From positions 800,001 to 864,000 of the forward strand of contig CAVSHB010000001.1 in the NCBI GenBank assembly GCA_963727775.1: DNA of 64,000 bases, written 5' to 3'. The notes under the pieces are model-generated. The model was not told the DNA's origin, ran no database searches, and saw nothing but the letters and a program-made list of their open reading frames with translations. Positions 1 through 64,000 of the stretch are shown here, piece by piece. This DNA is from an uncultured Nitrospiraceae bacterium (GTDB lineage Bacteria; Nitrospirota; Thermodesulfovibrionia; Thermodesulfovibrionales; SM23-35). The stretch's first letter is position 1. Each line of letters opens with the position of its first letter. Made by a program: the position numbers and the translations under genes.

Positions 1-59
1 TATTTATGTGAACTCTTTAGAAAGATATATATTTTTTGTATCTATTGGCGCATTACCTG

Positions 60-81
60 CTCGCAACCGCCTCGCAACCGC
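60..81. repeat. Perfect 11-bp tandem repeat CTCGCAACCGC x2
   Basis: Read directly: 60-70 and 71-81. Confidence 0.8.
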
Positions 82-368
82 TTGTTTCTTCTGACATTGC
101 TCGGAGTGAAAACTTCCGAAAAGAACAGATTCATAATAGAAAGGAACGTACATGATGATTCTCTCTTTTCCTTGCTTGGAGGCAAAAGTCACACTCACCA
201 ATTGTCTTATATGTGTGTTGAGTAGATGAGGAAATCTTGAGTGGTCAGGTCTTTCTGTTTTTAACAGTTAGACATAATGTATTAAACCTGTCCAACCTTA
301 AGGCACGTGGATTAAGCTTTAAGGTGAAAAAACCATAGGCTCAGAGCCACAATTAAGGAGGACAGGTT

Positions 369-1496
369 ATGGATAAGTATAGCAGCAAATATGTAGGAAT
401 GGATGTGCACAAGGAAACGATAGCAGTAGCGATAGCAAAGGAAGGACGCGGGGAGCCGGTTTATTACGGAGAGATACCCAATAACGGTGAGTCAATAAGG
501 AAGCTGGTTAAAAAAGTGGGTTCGAACGGGGAACGAGTATCGTTTTGCTATGAAGCCGGACCATGTGGGTATGAAGTATACCGTCAGTTGATTGATCTTG
601 GTCAGAGGTGTGATGTGGTTGCTCCATCGCTTATCCCAAGGAAATCAGGAGATCGCGTGAAGACAGATCGGAGGGATGCTAACACTCTGACTCGGTTACA
701 TCGTGCGGGAGAACTGACGCCGGTATGGGTTCCGGATAAAGAGCAGGAAGCGATGAGAGATTTAACCCGAGCCCGTGAAGATATGAAGACTATGGAAGGA
801 CATGCCAAACAGCGGCTTGGAGCATTCCTTCTGCGTCATGGAAAGAGATATCCTGGGAGGAGTAAATGGACGCAGGCGCATTTTCGATGGCTGGAAGGGA
901 TAAAGTTTGAGATTCCCGCACAGCAGCTTGTTTTCCAGGAGTATGTTGATACGGTCAAGCAAATGCAAAGGCGCGAGGCTTCACTGGAAGAAGAAATGCG
1001 TCACGCAGTAGAAGGGTGGTCTTTGGCGCCTGTAGTAACAGGTCTGATGGCACTTCGGGGTGTCGACATCATTACAGCAATGACGGTCATTGCCGAACTG
1101 GGCGACATCAGTCGCTTTGAATCTCCTCGTCAGCTCATGGCTCACCTGGGGTTAGTTCCGAGTGAGCACTCAAGCGGCAGTCGTCGCCAGCGAGGCGGGA
1201 TAACCAAAACCGGCAATGGACATGCAAGGCGTGTGCTTATAGAAGCTTCGTGGTGTTATCGATTGCCGGCACGCAAGACGGCTCATTTGCAGCGACGGGC
1301 AGAGAAGACCAGCGAAGCGGTACAAGCCATTGCATGGAAGGCGCAAAAACGGTTATGCAAGAGATATTGGTACTTGATCAATAAGGGGAAACTTCCGGTT
1401 CAAGCATGTACCGCTGTAGCACGTGAACTGAGCGGCTTTATTTGGGCAATTGCATGTGACGTAATGGGAAAGACTAATGCCTGTATCACCAGATAA
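369..1496 (+). CDS. IS110 DEDD recombinase/transposase
   Basis: GMDVHK, YEAGPCG, KTDRRDA (RuvC-like DEDD) and GLVPSEHSSG, ITKTGN (C-terminal Tnp domain with catalytic Ser). Confidence 0.95.
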   Translation: MDKYSSKYVGMDVHKETIAVAIAKEGRGEPVYYGEIPNNGESIRKLVKKVGSNGERVSFCYEAGPCGYEVYRQLIDLGQRCDVVAPSLIPRKSGDRVKTDRRDANTLTRLHRAGELTPVWVPDKEQEAMRDLTRAREDMKTMEGHAKQRLGAFLLRHGKRYPGRSKWTQAHFRWLEGIKFEIPAQQLVFQEYVDTVKQMQRREASLEEEMRHAVEGWSLAPVVTGLMALRGVDIITAMTVIAELGDISRFESPRQLMAHLGLVPSEHSSGSRRQRGGITKTGNGHARRVLIEASWCYRLPARKTAHLQRRAEKTSEAVQAIAWKAQKRLCKRYWYLINKGKLPVQACTAVARELSGFIWAIACDVMGKTNACITR

Positions 1497-1529
1497 GGAT
1501 AAAACGAATTGACGACAGAACGAAACTAT

Positions 1530-1790
1530 CGGTGTTGTCTTCCGGGGCTCCAAAAGAGGTGGAGTGTTTCTCCGCTCCTCCAGACAACGCTATTTATTTG
1601 GAAAATGTGCACTTCGGCCAGGGCAGCAGTCGGTGGGGAGATCCCTCGTACCTACTATGAGGCGCCTGAATATAGGATGACCCTCGATGTTAGACAGAGG
1701 CAGCTCCACGACGAAAATAAGTCATGCGGTACCCAACCCGCGTATATCAGAGTGATCTACCGTCGTTTATCACTGCTGTTCTGCCCTAAG
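1530..1790 (+). ncRNA. Bridge RNA/seekRNA of IS110 copy 1 (predicted)
   Basis: Nested stems (1532-1540/1582-1590; 1620-1630/1772-1787) enclosing loops whose sequences match the element's target and donor sites. RNA ends are estimates. Confidence 0.75.
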
Positions 1791-2065
1791 TTCACACGCT
1801 CAAAGGAGACCATATAAGAGGCAATAAAAATACCCACTTGACAGGTTTAATACATATCAGTAGGTGAAATTGATGTCCGACCTTGCTGAACAATCCTCAC
1901 CACGATCATATCTGTTGCCGATGAATGTTTCTACCAGAATTTCACGCCGGGGAAACGTGACCAACTGCAGGGTGATCTAAACGGGTCACAATATCGGTGT
2001 CACTAAGGTCAGCATAATTCAGGGCGTACTATGCAGTTATGACGAACCGAAATTTTTGAGAGTTA

Positions 2066-2093
2066 CTGTGAGAAATTTTTTTGTCCAGTCCAC
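2066..2093. repeat. Direct repeat, left copy CTGTGAGAAA(T7)GTCCAGTCCAC
   Basis: Second copy at 13642-13670 differs only by one extra T. Confidence 0.9.
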
Positions 2094-2185
2094 ATAGAAA
2101 CAAACGATTTCAAAAGTCATCCTCTACGATGATTATTATTTAAAATAATCACGTGCACTTAGTAGAATTTTTGTACGCAACAAGC

Positions 2186-2214
2186 TTGACGATTAGGAAT
2201 TAATCCTATATAGT
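2186..2214 (+). promoter_or_regulatory. Sigma70 promoter of perR with embedded Per/Fur-like box
   Basis: TTGACG (2186-2191)-N17-TATAGT (2209-2214); imperfect 7-1-7 palindrome TAGGAATTAATCCTA at 2194-2208. Confidence 0.65.
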
Positions 2215-2221
2215 TTAAACT

Positions 2222-2635
2222 ATGGAATTATTTTATCGGAAATCCAAAGAGCATGGTCTGAAAATAACCCCCCAGCGTACCGCTATCTATCAGGAACTTT
2301 TGAAAGCAAAGAACCACCCGTCTGCCGATGACATTTATAAAAGGATAGTAAAGAAGATTCCAAATATATCATTTGATACAGTAAACAGAACCCTCCTGAC
2401 ATTCTCCAAAATAGGGATTATAAATGTAGTTGAGGGGTACGGGCAAGCAAAGCGATATGATCCTGATATGGATATTCATCATCATTTCAGATGTATTCAG
2501 TGTGGCAGCATAATAGACTTTCACAACAAGGAGTATGCCAACATAACTGTCCCTGAAGAAATCAATAAACAGTTTACGGTGCTAAGTAAAAAGGTAGTTC
2601 TTGAAGGTCTTTGCAGTAAGTGCAGAAAAGGGTGA
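2222..2635 (+). CDS. perR: Fur family peroxide-responsive repressor
   Basis: LKITPQR, HPSADDIY, HHHFRCxxC and C-terminal CxxC; directly upstream of katG. Confidence 0.85.
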   Translation: MELFYRKSKEHGLKITPQRTAIYQELLKAKNHPSADDIYKRIVKKIPNISFDTVNRTLLTFSKIGIINVVEGYGQAKRYDPDMDIHHHFRCIQCGSIIDFHNKEYANITVPEEINKQFTVLSKKVVLEGLCSKCRKG

Positions 2636-2652
2636 TATTTTTTCTTCTTTAG

Positions 2653-2686
2653 TAGTATTTATTACTATATAGTAATTTTATATAAT
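2653..2686 (+). promoter_or_regulatory. Per-box-like operator and -10 element upstream of katG
   Basis: TAGTATTTATTACTA (2653-2667), imperfect 7-1-7 palindrome similar to the perR box; TATAAT at 2681-2686. Confidence 0.55.
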
Positions 2687-2861
2687 CTAGAGGAGGTGAT
2701 GACAATGCGTTAAGATAACTTTTCCCCGCTCGTGAATAATAAATAACGACAAATCTACACAAATGGTTGGGTTTGCCGTGATGATAGTGCTTGATGTGGC
2801 TTTTGGTTAAACACATAAGCAAAGATCTCTTTTACTGTTAAAGACAAAAAACCAATGTTAG

Positions 2862-5111
<2,250 letters not shown>

Positions 5112-5222
5112 CCGTAGCATAAACGTCTTCAATGTTCCGGGCAGCCTTTTTACGAGGCACAATGAAAGATATTATGATATGGAACCGCTGGAACCCACCG
5201 GTTCCGAAAAAGGAGGTAGATA

Positions 5223-5612
5223 ATGACAGGTTACGTTGGGCCAATTGAGAAACAAACATTAGATAACAACTTCTTCCGCAAGGTGCTGTTCACCGGTAAA
5301 TACAACCAGCTGGTGGTGATGTGTCTGCAAGGAGGCGAGGAAATCGGCAATGAGGTACATCCGACCGTCGACCAGTTCTTCCGCGTCGAAGAAGGGAAGG
5401 CCAAATTCGTTTTTAATGACAAGGAAGAGCACCTTGCGGGTGATGGGGACGCAGTGATAGTTGCTGCTGGAACATACCATAACGTTATTAATACGTCCCC
5501 AAACAAACCACTCAAGCTCTACACAATTTATAGTCCACCCAATCATCCTGATGGGACCGTACATAAAACAAAGGCTGAAGCAGATGCTGCTGAGGCTGCG
5601 GAACATCATTGA
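5223..5612 (+). CDS. Cupin domain protein
   Basis: EIGNEVHPTVDQFF and GTYHNVIN cupin motifs; LYTIYSPPNH; SD AGGAGG. Confidence 0.88.
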   Translation: MTGYVGPIEKQTLDNNFFRKVLFTGKYNQLVVMCLQGGEEIGNEVHPTVDQFFRVEEGKAKFVFNDKEEHLAGDGDAVIVAAGTYHNVINTSPNKPLKLYTIYSPPNHPDGTVHKTKAEADAAEAAEHH

Positions 5613-6066
5613 ATTTCTGATCATGGGTACTCCCTTCCCTTATGGGGAGGGAATGAACTGGTAAATGCTCATATTCAATTTAAGTGATCAACAATTTGAG
5701 ATGAATTGATGTGCGCAGTTGACCGAAAAATGTTGTGGTTGAGTGGACCCCCTAAAAAGTCACCACTTGTGGCTGAAAGTGAGATTATCGAGTCGATCCA
5801 GGTGACGCGACTTTTTAGATTAAACCCACGGATTGAATAGCGGCCCTAGTAAGAGGATTAGAAACGGTAACTATTACTGTGGCGGAATGTCCACAGTATC
5901 ACGTAGTAGGTGTTGTCGAGAAAAGTGGCATGCGCCTTACGGGGCGAAAGAAACACAGCATTTCAGAGAGTCCTGAAAGACAACACTGCTTCCTCTTCTA
6001 AGTCACGCCTATGATATACTGAACAAAAGTGAAGATTATGACTTGATAGTCAATAGGAGAAATCCC

Positions 6067-6609
6067 ATGGATGCGCTTCTGCTAATTGATTTCCAAAAAG
6101 ACTTCTTTGCTGCAGACGGCCGGATGTCTCTCGGTTCTGAACAAGCAGAACATCTTATCGTGGTTGCCGATAGGCTGATTAATTATTTTCAGAAGAATAA
6201 AGGTGTAGTCATATTTATTGGTAACGAGTTCAACAAAGCCGACTTTGTTGGGAATCTCTTCAGAAGGTTTGCTGCGCTGAAGGGCAGTGACGGCGCACAA
6301 CTCGACTCGCGCATTAATAGTGAAGGTTATCCTTATTTCCCAAAGGCAAAAGCGGATGCATTTTCTAATCCTGATTTGGATACCTATTTGAAAAAGCATG
6401 CAGTGAGTAATATATATCTGTGTGGAGTATACTCGGAAGGCTGCATCAGGGCAACGGCTCTGGGTGCAAAGAAGAGAGGCTATCAAGTCTCTTTGGTAGT
6501 TGATGCAGTTTTATCCAACAGGAGATTTAAACACGATTGGGCGTTGTCGTATTTGAGCAACCGCGGCGTTACCCTAGTGAGTAGTGAAAGTCTATTGATG
6601 CACGCTTAA
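6067..6609 (+). CDS. Isochorismatase/nicotinamidase family cysteine hydrolase
   Basis: ALLLIDFQ, K..DAF, GVYSEGCIRAT (Asp-Lys-Cys triad); ATG 6067 follows SD AGGAGA. Confidence 0.88.
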   Translation: MDALLLIDFQKDFFAADGRMSLGSEQAEHLIVVADRLINYFQKNKGVVIFIGNEFNKADFVGNLFRRFAALKGSDGAQLDSRINSEGYPYFPKAKADAFSNPDLDTYLKKHAVSNIYLCGVYSEGCIRATALGAKKRGYQVSLVVDAVLSNRRFKHDWALSYLSNRGVTLVSSESLLMHA

Positions 6610-6818
6610 GAGAAATCCGCTGTTTCTCATAAAATGAAATATTCCGTTGTTAATGCCTTGCGCTGTCCTTCCTTGTAGTCCGCAGGGGGAGTATCGCGTC
6701 GAAGGGTGTTTGTTATGTTTTTGTAAATCAATACTCTCTTTCCAGACGCCAGCAAATTTCAAGTTAATATTCGGCTCGATATGATAAAATACGTAAAATG
6801 CTATAAGGAGGACTGTAT

Positions 6819-7259
6819 ATGAAAACGAAATTATCCTTAGTTGTGGTGATGCTTGCGATTGCGGTATGTGCAGGCTTGGTCTTCGCAGCTGGGGCGGAAA
6901 AGACATCAAAGGAGAGTGCTACAAAAGGATCTATTCTTTACGTTTGTAATTGTGGCGCTAAGTGCAAGTGCAATACTGTGTCGACAAAACCGGGGAAATG
7001 TGCCTGTGGCAAAGATCTTGTTCCGATGCATGTTTTGAAGATCGACAAAGATGAGGCTCTTCTCTGTACATGCGGAAAGGGATGCAAATGTAAAATTGAC
7101 GAGGCGGATCCCACTAAGTGTGGATGCGGGAAGCCCGTAAAGAGAGTGAGCCTGAAAGGCCTTTATGTCTGTAATTGCGGTCATGGTTGCAACTGTAATA
7201 CCATTTCTGATAAACCAGGCAAGTGCAAATGTGGTAAAGAGTTAAGGAAAGTCGAATAA
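6819..7259 (+). CDS. Exported cysteine-rich protein with three six-Cys repeats
   Basis: Signal peptide ending VFA; three CxCGxxCxC...KCxCGK repeats; SD AAGGAGG. Confidence 0.8.
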   Translation: MKTKLSLVVVMLAIAVCAGLVFAAGAEKTSKESATKGSILYVCNCGAKCKCNTVSTKPGKCACGKDLVPMHVLKIDKDEALLCTCGKGCKCKIDEADPTKCGCGKPVKRVSLKGLYVCNCGHGCNCNTISDKPGKCKCGKELRKVE

Positions 7260-7403
7260 TTAATTGCCTTATCAACGTGTATTGCATCGTATATTATTAG
7301 CGAACACCTATTTTGTTTATTATTAAGAATACCATGAAGGCTGTCGATAGATAACCTTCGTGGTATTCCTGCTCATAGCTGCATGCCCAAGAGTATTTAG
7401 CCA

Positions 7404-7470
7404 ACTGATTCCGATTGATTCCAGCCGGCAATGCCAGTGTATTCCGGCCACTTGTTCCGAGTTCGGCCAC
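7404..7470. mobile_element. Possible IS21-family terminal repeat remnant
   Basis: Repeated ATTCC(G/A)GCC / TTCGGCCAC / TGATTCCGATTGATTCC units resembling multi-repeat IS21 ends; no istA/istB present. Confidence 0.35.
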
Positions 7471-7473
7471 TAA

Positions 7474-9093
7474 CCCAAAAAGTGCAGTTGACCTAAAATA
7501 ATATCCCCGAAGAAATTCTCCTTTCGTATTAGAATCAATAGGTTTACCCGACCATCAACTCTAAACGAAAGGAGAATAGAAATATGCAGTCAAAATGTAG
7601 CACAAAGATCGAAATAAATAAAGTAAGGATTGGATTTACGGAGAAGAAGATGACGGCATATGGGGGATTCAGTTTATTGGCTGCATTTTTTGAAAAGATC
7701 AAATTGAGAGGAATTTTGCAAGAGGTGATTCCGATCCATGAGAGTTCACCCAATGGAATGGGGATATACAGCAAGGTATTGGCATACATCCTTCTGATCT
7801 ATGCGGGAGGCAGCAGGTTTTCTCATCTACTTTATCTTGGTTGGCAGGAGATTTTCACCGATCTTTTTGCAGTGAAGAGGCTTCCTATCGCCTCGACGAC
7901 ATTGGGCAGGCTTTTCAGGAAGATCAGAAAACTGAAGGAAGTGGAAGAGATGTCGGAGGGATTATGGGGATACTTGAAGAGATTGATCCCCTGGAAAGAG
8001 CTCAAAGAGGACTGGTTGACGTTCGATTCTACAGTCCTTGAGCGATACGGAAAACAGGAGGGAGTCAAGAGGGGATATAACCCGAAGAAGAAGGGCCGTG
8101 GTAGCCACAGCCCGCTTCTGGCATTTCTTAACAGAAACAAGTATGTGATAAATCTTTGGAACCGCCCCGGCAACGTGATGTCATGGAACAACATTATTGG
8201 ATTTTTTGAATCCACATGGCAGAGGATCAACGGTCATATCGATATCAAGGGCATTATTGCAGACAGTGGATTTTATCTTAGGGAGTTCATCGAACTGCTT
8301 GAGAAGAGAGAATTAGTATATATCATAGCTGCTCGCCTATATCGTCCGCTGCAGAGGATAATCTACGCACAACAAAACTGGGCACAGGTAGAAGAAGGGA
8401 TATGGATCACTGAGTTCTTCTTCCAGCATGTAGAGTGGATAATCGACAGGAGGTTTATTGCAGTGCGCCAGGATGTCAAGAAGAGACCGCACGCGATGGG
8501 AAAAGAGTTGTCTCTTTTCGGAGATGAGTTTGATACAGGGCATTATCGTTATAGCGTATGGATAACCAATTCACATGATTCTACATATGAGGTATGGAAG
8601 CAATGCAGGCATAGGGCGAACGATGAGAATACCATCAAGGAACTGAAAGAGGATTTTGCACTCGGCGGGTTCTCGATGAAGTATTTCTACTCAACGGAGG
8701 CGGCTATGCTTATTCGGGTATTCATCTACAATCTGTTTGTCCTGTTCAGGCATCAGATACTCGGTCAAAAAGAAAAGACAGAACGTTTGAAAACCTTACG
8801 GTACAAGTATCTTGTCCTTCCAGCCCAATTAGGATGGGATGGAAGGAAACCTGTATTGCGGATTTCTGTCTTTACGCAGAAAGTACGATCAAAACTGCGC
8901 TACCTCTTTAACCGCGTGGGACAATACTTTCCCCCCAGTTTTGGTAATTGCACTGCATTTAGATAAAAAGAACATAATTTTCAGGAGGTGGAACAAGAAA
9001 CAGCATCAGTATTAGCTTTTATATCGACAAATCAGCCAATGCCTTGATAGGCTTGACTCTATAGGTATGCCTATAGCAAACGCATTTTTCGGG
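7474..9093 (+). mobile_element. IS1380 family element A, copy 1 (1620 bp)
   Basis: Terminal IRs CCCAAAAAGTGCAGTT / CCCGAAAAATGCGTTT (rc); 4-bp target duplication CTAA at 7470-7473 and 9094-9097. Confidence 0.92.
7584..8966 (+). CDS. IS1380 family DDE transposase
   Basis: MTAYGG, TFDSTVLERYGKQEG, IADSGFY, RANDENTIKELK. Confidence 0.93.
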   Translation: MQSKCSTKIEINKVRIGFTEKKMTAYGGFSLLAAFFEKIKLRGILQEVIPIHESSPNGMGIYSKVLAYILLIYAGGSRFSHLLYLGWQEIFTDLFAVKRLPIASTTLGRLFRKIRKLKEVEEMSEGLWGYLKRLIPWKELKEDWLTFDSTVLERYGKQEGVKRGYNPKKKGRGSHSPLLAFLNRNKYVINLWNRPGNVMSWNNIIGFFESTWQRINGHIDIKGIIADSGFYLREFIELLEKRELVYIIAARLYRPLQRIIYAQQNWAQVEEGIWITEFFFQHVEWIIDRRFIAVRQDVKKRPHAMGKELSLFGDEFDTGHYRYSVWITNSHDSTYEVWKQCRHRANDENTIKELKEDFALGGFSMKYFYSTEAAMLIRVFIYNLFVLFRHQILGQKEKTERLKTLRYKYLVLPAQLGWDGRKPVLRISVFTQKVRSKLRYLFNRVGQYFPPSFGNCTAFR

Positions 9094-9469
9094 CTAACAG
9101 GGATATCCTTGGTGAGTTTCTCTCCACCAGAAACACTTAGGAAGATGTGCTTCCTGTCCCCCACAAAGTCCAGAATCTAAAAAATGGTGCGTAGTATAAT
9201 AGATAATTCTCACCGGACGGAAACATCGCCCACCTCGTTTACCGAATATTCAAATTCGATAAAATGCTTTATCTTTCACGCCGCAGAAACCCACTCGCTC
9301 AAAGCAGGAGGGGAGAGACTGGACAAAGTCCTCCCCTCCAAATATTTTTTCCGGCCATATTGACTAAATTGAATTATGTGAGAAAATTATCTATAAGGGA
9401 CTGATTATTAAGAATGTTGATCTCATTTTTTCTTATGACACTCAAAAGAAAAAATAAAGGAGGTATCAA

Positions 9470-10027
9470 ATGAAATACTCAGCCTTATTACGGGCACTCC
9501 TGCTTTCCGGACTCATTACCGGCGGTATCGTCTTTTCAGGCTGCATAGGAAAGTCGGATGGAGCACACAGCGTATCAGCGCCGGGTCCGATCAAGGTCTA
9601 TTCTGCAGAAAAAGGGGGCTACGTCATGAGCGAAACTGTTAATAAGAGCAATGAAGAATGGAAAAAACTGCTGACACCCGAACAGTATCACATCATGCGG
9701 GAAAAGGGGACCGAGCGGGCATTTTCCGGAAAATACGCAGACTTCCACGAGCATGGCATTTATCGTTGCGCGGCCTGCGAGCTAGACCTGTTCAGGTCGG
9801 AAGACAAATATGAGTCAGGTACGGGATGGCCGAGCTTCACGGCGCCGATCGCCGCGGAGAACATAATCACCAAACCGGACAATACCCTTTTCAGTCATCG
9901 TACAGAAGTACTTTGCCATCGCTGCGGCAGCCATCTCGGCCACGTTTTTGACGATGGTCCCAAACCGACAGGGCTGCGCTACTGCATGAATTCGGCTGCC
10001 CTGCAATTCGTGGTAACCAAGAAATGA
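9470..10027 (+). CDS. msrB: Methionine-R-sulfoxide reductase, exported (lipobox-like FSGC)
   Basis: GTERAFSG, SGTGWPSF, HLGHVFDDGP, RYCMNS; two CxxC Zn ligands. Confidence 0.95.
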   Translation: MKYSALLRALLLSGLITGGIVFSGCIGKSDGAHSVSAPGPIKVYSAEKGGYVMSETVNKSNEEWKKLLTPEQYHIMREKGTERAFSGKYADFHEHGIYRCAACELDLFRSEDKYESGTGWPSFTAPIAAENIITKPDNTLFSHRTEVLCHRCGSHLGHVFDDGPKPTGLRYCMNSAALQFVVTKK

Positions 10028-10051
10028 TTCATCTGTCAGAGAGGAGGCATA

Positions 10052-10660
10052 ATGAAAATACTTATTACTGCGATGTTGGGACTTTCAGTCTTCCTCATCG
10101 CAACCACCACAGTCATGGCTGCACCTAATCTTGCGAAGGCAACTTTTGCGGGAGGTTGCTTCTGGTGTATGGAGCACCCCTTCGATGAGATTCCCGGCGT
10201 AGTTTCGGTAACATCCGGATACACTGGTGGGCAGAAAAAGAATCCCACCTACGAAGAGGTTTCGGCTGGAGGAACCGGACACGCTGAATCAGTGCAAATC
10301 GTCTATGACCCGACACGAGTTAGCTATGAACAGCTCTTAAACATCTTTTGGCACAACATCGACCCGACTTCAAAGGACCGGCAGTTCTGTGATTCCGGGC
10401 ATCAGTATCGAAGTGCTATTTTTTATCATTCTGAGGAACAGCACGAGCAGGCTCTGCAGTCGAAGGCATTATTGGAAAAGAACAAGCCCTTCAAAGAACC
10501 TGTCGTAACCGAGATTGTTCAGGCCACCGAGTTCTACCCGGCAGAGGATTATCACCAACACTATTACAAGAAGAACCCGATCCGATACAAATACTACCGT
10601 TTCAGATGTGGTCGTGACCAAAGACTTAAGGAGCTGTGGGGCAAAGCTGCAGGGCATTGA
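10052..10660 (+). CDS. msrA: Methionine-S-sulfoxide reductase, exported
   Basis: FAGGCFWCME, GTGHAE, FYPAEDYHQ; N-terminal signal peptide. Confidence 0.96.
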   Translation: MKILITAMLGLSVFLIATTTVMAAPNLAKATFAGGCFWCMEHPFDEIPGVVSVTSGYTGGQKKNPTYEEVSAGGTGHAESVQIVYDPTRVSYEQLLNIFWHNIDPTSKDRQFCDSGHQYRSAIFYHSEEQHEQALQSKALLEKNKPFKEPVVTEIVQATEFYPAEDYHQHYYKKNPIRYKYYRFRCGRDQRLKELWGKAAGH

Positions 10661-10674
10661 TGGGATAGAATGAT

Positions 10675-10971
10675 ATGAAGAACCGAATAACTCAGTCTTT
10701 GACTCTTTTTGTTTTGATGCTGTTTCTCTTTTCAGGTTATGGGGTTTCTCTTGCACAAGATGCTAAAACATCCGAGGTTATTTTTTATGTGAAATGATTT
10801 GACGTTGGCAAGGAGGCCCTGGAAGGGCTGAAGGGAGTGAAGAGAGTTGAAAAAGGCTTTCGCAACTTTAAAGAGATAAATACTGTTTATTATGATCCAG
10901 CAGTAATTACGATTAAAGAAATGGAAATAGCCTTAAAGAAGGCAACTACTTACCTGGGAACAGTTAAGTAG
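10675..10971 (+). CDS. Unannotated exported 98-aa HMA/MsrA-N-like protein with in-frame TGA at codon 41 (candidate selenoprotein)
   Basis: Manual translation MKNRITQSLTLFVLMLFLFSGYGVSLAQDAKTSEVIFYVK-U-FDVGKEALEGLKGVKRVEKGFRNFKEINTVYYDPAVITIKEMEIALKKATTYLGTVK; TGA 10795-10797; hairpin GGCCCT-GGA-AGGGCT at 10815-10829. Confidence 0.72.
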
Positions 10972-11049
10972 TTAATAACGTAACTGTTCTCAATACAGGG
11001 TTAAATTCGCACATATCCGTGAACTTTATCGACTTGTCATACATGAAGC

Positions 11050-11748
11050 ATGTTAAATAAGACAATCACAAAAAGGATAGTGGTCGTAACCGTCGTGGTC
11101 GGACTCGTAGTGCTTTTTAAGGTTCTCGGACTCGGGCAGTATTTCACGCTCACCTACGTCAAGGCATCTCAGGAGAAATTTGCAGCTGTCTACGCTGATC
11201 ACAGGCTGATGGTAATCATCGCATACATGGTGAGCTATATACTTGTTACCTCATTATCATTGCCGGGTGCTGCCGTAATGACCTTGGCAGGCGGAGCGCT
11301 CTTCGGATTGTTGACGGGAACAATTGTTGTTTCCTTTGCAAGTACGATAGGTGCTACCTTAGCGTGCTTTGTCTCAAGGTCCGTTTTACGCGATTGGGTA
11401 CAAAACAAGTTCGCTGACAAGCTTAAAACAGTTAACGATGGGATAGAAAAAGAAGGAGCATTCTATTTATTCACCCTGAGATTGATTCCCGTCTTCCCGT
11501 TTTGGCTCATAAACCTTGTTATGGGACTGACGAAGATGCCTTTGAAGACCTTTTACCCAGTTTCGCAGGTAGGCATGCTGCCAGGAACCATAGTTTATGT
11601 CAATGCAGGAAAAGAGCTTGCCAAGATCGATTCTCTTTCGGGCATACTTTCCCCCGGGCTAATCCTCTCCTTTGTGCTTCTTGGACTTTTTCCGATAATT
11701 ACCAAGAAATTGCTTGCTTTCTATCAATCTAAGAAATTAAGAACATAG
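11050..11748 (+). CDS. TVP38/TMEM64 (DedA/VTT domain) membrane protein
   Basis: SLPGAAVMTLAGGALFG, LRLIPVFPF, SQVGMLPGT. Confidence 0.92.
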   Translation: MLNKTITKRIVVVTVVVGLVVLFKVLGLGQYFTLTYVKASQEKFAAVYADHRLMVIIAYMVSYILVTSLSLPGAAVMTLAGGALFGLLTGTIVVSFASTIGATLACFVSRSVLRDWVQNKFADKLKTVNDGIEKEGAFYLFTLRLIPVFPFWLINLVMGLTKMPLKTFYPVSQVGMLPGTIVYVNAGKELAKIDSLSGILSPGLILSFVLLGLFPIITKKLLAFYQSKKLRT

Positions 11749-11773
11749 ATGATTCAGGAATAAGGAGGCCGGA

Positions 11774-13225
11774 ATGGCAAATTACGATTTTGACATAGGA
11801 ATTCTCGGTGGTGGAGCTGCCGGACTTACTGTTGCGTCAGGTGCGGCCCAGTTTGGAGCAAAGACCCTTCTCGTTGAAAAAGAACATGAACTGGGAGGTG
11901 ACTGCCTCCATTACGGGTGTGTTCCAAGCAAAACGCTCATTAGGACTGCACATATCTACCATCTTATGAAGAATGCTGAAAAATACGGTCTTCCACGGGC
12001 AGACCTCAAACGAGTGGATTTCCAGGCAATCGCAGGAAGGATTCAATCTGTAATTAGTGCCATACAGGAACATGATTCGAAGGAACGGTTTTGCAAACTT
12101 GGTGCCAGGGTCGAATTCGGCAATGCAAATTTTACAGACGAACATTTAGTCCGGCTGAACGGTGAGATATTTTCTGCAAAGAGGTGGGTTATAGCCACCG
12201 GGTCATCTCCATTTATCCCGCCGATTGAAGGAATTGATAAAACACCCTATATTACGAACAAAGAACTTTTTTTACTGAAAAGTCTTCCGAAATCCATGAT
12301 CGCAATCGGCGGGGGTCCTATATCAATAGAGATGGCTGAGGCATTCAATCGACTGGGGACAAAAGTGACCGTAGTTGAACTTGCGAATCAGATTCTCGGG
12401 GCTTAGGACAAAGACATGGCTGAGCAGCTTATGAATAGTTTGATATCCGAAGGCATAACATTTCATCTGGGCTCTCTGCCCCTCAGCACAAAAGACCTTG
12501 GTAATGAAAAAGAGTTAATATTTAAAAATAACGAAGGCAAAATCTTAAACCTGAGGGCCGAAACCATACTTGTTGCCGTCGGAAGAAAAGCAAATCTCCA
12601 AGATCTCGGGCTGGAAGATATTTCAATGGAATTCGATAAAAAAGGGTTGAAGATAGACGACAGGCTCAGGACAAATCATAAGCACATCTTTGTTGCAGGG
12701 GATGCAACAGGCTCATATCAATTTACCCATGCAGCTGGCTATGAGGGGGGCATTGTGCTCAGCAACGCTATTCTTCATCTACCGAGAAAAGTGGATTATG
12801 CTTATCTGCCGTGGTGTACCTATACAGACCCTGAACTTGCCAGCATCGGGATGAACGAGAAGAGGGCGGCGGCGGCAGGCATATCATATTCTGTCTGGAC
12901 AGAAGAGTTTAAAACCAATGACCGAAGCCTTGCAGAAGGAGAAGAGACAGGGAGAATAAAGCTTCTCCTTGATGACAATGAAAAGCCTATAGGTATTCAG
13001 ATACTGGGACCAAGTGCGGGGGAACTGATCAGTGAATGGGTTGCGGTCATGAACGGGAATGTGAAGCTATCGACTATCGCATCAGCCATTCATCCTTATC
13101 CTACTCTTGGAGAAATCAACAAAAAGGTTGTGGGATCGTTTTTTTCCGGCAAGATCTTTTCCGAAAAGGTGAAAAAAGCTCTGAAATTCTTCTTCAATCT
13201 GAAGGGGAGAGCATGCGGAGCATAA
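11774..13225 (+). pseudogene. Pyridine nucleotide-disulfide oxidoreductase (MerA/lipoamide dehydrogenase class) split by in-frame TAG
   Basis: GGGAAG, GGDCLHYGCVPSK, HPYPT; ORFs 11774-12406 and 12416-13225 share a frame, with TAG at 12404-12406 in ILGA*DKDMA. Confidence 0.85.
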
Positions 13226-13641
13226 AGTATTCACAGAAAGAGAAAAAAGTTACAACAAAGCCGGTAGGCTCATGCAAGAAAAACAATGAAACGTTCTTGC
13301 ATGGATAACACCGTGAGTATAAGACGCCAGATTACATCACGGATGTAAGTTTGATGAAGAAGTATGCGGACACCTTTGTGTAATGGTTTTTTTTGGGAAA
13401 CCAACGGTCTCGCTGAAATAGCGGGGCATCGATTAGCAGGTGCACTTGCCGCCGGGCACTAACAATATCGGCTCAGATCTCTTTAGGGCATTTTCGATGA
13501 AAGTTACTTTTGGAATTTCACACGAGTGGAACCGGGGCGGCAAAATTCCCTGAAAGCATTTTTTAATCTCCAGCGTGTCGTAACCACACATAGTACGGGG
13601 CGAAGTCCTTGGCAACGAAAGAATGAGGCCAGTGTGGACTT

Positions 13642-13670
13642 CTGTGAGAAATTTTTTTTGTCCAGTCCAC
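13642..13670. repeat. Direct repeat, right copy CTGTGAGAAA(T8)GTCCAGTCCAC
   Basis: Matches 2066-2093; preceded by GTGGACT, which is inverted relative to its terminal AGTCCAC. Confidence 0.9.
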
Positions 13671-13984
13671 CTGCTTATAAACACCAAGTAAAATTTAAAA
13701 TTATTGAAGAATACAATCGGGACTAAATACGCCGAAATTTATATATAGAGAGTCCTTCAAATCGAAATAAATAGCTTCCCCGTGAAGAACGGCATTTGTT
13801 TTTTCCGGGAATAAATGGAAGAGAGCACAAATTCATGGATAGCGTTTGTTTCAAGCCATACTGTGCTGTTTCTTTCAGTTGAATCCGAAGAGCACAGATT
13901 GTTGATGCCACCTACTGATATGTATTAAACCTGTCAAGTGGGTATTTTTATTGCCTCTTATATGGTCTCCTTTGAGCGTGTGAA

Positions 13985-14245
13985 CTTAGGGCAGAACAGC
14001 AGTGATAAACGACGGTAGATCACTCTGATATACGCGGGTTGGGTACCGCATGACTTATTTTCGTCGTGGAGCTGCCTCTGTCTAACATCGAGGGTCATCC
14101 TATATTCAGGCGCCTCATAGTAGGTACGAGGGATCTCCCCACCGACTGCTGCCCTGGCCGAAGTGCACATTTTCCAAATAAATAGCGTTGTCTGGAGGAG
14201 CGGAGAAACACTCCACCTCTTTTGGAGCCCCGGAAGACAACACCG
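13985..14245 (-). ncRNA. Bridge RNA/seekRNA of IS110 copy 2 (predicted)
   Basis: Reverse complement of 1530-1790. Confidence 0.75.
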
Positions 14246-14278
14246 ATAGTTTCGTTCTGTCGTCAATTCGTTTTATCC

Positions 14279-15406
14279 TTATCTGGTGATACAGGCATTA
14301 GTCTTTCCCATTACGTCACATGCAATTGCCCAAATAAAGCCGCTCAGTTCACGTGCTACAGCGGTACATGCTTGAACCGGAAGTTTCCCCTTATTGATCA
14401 AGTACCAATATCTCTTGCATAACCGTTTTTGCGCCTTCCATGCAATGGCTTGTACCGCTTCGCTGGTCTTCTCTGCCCGTCGCTGCAAATGAGCCGTCTT
14501 GCGTGCCGGCAATCGATAACACCACGAAGCTTCTATAAGCACACGCCTTGCATGTCCATTGCCGGTTTTGGTTATCCCGCCTCGCTGGCGACGACTGCCG
14601 CTTGAGTGCTCACTCGGAACTAACCCCAGGTGAGCCATGAGCTGACGAGGAGATTCAAAGCGACTGATGTCGCCCAGTTCGGCAATGACCGTCATTGCTG
14701 TAATGATGTCGACACCCCGAAGTGCCATCAGACCTGTTACTACAGGCGCCAAAGACCACCCTTCTACTGCGTGACGCATTTCTTCTTCCAGTGAAGCCTC
14801 GCGCCTTTGCATTTGCTTGACCGTATCAACATACTCCTGGAAAACAAGCTGCTGTGCGGGAATCTCAAACTTTATCCCTTCCAGCCATCGAAAATGCGCC
14901 TGCGTCCATTTACTCCTCCCAGGATATCTCTTTCCATGACGCAGAAGGAATGCTCCAAGCCGCTGTTTGGCATGTCCTTCCATAGTCTTCATATCTTCAC
15001 GGGCTCGGGTTAAATCTCTCATCGCTTCCTGCTCTTTATCCGGAACCCATACCGGCGTCAGTTCTCCCGCACGATGTAACCGAGTCAGAGTGTTAGCATC
15101 CCTCCGATCTGTCTTCACGCGATCTCCTGATTTCCTTGGGATAAGCGATGGAGCAACCACATCACACCTCTGACCAAGATCAATCAACTGACGGTATACT
15201 TCATACCCACATGGTCCGGCTTCATAGCAAAACGATACTCGTTCCCCGTTCGAACCCACTTTTTTAACCAGCTTCCTTATTGACTCACCGTTATTGGGTA
15301 TCTCTCCGTAATAAACCGGCTCCCCGCGTCCTTCCTTTGCTATCGCTACTGCTATCGTTTCCTTGTGCACATCCATTCCTACATATTTGCTGCTATACTT
15401 ATCCAT
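14279..15406 (-). CDS. IS110 DEDD recombinase/transposase
   Basis: Protein identical to 369-1496. Confidence 0.95.
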   Translation of the reverse strand: MDKYSSKYVGMDVHKETIAVAIAKEGRGEPVYYGEIPNNGESIRKLVKKVGSNGERVSFCYEAGPCGYEVYRQLIDLGQRCDVVAPSLIPRKSGDRVKTDRRDANTLTRLHRAGELTPVWVPDKEQEAMRDLTRAREDMKTMEGHAKQRLGAFLLRHGKRYPGRSKWTQAHFRWLEGIKFEIPAQQLVFQEYVDTVKQMQRREASLEEEMRHAVEGWSLAPVVTGLMALRGVDIITAMTVIAELGDISRFESPRQLMAHLGLVPSEHSSGSRRQRGGITKTGNGHARRVLIEASWCYRLPARKTAHLQRRAEKTSEAVQAIAWKAQKRLCKRYWYLINKGKLPVQACTAVARELSGFIWAIACDVMGKTNACITR

Positions 15407-15919
15407 AACCTGTCCTCCTTAATTGTGGCTCTGAGCCTATGGTTTTTTCACCTTAAAGCTTAATCCACGTGCCTTAAGGTTGGACAGGTTTAATACATTA
15501 TGTCTGATATGTGGTTCAAGTTATTGCAACAATGAAGATTTTCGAGAGAACTACGCGTAACGCCAATCATCAGACTGCAGGATTCTACCGCTCGTAATTA
15601 ACATCATCAGGGTATATGTGGGCACTGAATTTTATATTGCCGTAATACCGCAATAGGTACCGATCTTAGATAAACACTCTGCGCTATCGTTCTTGATTAG
15701 CTCCAGATATTGTTTTTCATAATACTTATCGTTCAGCAATATCAAACTTATGTATGCTGTTCGTCTGACCAAATGTAAGAGACATCATGAATAACTGAAC
15801 GAATCAATTCCAAATAATTGGCGAAATCTTCTTAATCACTGTGCCCCCCATGTAAAATAAGGCCGATAGACGAAATGATTATAGTTCTTAATATCATAAC
15901 GTCTCATTAGGGAGAGGTA

Positions 15920-17335
15920 CTAACTTATATCTACGAAATCCCTTATATCCAGCCTCTGGTCTACCATCCTCCACTTTCCTGAAGAGGATTGACTGTCCTT
16001 GTGTACAGCAACCACAATTCTGACCCTATTGCCATAAGGGCCCAGTCTCTTTCTAATCTCGCTCAATACGCTGTCCGTATTCTCCTCTTTGTAATACTCA
16101 GCAGCATATACCCTCAGCTCCACTTTGCCGGGGCGTTCCTGATAGAGTTGAAAGCGCCCGATATTTTCTAAGACCCTGTAATCTATGTCGAGATTGACAG
16201 AGAAAACCTGCCCTTCCGAACCGATGAGAAAATCACCGATGCGCCCATCCATACTTTCCAGCACCTCGTAACGCCTCCCGCACAGAGTACAGGAATTGCC
16301 CTTCCTGGTTATATCCCCGGTCACGTATCTGATAAGGGGCATTGCGTAGTTGATGAATCCGGTTCCGACCAATTCAAACGCAGAACCCCGAACTGGAAGA
16401 TACTCGGCATATCCGTATTGCGGATAGAGATGATAAATACCGGAGTGTTCACATCCACCGCCGTGTATCACCTTCTCTACCATCCCGTAATCAGAAAACA
16501 CCCTGGCTCCAAAGACATATTTGATGATTTCCCTCTGCCATTCATACACATTCTCGGCATAAACAATAACTCCCTTAAGCTTGTTACGCAGTGATTTCCC
16601 TCTATTTTTCACAGATGAGGCGAAAGTTGCGACCGCATAAGGAAAGCCTATGAGATATTCAGGCTTGAAATAGTTGATCATTTCTGTATATTCATCAATC
16701 CATTCATCTACAAAGTAATTGCTCGAAAGGATCAGTTTATTTCCGTATTTCTTCCATGGGAGGCTGTCCTTCTTTCCCTCTCTTATATTCGCTACTAAAA
16801 AAACTGTTCTCGAATGCGGGCTGTATCCGCTCCTGCTCCACAGATCAATTATCGTTGCCCAGTGTTTTTCTTCGGTCTCTTTTGTTCCATAAACTATGAG
16901 TGGAATGCCTGTCGTTCCACTAGTAGATGCCGCAATTAATTTGCTCTTATGAATGTTTTCTGTTATGAATTCATGATGATTTTCTTTTATTGTAACCTTG
17001 TTGATATAGGGCAAAGCCTTAATATCGCTCAAGGCCTGTACCTTCTCCGGTTTAAACCCGTACTCTCCAAATAACTTTCTGTAGTAAGGCACATTTGCCC
17101 CAGCGTGCATCAACAAATCTCTTAATTGTTCGACCTGATAAGCCTCGATCTTATCCCTGTCCCACTTTTCTGACTCTTTCAGGAATCCGAGCCAGTATCG
17201 AAATGTCGGCCCATAGGACCCATAGGAGATACTGTATCTGAACTTCAGTGGGAGTCTCTCTAATACTTCCCTAACGGCCTTTTCAATAACCGAGTTGGAT
17301 TCTATGAATTTCTTAATGATCTCTATGGTACCCAT
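15920..17335 (-). CDS. Phenylacetate-CoA ligase/CapK-like adenylate-forming protein
   Basis: NVPYYR, STSGTTG, DYGMVE, MPLIRYVTGD, DGR. Confidence 0.88.
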   Translation of the reverse strand: MGTIEIIKKFIESNSVIEKAVREVLERLPLKFRYSISYGSYGPTFRYWLGFLKESEKWDRDKIEAYQVEQLRDLLMHAGANVPYYRKLFGEYGFKPEKVQALSDIKALPYINKVTIKENHHEFITENIHKSKLIAASTSGTTGIPLIVYGTKETEEKHWATIIDLWSRSGYSPHSRTVFLVANIREGKKDSLPWKKYGNKLILSSNYFVDEWIDEYTEMINYFKPEYLIGFPYAVATFASSVKNRGKSLRNKLKGVIVYAENVYEWQREIIKYVFGARVFSDYGMVEKVIHGGGCEHSGIYHLYPQYGYAEYLPVRGSAFELVGTGFINYAMPLIRYVTGDITRKGNSCTLCGRRYEVLESMDGRIGDFLIGSEGQVFSVNLDIDYRVLENIGRFQLYQERPGKVELRVYAAEYYKEENTDSVLSEIRKRLGPYGNRVRIVVAVHKDSQSSSGKWRMVDQRLDIRDFVDIS

Positions 17336-18486
17336 TACTCAGGATTCTTAACCAACCTTTTGATTTTTCCGAATAAACCTTTTATATATTGGAGCAAGAC
17401 ATTATAAGAAAGCGATTTCAGGCAATAGGTTGCGGAAATAAAATATAGCATACACGTAATTTTTCCGAGCAAATATGTTCCTAATATATATCATGAAAGA
17501 TTTTCGCTCCAAAAACCCATTTTCCGGCCAGATCCATTCTTTCCCGGTCGTATACGACAACATTGCCTCTCCCTTATATCCCCCTGTAACATCCTTATAA
17601 GCAGCATATGGAATGTTCACGCCGCATTCCGAGGATAAACTATTGCTATGAGTTGTCCTCGGATTCATCTCTATAAGCTTATATCTCCCGTCCCTTTGGT
17701 CTAATTTAAATTCGATAAAAGAAATGCCGTGATAACCGAAGATTCTTAATACCCGAAGACCCATATCGACTATTCGAGGGTTCTTTACACTCACAAAATG
17801 GGTACCGGTGCCAAGATCGGGAGGGTATTGTTTTAATTTCCTGCTAACAAACATGGCCGTTGCTTCATCTTTGTTATTAATATAAGACTGGAACTCATAC
17901 AGTTGCGATGCATCACCTTCTATAAACTCTTGAACAATCATTTTAAATCCATCGGCAGTATACTTTTTAAATTTTTCCATTAATTCCTTGCCGGAGTTAC
18001 ATTGAACAGCCTTAATTCCATATCGAATGAAAAATGCTTCTGAATAAGCAGGCTTGAGAATTAAAGGGAACTTAATGTCATCGGAAAGCGCCCCAATATC
18101 TTTTTCATCCCTTGGATAAAATGTATCGGGCAACGGAATGCCATGCGCAGCAGCTTTTTTATATTGCCTCTCCTTATCTACCATATGTTCTGTTATATCC
18201 CACCCTGAAAATGGAATTTTATAATAAGGCTCAAGCTTATTCCTTGATTTTGCTATCACAGTTACATAAGAATCTTTCGCAGGAAATAAAATTTTAATGC
18301 CTTCGATTCTTTTGCCGATATCCATCAGAAATTCCGTAAGATCAAATTCTGAATGTAATGGATTAGGGCAAACAACGCTTTCTGAGACAAACTTCGAATG
18401 AAATCCTATTGCATATGGATTATGGTCTATTGCAAGTATTGAGATATCCTTCCCTCCAAGACTTCTTATAATTCCTAACCCATTAA

Positions 18487-20106
18487 CCCGAAAAATGCGT
18501 TTGCTATAGGCATACCTATAGAGTCAAGCCTATCAAGGCATTGGCTGATTTGTCGATATAAAAGCTAATACTGATGCTGTTTCTTGTTCCACCTCCTGAA
18601 AATTATGTTCTTTTTATCTAAATGCAGTGCAATTACCAAAACTGGGTGGAAAGTATTGTCCCACGCGGTTAAAGAGGTAGCGCAGTTTTGATCGTACTTT
18701 CTGCGTAAAGACAGAAATCCGCAATACAGGTTTCCTTCCATCCCATCCTAATTGGGCTGGAAGGACAAGATACTTGTACCGTAAGGTTTTCAAACGTTCT
18801 GTCTTTTCTTTTTGACCGAGTATCTGATGCCTGAACAGGACAAACAGATTGTAGATGAATACCCGAATAAGCATAGCCGCCTCCGTTGAGTAGAAATACT
18901 TCATCGAGAACCCGCCGAGTGCAAAATCCTCTTTCAGTTCCTTGATGGTATTCTCATCGTTCGCCCTATGCCTGCATTGCTTCCATACCTCATATGTAGA
19001 ATCATGTGAATTGGTTATCCATACGCTATAACGATAATGCCCTGTATCAAACTCATCTCCGAAAAGAGACAACTCTTTTCCCATCGCGTGCGGTCTCTTC
19101 TTGACATCCTGGCGCACTGCAATAAACCTCCTGTCGATTATCCACTCTACATGCTGGAAGAAGAACTCAGTGATCCATATCCCTTCTTCTACCTGTGCCC
19201 AGTTTTGTTGTGCGTAGATTATCCTCTGCAGCGGACGATATAGGCGAGCAGCTATGATATATACTAATTCTCTCTTCTCAAGCAGTTCGATGAACTCCCT
19301 AAGATAAAATCCACTGTCTGCAATAATGCCCTTGATATCGATATGACCGTTGATCCTCTGCCATGTGGATTCAAAAAATCCAATAATGTTGTTCCATGAC
19401 ATCACGTTGCCGGGGCGGTTCCAAAGATTTATCACATACTTGTTTCTGTTAAGAAATGCCAGAAGCGGGCTGTGGCTACCACGGCCCTTCTTCTTCGGGT
19501 TATATCCCCTCTTGACTCCCTCCTGTTTTCCGTATCGCTCAAGGACTGTAGAATCGAACGTCAACCAGTCCTCTTTGAGCTCTTTCCAGGGGATCAATCT
19601 CTTCAAGTATCCCCATAATCCCTCCGACATCTCTTCCACTTCCTTCAGTTTTCTGATCTTCCTGAAAAGCCTGCCCAATGTCGTCGAGGCGATAGGAAGC
19701 CTCTTCACTGCAAAAAGATCGGTGAAAATCTCCTGCCAACCAAGATAAAGTAGATGAGAAAACCTGCTGCCTCCCGCATAGATCAGAAGGATGTATGCCA
19801 ATACCTTGCTGTATATCCCCATTCCATTGGGTGAACTCTCATGGATCGGAATCACCTCTTGCAAAATTCCTCTCAATTTGATCTTTTCAAAAAATGCAGC
19901 CAATAAACTGAATCCCCCATATGCCGTCATCTTCTTCTCCGTAAATCCAATCCTTACTTTATTTATTTCGATCTTTGTGCTACATTTTGACTGCATATTT
20001 CTATTCTCCTTTCGTTTAGAGTTGATGGTCGGGTAAACCTATTGATTCTAATACGAAAGGAGAATTTCTTCGGGGATATTATTTTAGGTCAACTGCACTT
20101 TTTGGG
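18487..20106 (-). mobile_element. IS1380 family element A, copy 2 (1620 bp)
   Basis: Same IRs as copy 1; TTAA duplication at 18483-18486 and 20107-20110. Confidence 0.92.
18614..19996 (-). CDS. IS1380 family DDE transposase
   Basis: Protein identical to 7584-8966. Confidence 0.93.
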   Translation of the reverse strand: MQSKCSTKIEINKVRIGFTEKKMTAYGGFSLLAAFFEKIKLRGILQEVIPIHESSPNGMGIYSKVLAYILLIYAGGSRFSHLLYLGWQEIFTDLFAVKRLPIASTTLGRLFRKIRKLKEVEEMSEGLWGYLKRLIPWKELKEDWLTFDSTVLERYGKQEGVKRGYNPKKKGRGSHSPLLAFLNRNKYVINLWNRPGNVMSWNNIIGFFESTWQRINGHIDIKGIIADSGFYLREFIELLEKRELVYIIAARLYRPLQRIIYAQQNWAQVEEGIWITEFFFQHVEWIIDRRFIAVRQDVKKRPHAMGKELSLFGDEFDTGHYRYSVWITNSHDSTYEVWKQCRHRANDENTIKELKEDFALGGFSMKYFYSTEAAMLIRVFIYNLFVLFRHQILGQKEKTERLKTLRYKYLVLPAQLGWDGRKPVLRISVFTQKVRSKLRYLFNRVGQYFPPSFGNCTAFR

Positions 20107-20254
20107 TTAACATCGCAGCCGAGAACAATCGCCCAATGATTTGAATTCATATTTCAGTCTGCCCTTCGTCCAAGGAGAAAGCCCTCATGAACCAGCTTAA
20201 GCCTACAGGTCTCAGAATCGATGACATTCTGCCGCCATGCGTCCGGATTCACGA

Positions 20255-20722
20255 TTATCCCGTCTTTGCAAAGTCTCTCATATTCAGTTTCTGGTCCACC
20301 ATGATGAACTTGCCCGAAGGTTTCCTGGGAATACCGTCGACGAAGACCACTTCGATATCGATACTATCCTTCAACGGCCCGAGCATCTCTGCAATTTTTG
20401 ACTTTATGTGAAGAGTATCCGATTCGGAATACGTTTCAGCTCTCACTATCTTTAAATATGCCCTTCCCGGCTCGTCCTGGAAAAACTGATATTGCTTGGT
20501 GTTAGGAAAAATCTTTATCCATGGCATAAGTCTCGGAATGATTTTTCCTTCCCTATTAATGAGGTAGTCGTTTATCCTTCCCTCTATCCTGTCGATGAGC
20601 TGATGATGTCGTCCGCAAAGAGGGCAAGAAGCTTCGCCCCGGAGTGCGATATCTGATGTTTTGTATCTTATCAGCGGCATTGCATAGTTCAAAAAACCGG
20701 TTCCCACTATCCCAGTAAGCAA
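20255..20722 (-). pseudogene. C-terminal fragment of a PaaK/CapK-like ligase
   Basis: VGTGFLNYAMPLIRYKTSD...IEGR parallels the C-terminal third of 15920-17335; N-terminal part absent. Confidence 0.8.
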
Positions 20723-20857
20723 CTAAACCCCTCACCTTTCCGTTCCCGTTAACCTGCTATTATATTAATACGATAGCAATATGATTCCAATATGTCAATA
20801 GTTTGTAGTATTGAAATGCTATCACGATAATGTTATTATTTTTCAGGAGGAAACAAC

Positions 20858-21031
20858 ATGGTCAGAGAGAGGCTGTCAATAATGCGGAAGTCTTTCGGAT
20901 TTAGGATTAATGTTGAATTAGCAAAGCAACTGAAGATTCTTGCCGTCGGTCAGGATAAAGCTGTCAATGTTATCCTCGAAGAAGCGATAGAGGACTTACT
21001 GAAGAAGTATTCAAGGAAGGGCAGCAAATAA
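20858..21031 (+). CDS. Ribbon-helix-helix DNA-binding protein (57 aa, not in ORF track)
   Basis: MVRERLSIMRKSFGFRINVELAKQLKILAVGQDKAVNVILEEAIEDLLKKYSRKGSK; SD AGGAGG. Confidence 0.8.
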   Translation: MVRERLSIMRKSFGFRINVELAKQLKILAVGQDKAVNVILEEAIEDLLKKYSRKGSK

Positions 21032-21126
21032 GGCAAACTTCCATAAAAATAGAATTATATTCTTGTTGTCAATAGAACATCCGTCAGGTATAATTTCTCT
21101 CAACCAATTTTAACGGAGGGGACTCT

Positions 21127-21399
21127 ATGAAAAAAGCAGACTTTATCGAAAGAATGGCAAAAGAGGCAAAGATTGCCAAGAAAGCAGCGGGAAAGGCACT
21201 CGATACTTTTCTTGATGAAATCAAGAAGACACTGAAGAAGGGAAGCAAAGTGAGCCTTATCGGTTTTGGAACATTCCATGTTGGCAAAAGGAAAGCAAGA
21301 ACAGGCAGGAATCCGAAAACAGGAGCAGCAATAAAAATCCTTGCCAGAAAGATTCCAAAATTTAAGGCGGGTAAGGCTTTTAAGGATCTATTGAAATAG
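21127..21399 (+). CDS. hup: HU family DNA-binding protein
   Basis: GFGTF, RKARTGRNPKTG, PKFKAGK. Confidence 0.95.
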   Translation: MKKADFIERMAKEAKIAKKAAGKALDTFLDEIKKTLKKGSKVSLIGFGTFHVGKRKARTGRNPKTGAAIKILARKIPKFKAGKAFKDLLK

Positions 21400-21413
21400 T
21401 TTATTGGAATCGG

Positions 21414-21450
21414 AAGTGCCTCTGCTCATTTGGTGGAGGCACTTTTGTTT
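21414..21450 (+). terminator. Intrinsic terminator after hup
   Basis: AAGTGCCTC...GAGGCACTT stem followed by T-rich tract. Confidence 0.75.
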
Positions 21451-21500
21451 CAGTGATGAAACCACAAGACAATTTAGAATAAGTTCATCAAACTAATGCA

Positions 21501-21836
21501 TTACTTATGCTTCCTTACCAGCCTATAGACAAGCCAAACAATTCCAGCCAAGACAATTGCTGGCAATAATAATGTTGCCATAGGTAACAAAGGAAAGAAC
21601 AACAGGGTACACACAACAAAGATTATCACCATCATAACAGCCAATATGTAGACTGAGGGGATTAATATTGCCAGAACCACAGCCAAGATAATCAGTCCCA
21701 AATACGCTGCTATATATCCACTCAGGCTGGTGACTTGTTTACCGTTTATGATTATTGTTGTACCTGTTGAAAAGTTGATTATGGATACCAGCAACAATAT
21801 CCCTAATACAATCAACAGTGTTGTTTTCTTCTTCAT
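21501..21836 (-). CDS. Small integral membrane protein
   Basis: Almost wholly hydrophobic 111-aa ORF in a co-oriented run. Confidence 0.65.
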   Translation of the reverse strand: MKKKTTLLIVLGILLLVSIINFSTGTTIIINGKQVTSLSGYIAAYLGLIILAVVLAILIPSVYILAVMMVIIFVVCTLLFFPLLPMATLLLPAIVLAGIVWLVYRLVRKHK

Positions 21837-21843
21837 TCTCTCG

Positions 21844-22080
21844 CTAATGTTTTATACCAACGAATATTATTACACCAGCCAAAATAAAGGTAGGGATCAG
21901 AAAGGATAGAAGCATTGCCCAAGCACCTTTCTTATTCCCTATGTTGAATGTCCATCCCAACACAGGATTTCTCTTGGGGACTATCCACCTTGTATCTCGC
22001 TTGGAGAAGTAAAACCCTGGAGATGTCCAATTATCCGGATTTTCCCACTCGGATTTATTAGTCTGGTCAATATGAGCCAT
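21844..22080 (-). CDS. DUF5808-like small membrane protein
   Basis: NPDNW..FYFSKRD.R.IVPKR..GWTFN motif plus C-terminal TM helix. Confidence 0.75.
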   Translation of the reverse strand: MAHIDQTNKSEWENPDNWTSPGFYFSKRDTRWIVPKRNPVLGWTFNIGNKKGAWAMLLSFLIPTFILAGVIIFVGIKH

Positions 22081-22083
22081 TAT

Positions 22084-22353
22084 TTATTCGGTAAAATTAT
22101 AATGCTTTCTGACAGGTTCTTTTATATCCCATACACAAGAGAGCCCTTTGGGAAATGTCACAAAATCTCCAGCTCCGAATTCAACCTTGCCGTCCTTTGT
22201 TTCCACAATAACTTTACCCTTTAGGAGGTAGCATTCTTCAATACTGTCATAATGCCAATCGAATCGTGATACTTCTTTTTCCCAAATACCCCATTGACTG
22301 ACCTTGCGTTCTTCAAGGAATTGCTGTGTTGGTTTCTCAACTTTTTTTTCCAT
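22084..22353 (-). CDS. Cupin_3 (DUF861/EutQ-like) protein
   Basis: WGIWEKE..FDWHY..EECYLLKG...GDFVTFPKG; ATG 22353 follows GGAGG. Confidence 0.88.
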   Translation of the reverse strand: MEKKVEKPTQQFLEERKVSQWGIWEKEVSRFDWHYDSIEECYLLKGKVIVETKDGKVEFGAGDFVTFPKGLSCVWDIKEPVRKHYNFTE

Positions 22354-22377
22354 CTTTTTGCCTCCATTTTCCACCAA

Positions 22378-23304
22378 TCATTTAGTAATATCTTTTTGGC
22401 AATCATAACAATATGCCCTGCCACCAAATCTTTCCTTGTTTTGCCAGCAAAAATCAGCTACTTTTTTAGTAATGGATTTCTTGCACTTGCTACAATAAAA
22501 CTTTTTTTCTGACTGCCGAGAAGAGTCTTCTGCTTCCTTTTTTTCTGGCGAAGTCTTCGGGGGTTCAGTTTTTTCGGTTATCCCAAATCTGCTTTTAAAA
22601 TCTATTTTCGCTGGCTTGTGTAGCTTTGCCAACTTACGGGTAATCTCCATTACTGTCTCCGCCGATGATAATTTCCCTATGTCAGTTATTACTCCAGAAA
22701 ATTTCCTCTCATCAAATTCCTTGTTTATTTGGCTACGGAGGGTATCTGCTTTTATTACCATGCTTGCATCAAAATGTTCTTTAGATGGTTTTATTACTCT
22801 GGACTGGGGGGAAACAAGAATATAACTTCTGAAAGTAGGTGAGAGTTGGATGCCCAATCTCGTTGGCATGATATTGTAATGTTTGATGACCTTATCGAGT
22901 AAGAAAATATGTCTCCTATTTTGTTCAATCGGTGACGTGATAGCATTGTATTTGTTGTTGTGAGCCTTCAAGAACTCTCCTTCAGTTGTTATCTTCAAAG
23001 TGTCCGAGAAGTTTTTAGATTCCAAGACATAAAAATCAAAAAGTCTATTTATGACCAGATGGTCTATCTGTGCAACCTTATTCTCGAATTCCAATCTCAA
23101 ATCATGTATAACTGCATGATTCTTGGATGAATCGAAATCAAAGTCTATGTAATAGGCGGAGTCCTTTTCTCCCCTTTCCCCAGATTTCAAACAATTCAGT
23201 TCTTTCTTGATTAAGGATTTTTTTCCTTCTGGCAGGTTCAAAGCTAATAAGGAAGATAGTTCATCTATTTCTGATTGTTTTGAATCCTTTTCCTTAATAA
23301 TCAT
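22378..23304 (-). CDS. NERD nuclease-related protein with C-terminal zinc ribbon
   Basis: GERGE, HDLRL, QIDHLVI, VLESKN, SPIEQN; CSKC...CYDCQ. Confidence 0.88.
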   Translation of the reverse strand: MIIKEKDSKQSEIDELSSLLALNLPEGKKSLIKKELNCLKSGERGEKDSAYYIDFDFDSSKNHAVIHDLRLEFENKVAQIDHLVINRLFDFYVLESKNFSDTLKITTEGEFLKAHNNKYNAITSPIEQNRRHIFLLDKVIKHYNIMPTRLGIQLSPTFRSYILVSPQSRVIKPSKEHFDASMVIKADTLRSQINKEFDERKFSGVITDIGKLSSAETVMEITRKLAKLHKPAKIDFKSRFGITEKTEPPKTSPEKKEAEDSSRQSEKKFYCSKCKKSITKKVADFCWQNKERFGGRAYCYDCQKDITK

Positions 23305-23333
23305 TTGCCCCCCTATTAAGAATATGCCCTATT

Positions 23334-23624
23334 TTAATCATGAAGCAACTTCCCACAATACGGACAAACTTTAGCTTCTCGTTTTATTGATTCAGCACAA
23401 TAGAAACATTTTTTCATTCCCGCTGACATCTGCTCTTTTCCTGCCTCTTGATTCTTAGGTTTAATCCATAATGAATGAGGTAACGCCACTATAAAAAACA
23501 TAGCACTGTAAAACCACCATAATAAAAAGTTTTTCCCTTTGTTTCGGGCAATAAAGGCAGGGATCAATCCAATAAGGAATGCTAACGGCAATATTTGTAG
23601 CAGGGATATGAGGTCTTTGTCCAT
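23334..23624 (-). CDS. Membrane protein with C-terminal double zinc ribbon
   Basis: IPAFIARNKGKNFLLWW; KKCFYCAE.IK.EA.VCPYCG. Confidence 0.75.
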   Translation of the reverse strand: MDKDLISLLQILPLAFLIGLIPAFIARNKGKNFLLWWFYSAMFFIVALPHSLWIKPKNQEAGKEQMSAGMKKCFYCAESIKREAKVCPYCGKLLHD

Positions 23625-23706
23625 TATTAATAATAAAACAAAACACATTATAATTGATGAGGTAGCTTGGGAATTTATTATCAGTTTAAAAACAGGAGGA
23701 CAAAAT

Positions 23707-24255
23707 ATGCACAAGATTACATCCTATATAATGATTTTGCTCTTAGCGGTATTCTTCATTGCCTGTTCAAACACTCAAGCAGTAGAACTCACTCTCAATA
23801 ATACTCCTGCCCAAGTCTATTTCAGCCCCAGTGGTGGTGCTACGGATGCGGTTGTGAAGGAAATAGGCAAGGCTAAGTCTGAGATTTTAGTTCAGGCATA
23901 TAGTTTTACCAGCAAGGAAATCGCAAAGGCTTTGGTTGATGCTCACAAAAGAGGAATTCATATAGAAATCATCCTTGATAAAAGTAACAGGTCTCAAAAA
24001 TATTCTGCCGCTGATTTTACCTTTAACATGGGGATTCCCACTTTTATAGATGCTGAACATCAAATTGCCCACAACAAGATAATGGTTATAGACAAGGAGA
24101 CTGTTATCACAGGTAGTTTTAATTTTACCAAGGCTGCCGAGGAAAAGAATGCTGAAAACTTATTAATTTTGAAGTCTAAGGAACTCGCAAAGTTGTATAT
24201 TGATAATTGGAACAAACACAAAAGCCATTCTCAGGGGTATGGGGGGAGGCAATAG
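23707..24255 (+). CDS. Phospholipase D family (Nuc-like) endonuclease, exported
   Basis: VYFSP, single HKD motif HNKIMVID...TGSFNFT..A...NAEN; SD AGGAGG. Confidence 0.9.
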   Translation: MHKITSYIMILLLAVFFIACSNTQAVELTLNNTPAQVYFSPSGGATDAVVKEIGKAKSEILVQAYSFTSKEIAKALVDAHKRGIHIEIILDKSNRSQKYSAADFTFNMGIPTFIDAEHQIAHNKIMVIDKETVITGSFNFTKAAEEKNAENLLILKSKELAKLYIDNWNKHKSHSQGYGGRQ

Positions 24256-24263
24256 GGAGAATT

Positions 24264-24680
24264 ATGGTTGCCACAGACACAATCTCTTTAAGCACAAAAG
24301 GTTTTAGTGATGTGCTCGATATTACTGACAAAGTCACAGTAATCGTAGCAAAGTCAGCCGTTCAGAATGGCTTGGTGAATGTTTTTTGCTCGGGTTCAAC
24401 TGGAAGCATAACAACAATCGAATTTGAGTCAGGTGTCATTAACGACTTAAAGAAAGCCATTGAAAAGATTGTTCCTTCAAATATCCCCTATGAACATGAC
24501 AAGAGATGGGGAGACGGTAATGGCTTTTCTCATGTGAGAGCAGCTCTCATGAAACCTTCCCTGACAAGTCCCATAGTCAAAGGAAAACTGACTCTGGGGA
24601 CATGGCAGCAGATAGTCTTTATGGATTTTGATAATCGGAGTAGGGATAGGAAGATTGTTGTGCAGGTTGTAGGCGAGTAA
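24264..24680 (+). CDS. yjbQ: YjbQ/UPF0047 family protein
   Basis: YEHD...GNGFSH, LGTWQQI..DFD. Confidence 0.88.
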   Translation: MVATDTISLSTKGFSDVLDITDKVTVIVAKSAVQNGLVNVFCSGSTGSITTIEFESGVINDLKKAIEKIVPSNIPYEHDKRWGDGNGFSHVRAALMKPSLTSPIVKGKLTLGTWQQIVFMDFDNRSRDRKIVVQVVGE

Positions 24681-24857
24681 GCAGGTCTTTGTTCCACCTA
24701 CACATAAACGTTTTCAGGAGTTCCAAAATTTTATCTCTTTCTTCATCAACTCCACAAAATGAACAAACTTCATCTGATGCAAAGTACATTTGAAAACACT
24801 CAGAATAAAAGTTGATGTAATTTGACAATTACCATTTGAAAGAGAGATTTTCTGTGT

Positions 24858-26087
24858 CTACTCAGGATAAGCAGTAATAACAGTACGTTTATGTGTAGCA
24901 ATAGTCGGATCCCATGATGCAGCACAGGTTATCAGTGTTAATCGCTCTCCTAGACTATAATCATAGAGTTTCGGGTCATTCACATCCATAGAGGTCTTTT
25001 CTTTCACTTTATAGACATATTTCTTTCCTTTGTAAAAAACATATATGCGGATTCCCTGCTCCATAATGTCAATCATATTAAAAGGCCCCTGCGGTCGCCA
25101 CCATCCAAATTCGCCAATATTGTGTCCCTCCAAAATACAGTTGCCTCCCTTTCCCGGAGCCGATGATTTTGAAACATGGCACACACCCTCTGATAGTTTT
25201 TCCTCACTTATCCCTTCTAAAATCGGGGCATCCACCGAGGCTGTGGGGATGATTATCCAATCCTCTTGAGCCTGTCCGATATGCTCTGCCCTTTTTCCCA
25301 ATGCCGCAAACTTCTTCATCGAATCCTTTCGGACGAGTTCTGCTATTTTCTCCAATGTCCCACTCTTCTTTATCGCACTTCTTTGAACTCGGGCGGGTAC
25401 TTCTGCCGTTGTCTCTGAAGTTTCACTCTTCTTTATCTCATCTTCTTTTACTCGTTCTTGGAAGACATCTGGTTTTACCAATATCGCATCTTTCTTTGTC
25501 TCACGCTCAGGAACCTGTGCAGAAATTTCAGTCTCTTTCTTCAAAGCATCACTCTTCTCAATCTCATCCCCTTGCGTCTGTCCGAGTAATTCTGCTTTTT
25601 TCTCCAATGCTTCAATCTTAGATGATGAAAATAGAAAGGTGATATATGGTCGTGCAACCCATATAGCTGTACTTACCCCAGCAACGATAAGGATAATCCC
25701 TAAAACAGAGATGGAAATATTGACAGTTTTGCTCCATAGACTTATGGGTCCATGATTTGAAGCTGGTTCGTGGAGGATGTCTTCTTTTTCTGAGAAGCTA
25801 CAGATAGAAAGTTCAGGAAACCTTTTTTTCAACCAAAATAATATCGGAATGGAAATAATGGCAATAACAATCCACACTGTTATAACCCCTGTCAGTATGA
25901 GTGTCGGATTAAGGGCTATTGTCTCAAATACTGCCTTAATTGCAGGTCGGTGAGGAATGGGTCTGGTATACCAGGCGTAAGCACAAACAAGACTCGTTAA
26001 CAGAAAATAAATCAAAGGCACAGTATACCACTTGAGATATCTTCGTATGGTTACTCGTGCCTTTGCAGTGAAACTTATGGCTTCCAC
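24858..26087 (-). CDS. Sortase with N-terminal TM helices and repetitive linker
   Basis: Catalytic His (LEGHN), LTLITC and downstream Arg (KRTVITA). Confidence 0.9.
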   Translation of the reverse strand: MEAISFTAKARVTIRRYLKWYTVPLIYFLLTSLVCAYAWYTRPIPHRPAIKAVFETIALNPTLILTGVITVWIVIAIISIPILFWLKKRFPELSICSFSEKEDILHEPASNHGPISLWSKTVNISISVLGIILIVAGVSTAIWVARPYITFLFSSSKIEALEKKAELLGQTQGDEIEKSDALKKETEISAQVPERETKKDAILVKPDVFQERVKEDEIKKSETSETTAEVPARVQRSAIKKSGTLEKIAELVRKDSMKKFAALGKRAEHIGQAQEDWIIIPTASVDAPILEGISEEKLSEGVCHVSKSSAPGKGGNCILEGHNIGEFGWWRPQGPFNMIDIMEQGIRIYVFYKGKKYVYKVKEKTSMDVNDPKLYDYSLGERLTLITCAASWDPTIATHKRTVITAYPE

Positions 26088-26117
26088 TTCTATGAAACTA
26101 ACTTCTTTATGTTCTCC

Positions 26118-28274
26118 TTATGCTTTTCCAAGCCATTTGTTTTTTCTCAGAATAAACACTCCCGCTGAAATAGCTAGAATGGCAATCAACGCTATCATGT
26201 TCTCATTGGCTCCCGTTGAATATCCACTACCACTACCACCGGAATATGGATAACCAACCCCAAAAGGTGAAAGTGATGTAACTTGTCCTGTAATTGTATT
26301 GGCAGAAGTATTAACAGAGATGGTTACATCTCTCCATGCGCCACTTTCCCAATGGAAAAGTTTTAGGCTATTCTCTGAACCCTGGATTGCTGATTCACTG
26401 TATGGAACGGTAACCGTGATTGTACCAGTATAGGTTGCAGTAGTTGTGAGGTCAAAGCAACTGCCTGCAAATCTATAACCTGAAGGTGGACCCGCACATG
26501 ATTCCGCTGCTACTGAAGTCGTGCCTGAAGCGGTTACGTTTGAGAAAGTTACCTGTGTGCCGCTTCCCGGATTCACTGTTATGCTTGATCCCGTTTGAGT
26601 ATTATCTATCGCAAAGCTGGCAGTTACCGTGATATTGCCTGCAACATTGGTGTCTGTCCTTGGGTTGGCTGTAGAAGAATCACTCCATTGTACAAAGTGG
26701 TAGCCGGTATTCGCAACAGCGGTGACTGCCGTGCCTGAGGCTCCATAATTGACTGTCTGAGGAGTCGTTCCGCTGATTGATCCATTGGCCCCGGCATTGT
26801 AGGTTAGGGTATAAGTGTTGATCGCAAAGGTTGCGCTTACCGAGCAGTCCGCTGTAACGGCATCAGTGGTATAGGTATACGTATTAACAGCATTGCTTGT
26901 GTTGTTGTATGTTGTCGCACCACAGGTCGATGTCACGCCTGCCACATGGTAGCCGGTGTTCGCGTTAAACTTGAAACTCGTGGTTGAGCCGCTGCTTACT
27001 GTCTGCGGTGACGTGGTCGTCCCGTCAAGCGTGCCGTTTGATCCGGCGGTTGCCGAAACCGCGAAGGCTGATGAAATCTTCCGGATTTTGTTATTCCTGG
27101 TATCAGCCACATATAGGCTTGTGCCGTCCGTGGTTATGTCGTTAGGATTATAGAACCTTGCAGCATTCCCTGTGCCGTCGGTGTCGCTGTATGCTGTTGA
27201 GCCTTGGGCCGGGCCTGCCAGCGTAGTGACCACGCCTGTCGTGATCACGATCTGCCGGATTTTGTTATTATAGGCATCAGCCACATAAAGGTTTGTACCG
27301 TCCGTGGTTATGCCGCTAGGAATATAGAACCTTGCAGCATTTCCTGTGCCGTCGGTGTCGCCGGATGCTCTTGAGCCCTGGGCCGGGCCTGCCAGCGTAG
27401 TGACCACGCCTGTCGTGATCACGATCTGCCGGATTTTGTTATTAAAGTAATCAGCCACATAAAGGTTTGTACCGTCCGTGGTTATGCCGCTAGGAATATA
27501 GAACCTTGCAGCATTTCCTGTGCCGTCGGTGTCGCCGGATGTTGTTGAGCCTTGGGCCGGGCCTGCCAGCGTAGTGACAGCGCCTGTAGCAATCACGATC
27601 TTCCGGATTTTGTTATTGTTGCTATCAGCCACATAAAGGTTTGTGCCGTCCGTGGTTATGCCGTTAGGATTATAGAACCTTGCAGCATTTCCTGTGTCGT
27701 CGGTATCGCCGGATGTTGTTGAGCCTTGGGCCGGGCCTGCCAGCGTAGTGACAGCGCCTGTAGCAATCACGATCTTCCGGATTTTGTTATTATTGCTATC
27801 AGCCACATAAAGGTTTGTGCCGTCCGTGGTTATGCTGGAAGGATTTTTGAACCTTGCAGCATTTCCTGTGTCGTCGGTGTCGCCGGATACTGTTGAGCCT
27901 TGGGCCGGGCCTGCCAGCGTAGTGACAGCGCCTGTAGCAATCACGATCTTCCGGATTTTGTTATTATTGTTATCAGCCACATAAAGGTTTGTGCCGTCCG
28001 TGGTTATGCCATAAGGATAATTGAACCTTGCAGCATTTCCTGTGCCGTCGGTGTCGCTGGATGCTCTTGAGCCCTGGGCCGGGCCTGCAAAGGTGGTCAC
28101 TGCTGCGGGTACCAAATTGAGCGGTGTCCCCTGAATCGCACCGCCCATAAGAGGATGATTAGCAAATGTAGCGCCCACCGAAAACACCAGCAGAACCAGC
28201 GCGATCAATGAGATTGTCATACACGCCATTGACTTGGCATGGCTCGCCGTTGTCCCTTTCTGTGAGTCGTGCAT
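26118..28274 (-). CDS. Exported NHL-repeat beta-propeller protein with InlB-B-like repeats and C-terminal sorting signal
   Basis: Six GITTDGTNLYVAD..NNKIR repeats; ANTGYH repeats; tail YSTGANEN + hydrophobic helix + RKNK; ATG 28274 follows TAAGGAGG. Confidence 0.85.
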   Translation of the reverse strand: MHDSQKGTTASHAKSMACMTISLIALVLLVFSVGATFANHPLMGGAIQGTPLNLVPAAVTTFAGPAQGSRASSDTDGTGNAARFNYPYGITTDGTNLYVADNNNNKIRKIVIATGAVTTLAGPAQGSTVSGDTDDTGNAARFKNPSSITTDGTNLYVADSNNNKIRKIVIATGAVTTLAGPAQGSTTSGDTDDTGNAARFYNPNGITTDGTNLYVADSNNNKIRKIVIATGAVTTLAGPAQGSTTSGDTDGTGNAARFYIPSGITTDGTNLYVADYFNNKIRQIVITTGVVTTLAGPAQGSRASGDTDGTGNAARFYIPSGITTDGTNLYVADAYNNKIRQIVITTGVVTTLAGPAQGSTAYSDTDGTGNAARFYNPNDITTDGTSLYVADTRNNKIRKISSAFAVSATAGSNGTLDGTTTSPQTVSSGSTTSFKFNANTGYHVAGVTSTCGATTYNNTSNAVNTYTYTTDAVTADCSVSATFAINTYTLTYNAGANGSISGTTPQTVNYGASGTAVTAVANTGYHFVQWSDSSTANPRTDTNVAGNITVTASFAIDNTQTGSSITVNPGSGTQVTFSNVTASGTTSVAAESCAGPPSGYRFAGSCFDLTTTATYTGTITVTVPYSESAIQGSENSLKLFHWESGAWRDVTISVNTSANTITGQVTSLSPFGVGYPYSGGSGSGYSTGANENMIALIAILAISAGVFILRKNKWLGKA
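27076..28100 (-). repeat. Six 174-bp intragenic tandem repeats
   Basis: GGGCCTGC anchor at 27211, 27385, 27559, 27733, 27907, 28081. Confidence 0.92.
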
Positions 28275-29077
28275 TTTAGTACCCTCCTTAGCCGATGTGT
28301 TAACTGACCGATCAACCGCATTCCATAGATCTGTTTTCATGTCCCCCACCTCGTACGTATTCTTTTTAATTTTACCGAATATTCCATATGTTTTCTCTGT
28401 TATGGAAAGCTGAGTGATTCTCAAGGCATGATTGATTGCTGCTTGCTTTTCTTTTTGTGTGAGCGATTCGCATAGCTTGGATTCTTTTAACAGCTCCAAA
28501 ATTTCCCCTCGCGTCAGATGTGTCTCGTCATGAAGCTATTTTCTGAAGCTATATATACTTCTTTTATATCACTATCAGTATAACATTTATAATTTGTCTC
28601 TTCAATATGAAAATGGGTTAAATTTAGTAAGAAAAAGGGTTAAATAATATTACAACTTTAATTGGCATTGCAGGAATGCTTCATATTTATTGTGCAGAAT
28701 AAATAAGCAAATACTTCGAGTATGATTGTTAATTGTTATATACATGATTTTGAGATATGTTGATGATGAGGAAGATATCTTTCCTGTATATTTCCAAAGA
28801 TAATCTTGCCCCCTTTAAAAACAATCGGTCGTGCAATGTTTGTATAGAAAGTACACAAACGTTAGATTTTTTGGCTGTGCGGATAACTATGTGAAACGTG
28901 GTGCTCCACAGCAACTTCTTGTCGCACTTTGGTACAGGAAGCACAGGGCACTGTAGATTTCTATTCGAAGGTCTCATCCCCGCAGCCTGGAATGTGGGAT
29001 TAGAACACTGTACACTGCACAGCCTTTACAATTCCGGATCTATCTTCCGCATCTCTCCCCGTCTGCCGGTCCGCCGA

Positions 29078-29626
29078 TTAAGAGGACTTCAATTTGCTAT
29101 TTTTCAGGTGTCCTCTTAACTTTAATCCTGATTCAATGTATTTATGCCGAGCTATGAAATCAGGCACCTCTATGAAGTCCTTTGTCGCACCGCTTGCCTC
29201 TTTCATCTCTTCGCCGCTCGGAGCAATGAGCACAGCGGAAATAACTTTGGTTGCATCAAGACCTTCAGCGAGCTTTTTTACCAATTTTCTATCCGAAATT
29301 CCTGCTTCGTCCATGACTGCACTGATTCCACCACTTTTGCCCACTACACGATCAACGATTTCCGTTGCTTTTGAACTGACAGTTGTTTCGGCATAACCGG
29401 CTAACCGACAGGCTTCCGCATTGCTTTTGCCCTCTATAATTGCTTTCTTTATTATCTGCTCGCGGATCTTCTGCACTGCTTTTGTTTTTGTGGGTTTTAC
29501 GGGAGGTTTTCTTTTTTGGGGGGTATTCTTTGTTGTGATTTGAGCAGGAGCATGAAAGACAGAGGGAAAGGATTCGCTTGCACTCTTCACTTTCTCAGCA
29601 GTCTCGTTCTCCGTACCTATGCTCAC
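29078..29626 (-). CDS. Terminase small subunit-like HTH protein
   Basis: GKSNAEACRLAGYAETT HTH; GLDATK and EVPDFIARHKY resemble phage TerS-like proteins. Confidence 0.6.
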   Translation of the reverse strand: MSIGTENETAEKVKSASESFPSVFHAPAQITTKNTPQKRKPPVKPTKTKAVQKIREQIIKKAIIEGKSNAEACRLAGYAETTVSSKATEIVDRVVGKSGGISAVMDEAGISDRKLVKKLAEGLDATKVISAVLIAPSGEEMKEASGATKDFIEVPDFIARHKYIESGLKLRGHLKNSKLKSS

Positions 29627-29838
29627 TGTTGAACACTCCTTTTGTCGTCAAATTTTAAGCAATTTAGGTTCATAGCTCTGTACCTCATAAATATAGCAGA
29701 TTTATTTAGATTTTGGTCGATTTTGCTCGATTTCAGCAGTAATTCTGAAACGAAATTAGCAGTTATTTTACAAAGTGGTAACCTTTGTACGAATCGCTGC
29801 CTGCGTAGCATTAAGAGGACTTCGTTTTCTTTACTCAC
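29623..29838 (-). CDS. Hypothetical protein
   Basis: 4-nt overlaps with both terS-like neighbours suggest translational coupling. Confidence 0.4.
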   Translation of the reverse strand: MSKENEVLLMLRRQRFVQRLPLCKITANFVSELLLKSSKIDQNLNKSAIFMRYRAMNLNCLKFDDKRSVQQ

Positions 29839-30419
29839 TTCGCTTCCTCCAACAACCTTTTCTGTTCTTTAAGCCTTCTCACTACTTCTTCCGCTGGCAT
29901 GTCATCGAGGCCAAGTCTTTTACGCCTCGCTTCATAGGTTTCCACGGGTACATTTATGGTGACCTGCTCCTTGAGCATGCCGAGTCGTTGCATCTTTATT
30001 CGAATGGCTTGCAGTTTATCAAAAAACTTCAGCGTCCTGTGGGTCCCGATCTGGGTTTCGAGGATTCCCATCTCCTTCACACAGGCGACTTGCTCGACTG
30101 TAAGCTCGTGGATATTCTTCAATTCCCCATTCTCATGCACGAAATCCTTGAGATTAAACCGTATTATCGTGTCAAGGTGAGCCTCCACTTCATGAGCCTC
30201 CATAAGTGCTTTATCAGTCAAATTGTTGAGGGAATTACGAGAATTAGAAATCGCAGTTTGAATTTCAGGTTTTTTCAAGTTTTCTTGCCCGATTGAATAA
30301 GCAGTCTTTTTTGAATAACCAGCCCGAAGAGCTGCTTGTGTGGCGTTGAAATCTTTCAGATACTCAGCGACAAAGAGCTGTGCTTTCGGGGTAAGCTGTC
30401 TGTTCTTTCTTATTGCCAT
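29835..30419 (-). CDS. terS: Phage terminase small subunit
   Basis: LTPKAQLFVAEYLKDFNATQAALRAGYSKKTAYSIGQENLKKPEI; DKLQA...LGM. Confidence 0.92.
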   Translation of the reverse strand: MAIRKNRQLTPKAQLFVAEYLKDFNATQAALRAGYSKKTAYSIGQENLKKPEIQTAISNSRNSLNNLTDKALMEAHEVEAHLDTIIRFNLKDFVHENGELKNIHELTVEQVACVKEMGILETQIGTHRTLKFFDKLQAIRIKMQRLGMLKEQVTINVPVETYEARRKRLGLDDMPAEEVVRRLKEQKRLLEEAK

Positions 30420-30512
30420 AATTCCTCCTTTATAATCATAGTCAGAGACTGTCCAGAGACGGTGATATTAGGGGGTGATGGCTTATAACTTATTGAATTA
30501 AAAGGAAAGTTA

Positions 30513-30589
30513 TGGCGGGGTGGACGGGACTTGAACCCGCGACCTCTGGCTTGACAGGCCAGCGTTCTAACCAGCTGAACTACCACCCC
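30513..30589 (-). tRNA. tRNA-Asp(GTC)
   Basis: GGGGTGG/CCACCCC acceptor stem, CTGGC-CTGTCAA-GCCAG anticodon arm, encoded CCA. Confidence 0.97.
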
Positions 30590-30679
30590 TTATCGAAAGT
30601 GAAAAGTCGGCAGAACCCAACGAGATTTTGTAATTCAGAACCTTGTACCTTTTTACTTATGTCTAATAACTGCATTTAA

Positions 30680-30755
30680 TGGTAGGCGGAACAGGGCTTG
30701 AACCTGTGACCCCAGCCTTGTAAGGGCTGTGCTCTCCCAGCTGAGCTATCCGCCC
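30680..30755 (-). tRNA. tRNA-Val(TAC)
   Basis: CAGCC-CTTACAA-GGCTG anticodon arm, GGTTCAA T loop, encoded CCA. Confidence 0.97.
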
Positions 30756-30896
30756 GTTAGAACTAAACTGTTCGCCGAAATATTAAGCCGTTTATATGAG
30801 ATTGACTTATCCGACGCCAATTTCATTCAGAGGATTATTTTACTTTTTGTTGCAGGTTGTTGTCAATGAATGCGCGACCGTTATTTTCTTATCGAT

Positions 30897-31205
30897 CTAA
30901 CTTTTTTTAAGAGTGACAGAGCCGTTTTCGGGATTATAATCATATTTCGACAGATCGATGGGCGCATTGATCAAGTCTTTTATGTCGTCGAGGCTTTGAG
31001 GATATTTATCATTTGAGGCATGATATGCAGCGACGGCTTTTTTCACAGCGTCGAGGTTCGCGGTTTCGCCTGCGTTCTGCGCGCCTTTATACGAACCGAT
31101 AAGGGCGTTGCCGTATTCAGCTACAGGGTTTTTAGGCTTTTGATCGCATGCGGCCAGGAGAAGCACGATAAAGATTGACGAGAATATTATTTGCACTTTG
31201 CTCAT
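30897..31205 (-). CDS. Hypothetical lipoprotein
   Basis: Lipobox LAAC; YPQSLDDI...YDYNP. Confidence 0.7.
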   Translation of the reverse strand: MSKVQIIFSSIFIVLLLAACDQKPKNPVAEYGNALIGSYKGAQNAGETANLDAVKKAVAAYHASNDKYPQSLDDIKDLINAPIDLSKYDYNPENGSVTLKKS

Positions 31206-31580
31206 GTAATTATTCTATATGTAAAGGTATCCAGGCTGTCAAATTAAAAGAGGACTCCAAGCAAAACCCACTTAATATATAAAATTTGTAGATGCCGACA
31301 GATACAATATTTGCGCTCATTCTCAGCCCGGTACGAATCGGGCCTCCGAGGTAAATTCTTTCTTCGAAAGAATTTAAAACCGCTTAAACACTGTATCTGT
31401 CGGCTCTTATTCATGAAATAATTGAAGTAATGGCGGACACCGTATTTTCGCGGTTTTAAATTCTGTGAAGCGTTATCGGAACAGAATTTACCTCGGAGGG
31501 CAATGGCCCGAGAATGAGCGCAAGTACTGTGCCCGTCATTATTAAACATCGGTAAATATCAGTTTCAGGGAAAAGGCGGA

Positions 31581-32348
31581 TTAGGGGATACTCAGCGAGT
31601 CAAGTATACCGAATAGTGCAGTCACCGATATTGAATCAGCGGGCAGCCGGAAGATCGGTTTCCCCTGAAGGTCAAACATAGATATTACAGGGTCCTGGGG
31701 TACGATGCCGGCTACTCGAAGCCCGTCCTTTTCAGCGCGGGCTTTTAATTCAGCGCCTTTATTATCGGAGACTCTATTGATGATTACCTTGCGCATGTCG
31801 ATCTCAAGCTGCAGGTCGTCAACAAGATCGTCAATCCGTTTTGCTGTCTGTATGCCTTTTACAGTCGGATCGCTTACTATGAGCAAAAGATCGACCTTAT
31901 GGGTAGTCCTTCTGCTCAGGTGTTCCATCCCGGCCTCGTTATCTATAACAACGTACGGGTAAGATTCCGAGAGTTTGTCCGTATATTTTCTGATGATGTT
32001 ATTTGCAGCACAATAACATCCCGGACCTTCAGGTCTTCCCATTACCATTAAGTCAAATCCCTTCGATTCTATCAAAGACTGCTGGACCTGATAATCAAAG
32101 AGCTGCTCCATGGACATGCCGCCGGGCCTTTCGCCGCCGCTTCTTATTACTCCCAGTGATTTTTCTCTTAAAGCGCCGATTGTTGCGTGGACATCGACCC
32201 CGAGGGCTTCATTGAGACAGTTGTTCGAATCCGCGTCAACAGCAAGCACTGGCTTTCTCTTTTTCTCAACGATATAACGGATTGCAAGCCCCGCGATAGT
32301 AGTCTTTCCGGTGCCGCCTTTGCCTGCCAATGCAATAACAAACGCCAT
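31581..32348 (-). CDS. cooC: CooC/AcsF nickel-insertion ATPase
   Basis: GKGGTGKTT, GPGCYC, DNEAGMEHLSR. Confidence 0.93.
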   Translation of the reverse strand: MAFVIALAGKGGTGKTTIAGLAIRYIVEKKRKPVLAVDADSNNCLNEALGVDVHATIGALREKSLGVIRSGGERPGGMSMEQLFDYQVQQSLIESKGFDLMVMGRPEGPGCYCAANNIIRKYTDKLSESYPYVVIDNEAGMEHLSRRTTHKVDLLLIVSDPTVKGIQTAKRIDDLVDDLQLEIDMRKVIINRVSDNKGAELKARAEKDGLRVAGIVPQDPVISMFDLQGKPIFRLPADSISVTALFGILDSLSIP

Positions 32349-32432
32349 AGATTAATTATACAATTAGTTGAAATTTTTATATAATAAGACTGAAAAAGAT
32401 TGAATTATGAAACCCTTAATAAATGGGATAAT

Positions 32433-32933
32433 ATGGCATATTTCTTAACATATTTAATTAGGTGTATTTTATGTTCCGGCCTGTTTTTTCTATTTTTGTC
32501 GTTTATGACAACCCCGTCTTTAACATTTGCTCAGACAAAAGGCAGACTCCCGGGCTATGTAGGTGCGGATGCCTGTAAAGAATGCCATGAGAATGAATAC
32601 AGGAATTTTATGTCCTATGCCAAAAAAAGCACATCGTTTAAAAGTATCGAAAGGCTAAAAAAGGGACTGACTGAGGAAGAGATGAAGGGGTGCTATCTTT
32701 GCCATACCACCGGATATGGTAAGCCCGGCGGTTTTGTGAGCCTCGAAAAGACGCCCCATCTTAAGAACGCAGGATGTGAAGTGTGTCACGGACCCGGAGA
32801 ATTTCATATCAGGACCAGAAACCCTAAAGAAATGAAAAGGCGTCTGACAATTAAAGATTGCGAGGTATGTCATACATCGGAAAGGGTGAGGGCGTTCAGA
32901 TACAAACCCATGATCCACGGTGGAGCACACTAA
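32433..32933 (+). CDS. Tetraheme cytochrome c (c554-like)
   Basis: CKECH, CYLCH, CEVCHGPG, CEVCH; N-terminal export signal. Confidence 0.92.
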   Translation: MAYFLTYLIRCILCSGLFFLFLSFMTTPSLTFAQTKGRLPGYVGADACKECHENEYRNFMSYAKKSTSFKSIERLKKGLTEEEMKGCYLCHTTGYGKPGGFVSLEKTPHLKNAGCEVCHGPGEFHIRTRNPKEMKRRLTIKDCEVCHTSERVRAFRYKPMIHGGAH

Positions 32934-32979
32934 TAATACAATCCACAAAGCTAATAATGAGGGATGAAGGATTAAGAAA

Positions 32980-35679
32980 ATGTTCGGTTTTATAAAAAAG
33001 CGTTTGGGCTACAAGATAATGGTTGCCATGCTTACCATTATCCTGCTGGTGCTGCTGGCCGAAATCTATATGAGGATATATTTCGGGACGAAAGACAGGC
33101 TGGAAATTGCAGCAACGCTCAGCGCTGAGCTGTCTGACTCGATCTATGCCGGCATTAAATATCCTATGGAACTTGGAGATAGCGAGGCCATTAAACGTGA
33201 ATTAACCGATATCAGAGAGAAGATGAAAGATGTTGAGGTATTCATTTGTGATTTTGAAAAAGAAGTGGTCTATTCAACGCATATCAATAAAGTAAAAACG
33301 AATTTAGAGGACTCCATACAGAGCAAGCCCATAGCAAAAGCATTGTCAGATTCACTCGAAACGGGTATTTCACCACCTGTTGATCCGGGAAAGCCTCTGG
33401 AGGATATTGTCTCAGGGAGAAGACTTATTGTTGTCATGCGCCCTATTCTGAATGAGAAAGACTGCTACCATTGTCATGGTTCATCAAAAAAGGTTCTCGG
33501 AGGAATTGTAGTAAGGCTTGACGCAGAAAGGACCTATGCCCAGGTTGTAGCACAGCGGAACAGAACAATCATGATTGTTCTGTTCCTTATTCCCATAGCG
33601 GTTGTTCTAGTTTTCTTAATGGTAAATCAGCTCGTAAGACATCCGGTAGAGAGACTGGCGGATAAGGCAAAAAAGTTTGCAGATGGAGACATGTCTGTCA
33701 AGATAGAAGTTAAGACCGATGATGAAATCGGAATTCTCGGGAAGACTTTTAATTATATGGTCGACAGTGTCTCTTCTTTCAGCCAGAAGCTGGAGGAGGA
33801 AGTCAAGAGAAAATCCGTATTACTGAACGAAAGAACAAGGCTTATGAATTTACTGGAAAGGGCCAATAAAGATCTCAGGGAATTGGATAAAATGAAGTCA
33901 ACGTTTCTTGCAAACATGTCTCATGAGCTTCGTACCCCCATGAATGCGATTATCGGCTATACCGACCTTTTGATAGACGGGGTGGATGGTCCGATCAACG
34001 AAGAACAGGAAAAGAGCCTGAACAAAGTTGCAACGAATTCGAGACATCTTCTGCAATTGATCAATGACGTCCTTGATATCTCGAAGATTGAAGCCGGAAA
34101 GATGAAAATCAATCCTAAAGAACTTGATCTGAGATGGCTGATTGAATCTGCAACGCCTACATTTGAACCCCAAATGAGAATGAAAGGGATTACACTTACG
34201 GTCAATGTCCCTGATGGTCTGCCCCATGTGTATGGTGATGAAGCCAGGCTGAAAGAGGTCCTGATAAATCTGTTGTCCAATGCGATTAAGTTTACCCATG
34301 AGGGGGGAATTACCATATCTGCACGGCTTTCAGAAAGAGGAGTGAATCTGGGAGAATCACCGCTATTCATGGAAATTTGTGTTCAAGATACAGGGATCGG
34401 AATAAAAGAAGAAGACCTCGGGAAGATCTTTGATAAATTTGTTCAGGCAGACCTTACCACTGTGCGTCAGTACGAAGGTACAGGTCTTGGCCTGAGCATT
34501 GCCAGGGGACTGATATCGCTGCATAAGGGCATGATTTGGGTGACGAGCAAATTAGGGGAAGGAAGCAAGTTCTGCTTTACCCTTCCTTTGAAGAAAGAGA
34601 TGCTTGAAACATCTTCTGAACCGGTCGTTGAAACAAGGATGGCGGAATCCCTTGCTGATTATTTCGGAAAACCTGTAGAGGATTTCTTAAAGGAGCCGGA
34701 ATACGAAGGTAAACCGATACGGTGCTGGGAGTATGTCCGTTGCGGACAACCGAGTTGCCCTGCATACGGGAGCAAGGAAGGAAGATGCTGGATGATTATG
34801 GGGACCCATTGCGCGGGAATGAAAGTTGCGGCGTATCCGGAGAAGGTAGATTTTTGTAAAGGTTGTGAGCTTATGAAAAGCGTTCTCAAGCAATCTCAAA
34901 AAGAGTATCCGGGAGGAGTTGTAACAACAATAATGCCGGACAAGAAAATTATTATGGTTATTGACGACAATCCGGAGGCCATTGATATCATTTGCAAATA
35001 TCTCGGTGATGATTATTCCGTGGTAGGTCTCCTCGGCGGTGAGGCGGCGGTAGAAAAGGCCAAACAAATAAAACCTATGGCGATCACCCTGGATATTATG
35101 ATGCCGAGGAAGGATGGATGGCAGGTCTTAAGAGAGCTCAAGCATGATCCCGATACCCAGGATATCCCGGTAATTATCATGTCTATTGTTGATGACCAGA
35201 GGATGGGATTCAGTCTCGGTGCGGCAGAGTATATTGTGAAACCGGTCGAAAAGGACGTGCTTTTGAGAAAGTTGAAGACACTTGAGAGAATGACAAAAAT
35301 AAAGAGAATACTCATTGTGGATGATGATGCAAGCGCGGTAAGGCTAATAGGCACTGTTCTTGAAGAGGCTGGATATCAGGTAACGACTGCCTATAACAGT
35401 GAAGATGCGGTAAGGTCCATAGAGAATTTCAGGCCGGACCTTATTGTTCTCAATCTCACCATGCCGAAGACCGGTTTTGATGTAATTGAATACATCAAAA
35501 CAGCACAAGCAGACAAGGACATCCCTTTAATTGTACTGACCCAAAAGGACCTCACAGAAAAAGAGGCCGATGACCTGAATGGCAGAATACACGGCATTTT
35601 GAACAAGGTTGTTCTGACAAAAGAAGACCTTTTGCAGGAATTGAAGAATACCATTACCCGGATGAGCGGCGCTCCATGA
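32980..35679 (+). CDS. Hybrid sensor histidine kinase (heme-c sensor, HAMP, HisKA, HATPase, Cys-rich CW module, two receivers)
   Basis: CYHCH, DEIGIL, SHELRTP, GTGLGL, CWEY..C...CW...C..CKGC, TLDIMMP, VLNLTMP. Confidence 0.93.
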   Translation: MFGFIKKRLGYKIMVAMLTIILLVLLAEIYMRIYFGTKDRLEIAATLSAELSDSIYAGIKYPMELGDSEAIKRELTDIREKMKDVEVFICDFEKEVVYSTHINKVKTNLEDSIQSKPIAKALSDSLETGISPPVDPGKPLEDIVSGRRLIVVMRPILNEKDCYHCHGSSKKVLGGIVVRLDAERTYAQVVAQRNRTIMIVLFLIPIAVVLVFLMVNQLVRHPVERLADKAKKFADGDMSVKIEVKTDDEIGILGKTFNYMVDSVSSFSQKLEEEVKRKSVLLNERTRLMNLLERANKDLRELDKMKSTFLANMSHELRTPMNAIIGYTDLLIDGVDGPINEEQEKSLNKVATNSRHLLQLINDVLDISKIEAGKMKINPKELDLRWLIESATPTFEPQMRMKGITLTVNVPDGLPHVYGDEARLKEVLINLLSNAIKFTHEGGITISARLSERGVNLGESPLFMEICVQDTGIGIKEEDLGKIFDKFVQADLTTVRQYEGTGLGLSIARGLISLHKGMIWVTSKLGEGSKFCFTLPLKKEMLETSSEPVVETRMAESLADYFGKPVEDFLKEPEYEGKPIRCWEYVRCGQPSCPAYGSKEGRCWMIMGTHCAGMKVAAYPEKVDFCKGCELMKSVLKQSQKEYPGGVVTTIMPDKKIIMVIDDNPEAIDIICKYLGDDYSVVGLLGGEAAVEKAKQIKPMAITLDIMMPRKDGWQVLRELKHDPDTQDIPVIIMSIVDDQRMGFSLGAAEYIVKPVEKDVLLRKLKTLERMTKIKRILIVDDDASAVRLIGTVLEEAGYQVTTAYNSEDAVRSIENFRPDLIVLNLTMPKTGFDVIEYIKTAQADKDIPLIVLTQKDLTEKEADDLNGRIHGILNKVVLTKEDLLQELKNTITRMSGAP

Positions 35680-35686
35680 ACAACGT

Positions 35687-37315
35687 ATGAAATTCCTATT
35701 GTCCCTTCTTTTTTTTATTCTCCTTCCCCTTGATGCCTGGGCTTTCATCCCTCATGAATATCCGGCGATTTATGTCCATATGCTTTCGCTTATTTTTTGC
35801 TTTGTTGCACTGCTTGTTGTCCTGTGGGCTTTCATCCGTCGCGGGTTATATAAAGAAAGGAGATGGAAATACCTTTTTCTCTCTGCGATATTTCATGCCA
35901 TATGGAATGCAAATGTGATCATTGGTCGCATTGCGGAGGCCTTGTGGATAGAGAAGTCACAGGTAATAGGTGATACAGCGGGATGGCACTATTTTGCGCG
36001 GCAAATAACAATTGAAGGGGCGGAATACTTCTATTACATAGGAAGACTCGATTTTGTGCTGCTGAATGTAGCGATGCTGTTTTTTTATATCTGGCTGAGA
36101 GAGCATCTTCAAAAAGATCCCGAAGAGCACGGCATATCGACAGCGGCATTATTGCCGTTGTTCCCGATCTTATTTACGGAAATAGCGGGCAACACTATAT
36201 TTATTGTTCTCTCGACTCTGTGCCTTGTTACCAGTGTTAAGCTCTATAAAAGGGACCGGGCGAATGTACTTTGGAGATACATGGTAGGGCTTTCCTCAAC
36301 GTATTTTATGTTTTCCATTTCAAGGTCCTTTGGTCATATCTTGAAAAATATTCTTGTACCGACAGGAAATCAGGGTATTTGTGATATTCTTTATCTCGAT
36401 GCTATTGGGGGAAGCCTTAATACATTTATTCGTTTTTTGTTGGCAACGCTGACTCTCTTTTTTATATGGATATACGAGACCTATCTCGAGATATCTGAAG
36501 ACAAAAGACAATTGCAGACAAATGTTGCGGAAAGGACCGGCCTTATCGAGCAATTGGAAAGAGACAAAATAGAACTTCAGGAGCTTGATAAAATGAAATC
36601 AGCCTTCATGGCGAACATGTCTCATGAACTCCGTACTCCTATGAATACTATTATCGGGTATAGTGAGATGTTGCTTGATAGGGTAGACGGGCCTTTGAAC
36701 AATGAACAGGAAAGGAGTCTCGAAAAGGTAAAGGACAGCGCCAGGCACCTTCTCAAATTAATCGACGATGTCCTTAATATATCCAGAATAGAATCTGCAC
36801 AGATGAAACTGGAGATCAGAGAACTGAATATGAAGAGCGTAATTAAATCGGTTGTTCATTTATTTGATTTATTAATAAGAGAAAAGGGCCTGACTCTCTC
36901 AGTGAATGCGGATGAAAAACTACCCATTGTTTACGGTGATGAAGAAAAAATAAGACAGGTCCTGACAAACCTGCTGTCGAATGCCGTCAAATTCACCCGC
37001 AGGGGCGGGATAACCATAACTGCTTCGCTCTCCGATATGGGTATCAATCCCGGAGAACAACCTTTGTTTATGGAGATATGCATAGCTGATACCGGCATAG
37101 GGATAAAGAATGAAGACCTTGGAAAAATATTTGACAAATTTGTTCAGATCGATTTTACCTTAGTGCGCCAGTATGAAGGTACGGGGTTAGGACTCAGTAT
37201 TGCAAAAGGACTGGTAAAATTGCACAAAGGAACGATATGGGTAAGCAGTCAATATGGTGAGGGAAGCACATTCTGTTTTACCATCCCTCTGAAAAAGGAA
37301 ATACTCGAAAAGTGA
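35687..37315 (+). CDS. Polytopic membrane sensor histidine kinase
   Basis: Multiple TM helices then SHELRTP, NAVKF, DTGIG, GTGLGL. Confidence 0.92.
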   Translation: MKFLLSLLFFILLPLDAWAFIPHEYPAIYVHMLSLIFCFVALLVVLWAFIRRGLYKERRWKYLFLSAIFHAIWNANVIIGRIAEALWIEKSQVIGDTAGWHYFARQITIEGAEYFYYIGRLDFVLLNVAMLFFYIWLREHLQKDPEEHGISTAALLPLFPILFTEIAGNTIFIVLSTLCLVTSVKLYKRDRANVLWRYMVGLSSTYFMFSISRSFGHILKNILVPTGNQGICDILYLDAIGGSLNTFIRFLLATLTLFFIWIYETYLEISEDKRQLQTNVAERTGLIEQLERDKIELQELDKMKSAFMANMSHELRTPMNTIIGYSEMLLDRVDGPLNNEQERSLEKVKDSARHLLKLIDDVLNISRIESAQMKLEIRELNMKSVIKSVVHLFDLLIREKGLTLSVNADEKLPIVYGDEEKIRQVLTNLLSNAVKFTRRGGITITASLSDMGINPGEQPLFMEICIADTGIGIKNEDLGKIFDKFVQIDFTLVRQYEGTGLGLSIAKGLVKLHKGTIWVSSQYGEGSTFCFTIPLKKEILEK

Positions 37316-37377
37316 ATCTATTCTATATAATAGATACTATAGCATTTTTTTGAAAAATCAAAGAGGGTAAAACGGCT

Positions 37378-37779
37378 ATGCCAAGGAAGATACTAATCGT
37401 TGAGGACAATCAGGACAACCGGGAACTTGTCATTAAGGTTCTCAGGAATAAGGGCTTTGAAACAGTTGAGGCTGTTGATGGAGAGGATGCTATCGAAAAG
37501 GCACTCTCAGAAAAACCTGACCTGATATTGCTGGATATATCACTCCCTAAATTGGACGGGTACGAAGTGGCGAAAAGACTCAAGAGCATGGAGGAATTCC
37601 AGGAAATTCCCATAGTGGCTTTTACCGCTCATGCAATGAAGGGGGACCGGGAGAAGGTCATTGTTGCGGGTTTCGAAGGATATATCTCAAAACCAATTAA
37701 TATCCGTGAATTACCCGATCAGATAAAGTCTTATATAAGAGGGAAAAGGGAGAGTGTTCTGGGTGGAGAAGAAAAGTAA
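37378..37779 (+). CDS. Single-domain response regulator (DivK/CheY-like)
   Basis: IVEDN, LLDISLP, YISKP. Confidence 0.92.
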   Translation: MPRKILIVEDNQDNRELVIKVLRNKGFETVEAVDGEDAIEKALSEKPDLILLDISLPKLDGYEVAKRLKSMEEFQEIPIVAFTAHAMKGDREKVIVAGFEGYISKPINIRELPDQIKSYIRGKRESVLGGEEK

Positions 37780-38824
37780 GATATTAATTGTTGATGATGC
37801 TGAAGATACCGTAGAGCTCTTGAAAAAGAGGTTTCGTGCTGAAGGATATGATACGGCAGAGGCATATAACGGTGAAGAAGCACTCAATAAGGTACCTGAA
37901 TATGACCCTGATCTTATCGTCCTGGATGTCATGATGCCGAAAATCGACGGCTATGAGGTATGTCAGAGGCTGAAGGCAGATGAAAAGACAAAATATATTC
38001 CCGTACTCATGCTGACGGCAAAAGGGGAGGTTGAGCATAAGGTAAAAGGTCTGAATATCGGAGCCGATGATTATATGGCCAAGCCATTTGATTATAAAGA
38101 ACTTGCTGCCCGCATCAGATCGTTGCTTGCCATTAAGGCAACGCATGAAAAAAAGGTGGTGGAGGAAAAAACAGGGGCACTGGAGCAGATGATGGACCAG
38201 GTTGCCCATGAAATAAGAAACCCTCTCACCTCCATCGGCGGTTTTGCCCGAAAGGTCTATGGAAGGCTTCCGGAGGGTGATCCCAACAAAAAGTATATGG
38301 AAATGATCATAGAAGATGTCGGTGTTCTCGAGAGTATGATAAAGCAGCTGATTGAGCTCAAAACAATGGATATCTCTTACAGCGAGCCCTCGAATATGAA
38401 TGAGGTGATAAAGGAAGCCCTTCAGGTGTTTGAGCAGGATTTCCGGCAAAAAGCCATACATGTGGAACTTGAATTAATGTCTGATCCCCCCATGGTTCCT
38501 TTGGACAGAAAACTGCTTAAAAGAGCTTTTTGTAATATTATCAAGAATTCTGTTGAAGCTATGGAGATAGAACCCATGAAACTGAGGGTTGTCAGCCGGC
38601 TAATCGGAGATCATCTGGAGATACAGATATCCGATACTGGCGTGGGTATCTCTCAGGAAAAGATAAAAAATATCTTTGACCCGCTGGTAACCTCAAAGAT
38701 TTATGGTCCGGGACTTGGCCTGACTTTTGCGCTTAAGATAATCCAGGACCACAAAGGGACCATCTCGGTAGAGAGCGAGCCCGGAAAAGGCACTGTTTTT
38801 ACGATAAGATTCCCGGTAGAGTAA
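37763..38824 (+). CDS. Receiver-histidine kinase hybrid
   Basis: [27 protein letters not shown]; start uncertain (GTG 37754 or 37763). Confidence 0.9.
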
Positions 38825-38841
38825 TCAAGAAAGGGGGGAAT

Positions 38842-39297
38842 ATGTTAAAAGAGTTCAAAGAATTTGCCTTACGTGGAAATGTAGTTGATATGGCTGTTGG
38901 AATTATTATCGGTGCAGCTTTTGGTACCATCGTCAATTCGCTCGTATCTGATATCCTTATGCCGCCCATCGGTATCCTCTTCGGGAATGTTGATTTTTCA
39001 AGCTTCTTTATTGTTCTCAGGGAAGGTAAGATTCCCGGCCCTTATCTTTCACCCGCTGCCGCCAAGGCTGCCGGGGCAGTTACGATTAATTACGGTATAT
39101 TCGTGAATACAATTATGAGCTTTTTGATTGTGGCCTTTGCAGTATTTCTTGTTGTTCGCAATATCAACAAACTTAGAAGACAGGAAGAAGCCCCGCTGGC
39201 GGTCAGCACAACGAAGGAATGCCCTTATTGTCTTTCTGCTATCCCTATTAAGGCTATTCGCTGCGCTCATTGCACCTCTGAGCTAAAGGGTCCATAG
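38842..39297 (+). CDS. mscL: Large-conductance mechanosensitive channel with C-terminal Zn ribbon
   Basis: [29 protein letters not shown]...CAHC tail. Confidence 0.96.
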
Positions 39298-39392
39298 AAT
39301 TATTTGGATACAGAGAAGAGACGAATAAATCAACCTGTTCTGAAAAGGAGAAAAGCCGAACTGATCCGGCGGCGCGCTATAATATTTGAAAT

Positions 39393-39821
39393 ATGTCATC
39401 CCTCTTCAGTAAGCTTGATAATTTTATTAAAAAAACCCTCTGGGAGATCGAAGAGGACTCTTCCGGAAAACTTAAAAAGCTTCTTATTACCGTTTTACGG
39501 CTTCTTCTTAAAATAGGTCGGGAATTTCTCAATGGTGAAAGCCCTCTACGGGCGTCCAGCCTCGTTTATATAACACTTCTTACATACAGTTGTCCCCATC
39601 TTAGCTGTCTCATCCTCCGTTGTTAAAGCCTTTGGTGTCCATAATATGCAACAGCGTCAGAGACAAGTTTCAGGGTGCTCGCTCGCCTCTTAATGATTTT
39701 GTATCCATTCGGGGATAGAGAACATTATGAGTGAGCTGGAAAATACAATTAATAACACGCTCTCCACAAAGACATTGAAAGAATTGGTTATTTCATATGC
39801 GCCTGATAACCCAAAGACTAA
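39393..39821 (+). pseudogene. YihY/BrkB family gene remnant (frameshift and internal deletion)
   Basis: LRASSLVYITLL then shifted VVPILAV..VVKAFG; short C-terminal piece ELENTINNTLSTKTLKELV ending TAA at 39819-39821. Confidence 0.7.
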
Positions 39822-39824
39822 TTA

Positions 39825-41447
39825 GAGTCTGTCCATAAACTACCGTTTCCTAATTTACGAACAGAAAACTATCCCGGCAGTGCCGGTACCTGTTCGGATT
39901 GTGGTCCTTATACTTCAAAAAGCATGCTGTCGTCATATTTTTCATGATTTCGGACGTGGATATCCCTTTATGCTCCTTTTGTGATCTGCCTTTCGCCTGT
40001 CTTCATTGCATCTGCGTTTGCATCTTCGCAAGGAGCGCTCCTGTCATCACACGAATGTTGTAAACAATCACGTTCCAGTACACCTTGGCATCAAATCGCG
40101 CCCTTGTCTTCCATTCGCACCGGTACAATTCAAAACCCCTTTTCAGATTCGAGATAACTGCTTCAATGCCGCTGCGCCATTTCTTCAGCCGCGTTTCCAT
40201 GTTCGCGCTTCTGACGATGTTCTTAAGCGACCCTTTTATCTTATTGAAGACGATGTTGACGATCCCTTTCCCATGCGCTATCCTCGCATTGTCCTTTGAG
40301 GCATAGCCGCCGTCAGTCACCATATCACGGGGGATTATCTTATAGTTATCCTTGAGACGATCTATCACTGCCCCATAAAGTGTCGCGTCGGCAGGGTTGC
40401 CCTCCAGCACCTTGCAATCAAGTATCAGATTGCTACGGCCTGTCGCAAGGTTTATCTTATGTCCAAATTCTACTTCTCTCCTCCCCTTCACTATGATGTC
40501 CGTATGGTCTTCATAGATCGAAAATATCTTCTCTTCGTTCGGCACAGCCTCCCCAAGGATCTCATGTCGCCGGGAGATGTCATATACTTTCTCCGCCTTC
40601 GGCAACACGTCTTTCAGTTCTTTCCTTGCCGCCTCTGCAATTATCCAGCCTTCTATCGTTTTGGGCAGTTCTGCTGTTAATGCCCTCTCTGCCTGGTTGA
40701 TGCTGCTGCGAAGCAGCTTCAGTTGTTTCTTGAATTCCTCTTCCCGTGCCTCTTTAGCTTTGGTGTTATTGATCTTGTAATGGTTCTTCTTAGCCTGTTT
40801 CTTGTAGCTCCGTACCTTGATCTCCACTCCACTGGCCTTCAGTTTTTTCAATAGTCGATCTATGGTTTTGATGCAGTCCCATATCAATGAGTTGTTTGTC
40901 GGATAATGTATATTTGTCTCTATTACGGTCCCGTCGGTCCGTATGCTTTTGCCGTCTTCAAGCCCTTCGCCTATTGCGGTTTTATTGATCGCTACCATCA
41001 CCTTATCCAGCGCTTCTCCGCTTATCCGGGATATGTATTTCTGATACGCCTCAAAGGAAAACGGCTTCCGGTCGTCAAGTTTGATAAATACCGCGCACAT
41101 CCTGGAATCATGTTGCGCATGCTCAAGCTCACGATAGGTCAGGTTTTTCATCTCTTTGTATATCGCCGCCCTCACTATCTGTTCCACTGTCGGCATGTCC
41201 TGCCTGCCGAGACTGCTGCTTTCTTTGCCCTTGGTTATGTCATCCTTCACTATTTCGTATATCTCAGGATGCTGGTTCAGTATCGTGTCCATTACAGCCA
41301 GTTCCGGATTCAAGGCCCACAGCTCTTTTTCAAATTGCAGTTTCAGTTCCTTCAACAGTTTCAAGGCTTCCTCCACGTTTCTTATTTCCTCTGCAATTTT
41401 ACCATTTCTCTTTTTGTTTCCAGTAGTTATAATTTATAGACAGACTC
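39825..41447 (-). mobile_element. IS5/ISNCY-type insertion sequence
   Basis: Terminal IRs GAGTCTGTC(C/T)ATAAA; flanking TA at 39823-39824 and 41448-41449. Confidence 0.85.
40003..41376 (-). CDS. IS5/ISNCY DDE transposase
   Basis: RTDGTVIETNIHYPT, KIFSIYE, VEFGHK, TDGGY, RSGIEAVISNLKR. Confidence 0.9.
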   Translation of the reverse strand: MEEALKLLKELKLQFEKELWALNPELAVMDTILNQHPEIYEIVKDDITKGKESSSLGRQDMPTVEQIVRAAIYKEMKNLTYRELEHAQHDSRMCAVFIKLDDRKPFSFEAYQKYISRISGEALDKVMVAINKTAIGEGLEDGKSIRTDGTVIETNIHYPTNNSLIWDCIKTIDRLLKKLKASGVEIKVRSYKKQAKKNHYKINNTKAKEAREEEFKKQLKLLRSSINQAERALTAELPKTIEGWIIAEAARKELKDVLPKAEKVYDISRRHEILGEAVPNEEKIFSIYEDHTDIIVKGRREVEFGHKINLATGRSNLILDCKVLEGNPADATLYGAVIDRLKDNYKIIPRDMVTDGGYASKDNARIAHGKGIVNIVFNKIKGSLKNIVRSANMETRLKKWRSGIEAVISNLKRGFELYRCEWKTRARFDAKVYWNVIVYNIRVMTGALLAKMQTQMQ

Positions 41448-44400
41448 TATTTAAGCTTGAAATCTACTCTGCTGTTTTTAAGCTTCTCTTTCTTTTCAGG
41501 CTCGAGAGATTTTGGTTCTACTAAAAACATCCTGTCTGCCGTAACCTGTCCGGACTTTAATATGTAATCCTTAATCTTGAGTGCCCGCTGGGAGGCAAGC
41601 TGCCGCAAGTCGTCATCCTTCACTTCTATATGGGTGAGCATCAATTTTTCCATCTCGGGCACGGGAAGGTCTTTAGCAAAGCCAATTATGTTCCTAGGCT
41701 TCGGAAACTTTTCTTCCTTATATGCCATTTTCAGGTACTTGGCATATTCCTCTTTCTCTATAGTCATCTTATCCACTGGAACAGCAGGCTGCCCTTTCTT
41801 AACAAGGTCCTTCAGTTTCTGCGCTTTCACTTTCTTTTTGAACAGATACTGCTTAAGTCCCTCCTTGTCTTTGTCAATATCAACATGTCCCTCCATCTCA
41901 AGTTTTAAGGCCGGCCTGTCAAAGAGGGCCTTAACCAGGGTGTCCAGTTTCTTCACATCTTGCACAGCCACATCGCTGCTACCATAATCAAACTCCACAT
42001 AGCTAAGTTCCTCTCCACCTCCGAACATCGCTCCAAGAAGGGCAAAGGGTGAAGTGGCAGCCTTGGCTATCAGATTGAGCAGTATCTTAATTATTATCCT
42101 TCCGATGCTGAACTTAGGATCGTTAATATATCCGGACACAGGAACGTCCAGTTTGATTTCACCCTTTCTATTTTTAAGCAGAGCTATGGCAAGTCTCACG
42201 GGCAGTTTTGTGGCCTTGGGACTTTCAACCTTATCACCGAGAGTGAATTGGTCAAGGAATATGTTGTTTTTGGAGTCAAGTTTCTTTTTCACTATGAGGT
42301 ACTGAAGATTGAGAGAAAGCGCTCCCTTTTGTATTGTGTACCCCAGATACCTGCCGGAATAAGGGGTCACCGGGCTCAGGTCCATGTTTTTAAAATCGAT
42401 CTTTAGGTCAACGTACAGATCATCTCTCAATGGGTTTATCTTGCCCGTAATTTCAAGAGGGGCATAGTTTTCAAGTTTCCCCCGTAGATCCACGTCGGCA
42501 AACATGTTCTCCTCTGACGAAAGCCCTGATACCTTCCCCCCCATTTCAAGAAAGCTGGAGGAGTAATTGGGTTCGATGTGCCTGTCCGAAAAATTTATTG
42601 TGCCCCCTTGAAAAGTAATGGTATCTATCTTTATAAGCTTTTCGGGCTTTTGCGGTGGAGCCTCAACGACCGGTTTTGTGACAATGTCAGCAGGTTTTCC
42701 CTGTGCAGCTTCAGAAGGCTTTTGAGGCTCACTGCCTGGTATCCCTGGAGCGGCTTCTACAGGCTTTGCGTATGCCTCTACAATGGGTCCCTCAGACTTA
42801 TTCTGCGTGGAAGTTGGTTCACTGCCTTTTTCCTGCATTACTCCCTGAAGGTTTATCGAGCCGTCTTTATTTATAATGATGCGCGAATAGAAATCAGTCA
42901 GCGCCACCTGGGTTATATTGATGTAAAGGGGATTGGATGTGGCATCCATTCCTCCGAAATAAAGAGAATTCCATTTCAGAAAATCCTCGGCATTTGCTTT
43001 GTCAAGGGAAGCAAAATTCCTGACTGAGGCTTCGCCCTTGTATGAAGCCTTCATGATGCCATCTTTTGAATAACCGGTAGAAACATTTCCGTTTAACGAG
43101 ATATCGCCCTGGGTGACGATGATCTTGACACGGTCTGTAAAGTACGACTGGAACGGGGCAATCTCAACACCCTTGACATTCAGCTTCATATTTGCGGTGG
43201 GCGGATTGACGCCGACAGAGCCATTTGTCGTGACAGAGCCTTTTTTGTTGAACACAAAAGACAAAGATGCCCTGCCTTTTGAGTTTTTTGCAGTCGAAAG
43301 GTTGGTCCCCTTAAAGTTAATCCGTTCGGCAATCAGATTGACGGGCTCCTTAGGCATAGAGTCCTCTATCTTCAGAGCATAACGATCTACGGCAATTTCT
43401 TTTAGCGTAACACGCAATTCCTGCCCCTTTTGTGTCTTCCCGGGTTTTCCACTCGGCACCGCGGATTCGGGCACAAGGTTTTGGATGTTGAGCTTGCCGT
43501 CATCATAGCGTCTTATTTTTAAAATGCCCTTCTGGGTTGAAAGTGTGCCTACGTTGACCTCTCGTTTTGCGAGGTCCACTGAAGTATTCTTAAGTGATGC
43601 CTCGGGGATGTTAAGGAAATCATCCTTCTCCCCCCGCTTTCTCAGTTTCAGTGAAGTTAATGCGGCTGAAAGCTCTGCTAATCCCATCTCGGGCTCTTTT
43701 TCTGTCTTTTTAAACATATATTTTGTCGAAAGGTCGAGCGCGCCTTCCTCGACGTTAAAGAGAACGCTTTGAGAGTAATAGGGAGAATATTTCTTGAGTT
43801 GTATCTGGCCGAGTTCCAGAACGCCTTCGGACATTAATGGATTGATCGAAAAATCACTTTCGAGCTTCACGCTTTCTTTGGACTCCGTCTGCAATGAAAG
43901 ATGTGCCTTTGCCTTCTTATTCAGTGCAGTACTCAGATTATCGATTCCGATATCTATCATCTCCAGTGTGGTTTTGAAAGGTATTGATTTGAAATCTGAA
44001 AACTCTATCTTCCCGGCTGCGACCCGAATCTGATCGGCATCCAAAGAGAGAGGAGTTGTTTCCTTATCGGACATTTTTTCCTCTCGCTCTTTTTCAGGCA
44101 GAAGGGCCAGCAGGTTGATTTTCGCAGATCTGTCACGCGATATGTTCAACTCCGGCGATTGAACCATCACCCTTGTCAAGTGTATTTTTTTTGCGATTAA
44201 GTCCGATGGAGCAAAAGATATCTCAAACGCTGGGAGAGATACGAGGGGATTCTGTTTAAGGTCAACAACCTTAATTTTCTTAAACGCGACATTACCTGAC
44301 ACATTCAAGGAAGGCGGCTTGTCTCTATACTGGACATATGAAACTCCCGTGTTTACATCCAGAAATCCGGACGGCATCTTGAAGGACATCTTGAATGGAG

Positions 44401-45121
44401 AGTATGCCAAATAGAATGGTATATCCAGGTCTTTGATGCTAATATCCAAATTAGTTTCATAGGAGTCCTTAAAAGGTTTTGCCTTGCCTTTGAAAGAAAC
44501 AGGGGTGCCATTGACCTTTGCCTCAAATGACGGCTGTACGTATATGTCGACATAATGGGGCAGGCTGGATATAAAGGGTACCTTTATATCCATATCCCTC
44601 AGCTTGTGTGCTGTGTGTTTCGGGCCGTCATAAAAGTCGATACTTCCGTTAAGGATTTGTATATTGTTAAGGGAAAACCTGGGCTTTTTTTCTTCTTTTT
44701 TCGGCTTGGATTCCAGGAGGTCCGAAAAGTTGTAAGAACCGTCTTTGTTTCTAACTATGTTTACGTAGGGCTTGCTCACTTTAATCTCGCTGAGAATCAA
44801 CCCTCTTTTTAAGATAGAGATACTCTGTAAGTTCAGGTAAAGTTCATCAAAGGATACAAAGGCATCCCGGCCATTTCTTTCATTAACCAGAAATCCTCTC
44901 ACTGTTACGGACAGCACGAAGGGGTTTACCTTTACCTGCCTTATGGAAACTTGACGGTGAAGTTCTTCGGAAAGCTTTTTTGTGAGGACGGATTTGAGTA
45001 TGGGCGGGACTACAAAAAAGCCGACAACAGAGAAAACAATAAGGAATATCAGAGTCCCGATAAAAGTCTTTTTCGCGGTCTTACCGGATTTTATATCTTT
45101 AAGCTTGAATGTGATTGTCAT
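41447..45121 (-). CDS. DUF748/AsmA-like envelope protein
   Basis: N-terminal TM, NPFVLS, DGSYNFSDL, repeated beta-rich units, SPYSGRYLGY, C-terminal OmpA-like region ending RVDFKLK. Confidence 0.88.
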   Translation of the reverse strand: MTITFKLKDIKSGKTAKKTFIGTLIFLIVFSVVGFFVVPPILKSVLTKKLSEELHRQVSIRQVKVNPFVLSVTVRGFLVNERNGRDAFVSFDELYLNLQSISILKRGLILSEIKVSKPYVNIVRNKDGSYNFSDLLESKPKKEEKKPRFSLNNIQILNGSIDFYDGPKHTAHKLRDMDIKVPFISSLPHYVDIYVQPSFEAKVNGTPVSFKGKAKPFKDSYETNLDISIKDLDIPFYLAYSPFKMSFKMPSGFLDVNTGVSYVQYRDKPPSLNVSGNVAFKKIKVVDLKQNPLVSLPAFEISFAPSDLIAKKIHLTRVMVQSPELNISRDRSAKINLLALLPEKEREEKMSDKETTPLSLDADQIRVAAGKIEFSDFKSIPFKTTLEMIDIGIDNLSTALNKKAKAHLSLQTESKESVKLESDFSINPLMSEGVLELGQIQLKKYSPYYSQSVLFNVEEGALDLSTKYMFKKTEKEPEMGLAELSAALTSLKLRKRGEKDDFLNIPEASLKNTSVDLAKREVNVGTLSTQKGILKIRRYDDGKLNIQNLVPESAVPSGKPGKTQKGQELRVTLKEIAVDRYALKIEDSMPKEPVNLIAERINFKGTNLSTAKNSKGRASLSFVFNKKGSVTTNGSVGVNPPTANMKLNVKGVEIAPFQSYFTDRVKIIVTQGDISLNGNVSTGYSKDGIMKASYKGEASVRNFASLDKANAEDFLKWNSLYFGGMDATSNPLYINITQVALTDFYSRIIINKDGSINLQGVMQEKGSEPTSTQNKSEGPIVEAYAKPVEAAPGIPGSEPQKPSEAAQGKPADIVTKPVVEAPPQKPEKLIKIDTITFQGGTINFSDRHIEPNYSSSFLEMGGKVSGLSSEENMFADVDLRGKLENYAPLEITGKINPLRDDLYVDLKIDFKNMDLSPVTPYSGRYLGYTIQKGALSLNLQYLIVKKKLDSKNNIFLDQFTLGDKVESPKATKLPVRLAIALLKNRKGEIKLDVPVSGYINDPKFSIGRIIIKILLNLIAKAATSPFALLGAMFGGGEELSYVEFDYGSSDVAVQDVKKLDTLVKALFDRPALKLEMEGHVDIDKDKEGLKQYLFKKKVKAQKLKDLVKKGQPAVPVDKMTIEKEEYAKYLKMAYKEEKFPKPRNIIGFAKDLPVPEMEKLMLTHIEVKDDDLRQLASQRALKIKDYILKSGQVTADRMFLVEPKSLEPEKKEKLKNSRVDFKLK

Positions 45122-45299
45122 TAATCACATTGTATCATGATATGCGTGCAATGTTAATTCGTGCATGGTCTGAAAAAAGAGAGAAAGTCAAACATCCCCT
45201 ACAAAAAATATCAAACTTCCCTGACAGACATTTTTAGTGACAAAAGCTATTCTTATTTGGAGGTATCTGTTTGTAAAGTCGTAGGGCCGTCATACGGAG

Positions 45300-45957
45300 G
45301 ATTCATGACAGAAGGGGATGGCCGCACAATATGAAAGAAGATTTCGCCGCAAAGACGGCAATGAGCTTTGGACGATTGTATCTGCAAAACCGATTATGGA
45401 TGGCGGGGACTGTTTCCTCGGTTTTTTTGCAGTTTAAGTGAACCGGGAAAAAGGACCATATTATATATTTACCATTAATACATGCAAAGGCGGCAATGGT
45501 GGAATCTGAAGTTATGCAAACTATCGGGTCGGGTTCAGAGACAGTACTGTTAGCGGAGGATGACCCCGATGTGAGAGCATTCATGAAGGACTTGCTTGAA
45601 GAATATGGGTATAAGGTAATAGAGGCAATAGACGGAGAGGATGCAATAAATAAATTAATGGTGTATAAGGACAACATCCACCTTGCACTGCTTGACGTAG
45701 TAATGCCGAATAAGAACGGCAGAGAGGTGTACGATGAGATAAAGAAGATAACACCTGATATCAAAGTGCTCTTTATGAGCGGATATCCGGCGGATATCAT
45801 TCACAAAAAAGGGATCATTGAAAAGGGGTTCGCGTATATCGAAAAACCTGCCTCTCCGACAAGACTATTAAAAAAAATACAGGAGGTTTTAGGAAATTCA
45901 TCCTTTGCTTTAAAGTCAGAACCCTCAGAACTGGGGACAGGACAGGCGCGTCCGTAA
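45300..45957 (+). pseudogene. Remnant of a PAS-kinase-receiver hybrid; receiver ORF 45496-45957 intact
   Basis: PAC fragment YERRFRRKDGNELWTIVSAKPI, HATPase tail SEPGK..IYLP, then GSETVLLAEDD...LDVVMP...MSGY. Confidence 0.7.
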
Positions 45958-46677
45958 TTCAGCGAGTTCTTTCTGGTAAGCATAAAGGTGCAAACCGTCA
46001 CTGGCGGCATAAAGGTGGCCTACAGGTATGCCGACTTCATCTGAAATAAATTGCTGTAGTTTGACAAAACCTGCCAAATTTTCAGGCATGCCCGCATACA
46101 GGTCCCAACTCCTAAAAAAAACAGACATATTGAGTTTAGAGCGTGAATAATCAAGTTTGTCATTATCGTACGCGGGAATAACTTTAAATGTAATGAGCCT
46201 GAGACACGGCGGATCGAGTTTGCCGTCTTTGCCGCAGCAGTCATAAATATCTTCAGGCATTCCTATTTCTATTATCGCCTGATTGGTGATAGGAGTTTTC
46301 TTAAGCATGTCAATGACATGAAAGAGTGAGATATTGATGCGCTGGCCATAGGTGTAAGTCTCATTTTCAGCGAGTTCGCTGCCGATTATGTATTTCTCAA
46401 AATACTCCTGCGCTTTCTCTGCGGACGTCGGCGCTGGGATATTGGAACCTTCAGGCATTATTACGATTGGGTCTATCAAAGGGTATTCGACAACTCCCAG
46501 GAAATAAGGAAACTGGAGGCGACTCTGCTCTCCCTCAAAGGAGCCATACTGTATTGTGCCTGTCTGATACGCATGGATGAAATTGCCCTGCTCATCCGTT
46601 TCGAGAATTGCGTAAAGCGTTCTGAACCACAGGTCATTAATGGTTTTGGCTTGTATGGGAAAAAAAGACATTTTCAT
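45925..46677 (-). CDS. thyA: Thymidylate synthase family protein (short type)
   Basis: YTYGQR, DPPCL, FRSWD..AGMPENL, LHLY. Confidence 0.75.
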   Translation of the reverse strand: MKMSFFPIQAKTINDLWFRTLYAILETDEQGNFIHAYQTGTIQYGSFEGEQSRLQFPYFLGVVEYPLIDPIVIMPEGSNIPAPTSAEKAQEYFEKYIIGSELAENETYTYGQRINISLFHVIDMLKKTPITNQAIIEIGMPEDIYDCCGKDGKLDPPCLRLITFKVIPAYDNDKLDYSRSKLNMSVFFRSWDLYAGMPENLAGFVKLQQFISDEVGIPVGHLYAASDGLHLYAYQKELAELRTRLSCPQF

Positions 46678-47019
46678 AAATTAAACAACCTCCGCTCGGA
46701 TAATTATATTACATATCCGTCAAAATTCTCCATCATGATAACCGGTCTTAATGCCCTCCTAAAATTTGGAGGAGAGCCGTGGCAAAGGGAATTAATTACC
46801 AAGAGTTTTACTGATTTAAAATAATAATGATCGCATAAATTTATCGTACAAAATAATCTTAGGTTTTTAAATCGGAATTTGATAAAATGCAAATAATAGG
46901 GGATGTTTTTCAGATCGTAAAACGATAAGAGCATTTTATATGAAAGGGGGGGATTAGGAGATAAAATGCAGAATTATTTTTCCGGATAACTTGAACTAAA
47001 AAACTAAAGGGAGGGCTCC

Positions 47020-47685
47020 ATGTCAAAAAAAATAATTGTAATTTCGATGTTGTTGCTTTCAATATTCGCCTTTTCAAATTCCGCATTGGCGGTCTGGGAC
47101 CTCAGTGACAGTGGATATTGGATCAGCGGAAGTCTGACGGTCAAGGCTAATTTCCCGAACTTGGTCACTGCGACTGTTACATTGCCGAAGGTGCAGAATT
47201 TGGGTGAATATTTCATATTCTATTCAGATGGTACTTTCGAGGGTGAGCTGATAGGTACTCTCTTTGGACTCTTGGGCGGAGATTTATATTCGTATCCTTG
47301 GTGGGAAGAGGACAGCAAGGGCAACTTTACTGTCCATTTGGACGACTTAGTTGATGAATTTGCATCCTCGCTTACTGATCTTGGTCTTGATGTATCATAT
47401 AAGACCCCTAATATTACGGGAAAGGTGGATAAAAACGGGAACATAAGCGGTAAACTCAACATGGTGCTTAATTTAGGGATCGATACCTCAGGCTCGGACT
47501 TCTACACGGATTATATTACCGGCTCCATTACCATTACCACAAGCTATAAGGGAACTTATGACCCAAGCTTTTTTTCTTATTCTTTGAAGCAGGGCAAAAA
47601 GGCTTCATCCGGGATGTCTGCGAAGAAGATACTGGGAGACTTTATTACCTCAATAAAAAGCCAGTTGCCGAAGAAACAGCAGTAA
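47020..47685 (+). CDS. Exported hypothetical protein
   Basis: Signal peptide ending ALA; SD GGGAGG. Confidence 0.75.
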   Translation: MSKKIIVISMLLLSIFAFSNSALAVWDLSDSGYWISGSLTVKANFPNLVTATVTLPKVQNLGEYFIFYSDGTFEGELIGTLFGLLGGDLYSYPWWEEDSKGNFTVHLDDLVDEFASSLTDLGLDVSYKTPNITGKVDKNGNISGKLNMVLNLGIDTSGSDFYTDYITGSITITTSYKGTYDPSFFSYSLKQGKKASSGMSAKKILGDFITSIKSQLPKKQQ

Positions 47686-47764
47686 AGTTATTGCAAAGAA
47701 TCTTTAGTGACGGAAGGTAGAATCGATATTTCCGACACTCCCTTCCGTCACTTTTCAGAGCTAA

Positions 47765-48751
47765 ATGAAAAAACTGATTGTCTTAACCTTTACAATCTCG
47801 GTCTTATTCATTCCGACTGCCGCATTTTCCTGGGGACAGGCGACGCATGCGTATTTTGCAAAAGAATTGAGCAACGGAGTGCTCGATTCCGGCGAAATTT
47901 ACGGGGCTACAGCGCCGGATATATTTAATCTTATGTTTGATTCTCCATATTATGATTACCTGGTTCAGCAGACACATCATCAGAGTCTGAAGGTGAAGAT
48001 GCGGGCACGAAGGATGAAACTCGATTCTTTTGCCTTCGGATTTATAAGCCATAATGAGAGCTGGGGCGCTGATTATACCGCTCACATAAAAGGGCTCACG
48101 ACCCGGAAAGGTTATGTGATCACAAAACGCGATTTATTGGCCCCTAAGTTAAGGCCGCAATTGCAGGTTATTCTTAATGATGCAGGTGTTCAGTATGCTT
48201 CCTTAATTGCAGGTCCGCTGGCCGATGGACTGGCCCATCCTTTAATAGAAGCGGCTGTCGATCTCCTGATTAAAAGAAATGAAGATCCATTGATCGGGGT
48301 CGAAATACGTGATTCAGCCGAGAGTCGTCCTGCGGCGGTCCCTGATCTTCTCGTTGCAGCCTATGCGGGCGGATTATCTCATTCTATGAAGATATCCCCG
48401 GAAGATGCGTCCGGAATTATTCGTGAAGCTGAATCCGTGTTCCGGCAGATAATGATCCGGTACGGCGAGATTCTGACAGAAGATGAGCCGGTCGCAATGT
48501 CAGATCTGGCAGAGCAGGGAGCTGCTTTAATTGAAAGCTATGTTGAATCCATCGTGGGTACGAATGTCGATATTCCGTCCGATGTTTTAGTCGAATTCCT
48601 TGGCCTTGCCGTTCAACAGGTCGAGGACGATTACCAGACGGAAATTGAAGCAACACTGGCTTACCTGAAAGGCCGTAAGGAAATATCCAATTATCTTCGA
48701 TGTATCCAAAGCCGCTCGGTCCTTGAACGATTTATTTTTTGCAGGTATTAA
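47765..48751 (+). CDS. Exported zinc-dependent phospholipase C/P1-like protein
   Basis: Mature N-terminus WGQATH, GATAPD, SH...AD..AH, H..IE...D. Confidence 0.65.
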   Translation: MKKLIVLTFTISVLFIPTAAFSWGQATHAYFAKELSNGVLDSGEIYGATAPDIFNLMFDSPYYDYLVQQTHHQSLKVKMRARRMKLDSFAFGFISHNESWGADYTAHIKGLTTRKGYVITKRDLLAPKLRPQLQVILNDAGVQYASLIAGPLADGLAHPLIEAAVDLLIKRNEDPLIGVEIRDSAESRPAAVPDLLVAAYAGGLSHSMKISPEDASGIIREAESVFRQIMIRYGEILTEDEPVAMSDLAEQGAALIESYVESIVGTNVDIPSDVLVEFLGLAVQQVEDDYQTEIEATLAYLKGRKEISNYLRCIQSRSVLERFIFCRY

Positions 48752-48907
48752 AACGCATCCGCAGGTCGGACCTTATTACCATTCACCAAAGACTATTACG
48801 AGCATAATTTTATTATGAATATGATAGAAGCGCATGTCCGGTCCGCGTGAAAACGTGTCAGGAAAGATGGGGGATTATGCTAAAATATTTCAACCGAATA
48901 TCTGCCC

Positions 48908-49972
48908 ATGAAGATAATACATAAGTCGATACTAAAAGAATTAAGCTTGACCTTTATCCTCAGCCTTGCCTGCTTGAATTTTATCCTGATGATGGAAAAG
49001 CTTATCAGACTGAGCAGATTCCTCTCGGGTGTCGGTTCATCGACAACTGATATGGGCGCCCTCGTTATGTATATCCAGCCTCAGTTGTTTCTGCTCACGA
49101 TCCCGATGGCGCTTTTGCTTTCAACATTGCTTACCTACGGACGTCTCAACATGGATAATGAACTTGTGATACTGAGGGCCAGTGGAATGGACTTTAAAGG
49201 TATCTCGGTGCCCGTTATTATCGTCGGTCTCTTGTGTTTTTCTATGAATGTTGCCGTAAGTTTTTATCTGGGGCCCAAAAGCAGCATAGCGCTCAGGGAG
49301 AAGATGATAAATATTATCAAGATGCGCGCCCCGCTCGCTATCGAAGAAGGCAGGTTTAATACCTCTTTTAAGAACACTCTGATCTTTGTGAAGGAGAAAA
49401 CGGCTGATAATAAAATGCGGGGAATTTTTATGTATGACAACCGGAATAGGAACGAACCAAGGGTGCTGACAGCAAAAGAAGGGAAAATCTTCGCACAGGA
49501 TGAGATGAATATAAACCTTTTGCTTGAGGACGGGTATATCAACATAGTTAATGATAAAAGTATCACCGATTTGTTTTTTAAGAAATACAATCTGATAATG
49601 AAACTCGAATCCGACACCCCGGGAAAGAAGCACAGTGAACTCACTCCGTATGAGCTGATGGAGAAGATAAAGAACTACAAGAGTGAAGCCATGTCCTTAT
49701 ACCCGGAACTGTACAGAAGGTTCTCACTCCCTCTCCTGTGTATAATCCTTATGTTTTTTGGGCCGCCGCTCTCGATGATAGCAGGAAAGTCCGGCAAGCT
49801 CGGAGGGTTGACCCTTGGCCTGGCTGTGTTCACAAGCTACTATATGCTGCTTATATACAGTGAAAATCTCTTTAAAGTGGGCAAGGTCCCGCATTATATC
49901 GGCGCCTGGATACCGACTCTTGTTATTGGAATATTGGCCTTATCGATATTCTGGAAAGAAAGCTCGCGATGA
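48908..49972 (+). CDS. lptF: LPS export ABC permease LptF
   Basis: RLNMDNELVILRASG, EGRFN, AWIP; paired with the next gene. Confidence 0.88.
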   Translation: MKIIHKSILKELSLTFILSLACLNFILMMEKLIRLSRFLSGVGSSTTDMGALVMYIQPQLFLLTIPMALLLSTLLTYGRLNMDNELVILRASGMDFKGISVPVIIVGLLCFSMNVAVSFYLGPKSSIALREKMINIIKMRAPLAIEEGRFNTSFKNTLIFVKEKTADNKMRGIFMYDNRNRNEPRVLTAKEGKIFAQDEMNINLLLEDGYINIVNDKSITDLFFKKYNLIMKLESDTPGKKHSELTPYELMEKIKNYKSEAMSLYPELYRRFSLPLLCIILMFFGPPLSMIAGKSGKLGGLTLGLAVFTSYYMLLIYSENLFKVGKVPHYIGAWIPTLVIGILALSIFWKESSR

Positions 49973-51048
49973 AAATAATTCGGCGTTATTATATCATGGA
50001 ATTTTTTAAAGTAATGGGTATAATCGCCCTCGGGCTCGCGGCGGTGTTCAGCCTGTTGGACCTGGTCAACAATATTGATGAATTCTTGCCGGGGAAGGCG
50101 TCAGTCGGCGGCTTTGCTTATTACTCCTCATTAAGTTTTCCGAAATACCTTTATTACCTCTTGCCCACGTCGCTGCTTATCTGCAGTCTATTCGTGTTCA
50201 GCCAGGCATCACGCCATAAAGAAATTGTCATCATTAAAGCCGTAGGAGGACGACTTAGACGGCTGTTTTATCCGTTCATTGTCCTGGGGATTTTTTTCAG
50301 CTTATTCGGGTTTGTTCTTGGAGAGGGTGTGATGCCTAATTTTTCAGAGCGTTCTATCGAATTCAAAAAAACACATATGAAAAGCGGTGGTACCCTTGAA
50401 TTTAAAGAGGGCACCCTCTGGATAAGAGGTACGGACAATTCTCTGGTAAGGATGGGACTTTACATACCGGACAAAAAACTTGCCAGAGGAGTAAGCATTT
50501 TCATTTATGATCAAACAGCCCTGAAGAAAAGGATAGAGGCAGCAGAGGCAGTATGGTTCGGGAATGAAGGTTTACAAGGCATGTGGAAGTTAAGAAAAGT
50601 AATTATCTATGATATCGAAAAGGGCGCTGTCAGCAACATGACGGAGATGGAGTATCCGTATCTTGAATCTCCTGATTTATTCACAAAAGCAATAAAGAAC
50701 CCTGAAGAAATGGGGATAGGAGAACTTTCCCGCTATATCAGGAGAATGAAAAACGAAGGATTCAACGATCCGAAGCTTATCGTCGACCTTAACTCAAAGA
50801 TATCGTTTCCTTTGACGAACCTCTTTATGGTCCTCCTTGGGATGTCCTTTTCGGTGATGAGCAGGATAGGGGGTGGAATCGTCGCCGCAGGTCTCGGAAT
50901 ATTCATAAGTATTATTTACTGGCTCATGTACACGCTGGTGCTTTCGATGGGCTATGCGAGAATCATCCCTCCGTTTGTCTCTACATGGATTGTGGCGATT
51001 CTGTTCGGCTCGATCGCGGTATACCTTTTTATGAAGATACCTGAATAG
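49969..51048 (+). CDS. lptG: LPS export ABC permease LptG
   Basis: MKIIRRY, EIVIIKAVG, KNPEEM, KISFPL. Confidence 0.88.
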   Translation: MKIIRRYYIMEFFKVMGIIALGLAAVFSLLDLVNNIDEFLPGKASVGGFAYYSSLSFPKYLYYLLPTSLLICSLFVFSQASRHKEIVIIKAVGGRLRRLFYPFIVLGIFFSLFGFVLGEGVMPNFSERSIEFKKTHMKSGGTLEFKEGTLWIRGTDNSLVRMGLYIPDKKLARGVSIFIYDQTALKKRIEAAEAVWFGNEGLQGMWKLRKVIIYDIEKGAVSNMTEMEYPYLESPDLFTKAIKNPEEMGIGELSRYIRRMKNEGFNDPKLIVDLNSKISFPLTNLFMVLLGMSFSVMSRIGGGIVAAGLGIFISIIYWLMYTLVLSMGYARIIPPFVSTWIVAILFGSIAVYLFMKIPE

Positions 51049-51055
51049 CAGCGAT

Positions 51056-52669
51056 ATGAACAGCTTGCCTAAGGGCTATCTCTGCCTTGTACTTCACGCT
51101 CATCTGCCTTATATAAGACATCCGGAACACGAATATTTCCTCGAAGAAAACTGGCTCTATGAAGCAATGACTGAAACATATATACCGCTGCTCGATATAA
51201 TTTCACGGCTCATAGATGACTCTATAGATTTCAGAATGACCCTTTCCTTCAGCCCTACTTTGGTCGAAATGCTGAACGACGATTTACTCATGGAGAGGTA
51301 TGTAAGGCATATCGAAAGGCTCATTGAGCTTGCCGAAAAAGAGGTTTACAGGACAAGGGGAGATATACATTTTGGACCTGTAGGGAGGATGTATCTTGAA
51401 AGGTTTTCGAAGGTCAGACATTTGTTTAAAGATGTCTATGCGAAGGACATCGTCTCCGGTTTTCGTGCATTACAGGACACGGGGAAGATCGAAATTATAA
51501 CTACTGCCGCGACCCATGCCTTCCTCCCGAACCTGTCCATGCATCGGCAGGCAGTAAAGGCGCAGATAAAGATAGGCTCGGGACAGTATAAAAAAAATTT
51601 CTTGAGGCCCGCGAAAGGCATATGGCTTCCTGAGTGCGGCTTTGTGCCGGGGTTCGACAGTTATGTAATGGACGAAAAGATACGGTATTTTTTCCTTGAG
51701 ACACACGGGATACTTTATGCCGAGCCTGCGCCGAGATACGGTGTTTATGCTCCCATCTTATGCCCTTCGGGCGTTGCAGCCTTCGGCAGGGATGCAGCAA
51801 CTTCAAAGCAGGTCTGGTCTTCTGTCGGGGGATATCCGGGGGATTTCGATTACAGAGACTTTTACAGGGACATAGGATATGATCTCGATCCGGACTATAT
51901 AAAATCGTTTGTCGGTCCATATGGGACAAGGACGTACACGGGTTTAAAATATTACAGAATAACGGGCAGGACAGAGGATAAGAGACCGTATGTAAGGCAT
52001 CGGGCATTGGAGAAAGCAGCTGCGCACGCGGACAATTTCATATGTAACAGGGAGCGGCAGATACAGGGGCTATCAGAGACCCTGAAGATAAGACCGGTGG
52101 TGACCGCAGTTTATGACGCCGAGCTTTTCGGTCACTGGTGGTTTGAAGGCCCGGAATGGCTTGATTGTCTCTTTCGCGGTATGGCCGCCGAACGTAGAAA
52201 CTTCAAAACCATAACGCCTTCCGAGTATTTGAGTCTCCAGGATTGCCGGCCTGAAAATTTACAGGTATGTCAGCCGTCCATGTCGAGCTGGGGTGACAAG
52301 GGATACAGCGAGGTCTGGCTGAACGGTTCGAACGACTATTTATACAGGCATCTTCTTAAGGCAACGGAACGGATGATATATCTTGCAGATAAATATCAGG
52401 ATGCAGAGGGTATTCTTGAGAGAGCGCTAAATCAGGTTGCCAGGGAAATTCTGTTGGCTCAGCACAGTGACTGGACATTCATCATGCAAAACGGCAGCGC
52501 CGTGGAATATGCGAAAAAGCGTATCGAAGAGCATATCGGGCGGTTCAGCTTCCTCTATAAAGCGATAGTATCGGGAGAGATCCCTACGCGACGGCTTGAA
52601 GAAATGGAAGATAACGACAGGATATTTCAGGATATCGACTACCGGGTATACAGCGGGTTAAGACAGTAA
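51056..52669 (+). CDS. GH57 1,4-alpha-glucan branching enzyme
   Basis: LHAHLPY, ETYIPL, GIWLPEC, YDAELFGHWWFEG, SDWTF. Confidence 0.93.
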   Translation: MNSLPKGYLCLVLHAHLPYIRHPEHEYFLEENWLYEAMTETYIPLLDIISRLIDDSIDFRMTLSFSPTLVEMLNDDLLMERYVRHIERLIELAEKEVYRTRGDIHFGPVGRMYLERFSKVRHLFKDVYAKDIVSGFRALQDTGKIEIITTAATHAFLPNLSMHRQAVKAQIKIGSGQYKKNFLRPAKGIWLPECGFVPGFDSYVMDEKIRYFFLETHGILYAEPAPRYGVYAPILCPSGVAAFGRDAATSKQVWSSVGGYPGDFDYRDFYRDIGYDLDPDYIKSFVGPYGTRTYTGLKYYRITGRTEDKRPYVRHRALEKAAAHADNFICNRERQIQGLSETLKIRPVVTAVYDAELFGHWWFEGPEWLDCLFRGMAAERRNFKTITPSEYLSLQDCRPENLQVCQPSMSSWGDKGYSEVWLNGSNDYLYRHLLKATERMIYLADKYQDAEGILERALNQVAREILLAQHSDWTFIMQNGSAVEYAKKRIEEHIGRFSFLYKAIVSGEIPTRRLEEMEDNDRIFQDIDYRVYSGLRQ

Positions 52670-53566
52670 CTTGTCGAACGGATAGGCCTTCAGGAATTTC
52701 AGAAATTCTTCAAGGGAGTTTGACGAGACCGAGTTTTTATTGACGATCAGAGAAAAATCTCTTACGATCTTCTCCTCTTTTATGCTTAGCAGGCGTAAGG
52801 TACCGTATTTACTTTCTTTTCTCGCAGCCCAGCGTGAAATTATCGATACGCCCAGCCCATTCTCAACAGCGTCTTTTATGGCTTCCGTACTTCCGAGTAT
52901 CCCGGATATCTTCATGTCGTGGACGGTAATGCCGTGTCTGGAAAAAAACTTCTCTATTATCTGCCGCGTGCCCGAACCGGCTTCCCTGAAAATGAAGGGT
53001 TCCTTTACTATCTCCGATATCGAGACTTCTTTTCTCTTTGACCACGGGTGACCGGGTGAGACTATCAGGAGCAATTCATCGGATAAAAGATTCATGACGG
53101 ACATCCTCTGTCGTGACACATCTCCTTCGATGAGACCGATGTCGATATTGCCCGCGTTAAGCAATTCAATGACCCGTTTTGAATTTCCGACCAATAGATA
53201 TATCCTTATCTTGGGATGTAAATTTCTGAAATCCGTAATAACGCTCGGCAGAAGATAGTTCCCTATATTTGAGCCTGCGCCAATGGTCAGACTTCCCTTA
53301 AAAAGACCCGTTTGTTTTGCGATTGCTTTTTCGGCAGAAGCATAGAGTGTGAGGATTTCTTTTGCATATTTATAAAGAATCTCTCCGGCAGTGGTCAGGG
53401 TAACCGTACTTGATGACCTATCGAATAATTTTGTTTCATATTTTTCCTCGATCGCCTGAATCTGGAGGCTTACAGCAGGTTGGGTGAGATGGATGATCTC
53501 GGAGGTCTTTGAAAAACTTTTTGTTTCGGCAACCGTGCAGAAGACTTTTAGTTTATGATCTTCCAT
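52658..53566 (-). CDS. LysR family regulator (CysL/YeiE-like)
   Basis: SFSK...LTQPAVSLQI, LFDR, REAGSGTR, GSTEAIK. Confidence 0.93.
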   Translation of the reverse strand: MEDHKLKVFCTVAETKSFSKTSEIIHLTQPAVSLQIQAIEEKYETKLFDRSSSTVTLTTAGEILYKYAKEILTLYASAEKAIAKQTGLFKGSLTIGAGSNIGNYLLPSVITDFRNLHPKIRIYLLVGNSKRVIELLNAGNIDIGLIEGDVSRQRMSVMNLLSDELLLIVSPGHPWSKRKEVSISEIVKEPFIFREAGSGTRQIIEKFFSRHGITVHDMKISGILGSTEAIKDAVENGLGVSIISRWAARKESKYGTLRLLSIKEEKIVRDFSLIVNKNSVSSNSLEEFLKFLKAYPFDKLLS

Positions 53567-53591
53567 TCATAACCTCCAGGAAAGAAGTTAA

Positions 53592-53987
53592 GAGTCAGAG
53601 CAGGGCGATAAGCCGAGTTCTGTGTATGTGGTCATTCATCTCAGGCCCGGCATTGCTGCCGGACTCTTGCGGCCATTACCCGTTCCGCCTCCTCACCAGC
53701 TGCAAGCCGATAAGGATTCGAAGGGGCCATTCTCAAAGCGGAACCTATTCGACCTTGCTCAAGGCGGGGTTTTCCAAGCCCGGAACGTCGCCATCCCGGC
53801 TGGTGAGCTCTTGCCTCACCTTTTCACCCTTACCCCGACATTTGTCAGGGCGGTTTCCCTTTCTGTGGCACTTTCCTTGGGGTCGCCCCCACTCCGTATT
53901 AAGGAGCGCCTTGCCCTGTAGAGCTCGGACTTTCCTCCCGGCCAAAGTTTATCTTTAACCGGGCGACCACTTGTCCTGCTCCGACCC
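53592..53987 (-). ncRNA. rnpB: RNase P RNA, class A
   Basis: GAGGAAAGTCCGAGCT, AGTGCCACAGAAA, GGGTGAAAAGGTG, ACAGAACTCGGCTTA on the minus strand; closing P1 GGGTCGGAGCAGG/CCTGCTCTGACTC. Confidence 0.96.
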
Positions 53988-54104
53988 TATAATTTTATTT
54001 TATCATTATATAATAAAAATTAAAAATTTAAAAGAGATATTTTTGTCATGGAGAGAATAAAAAAACATGAAAAAACCTTGCCAAGATAAGTCTTTAGTGA
54101 AAGT

Positions 54105-54821
54105 TTATTGCTGAGAGTCGTTTTTAAAATAGATAATTCTGCGGCATTGAGGGCAGTAAAAAATATCTTCGTTCTTTTTCATTTCAACAAAGAGCTGGGG
54201 GGGTATGTTCATATTGCATCCATGGCATATTTCTTCCTTTGCCTCCGTTACTGCAATACCCCCGCATGCTTCGCTCAAGATTGCATAAATATCATATATT
54301 TCTCTGTCAATCGTATCTACCAAAGTTGATCTCGTTCCCTTTATGCTCCGGAGTTCTTTTTCTGCTTCAGCTTTCTCGTCTTCAAGTTTTCTCTTGTTTG
54401 CCTCGATCTTTTCTTTGCCGGCTGTGAATTTTGCTTCTTCTGATTTGGATTGTTTGGATGCAGTGTCTATCTCCTCCATGACCGCGAGTATCTCGTCTTC
54501 TACTGAAGACCGGTCTTTTTCCATTGATTCTATTTCCTTGAGAAGCGCCTGATACTCTTTGTTCGTTTTTATCTCAGAGGTGTGCGCCTTTACTTTTACG
54601 ATCTTCTCGCTTATCTCATCTAATCGTCTTTCTTTATCGCGTTTCTTTTTTTCTAACAAGTCGAGTTTCTGTTTGGTATTAAGCAGGAAGGCCTGAAATT
54701 CCTTAAGAGGCAGCTCTGCCTCGGCTATCTTTGAAGGAAACTCATGAATGATGCGGCTTACAGTGAAAATCTTGAAATCAATCTGCTGCAACTCTATCAA
54801 GCGTTTAAGTTGTTCGTACAT
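54105..54821 (-). CDS. Coiled-coil C4-type zinc ribbon protein (DUF164)
   Basis: LIELQQID, TNKEYQAL, CHGC..NIPPQ, CPQCRRI. Confidence 0.9.
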   Translation of the reverse strand: MYEQLKRLIELQQIDFKIFTVSRIIHEFPSKIAEAELPLKEFQAFLLNTKQKLDLLEKKKRDKERRLDEISEKIVKVKAHTSEIKTNKEYQALLKEIESMEKDRSSVEDEILAVMEEIDTASKQSKSEEAKFTAGKEKIEANKRKLEDEKAEAEKELRSIKGTRSTLVDTIDREIYDIYAILSEACGGIAVTEAKEEICHGCNMNIPPQLFVEMKKNEDIFYCPQCRRIIYFKNDSQQ

Positions 54822-54860
54822 TTATCCCTTAATCCCTTCAATTTAAAGAGAGACAGTGTA

Positions 54861-54936
54861 TGGTGGGCCCACCAGGACTCGAACCTGGGACCAACCGGTT
54901 ATGAGCCGGTAGCTCTACCAACTGAGCTATGGGCCC
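54861..54936 (-). tRNA. tRNA with CAT anticodon, likely tRNA-Ile2 (lysidine)
   Basis: ACCGG-CTCATAA-CCGGT; fully paired GGGCCCA acceptor stem, no initiator features; located 3' of rpoD. Confidence 0.9.
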
Positions 54937-55038
54937 TCTTTAAGGCAGTCATAAGCTAAGAAATTAGAAGGATATGGTTAACATGTATATGACTCTCAAC
55001 TTATAACTTTTTACTATAAACTTATTAATGATTTAAGA

Positions 55039-56598
55039 TCAAGGTTTTTCGATAAACTCCCTGAGCCATTTGCTTCTTGAAGGGTGCTTTAATTTCCGTA
55101 TGGCCTTTACTTCTATCTGCCGTATCCTCTCGCGGGTAACTTCAAACTCGACGCCGACCTCTTCAAGTGTCCGGGGGGCGTCTTCCCCGATGCCGAATCT
55201 TCTCCTTATAATTTTTTCTTCTTTGGGAGGCAATGAGCATAATATCTTGTCGATTTTCTTCTTCATATCACCGCTTATAGTGAAATCAAGCGGTGACGGC
55301 ATTGCCTTATCCTCGATAAAGTCGCTAAGATGGCTGTCTTCTTCCCCGATGGGGGTCTCCAGAGAGATAGGCTCTTTTGATATCTTCAGGATCCCATCCA
55401 CTTTTGCTGCAGGTATTTTCAATTTATCGGCGATCTCAATGGATAAGGGTTCTCTTCCCAATTCCTGGACGAGTTCCCTTGACACCTTCGTGATCTTGTT
55501 GATCGTTTCAACCATGTGGACGGGTATTCGTATTGTCCTCGATTGGTCCGCCAGGGCCCTTGTAATCGCCTGTCTTATCCACCATGTAGCGTACGTGCTG
55601 AATTTATATCCGCGCTGGTATTCGAACTTGTCGACAGCCCTCATGAGTCCGCTGTTACCTTCCTGTATCAGGTCCGAGAAACTTAACCCCCTTCCCAAAT
55701 ACCTTTTTGCAATACTTATTACAAGACGTAGGTTGGCTTCTATTAGAGCTTTTCTTGCCTCGGACACCTCTTTCTCCCCCTGTGTGAGGACCTTTAAAGC
55801 CCGTTTTATCTCGGTAGTCTTCATGCGGAACAGGATCTCTTTCTTCTCGATCATCTCTTTGAAGGACTTGCGTTCTTTTTCCGCCGCTGAATTTGATTGG
55901 GCCTTTTTATTCAAAAAAGCGATTTTCTTCTGTATCGCCTCAATTTCAGCCGACGATTTTTTTAACTCTTCTGAAAACGCCGTTACAACATCGGCTCTCA
56001 ATTTAAGAGCGCATATTTTTTCAAGAATCCGGTTTCTGTTTTCTTCGAGCAATCCGATTATTGAAGAAGAACGTTTTGTGCCTGTCTCGTTGCGGGCGCG
56101 TTTCGGTATCTGTTTTGTCGCGTCAGAATAAGAATTGTCTCCAAGCTTTTTGAGATAGGTCATCCTTTTCTTGTTAAGAGAATCTATTTCTTTTGTGATC
56201 TTGTAAAATCTTTTTATCTCCAGATGTAGGTCTTCTTCCGTATCTTCTTCCCCGTTCTGAATAATCTCCGTCAACGGCGCCTCGCCGCTTTGGGACATCT
56301 TTCCGAGGGTTATAAGCTTTCTCAGAACAAAGGGGAGCGAAAATATTACCCTGTAAACTTTCTCCTTGCCATTTTCTATTTTTTTGGCTATCTCTATTTC
56401 GCCTTCACGGGTCAGCAGCGGCACGCTGCTCATTTCTTTTAGATAGATGCGCACAGGGTCTTTCTCGCCTTCTATAAAAGAGGACGGTTTCTCTTCCTCC
56501 TCAGAGGCTTTCTCCTCAGACCCGGCTTCAGAGAATAAACCTTTCCTTTCCTCGTCATACTCATCAAAATGCTCAAAATAATCGAAGTAGTGTTTCAT
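55039..56598 (-). CDS. rpoD: RNA polymerase sigma-70 factor
   Basis: [43 protein letters not shown]. Confidence 0.93.
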
Positions 56599-58316
56599 GA
56601 TGATATCCTTTTAACAAGTCTGCGCTTTTCTTTCAGCAATGCATTATGAAGTGCAACATCATGCGGTTCATTTGAGTCGGCCAATCTTTGCCTCTCCTCT
56701 CTTTGCCTCTCCTCAAAATCTTTCTGAATTAATACCTGTAAGCAGTCATCTATATTTCTGTCGACATGTTCTGCATCAAATCCGGGGTTTAACGACAGTT
56801 CGGTAATTAAGGTTTTATCCTCATCATCAGACTGGTCAAGGAGAGATGCTGCAGTAAACTTATCCGACAAGGTCCTGATTTTACAGAAGATTGATTTAAT
56901 GGTTTTATCTTTTAAGTCTTCGACGGAAAGTTTGGAAAGAACATAGCCGGCCTTCTCCGGACACGCAATAACAGCGCTAAGGAGGAGGCACTCTTCCCTG
57001 TTCAGGGTTTTCATTGCCGGGCCCAGTCCTTCTGCGGCAAGCGCGCCGGGTCTTTTTCTTATCCTGTCAAGTTCATTTCTCAGAACGGATTCGTTGACCC
57101 TCGATCTGTCGGCGAGTTCACGCAGCAGTTCATCCGCGATGACAAGGTCTTTAACGGCTGATATCATGCCGAGCGCTTCTTTTACAGCATCTGTTCTGTC
57201 TCCCTTTGCAGTGTTCAGGATGAAATATATCAAAGATACGGCATCGGCAAGCATCTTCTTGAAAGGTCCGCTTCCGTTTTTCCTTAAGAAGCTGTCTGGG
57301 TCTTCGCCTTTGGGGAGCAAGAGCACCTTTGCCTTGAAGTCATTCTCACACAGTATTGCCAGAGACCTTCGCGCAGCGGAAATGCCTGCATTATCACCGT
57401 CAAAGACCAGGACGACCCTTTGAGTCAACGATTTTAATTTCTGCAATTGCCTGGCTGTAAGGGCTGTTCCTAAAGGCGCAACGGTATTTCTAAAGTCATG
57501 CTGGTGGCATACTATAACGTCGAGATATCCCTCAACAATTACAGCATACCCCTTCTTCCTTATTTCGTCCTTGGCAATGTTAAGCGCGAATAGGATCTCA
57601 CCTTTTTTAAAGACCTCGGTCTCAGGGGAATTGATATACTTCGGCAACGCATCATCCAGGACCCTACCGCCAAATGCGATAATATCATTCCTGAGGTTAA
57701 ATATGGGGAAGATAACGCGCCCCCTGAAAGAGTCCCTGTATCCCTTCTGTGATGGTCCGTACCGGTCATCAGTATGGATAAGCCCTGCTTCTTTTAAAAA
57801 GGCTTCGGAATGTCCCATCTTTCTCATATATGTTAAAAGACCGTCCCTCTGCCCTGTTGCATAGCCTATACAGAACCTGCTGATTGAATCGTCGTCAAGT
57901 CCCCTGTTCTTGAGATAGGCAACTGCCGTCTTTGAATCCTGCAGGTTTTTCATGAAGAATTTCATGGCGTCTTCGTTTATACGGAGTATCGTTTCTCGTT
58001 TTTCAGAGCTTTCTTTATCGAACTTGAAATCTGTTATTGTTATGCCTGCCTTTTTTGCCATATACCGGATGGCTTCTCCAAAAGAAAAATTATCGTGCTT
58101 CATCAGAAAGCTGACTGCATCCCCACCGACGCCGCACCCAAAACAATGAAATATCTGCTTTGGCCGGCTTACCATAAACGAAGGGGTTTTTTCAGTATGG
58201 AAAGGGCATAGGCCTTTATAGTTCTGGCCGGATTTCTTTAAATTGACATAATCGGATATGAACTCAACGATATCTATCTTGGACTTAATTTCTTCAAGCA
58301 GCCTGTCAGCCTTCAT
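56595..58316 (-). CDS. dnaG: DNA primase
   Basis: CPFH..CFGC zinc finger, [24 protein letters not shown]. Confidence 0.97.
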
Positions 58317-59283
58317 TCAGCCCTGCAGGTGATCGTCTGAATCTTCTGAATCCCGAACATTCAATGATTTCTAATGCATCACCCTCGGATATCCTATCAA
58401 GGAGTAAATTCAACCCGATGTTGTCGCTTGATATATGGCCTGCCACGATGATATTCAGGTGGTTTTTCTCCGCTTCTTTCCTGTGTTCTTCGCTGATGTG
58501 CATTCCAACGATAGTGTTCACCCCGCTGTTGGTAAGACTTTCATAGATGTCCCTGGCCCCTTCTGTTCCGCCGGTCATATCTACGAATATATTCCCCGCT
58601 TTCCTTTTCTTTGAGCCAAGGAAGATTTTCGGTCCCGAGCCGTTCATGGCTGCCGTTTTATATTCGGGTATGCCATTGAGCAGATCAAGGACATCGGACA
58701 GAAAGTGCGGTTTTTGTTCTTCAAACAGTCTCTGGAGATAGGCCGAGACCATGTTGTCTGCCGGCGTATGAAGACACAGGAAAGGGATATCCATGAGCCT
58801 TGCCGCGTCAACTGCTCTTGTATGGTTGGCAGGCATCAGTTTTCTCTCCACTTCCTTTATCCTCCCATCCATGAGTCCCTCGGCGATATTTATGGGTACG
58901 CCGTACATATTCAATATATCGGACTGCATCTGCATTACGGCATAAAGGTTTGCGAAGGCCGCTCCTGAAGGGTGATGCGATAGGAGCAGGTCTATTTTCC
59001 TTCCTTTTGCTCTGAGGTTGTCCGCCAGAAGAATTTCCCCGACATCAATATCGATCCCGGCAAGGACAGCTGTAACATCGGAGTCATCGGGCCCGTGAAG
59101 AATCCTCGAATCGGCATAGGGGTTCTGCAATGACTCCATGTCAAAAAATTCTTTCTCATCGGGTTTGAGGTCTTCGAAATCTTTCTTTCTACGCTCAAGT
59201 TCCTTTTGAACGATATCTTTGCCTCTGGGGTCGTTTTCGATCCCTGCCGCTATGGCCTTTGTATAAATAACTTTCAGTCTCAT
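58306..59283 (-). CDS. NIF3/NGG1p-interacting factor-like protein
   Basis: SHHP, HTPADN, GMH, GHISSD. Confidence 0.85.
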   Translation of the reverse strand: MRLKVIYTKAIAAGIENDPRGKDIVQKELERRKKDFEDLKPDEKEFFDMESLQNPYADSRILHGPDDSDVTAVLAGIDIDVGEILLADNLRAKGRKIDLLLSHHPSGAAFANLYAVMQMQSDILNMYGVPINIAEGLMDGRIKEVERKLMPANHTRAVDAARLMDIPFLCLHTPADNMVSAYLQRLFEEQKPHFLSDVLDLLNGIPEYKTAAMNGSGPKIFLGSKKRKAGNIFVDMTGGTEGARDIYESLTNSGVNTIVGMHISEEHRKEAEKNHLNIIVAGHISSDNIGLNLLLDRISEGDALEIIECSGFRRFRRSPAGLNEG

Positions 59284-59343
59284 GCGCGTTCCAAAAGTTC
59301 CTTAACCTGCTGATTGATAGTCAAGTTTTTGCAGAAAGGACAT
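59280..59343 (-). pseudogene. yqeY: GatB/YqeY gene reduced to a start-end fusion
   Basis: MSFLQKL start (TAATG overlap with rpsU) joined to INQQVKELLERA* (ATGA overlap with the NIF3 gene). Confidence 0.55.
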
Positions 59344-59541
59344 TACCTTACCGCCATTCTAATTTTCTTAACGGCCTTTTTATGGGCAGCAACCGCCTTT
59401 TTTCCCTTTTAACGCTTGGCTTTTCGTAATGCTCTCTCTATTATTTACCTCTGAAAGAATCCCATCTTTCTCGCACTGTTTTTTAAACTTTTTGAGCGCA
59501 TTTTCGAAAGAATCATTCTCCCTGACCCTTACATAGGGCAT
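59343..59541 (-). pseudogene. rpsU: 30S ribosomal protein bS21 with two frameshifts
   Basis: [32 protein letters not shown], then HYEKPSVKR in a second frame and [19 protein letters not shown] in a third. Confidence 0.85.
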
Positions 59542-59657
59542 CCATATACCCACCTCTCCATGTCCAAAAATTTGTGTAATTTTAACAATTTGATAAATCG
59601 CCTGTCAATGTAAGTTCTGTCACGCCAACATGATAATGTCCTAATTAAGCAAATTAG

Positions 59658-61307
59658 CCCACATAATTCATAAAATTTTGGCATATGAGATTATTGGTGG
59701 GTTTTTGAGTCAAACGAAGACAATAGAAGACTATTGCGAAGCAGTTTTATAGACGAGTCACGATCTGATCCCGTAAAATCAGACGGAGAAGGGCTTCGTG
59801 GCAGTTTTTAAGCGCACTTCACCATTGAGGACATTTCCTGTTGAAGTTTTTCCGTAAGAAAATGTTCAGGTCGTATCAGCAGCAAGCCGATGATATACTA
59901 ATGCAAAGATTTTCTTCCAGGGATAGCCACTGGCTAAGCGAAACCATACCCGTCGGGCTGTCTGGATTACCTGGGCTCCAATCTTCAGAAGCCTCAGCCT
60001 TAACTGCTGTATCTGCATTGAGGCAAATTCTGTTTTCTGAAGAGCTTCCCTGAGCCTCAGAACAAGCCAGTACGCCGCCATATGCAGGAAGAGTCTGAAC
60101 TGGTTGGCAACAAAGCGATGACAACTCAACCGGTCTGCCTTGAGCCCATTTTTAAACTCGTCAATCCGTACCTCACAGGTACCGCCACGCTCGGTGTAAA
60201 ACTCATAGAGTTCTTTTGGTTCATAGGAGAGGTTGGTTACGACAAAACGACGGTTAGGTCCCTGTATCAGCCATTCAGCCTTCATGATAACCCGTCGCTC
60301 TTTCGGCCAACTCTGCGCCTGATATAATCCCTCTGTAAACATCCTCTGTTTTTGTCCTGTTTCCGTATACTGCTTATGCGCTTTCTTGAGAATGGCTTCG
60401 ATCATCCGCTCAAGCACATCATTACGGATCAGACCGATCATATATTTGAGACCCTCTTCTTCACAGTATTCATATAACTCTGGTACTGCAAATCCAGCAT
60501 CGCCACGGACGATGATCTCTGTTTTTGGAAACGCCTCCTTAAGTTTCGGAATGATCCGCTTGAGGATCGACACCGCTCCATAACTGGCATGCCGGTTACC
60601 AGCTCTGAGGGCCGCTGTTATCAGTTGCCCTGTGTCAGCATCGTAGATTACAAGCGGATGGTACATGTATTGGTCATAGTAGCCATGAAAGAACGTCAAC
60701 TGCTGATTGCCGTATGTCGGATCGTCCGTCCCATCAAGGTCCAGAATAATCCTTTTTGGCTTTCTCTTCCGGTTCCGACGAATGTAAAGATTAATAAAAT
60801 ATTCTCCTATCCTGTATAGATCGTTCCGGGTGATTGCGTTTTCCAAGCGTGACAAGGTGGGCTGTGAGCCAAGATCTTCATCGCTCAACTTCCGTCCACA
60901 GGCTGTCTTCAGTGCTGGATCTTTTCTTACTATGTTTGCATCGTTACAGTCCTCATACCCAGCAACGATTTGATATGTCCGCTGACGTAACAGTGTCTCC
61001 AGATTGTGATCGGTGTAACGGTTGTCTCTTCGGTCTGTAATACATCCTGCCATCCCTGTTATCAACCGCAAAGCATTGTCTGCTTGCCTCACCAGCAACA
61101 AGCCCGAATCAGAGGTTATCTCCCCTCCCTTAAAATCTACCGTTATTTTTTGCTTCCGTATGAATGAAAAGGTGAGCTGTTTTGTGATACACTCTGTCAT
61201 ATAGCCAACCATCCTTTCTTTGGTTTTGAGCTCTCGTAAACTCAATAATACCAAAGGTCTTAGGATTGTTGGCTATTTTTTTAGGCAGAATTTATGAATA
61301 ATCTGGG
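59658..61307 (-). mobile_element. IS1380 family element B (1650 bp)
   Basis: IRs CCCACATAATTCATAAA / CCCAGATTATTCATAAA (rc); TTAG duplication at 59654-59657 and 61308-61311. Confidence 0.9.
59866..61200 (-). CDS. IS1380 family DDE transposase
   Basis: FKGGEITSDSG, GYEDCND, SQPTLSRLEN, LDLDGTDDP, RGDAGF, EVRIDEFK. Confidence 0.93.
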   Translation of the reverse strand: MTECITKQLTFSFIRKQKITVDFKGGEITSDSGLLLVRQADNALRLITGMAGCITDRRDNRYTDHNLETLLRQRTYQIVAGYEDCNDANIVRKDPALKTACGRKLSDEDLGSQPTLSRLENAITRNDLYRIGEYFINLYIRRNRKRKPKRIILDLDGTDDPTYGNQQLTFFHGYYDQYMYHPLVIYDADTGQLITAALRAGNRHASYGAVSILKRIIPKLKEAFPKTEIIVRGDAGFAVPELYEYCEEEGLKYMIGLIRNDVLERMIEAILKKAHKQYTETGQKQRMFTEGLYQAQSWPKERRVIMKAEWLIQGPNRRFVVTNLSYEPKELYEFYTERGGTCEVRIDEFKNGLKADRLSCHRFVANQFRLFLHMAAYWLVLRLREALQKTEFASMQIQQLRLRLLKIGAQVIQTARRVWFRLASGYPWKKIFALVYHRLAADTT

Positions 61308-61362
61308 TTAGAAATGTCCGGTTTTAGAGGTGCTACAATGCTCTTTTGTGAAGGAGGGCATA

Positions 61363-62643
61363 ATGGCAGGAAAGGACATTATCATGCTAAGCCAGCAGGA
61401 CCTGAAGCGGCTTCATGTTATCGAGAAGGTGCATGAAGGGGCAATCAAGCAGGTAAGTGCAGCACCGTTGCTTTCGTTGAGCACTCGCCAGATACGGCGA
61501 CTACTCAGCCGGATAAGGAAGGAGGGTCAGCGTGGCATAGTTCACCAATCCAGGGGGAAGCCTTCCAACAGGAGATATCCTGATACGGTAAAGAATAAGG
61601 CGATAGCGCTTTATCGACAGAGGTATCGGGGATTTGGTCCAACCCTGGCTGCAGAGAAGCTCTCTGAGGAGAACGGCATCAGGATAACCGATGAGACCTT
61701 ACGGAAGTGGCTGATAGCGTCTGGGGACTGGCAGAAGGCCCGCAAAAAGTCAGTACACCGTCAGTGGAGGGAGCGGAAGCAGCACTGCGGGGCGATGGTG
61801 CAGATGGACGGCTCTCATCACGACTGGTTTGAGGGTAGAGGTCCCAAGTGCGTCCTCATGGGTTACATCGACGATGCCACAAACAGGGCCTATGGCAGGT
61901 TTTATGAATATGAAGGGACTATGCCGGCAATGGACGGCTTTAAACGCTACATCAAGAAGCATGGGATACCCCTGCGCGTCTACTTGGATAAGCACGGAGC
62001 CTATAAATCAAACGGCAAGCCGACGATTGAGGAAGAATTGCAAGGGATTGGACCACTCAGTGAGTTTGAGCGGGCTTTAAGTGAACTCGCAGTAGAGGTC
62101 ATCAATGCCAACTCTCCACAGGCAAAGGGCAGGATTGAGAGGTTCTTTGGCACCCTTCAGGACAGACTGGTGAAAGAGATGCGCTTAAAGAACATTACGT
62201 CCATAAAAGAGGCAAACACATTCCTTGATCAGTATTGGCCCGCTTACAACAGAAGGTTTGCCGTCAGGCCGGTGCGCAAAGAAGATCTCCACCGCGACAT
62301 TCCCCAAGGACTAACCCTTGACAATGTTTTTTGCGTAAAGACCAAAAGAACGCTCCGCAATGACTTTACCGTAGCTCACAATAGGAAACTCTATCAGGTA
62401 CATAGCCATGTCCGTGCCTCGGCAGTAGTTGTTCAAGACAGACTGGATGGTTCCATGGTCATAACGCATAAGGATAGACCATTGCAATTCACGGAGATCG
62501 CCTCGCGACCAGTGAAAGAAAAGAAGCTCTCACTCCAATCCCATAGAAAGATCATCCGTCCGACACAACACCACCCTTGGAAAAACCTTAAGTTCGGCAA
62601 ACGCCGACATGAACAAGGACACCTCATAGGATCACTATCATGA
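61363..62643 (+). CDS. IS1202/IS481-like integrase-core transposase
   Basis: N-terminal HTH, FGPTLAAEKL, QMDGSHHDW, IDDAT, YLDKH, PQAKGRIER...QDRL. Confidence 0.93.
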   Translation: MAGKDIIMLSQQDLKRLHVIEKVHEGAIKQVSAAPLLSLSTRQIRRLLSRIRKEGQRGIVHQSRGKPSNRRYPDTVKNKAIALYRQRYRGFGPTLAAEKLSEENGIRITDETLRKWLIASGDWQKARKKSVHRQWRERKQHCGAMVQMDGSHHDWFEGRGPKCVLMGYIDDATNRAYGRFYEYEGTMPAMDGFKRYIKKHGIPLRVYLDKHGAYKSNGKPTIEEELQGIGPLSEFERALSELAVEVINANSPQAKGRIERFFGTLQDRLVKEMRLKNITSIKEANTFLDQYWPAYNRRFAVRPVRKEDLHRDIPQGLTLDNVFCVKTKRTLRNDFTVAHNRKLYQVHSHVRASAVVVQDRLDGSMVITHKDRPLQFTEIASRPVKEKKLSLQSHRKIIRPTQHHPWKNLKFGKRRHEQGHLIGSLS

Positions 62644-62836
62644 AAACCGGACATTTCTATTTTGGTAAAAACCGGACATTTCTATTTTGGCTTGACACTG
62701 TCAATGTAAGTTCTTGCAAAATTTGGGTTCTTATGATAGATTTATTACGGCTTCAGGATACATGGGGGGTTCGGACTTAGTCCTTGAGTTTTCTTTTATT
62801 AAATATCTTTATAAAAAATTGCAGACGGAGTTTCAT

Positions 62837-63826
62837 GTGGACACGGATATATTGACTCAGCCTCCCCCGATTATGGGGAAAAGCCCGAAGATTTTTAAGG
62901 TTTTCAGGGAAATAAAGAGGATAGCGCACAAGGACTTGCCTGTACTTATATCGGGGGAAACCGGAACATGTAAAGAACTCGTTGCAAGGGCGATTCATCA
63001 TAATAGTCCACGGACCGGCGGTCCTTTTATCACAGTAAGCATGACATCGGCCCCGGGAGAACCCGCAGAACCGGGATTGTTCGGATTCACAGGGTCTGCA
63101 GTAAAAAGAGCCGGTAAGATAGACGAGGCACATGGAGGTACCGTCTTTGTCGATGAAATTTCAGAGATTGATATGAACCAGCAGGAAAAACTCCTCTGCT
63201 TTCTCAAGGAAAAAAGCGGCCTTGCCGGTAACAGTGACTTCTGTAAATCGGATGTAAGGTTAATAGGCGCAACCAGCAGAAACCTTAAAGAGGCTGTAGC
63301 TGACGGCCGCTTCAGAAAAGACCTTTATGATATTTTCAGCAGTGTTCACATCAAGATACCTCCTCTCAGGGAGAGGAAGGAAGATATTATCTTTCTTTCA
63401 AAGTATTTATTGGATAAAGCGGTCGAGAAGTTTGAGACAGGCCCTAAAGAATTTTCGAAAGAGGCGAGGGACTTTCTGCTGCAGCATCACTGGCCGTTTA
63501 ATATGCGCGAAATTGAGAACACCATTAAGAGAGCTGTGGTTCTCTCCAAGGGATCGGTCATACAGAAAAAAGACCTCATCGGTGAGGATATAGGTTCCTG
63601 CTCTATAAAAGAGTTTCTCGAAGAAAAACTCAACCGCTATCTGAAAGAAATGACGAAACTCGAAAACTGCAATCTCTATGATACCGTGCTCTCGGAAGTG
63701 GAAAGTTCACTTATTTCTATCGTCCTCAAGGAGACTGAAGGCAACCAGTTAAGGGCCGCGAAGACGCTCGGCATCAATAGGAACACCTTAAGAGCAAAGA
63801 TCAAAGAATATAAAATCCGTTTGTAG
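62837..63826 (+). CDS. NtrC-like AAA+ regulator with Fis-type HTH, degenerate sigma54 motifs
   Basis: GETGTCKE, FVDEI, GRFRKDL, PPLRERKED, GNQLRAAKTLGINRNTLR; start uncertain (GTG 62837 after GGAG). Confidence 0.85.
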   Translation: MDTDILTQPPPIMGKSPKIFKVFREIKRIAHKDLPVLISGETGTCKELVARAIHHNSPRTGGPFITVSMTSAPGEPAEPGLFGFTGSAVKRAGKIDEAHGGTVFVDEISEIDMNQQEKLLCFLKEKSGLAGNSDFCKSDVRLIGATSRNLKEAVADGRFRKDLYDIFSSVHIKIPPLRERKEDIIFLSKYLLDKAVEKFETGPKEFSKEARDFLLQHHWPFNMREIENTIKRAVVLSKGSVIQKKDLIGEDIGSCSIKEFLEEKLNRYLKEMTKLENCNLYDTVLSEVESSLISIVLKETEGNQLRAAKTLGINRNTLRAKIKEYKIRL

Positions 63827-64000
63827 CCCAAACGTAGTGAGCATTTCTGAAGAACATGAGAAAGGGTATCCAACCCTTCACATTCTTTTAATATTATCTT
63901 CATCACTTCTTCATATTTATATCCTAATCTAATGATAAGTGGGCATTTTCTTCATCTTTCTGCAGCCGGCTCTTCCAACCTGTAATAACGGCTTGTGGCA

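Follow-up and report, generated by a model that had tools for sequence, protein, structure and literature searches.

Two copies of an insertion sequence lie in opposite orientations in the window (the whole 64,000-nt stretch of DNA analysed here), both next to the hexamer CACCTA. The locus raises the question whether the non-coding 3' end of the element encodes an RNA that directs it to this target, and how the unusual right-hand flank of the second copy, GATATGT, is to be explained.

The element and its recombinase

The element, its two copies and its recombinase are defined by the following features.

270-1860, plus strand: IS1111-type element, copy 1; the core, AG or on the minus strand CT, occupies 270-271 and 1859-1860, and the ends are kept in homologues
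13915-15505, minus strand: copy 2, inverted and with the same sequence as copy 1; predicted bridge RNA at about 13985-14159
277-292, plus strand: 16-nt sub-terminal inverted repeat on the left, with 7 nt between it and the end of the element
1840-1855, plus strand: 16-nt sub-terminal inverted repeat on the right, with 3 nt between it and the core
369-1496, plus strand: intact DEDD recombinase, 375 aa; D12, E62, D100, D103 and S269 align with the catalytic positions of IS621
273-278, plus strand: CATAAT, predicted -10 box of a putative circle-junction promoter
1838-1843, plus strand: TTGACA, predicted -35 box of the same putative promoter, with CATAAT following after 18 nt in the circle

The recombinase matches the Pfam families PF01548 and PF02371 and the NCBIfam model NF033542 (261.7 bits, cut-off 140), and combines a DEDD RuvC-like domain with a Tnp domain carrying a catalytic serine, the arrangement of IS110/IS1111 bridge recombinases. 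The nearest named relatives of the transposase are ISCARN28 and ISSfr2, and among the matches listed the closest are Nitrospirota records. A 2-nt core, AG/CT, is found at both ends of the element without target duplication, with CT on the strand opposite the transposase gene (tnp) as originally predicted, and it is CT or TT in all parsed homologues. The non-coding ends measure 99 nt on the left and 364 nt on the right, 3' of tnp, where the complement of the top target strand comes ahead of the match to the bottom strand (an order read from the sequence). Both this arrangement and the extensions outside the sub-terminal repeats, 7 bp on the left and 3 bp on the right, are those of the IS1111 group. 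These characters place the element among the IS1111-type bridge recombinases, in the clade of ISCARN28.

When the flanks of all copies in the 3.43-Mb genome were tabulated, only copies 1 and 2 were found, both with CACCTA as left target and 100% identical across the element and the common 6-nt flank. This identity agrees with the recent duplication put forward in the original prediction, and the element appears to have been recently active. Rfam matched nothing up to E=1 across positions 200-2000, and a scan for linear promoters and terminators gave two weak promoters, against 1.7 by chance, and no terminators. No convincing reading frame crossed the rejoined flanks in any of the four pairings, and neither a circle junction nor the exact empty allele of either insertion was found in the best-matching public DNA runs (0.24-0.35 of words shared, short contigs). 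Among the public runs listed as sharing its sequence none was of RNA.

Guides and fold of the predicted bridge RNA

The following parts of a putative bridge RNA can be placed in the 3' end of copy 1.

1616-1790, plus strand: predicted bridge RNA with approximate ends, made up of an outer stem, a target-binding loop and a donor-binding multi-loop
1637-1707, plus strand: target-binding domain, with stems 1637-40/1704-07 and 1644-47/1697-1700 and inner hairpin 1659-1685
1649-1656, plus strand: left target guide TACCTACT, 1650-1654 by covariation, 1655-1656 matching the core, 1649 unsupported
1687-1693, plus strand: right target guide ATGTTAG, 1689-1691 by covariation, 1692-1693 pairing with the core, 1687-1688 unsupported
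1694-1695, plus strand: AC, putative place of the target-loop handshake guide (by analogy with PMC11208158), complementary to donor positions 7 and 6
1709-1765, plus strand: donor-binding multi-loop, closed by CGACG/CGTCG
1718-1723, plus strand: left donor guide TAAGTC, 5/6 to the left donor arm plus the first core base
1742-1750, plus strand: right donor guide GTATATCAG, with seven Watson-Crick and two wobble pairs possible with the core plus right donor arm

A homologue set was assembled from 79 genome and 80 metagenome loci (the best 80 per search) together with further loci from relatives, and 214 loci plus the two window copies were parsed into 110 RNA rows; left out were three own-genome loci and L106, L149, L201 and L202, four rows that were truncated or wrongly parsed. 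Covariation was counted without the window copies on 65 distinct left-target sites (42 guides) and 67 right-target sites (33 guides) and compared with 5000 guide-level shuffles, identical guides being collapsed and phylogeny uncorrected. The guides vary freely within close kin. The left target guide equals the flank at positions -1 to -5 in 59, 60, 61, 48 and 39 of the 65 homologous sites, and the right target guide pairs with the flank at +1 to +3 in 64, 64 and 42 of the 67, each with 0/5000 shuffles. No covariation was seen at -6 (20/65 sites, 517/5000 shuffles), at +4 (17/67 sites, 1852/5000 shuffles) or, likewise, at +5 (8/67). The supported register is 1650-1656 and 1689-1693, in a target loop whose two guides track the two halves of the target, as in bridge recombinases.

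The donor loop likewise holds two guides matching the ends of the element, again as in bridge recombinases. The right donor guide can pair by complementarity with the right end and hardly varies in the homologues, while the left one shows a compensatory change in L155 and, over 16 distinct pairs, covaries at one variable position in 13/16 (1/5000 shuffles) and weakly at two more. It halts at the first core base, as described for IS621 (PMC11208158). The donor-loop handshake base did not track the target in the homologue set, which counts against the model.

All four guides had been placed and identified correctly in the original prediction (the target guides by covariation, the right donor guide by complementarity, the left one partly covarying), and its motifs TACCTACT (1649-1656), ATGTTAG (1687-1693), ATAAGTC (1717-1723) and TATATCAG (1743-1750) are exact, as is GACG (1710-1713)/CGTC (1761-1764), which lies within the CGACG/CGTCG closing the donor multi-loop. 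Recombinase families, covariation of guides with targets (-5 to -1 and +1 to +3) and fold agree on an IS1111-type bridge RNA in the 3' end. Two details find no support: the U:G pair at 1649 faces position -6, and the seven-pair reading of ATGTTAG on CTGATAT extends to +4 and +5, all without covariation.

A single-sequence fold of the end gave a z of -2.8, and its minimum-energy form pairs the two target guides with each other. In the consensus of 38 non-redundant homologous ends the target guides lie in an open loop with two short closing stems, and a 28-pair model of this consensus has 95% of 1054 cells paired, against 35-48% in slid controls, with 0/500 shuffles on four of five measures and 24/500 on the fifth. 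Two-sided changes occur at 9/28 pairs, mostly in the inner target hairpin; most of the remaining pairs are invariant and give little information. In the outer stem the own partner beats the median foreign partner in 36/38 ends. The putative bridge RNA fold has compensatory support, and the loop geometry is best taken as a model, since one consensus helix (1746-48/1754-56) overlaps the right donor guide, which counts against it, and since the minimum-energy fold pairs the target guides.

Variation among the homologues also touches the core. Elements with TT at the guide core have TT at the target-side junction (L045, L047, L048, L054, L059, L061, L098, L034-L036). In two of these rows, L054 and L098, CT is found at the donor-side junction and in the right donor guide, so that the two junctions differ and show which strand gave each core, a pattern that would follow from each top strand bringing along its own core. 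In one sub-clade (L004-L006, L100-L102, L105, L118, L190, L194, L195, L200) the left guide has moved by one base, and the target is a repeat of GTCATTCCGG type that is probably a REP-like palindrome. Two loci, L201 (G005:C1:312862-313034) and L202 (G049:C5:40149-40349), are right-end remnants that keep the donor loop and have lost the target loop wholly or partly; L202 still terminates at a TAGGTG box. In one genome L024, L027 and L028 differ from L026 by an extra ~190 nt between transposase stop and RNA, and longer right ends occur in several other relatives too.

The RNA-guided mechanism is known and an RNA of this clade has already been predicted; the element adds one more natural example. 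Bridge RNAs 3' of the gene were predicted in 93% of IS1111 elements, many with their donor guides in a multi-loop (Durrant 2024, PMC11208160), and ISCARN28, of the IS1111 group, is one of the six drawn there (Fig. 6d/Extended Data Fig. 10c). ISCARN28 resembles the present element in transposase clade (~58/74 residues, ~78%, counted by eye, in the Tnp-domain row of Supplementary Table 1 of that paper) and in having a 3' bridge RNA; the donor guides here sit in a multi-loop, as in many IS1111 elements. The passages on ISCARN28 in PMC11208160 mention neither a repeated-site context nor a junction scar. The IS1111-family seekRNA elements ISEc11, ISKpn4, ISPst6 and ISPa11, as characterised by Siddiquee (2024, PMC11187229), share the 7-bp left and 3-bp right extensions, a non-coding region 3' of tnp with top-strand complement and then bottom-strand match, and a repeated host site as target; the repeats are 16 bp here, whereas theirs are usually 11-13. 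IS621/ISCro4, as described (PMC11208160, PMC11208158; PDB 8wt6, 9t56), have the same DEDD+Ser active site, CT core and order of the four guides, a short right target guide, a left donor guide ending at the first core base and the handshake position. Their proteins are distant from the present one (E 1e-5 to 1e-7), and the present element differs from them in having the RNA 3' of tnp, the CT core opposite the tnp strand and a donor multi-loop. The guide register of 5+2+3 is well resolved and could be reprogrammed.

A dispersed site of about 70 bp

Both copies split a repeated site of about 70 bp, reading roughly AATCWTCA, 28 nt, TNGTAGGTG. In the window it is represented at and beyond copy 1 by the following features.

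212-269, plus strand: left half of the site split by copy 1; the rejoined site scores 35.6-37.7 bits, threshold 19.2
1861-1866, plus strand: TAGGTG box of the site, the left target CACCTA on the minus strand
24687-24760, minus strand: unoccupied copy of the site, core not CT

The strict motif occurs 6 times in the genome against 0.07 expected, and the upstream box stands at a spacer of 28 from 14 of the 76 TNGTAGGTG words, compared with 0-3 at twelve other spacers. With an iterated profile 53 IS-free copies scored above the best reversed-genome score; by simple ORF calling 49 of them lie outside long reading frames and 44 after the 3' end of a gene. In other genomes of the phylum the strict motif was found in 2/300, with one match each, so that among these the strict form is expanded in the present genome only.

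The association with this site extends to homologues. All five distinct two-ended insertions of elements with a TACCTAC guide are in such sites; the left half scores 7.4-20.5 bits in them, whereas 61 other insertions reach 5.3 at most. The sister-element guides TACCGACT and AACCTCCT spell the site variants TCGGTG and GAGGTG; L111 is inserted in such a site, and others score low. The target motif YACCTA-CT-RAY proposed earlier is not supported: C is found at -6 in 6/6 distinct insertions with a TACCTAC guide, and the G at +1 belongs to the donor-arm-like tract beside copy 2. The constant C is explained by the repeated site that these elements target, -6 not tracking the guide.

In several respects the site behaves like a recombination site. 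Among the 32 sites with a paralogous segment the alignment ends at -5 to +8 of the box in 19, against a mean of 1.7 per equal bin, a count in which reciprocal pairs are included twice and to which the conserved box itself attracts ends. Relatives of flank R2 occur in 23/56 genomes of the family; twelve of them extend into its first 20 bases, and 11 of these start at the box, with left sides mostly unrelated. Segments of 255 bp are also seen as units between two direct copies of the site (C1:1047732-1047985, C3:263799-264054).

Known types of repeated site were compared with it. An integron attC was rejected: the mean fold z over the 53 sites is -0.3 to -0.6, the box is GTAGGTG and lacks the palindromic attC form with GTT/AAC ends, no TIGR02249 match exceeded the cut-off and no intact integron integrase was found. 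The same z values speak against a hairpin of any kind. Neither is it the end of an IS91 element (Y2-transposase), being near only 2/5 Y2 loci and missing from a third, 99.8% identical Y2 copy. The site also differs from the CTTCCTG promoter module: of 37 matches to that motif none falls on a copy of the site, and two are about 82 bp distant. An inverted partner box within 300 bp was present at 5/53 sites, compared with 5% at random, and of 8 matches to a 17-nt site word in viral contigs none extends as a site. In being neither attC nor REP and having no hairpin the target differs from those described for the seekRNA elements (PMC11187229), and the ~70-bp host site extends the list of targets of these elements beyond attC, REP and transposon ends. 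Separately, an element with a tyrosine recombinase and an IS91-type transposase is present in three copies (C3:339427-342025, C2:571289-573890, C1:20940-23533), two of which start at a copy of the ~70-bp site and one of which does not.

The right junction of copy 2

The flanks of copy 2 are as follows.

13909-13914, plus strand: CACCTA, left target of copy 2
15506-15512, plus strand: GATATGT, equal to the right donor arm of the element, in the place of a 9-nt tract of IS-free relatives
15513-15563, minus strand: left half of the ~70-bp site split by copy 2, with 2 nt missing from the usual register

The original prediction took CACCTA-CT-GATAT as the empty target of copy 2 and inferred an apparent tolerance of wobble pairs. 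The rejoined flanks do read so, but they are probably not the pre-insertion site. GATATGT equals the right donor arm over 7 nt, CT being followed by GATATGT once per ~9,300, an identity that was spotted after the fact. Of 69 right-target flanks only that of copy 2 starts with GAT. A search with the 28 bases past the tract in 317 genomes of the order gave 13 IS-free relatives in 10 other genomes, which are homologous sites and not the direct ancestor of site 2. Their tract is 9 nt long in 12 and 10 nt in one, never 7, with the consensus AAYCCNCGT: A comes first in 12/13 (G in one), C is third-last in 13/13 and most end in GT. The tract at copy 2 has 7 nt, G first, T at the third-last place and a GT end; spacers 1-2 nt short do occur elsewhere (3 and 1 of 76; L002). 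A contig of depth 2.1 from run X5 agrees with 15513-15550 apart from 3 differences and then reads on, IS-free, as CACCTA-CT-AATCCTCGC, and the paralogue at C1:1055137 in the same genome has the same nine bases. Most likely, to judge from these comparisons, the GATATGT flank is a scar of the donor arm and not a target read by wobble, and the pre-insertion target was likely CACCTA-CT-AAY, a sequence that needs no wobble to fit the guide at +1 and +2.

A natural CACCTA-CT-GATAT site, to which the right target guide paired through two G:U/G:T wobbles in a wobble-tolerant system, is decidedly unlikely. On paper all five bases after the core find a partner, the GT that ends the tract agrees with the site consensus, and non-canonical guide pairs are described for IS621 (PMC11208158). 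A wobble at +1 is however seen at copy 2 only, the 52 homologous sites at which the guide base for +1 is G or U all being Watson-Crick; wobbles are not enriched at +3 either (1.8 vs 4.3 shuffled), +4 and +5 are unguided, none of the 53 IS-free sites of the genome has G at +1, and tract length and invariant C are at odds with 13/13 relatives. The junction warns against drawing wobble rules from rejoined flanks.

It is also decidedly unlikely that the element met a pre-existing hybrid of left target and right donor sequence, chosen by a half-match or across the two loops, with the left target guide reading one arm and the right donor guide the other. Half-site matches are reported to be enough for IS621 insertion, those to the right donor only being the commonest half-match class (10.64898/2026.08.31.748434), and substrates of left target and right donor to be bound across both loops (PMC13626964). 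In an RNA:RNA proxy the right donor guide also beats the target guide on the flank (-7.1 vs -3.3 kcal/mol). The chance expectation of such a hybrid in this genome is nevertheless ~0.004 (41 CACCTACT words, of which two are the junctions of the element itself, x 1.1e-4), so that the hybrid itself needs an origin, and the relatives have a different, longer tract. A hybrid is plausible only as a second step, after a scar from an earlier copy. Inversions and tandem duplications at IS110 loci, and the use of half-match donor look-alikes, are described in two preprints (10.64898/2026.08.31.748434, 10.64898/2026.08.14.744561), and the one-sided donor matches at natural IS110 boundaries reported there resemble copy 2. 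Such recombination uses pre-existing look-alikes, whereas at copy 2 donor bases appear to replace target bases. A limited literature search gave nothing on the ~70-bp site or on a replacement of target by donor bases; the supplements of the preprints may hold comparable junctions.

An assembly error at the 1.6-kb repeats, affecting the copy-2 junction or the arrangement of the copies and leaving the guides real, is most improbable. The inverted repeats are identical and no public run spans the locus, but the assembly consists of four gap-free contigs, the tract ends on the consensus GT, past which the flank is an ordinary half of the site, and the result on the guides is independent of the assembly.

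We favour, with a probability of roughly 0.8, the reading in which the guides in the 3' end belong to a predicted bridge RNA that likely steers the element to CACCTA-CT-AAY in the ~70-bp site, the GATATGT beside copy 2 likely being a leftover of the right end; the presence of four unoccupied CACCTA-CT-A sites in the genome counts against it. In this mechanism the ends would join in a circle and form TTGACA-18-CATAAT (as read from the sequence), a promoter presumed active from IS1111/IS621. The RNA, whose expression is predicted, would fold into a target loop and a donor multi-loop, as the compensatory changes indicate. As the covariation indicates, its 1650-1656 would pair across the CT core with one strand of the target and its 1689-1693 with the opposite strand, while the donor loop would bind the circle junction (complementarity for the right guide, partial covariation for the left). 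Strand exchange at the core would then insert the element without duplication, by analogy with the IS621 structures. At copy 2 five donor-arm bases, GATAT, would have taken the place of about seven site bases, joined at the GT common to both; this replacement is suggested by the relatives, and its route may have been an aberrant insertion or the collapse of a tandem dimer.

The scar may have arisen by one aberrant insertion, by tandem-dimer collapse or by deletion of an earlier copy followed by re-insertion. An RNA-templated origin was rejected, as copying of the guide would yield AC, not GT, at the last two places. Only tentatively can it be proposed that a Nitrospirota sub-clade of IS1111 has been reprogrammed to the TAGGTG, TCGGTG and GAGGTG variants of an undescribed, non-palindromic, segment-shuffling ~70-bp site and that copy 2 stems from an aberrant insertion that, in a single step, overwrote the target with donor-arm DNA at a 2-nt microhomology. 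If true, this type of scar would be unexpected from 'scarless' bridge recombination and would bear on the fidelity of editors, and replacement of target by donor bases may be a rare class of by-product for bridge editors.

Comparison of the flanks of the two copies with 75 sites showed the best match of flank L1 beside a half of R2 type and that of L2 beside one of R1 type, with narrow margins (74 vs 70.5; 51.5 vs 46.5), and 13 L2-type halves bear unrelated right halves; an inversion of the 12-kb segment between the copies is possible only. A 29-nt direct repeat (2066-2093, 13642-13670) bounds a fur-katG-msrB-msrA block of stress genes, and a third copy of it (C3:558766-558797) adjoins a copy of the ~70-bp site; the fur-katG block is found with 88% identity from C1:1037804. 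A flavoprotein reductase at 11774-13225, presumably of the mercuric-reductase/dihydrolipoamide-dehydrogenase type by its motifs, is broken into two consecutive frames. A second identical inverted IS pair (DDE_Tnp_1_4, 460 aa; 7471-9097 and 18483-20109) is interleaved with the IS1111 pair, and positions 27076-28071 hold a tandem array with a period of 174 nt and ~90% identity among its copies.
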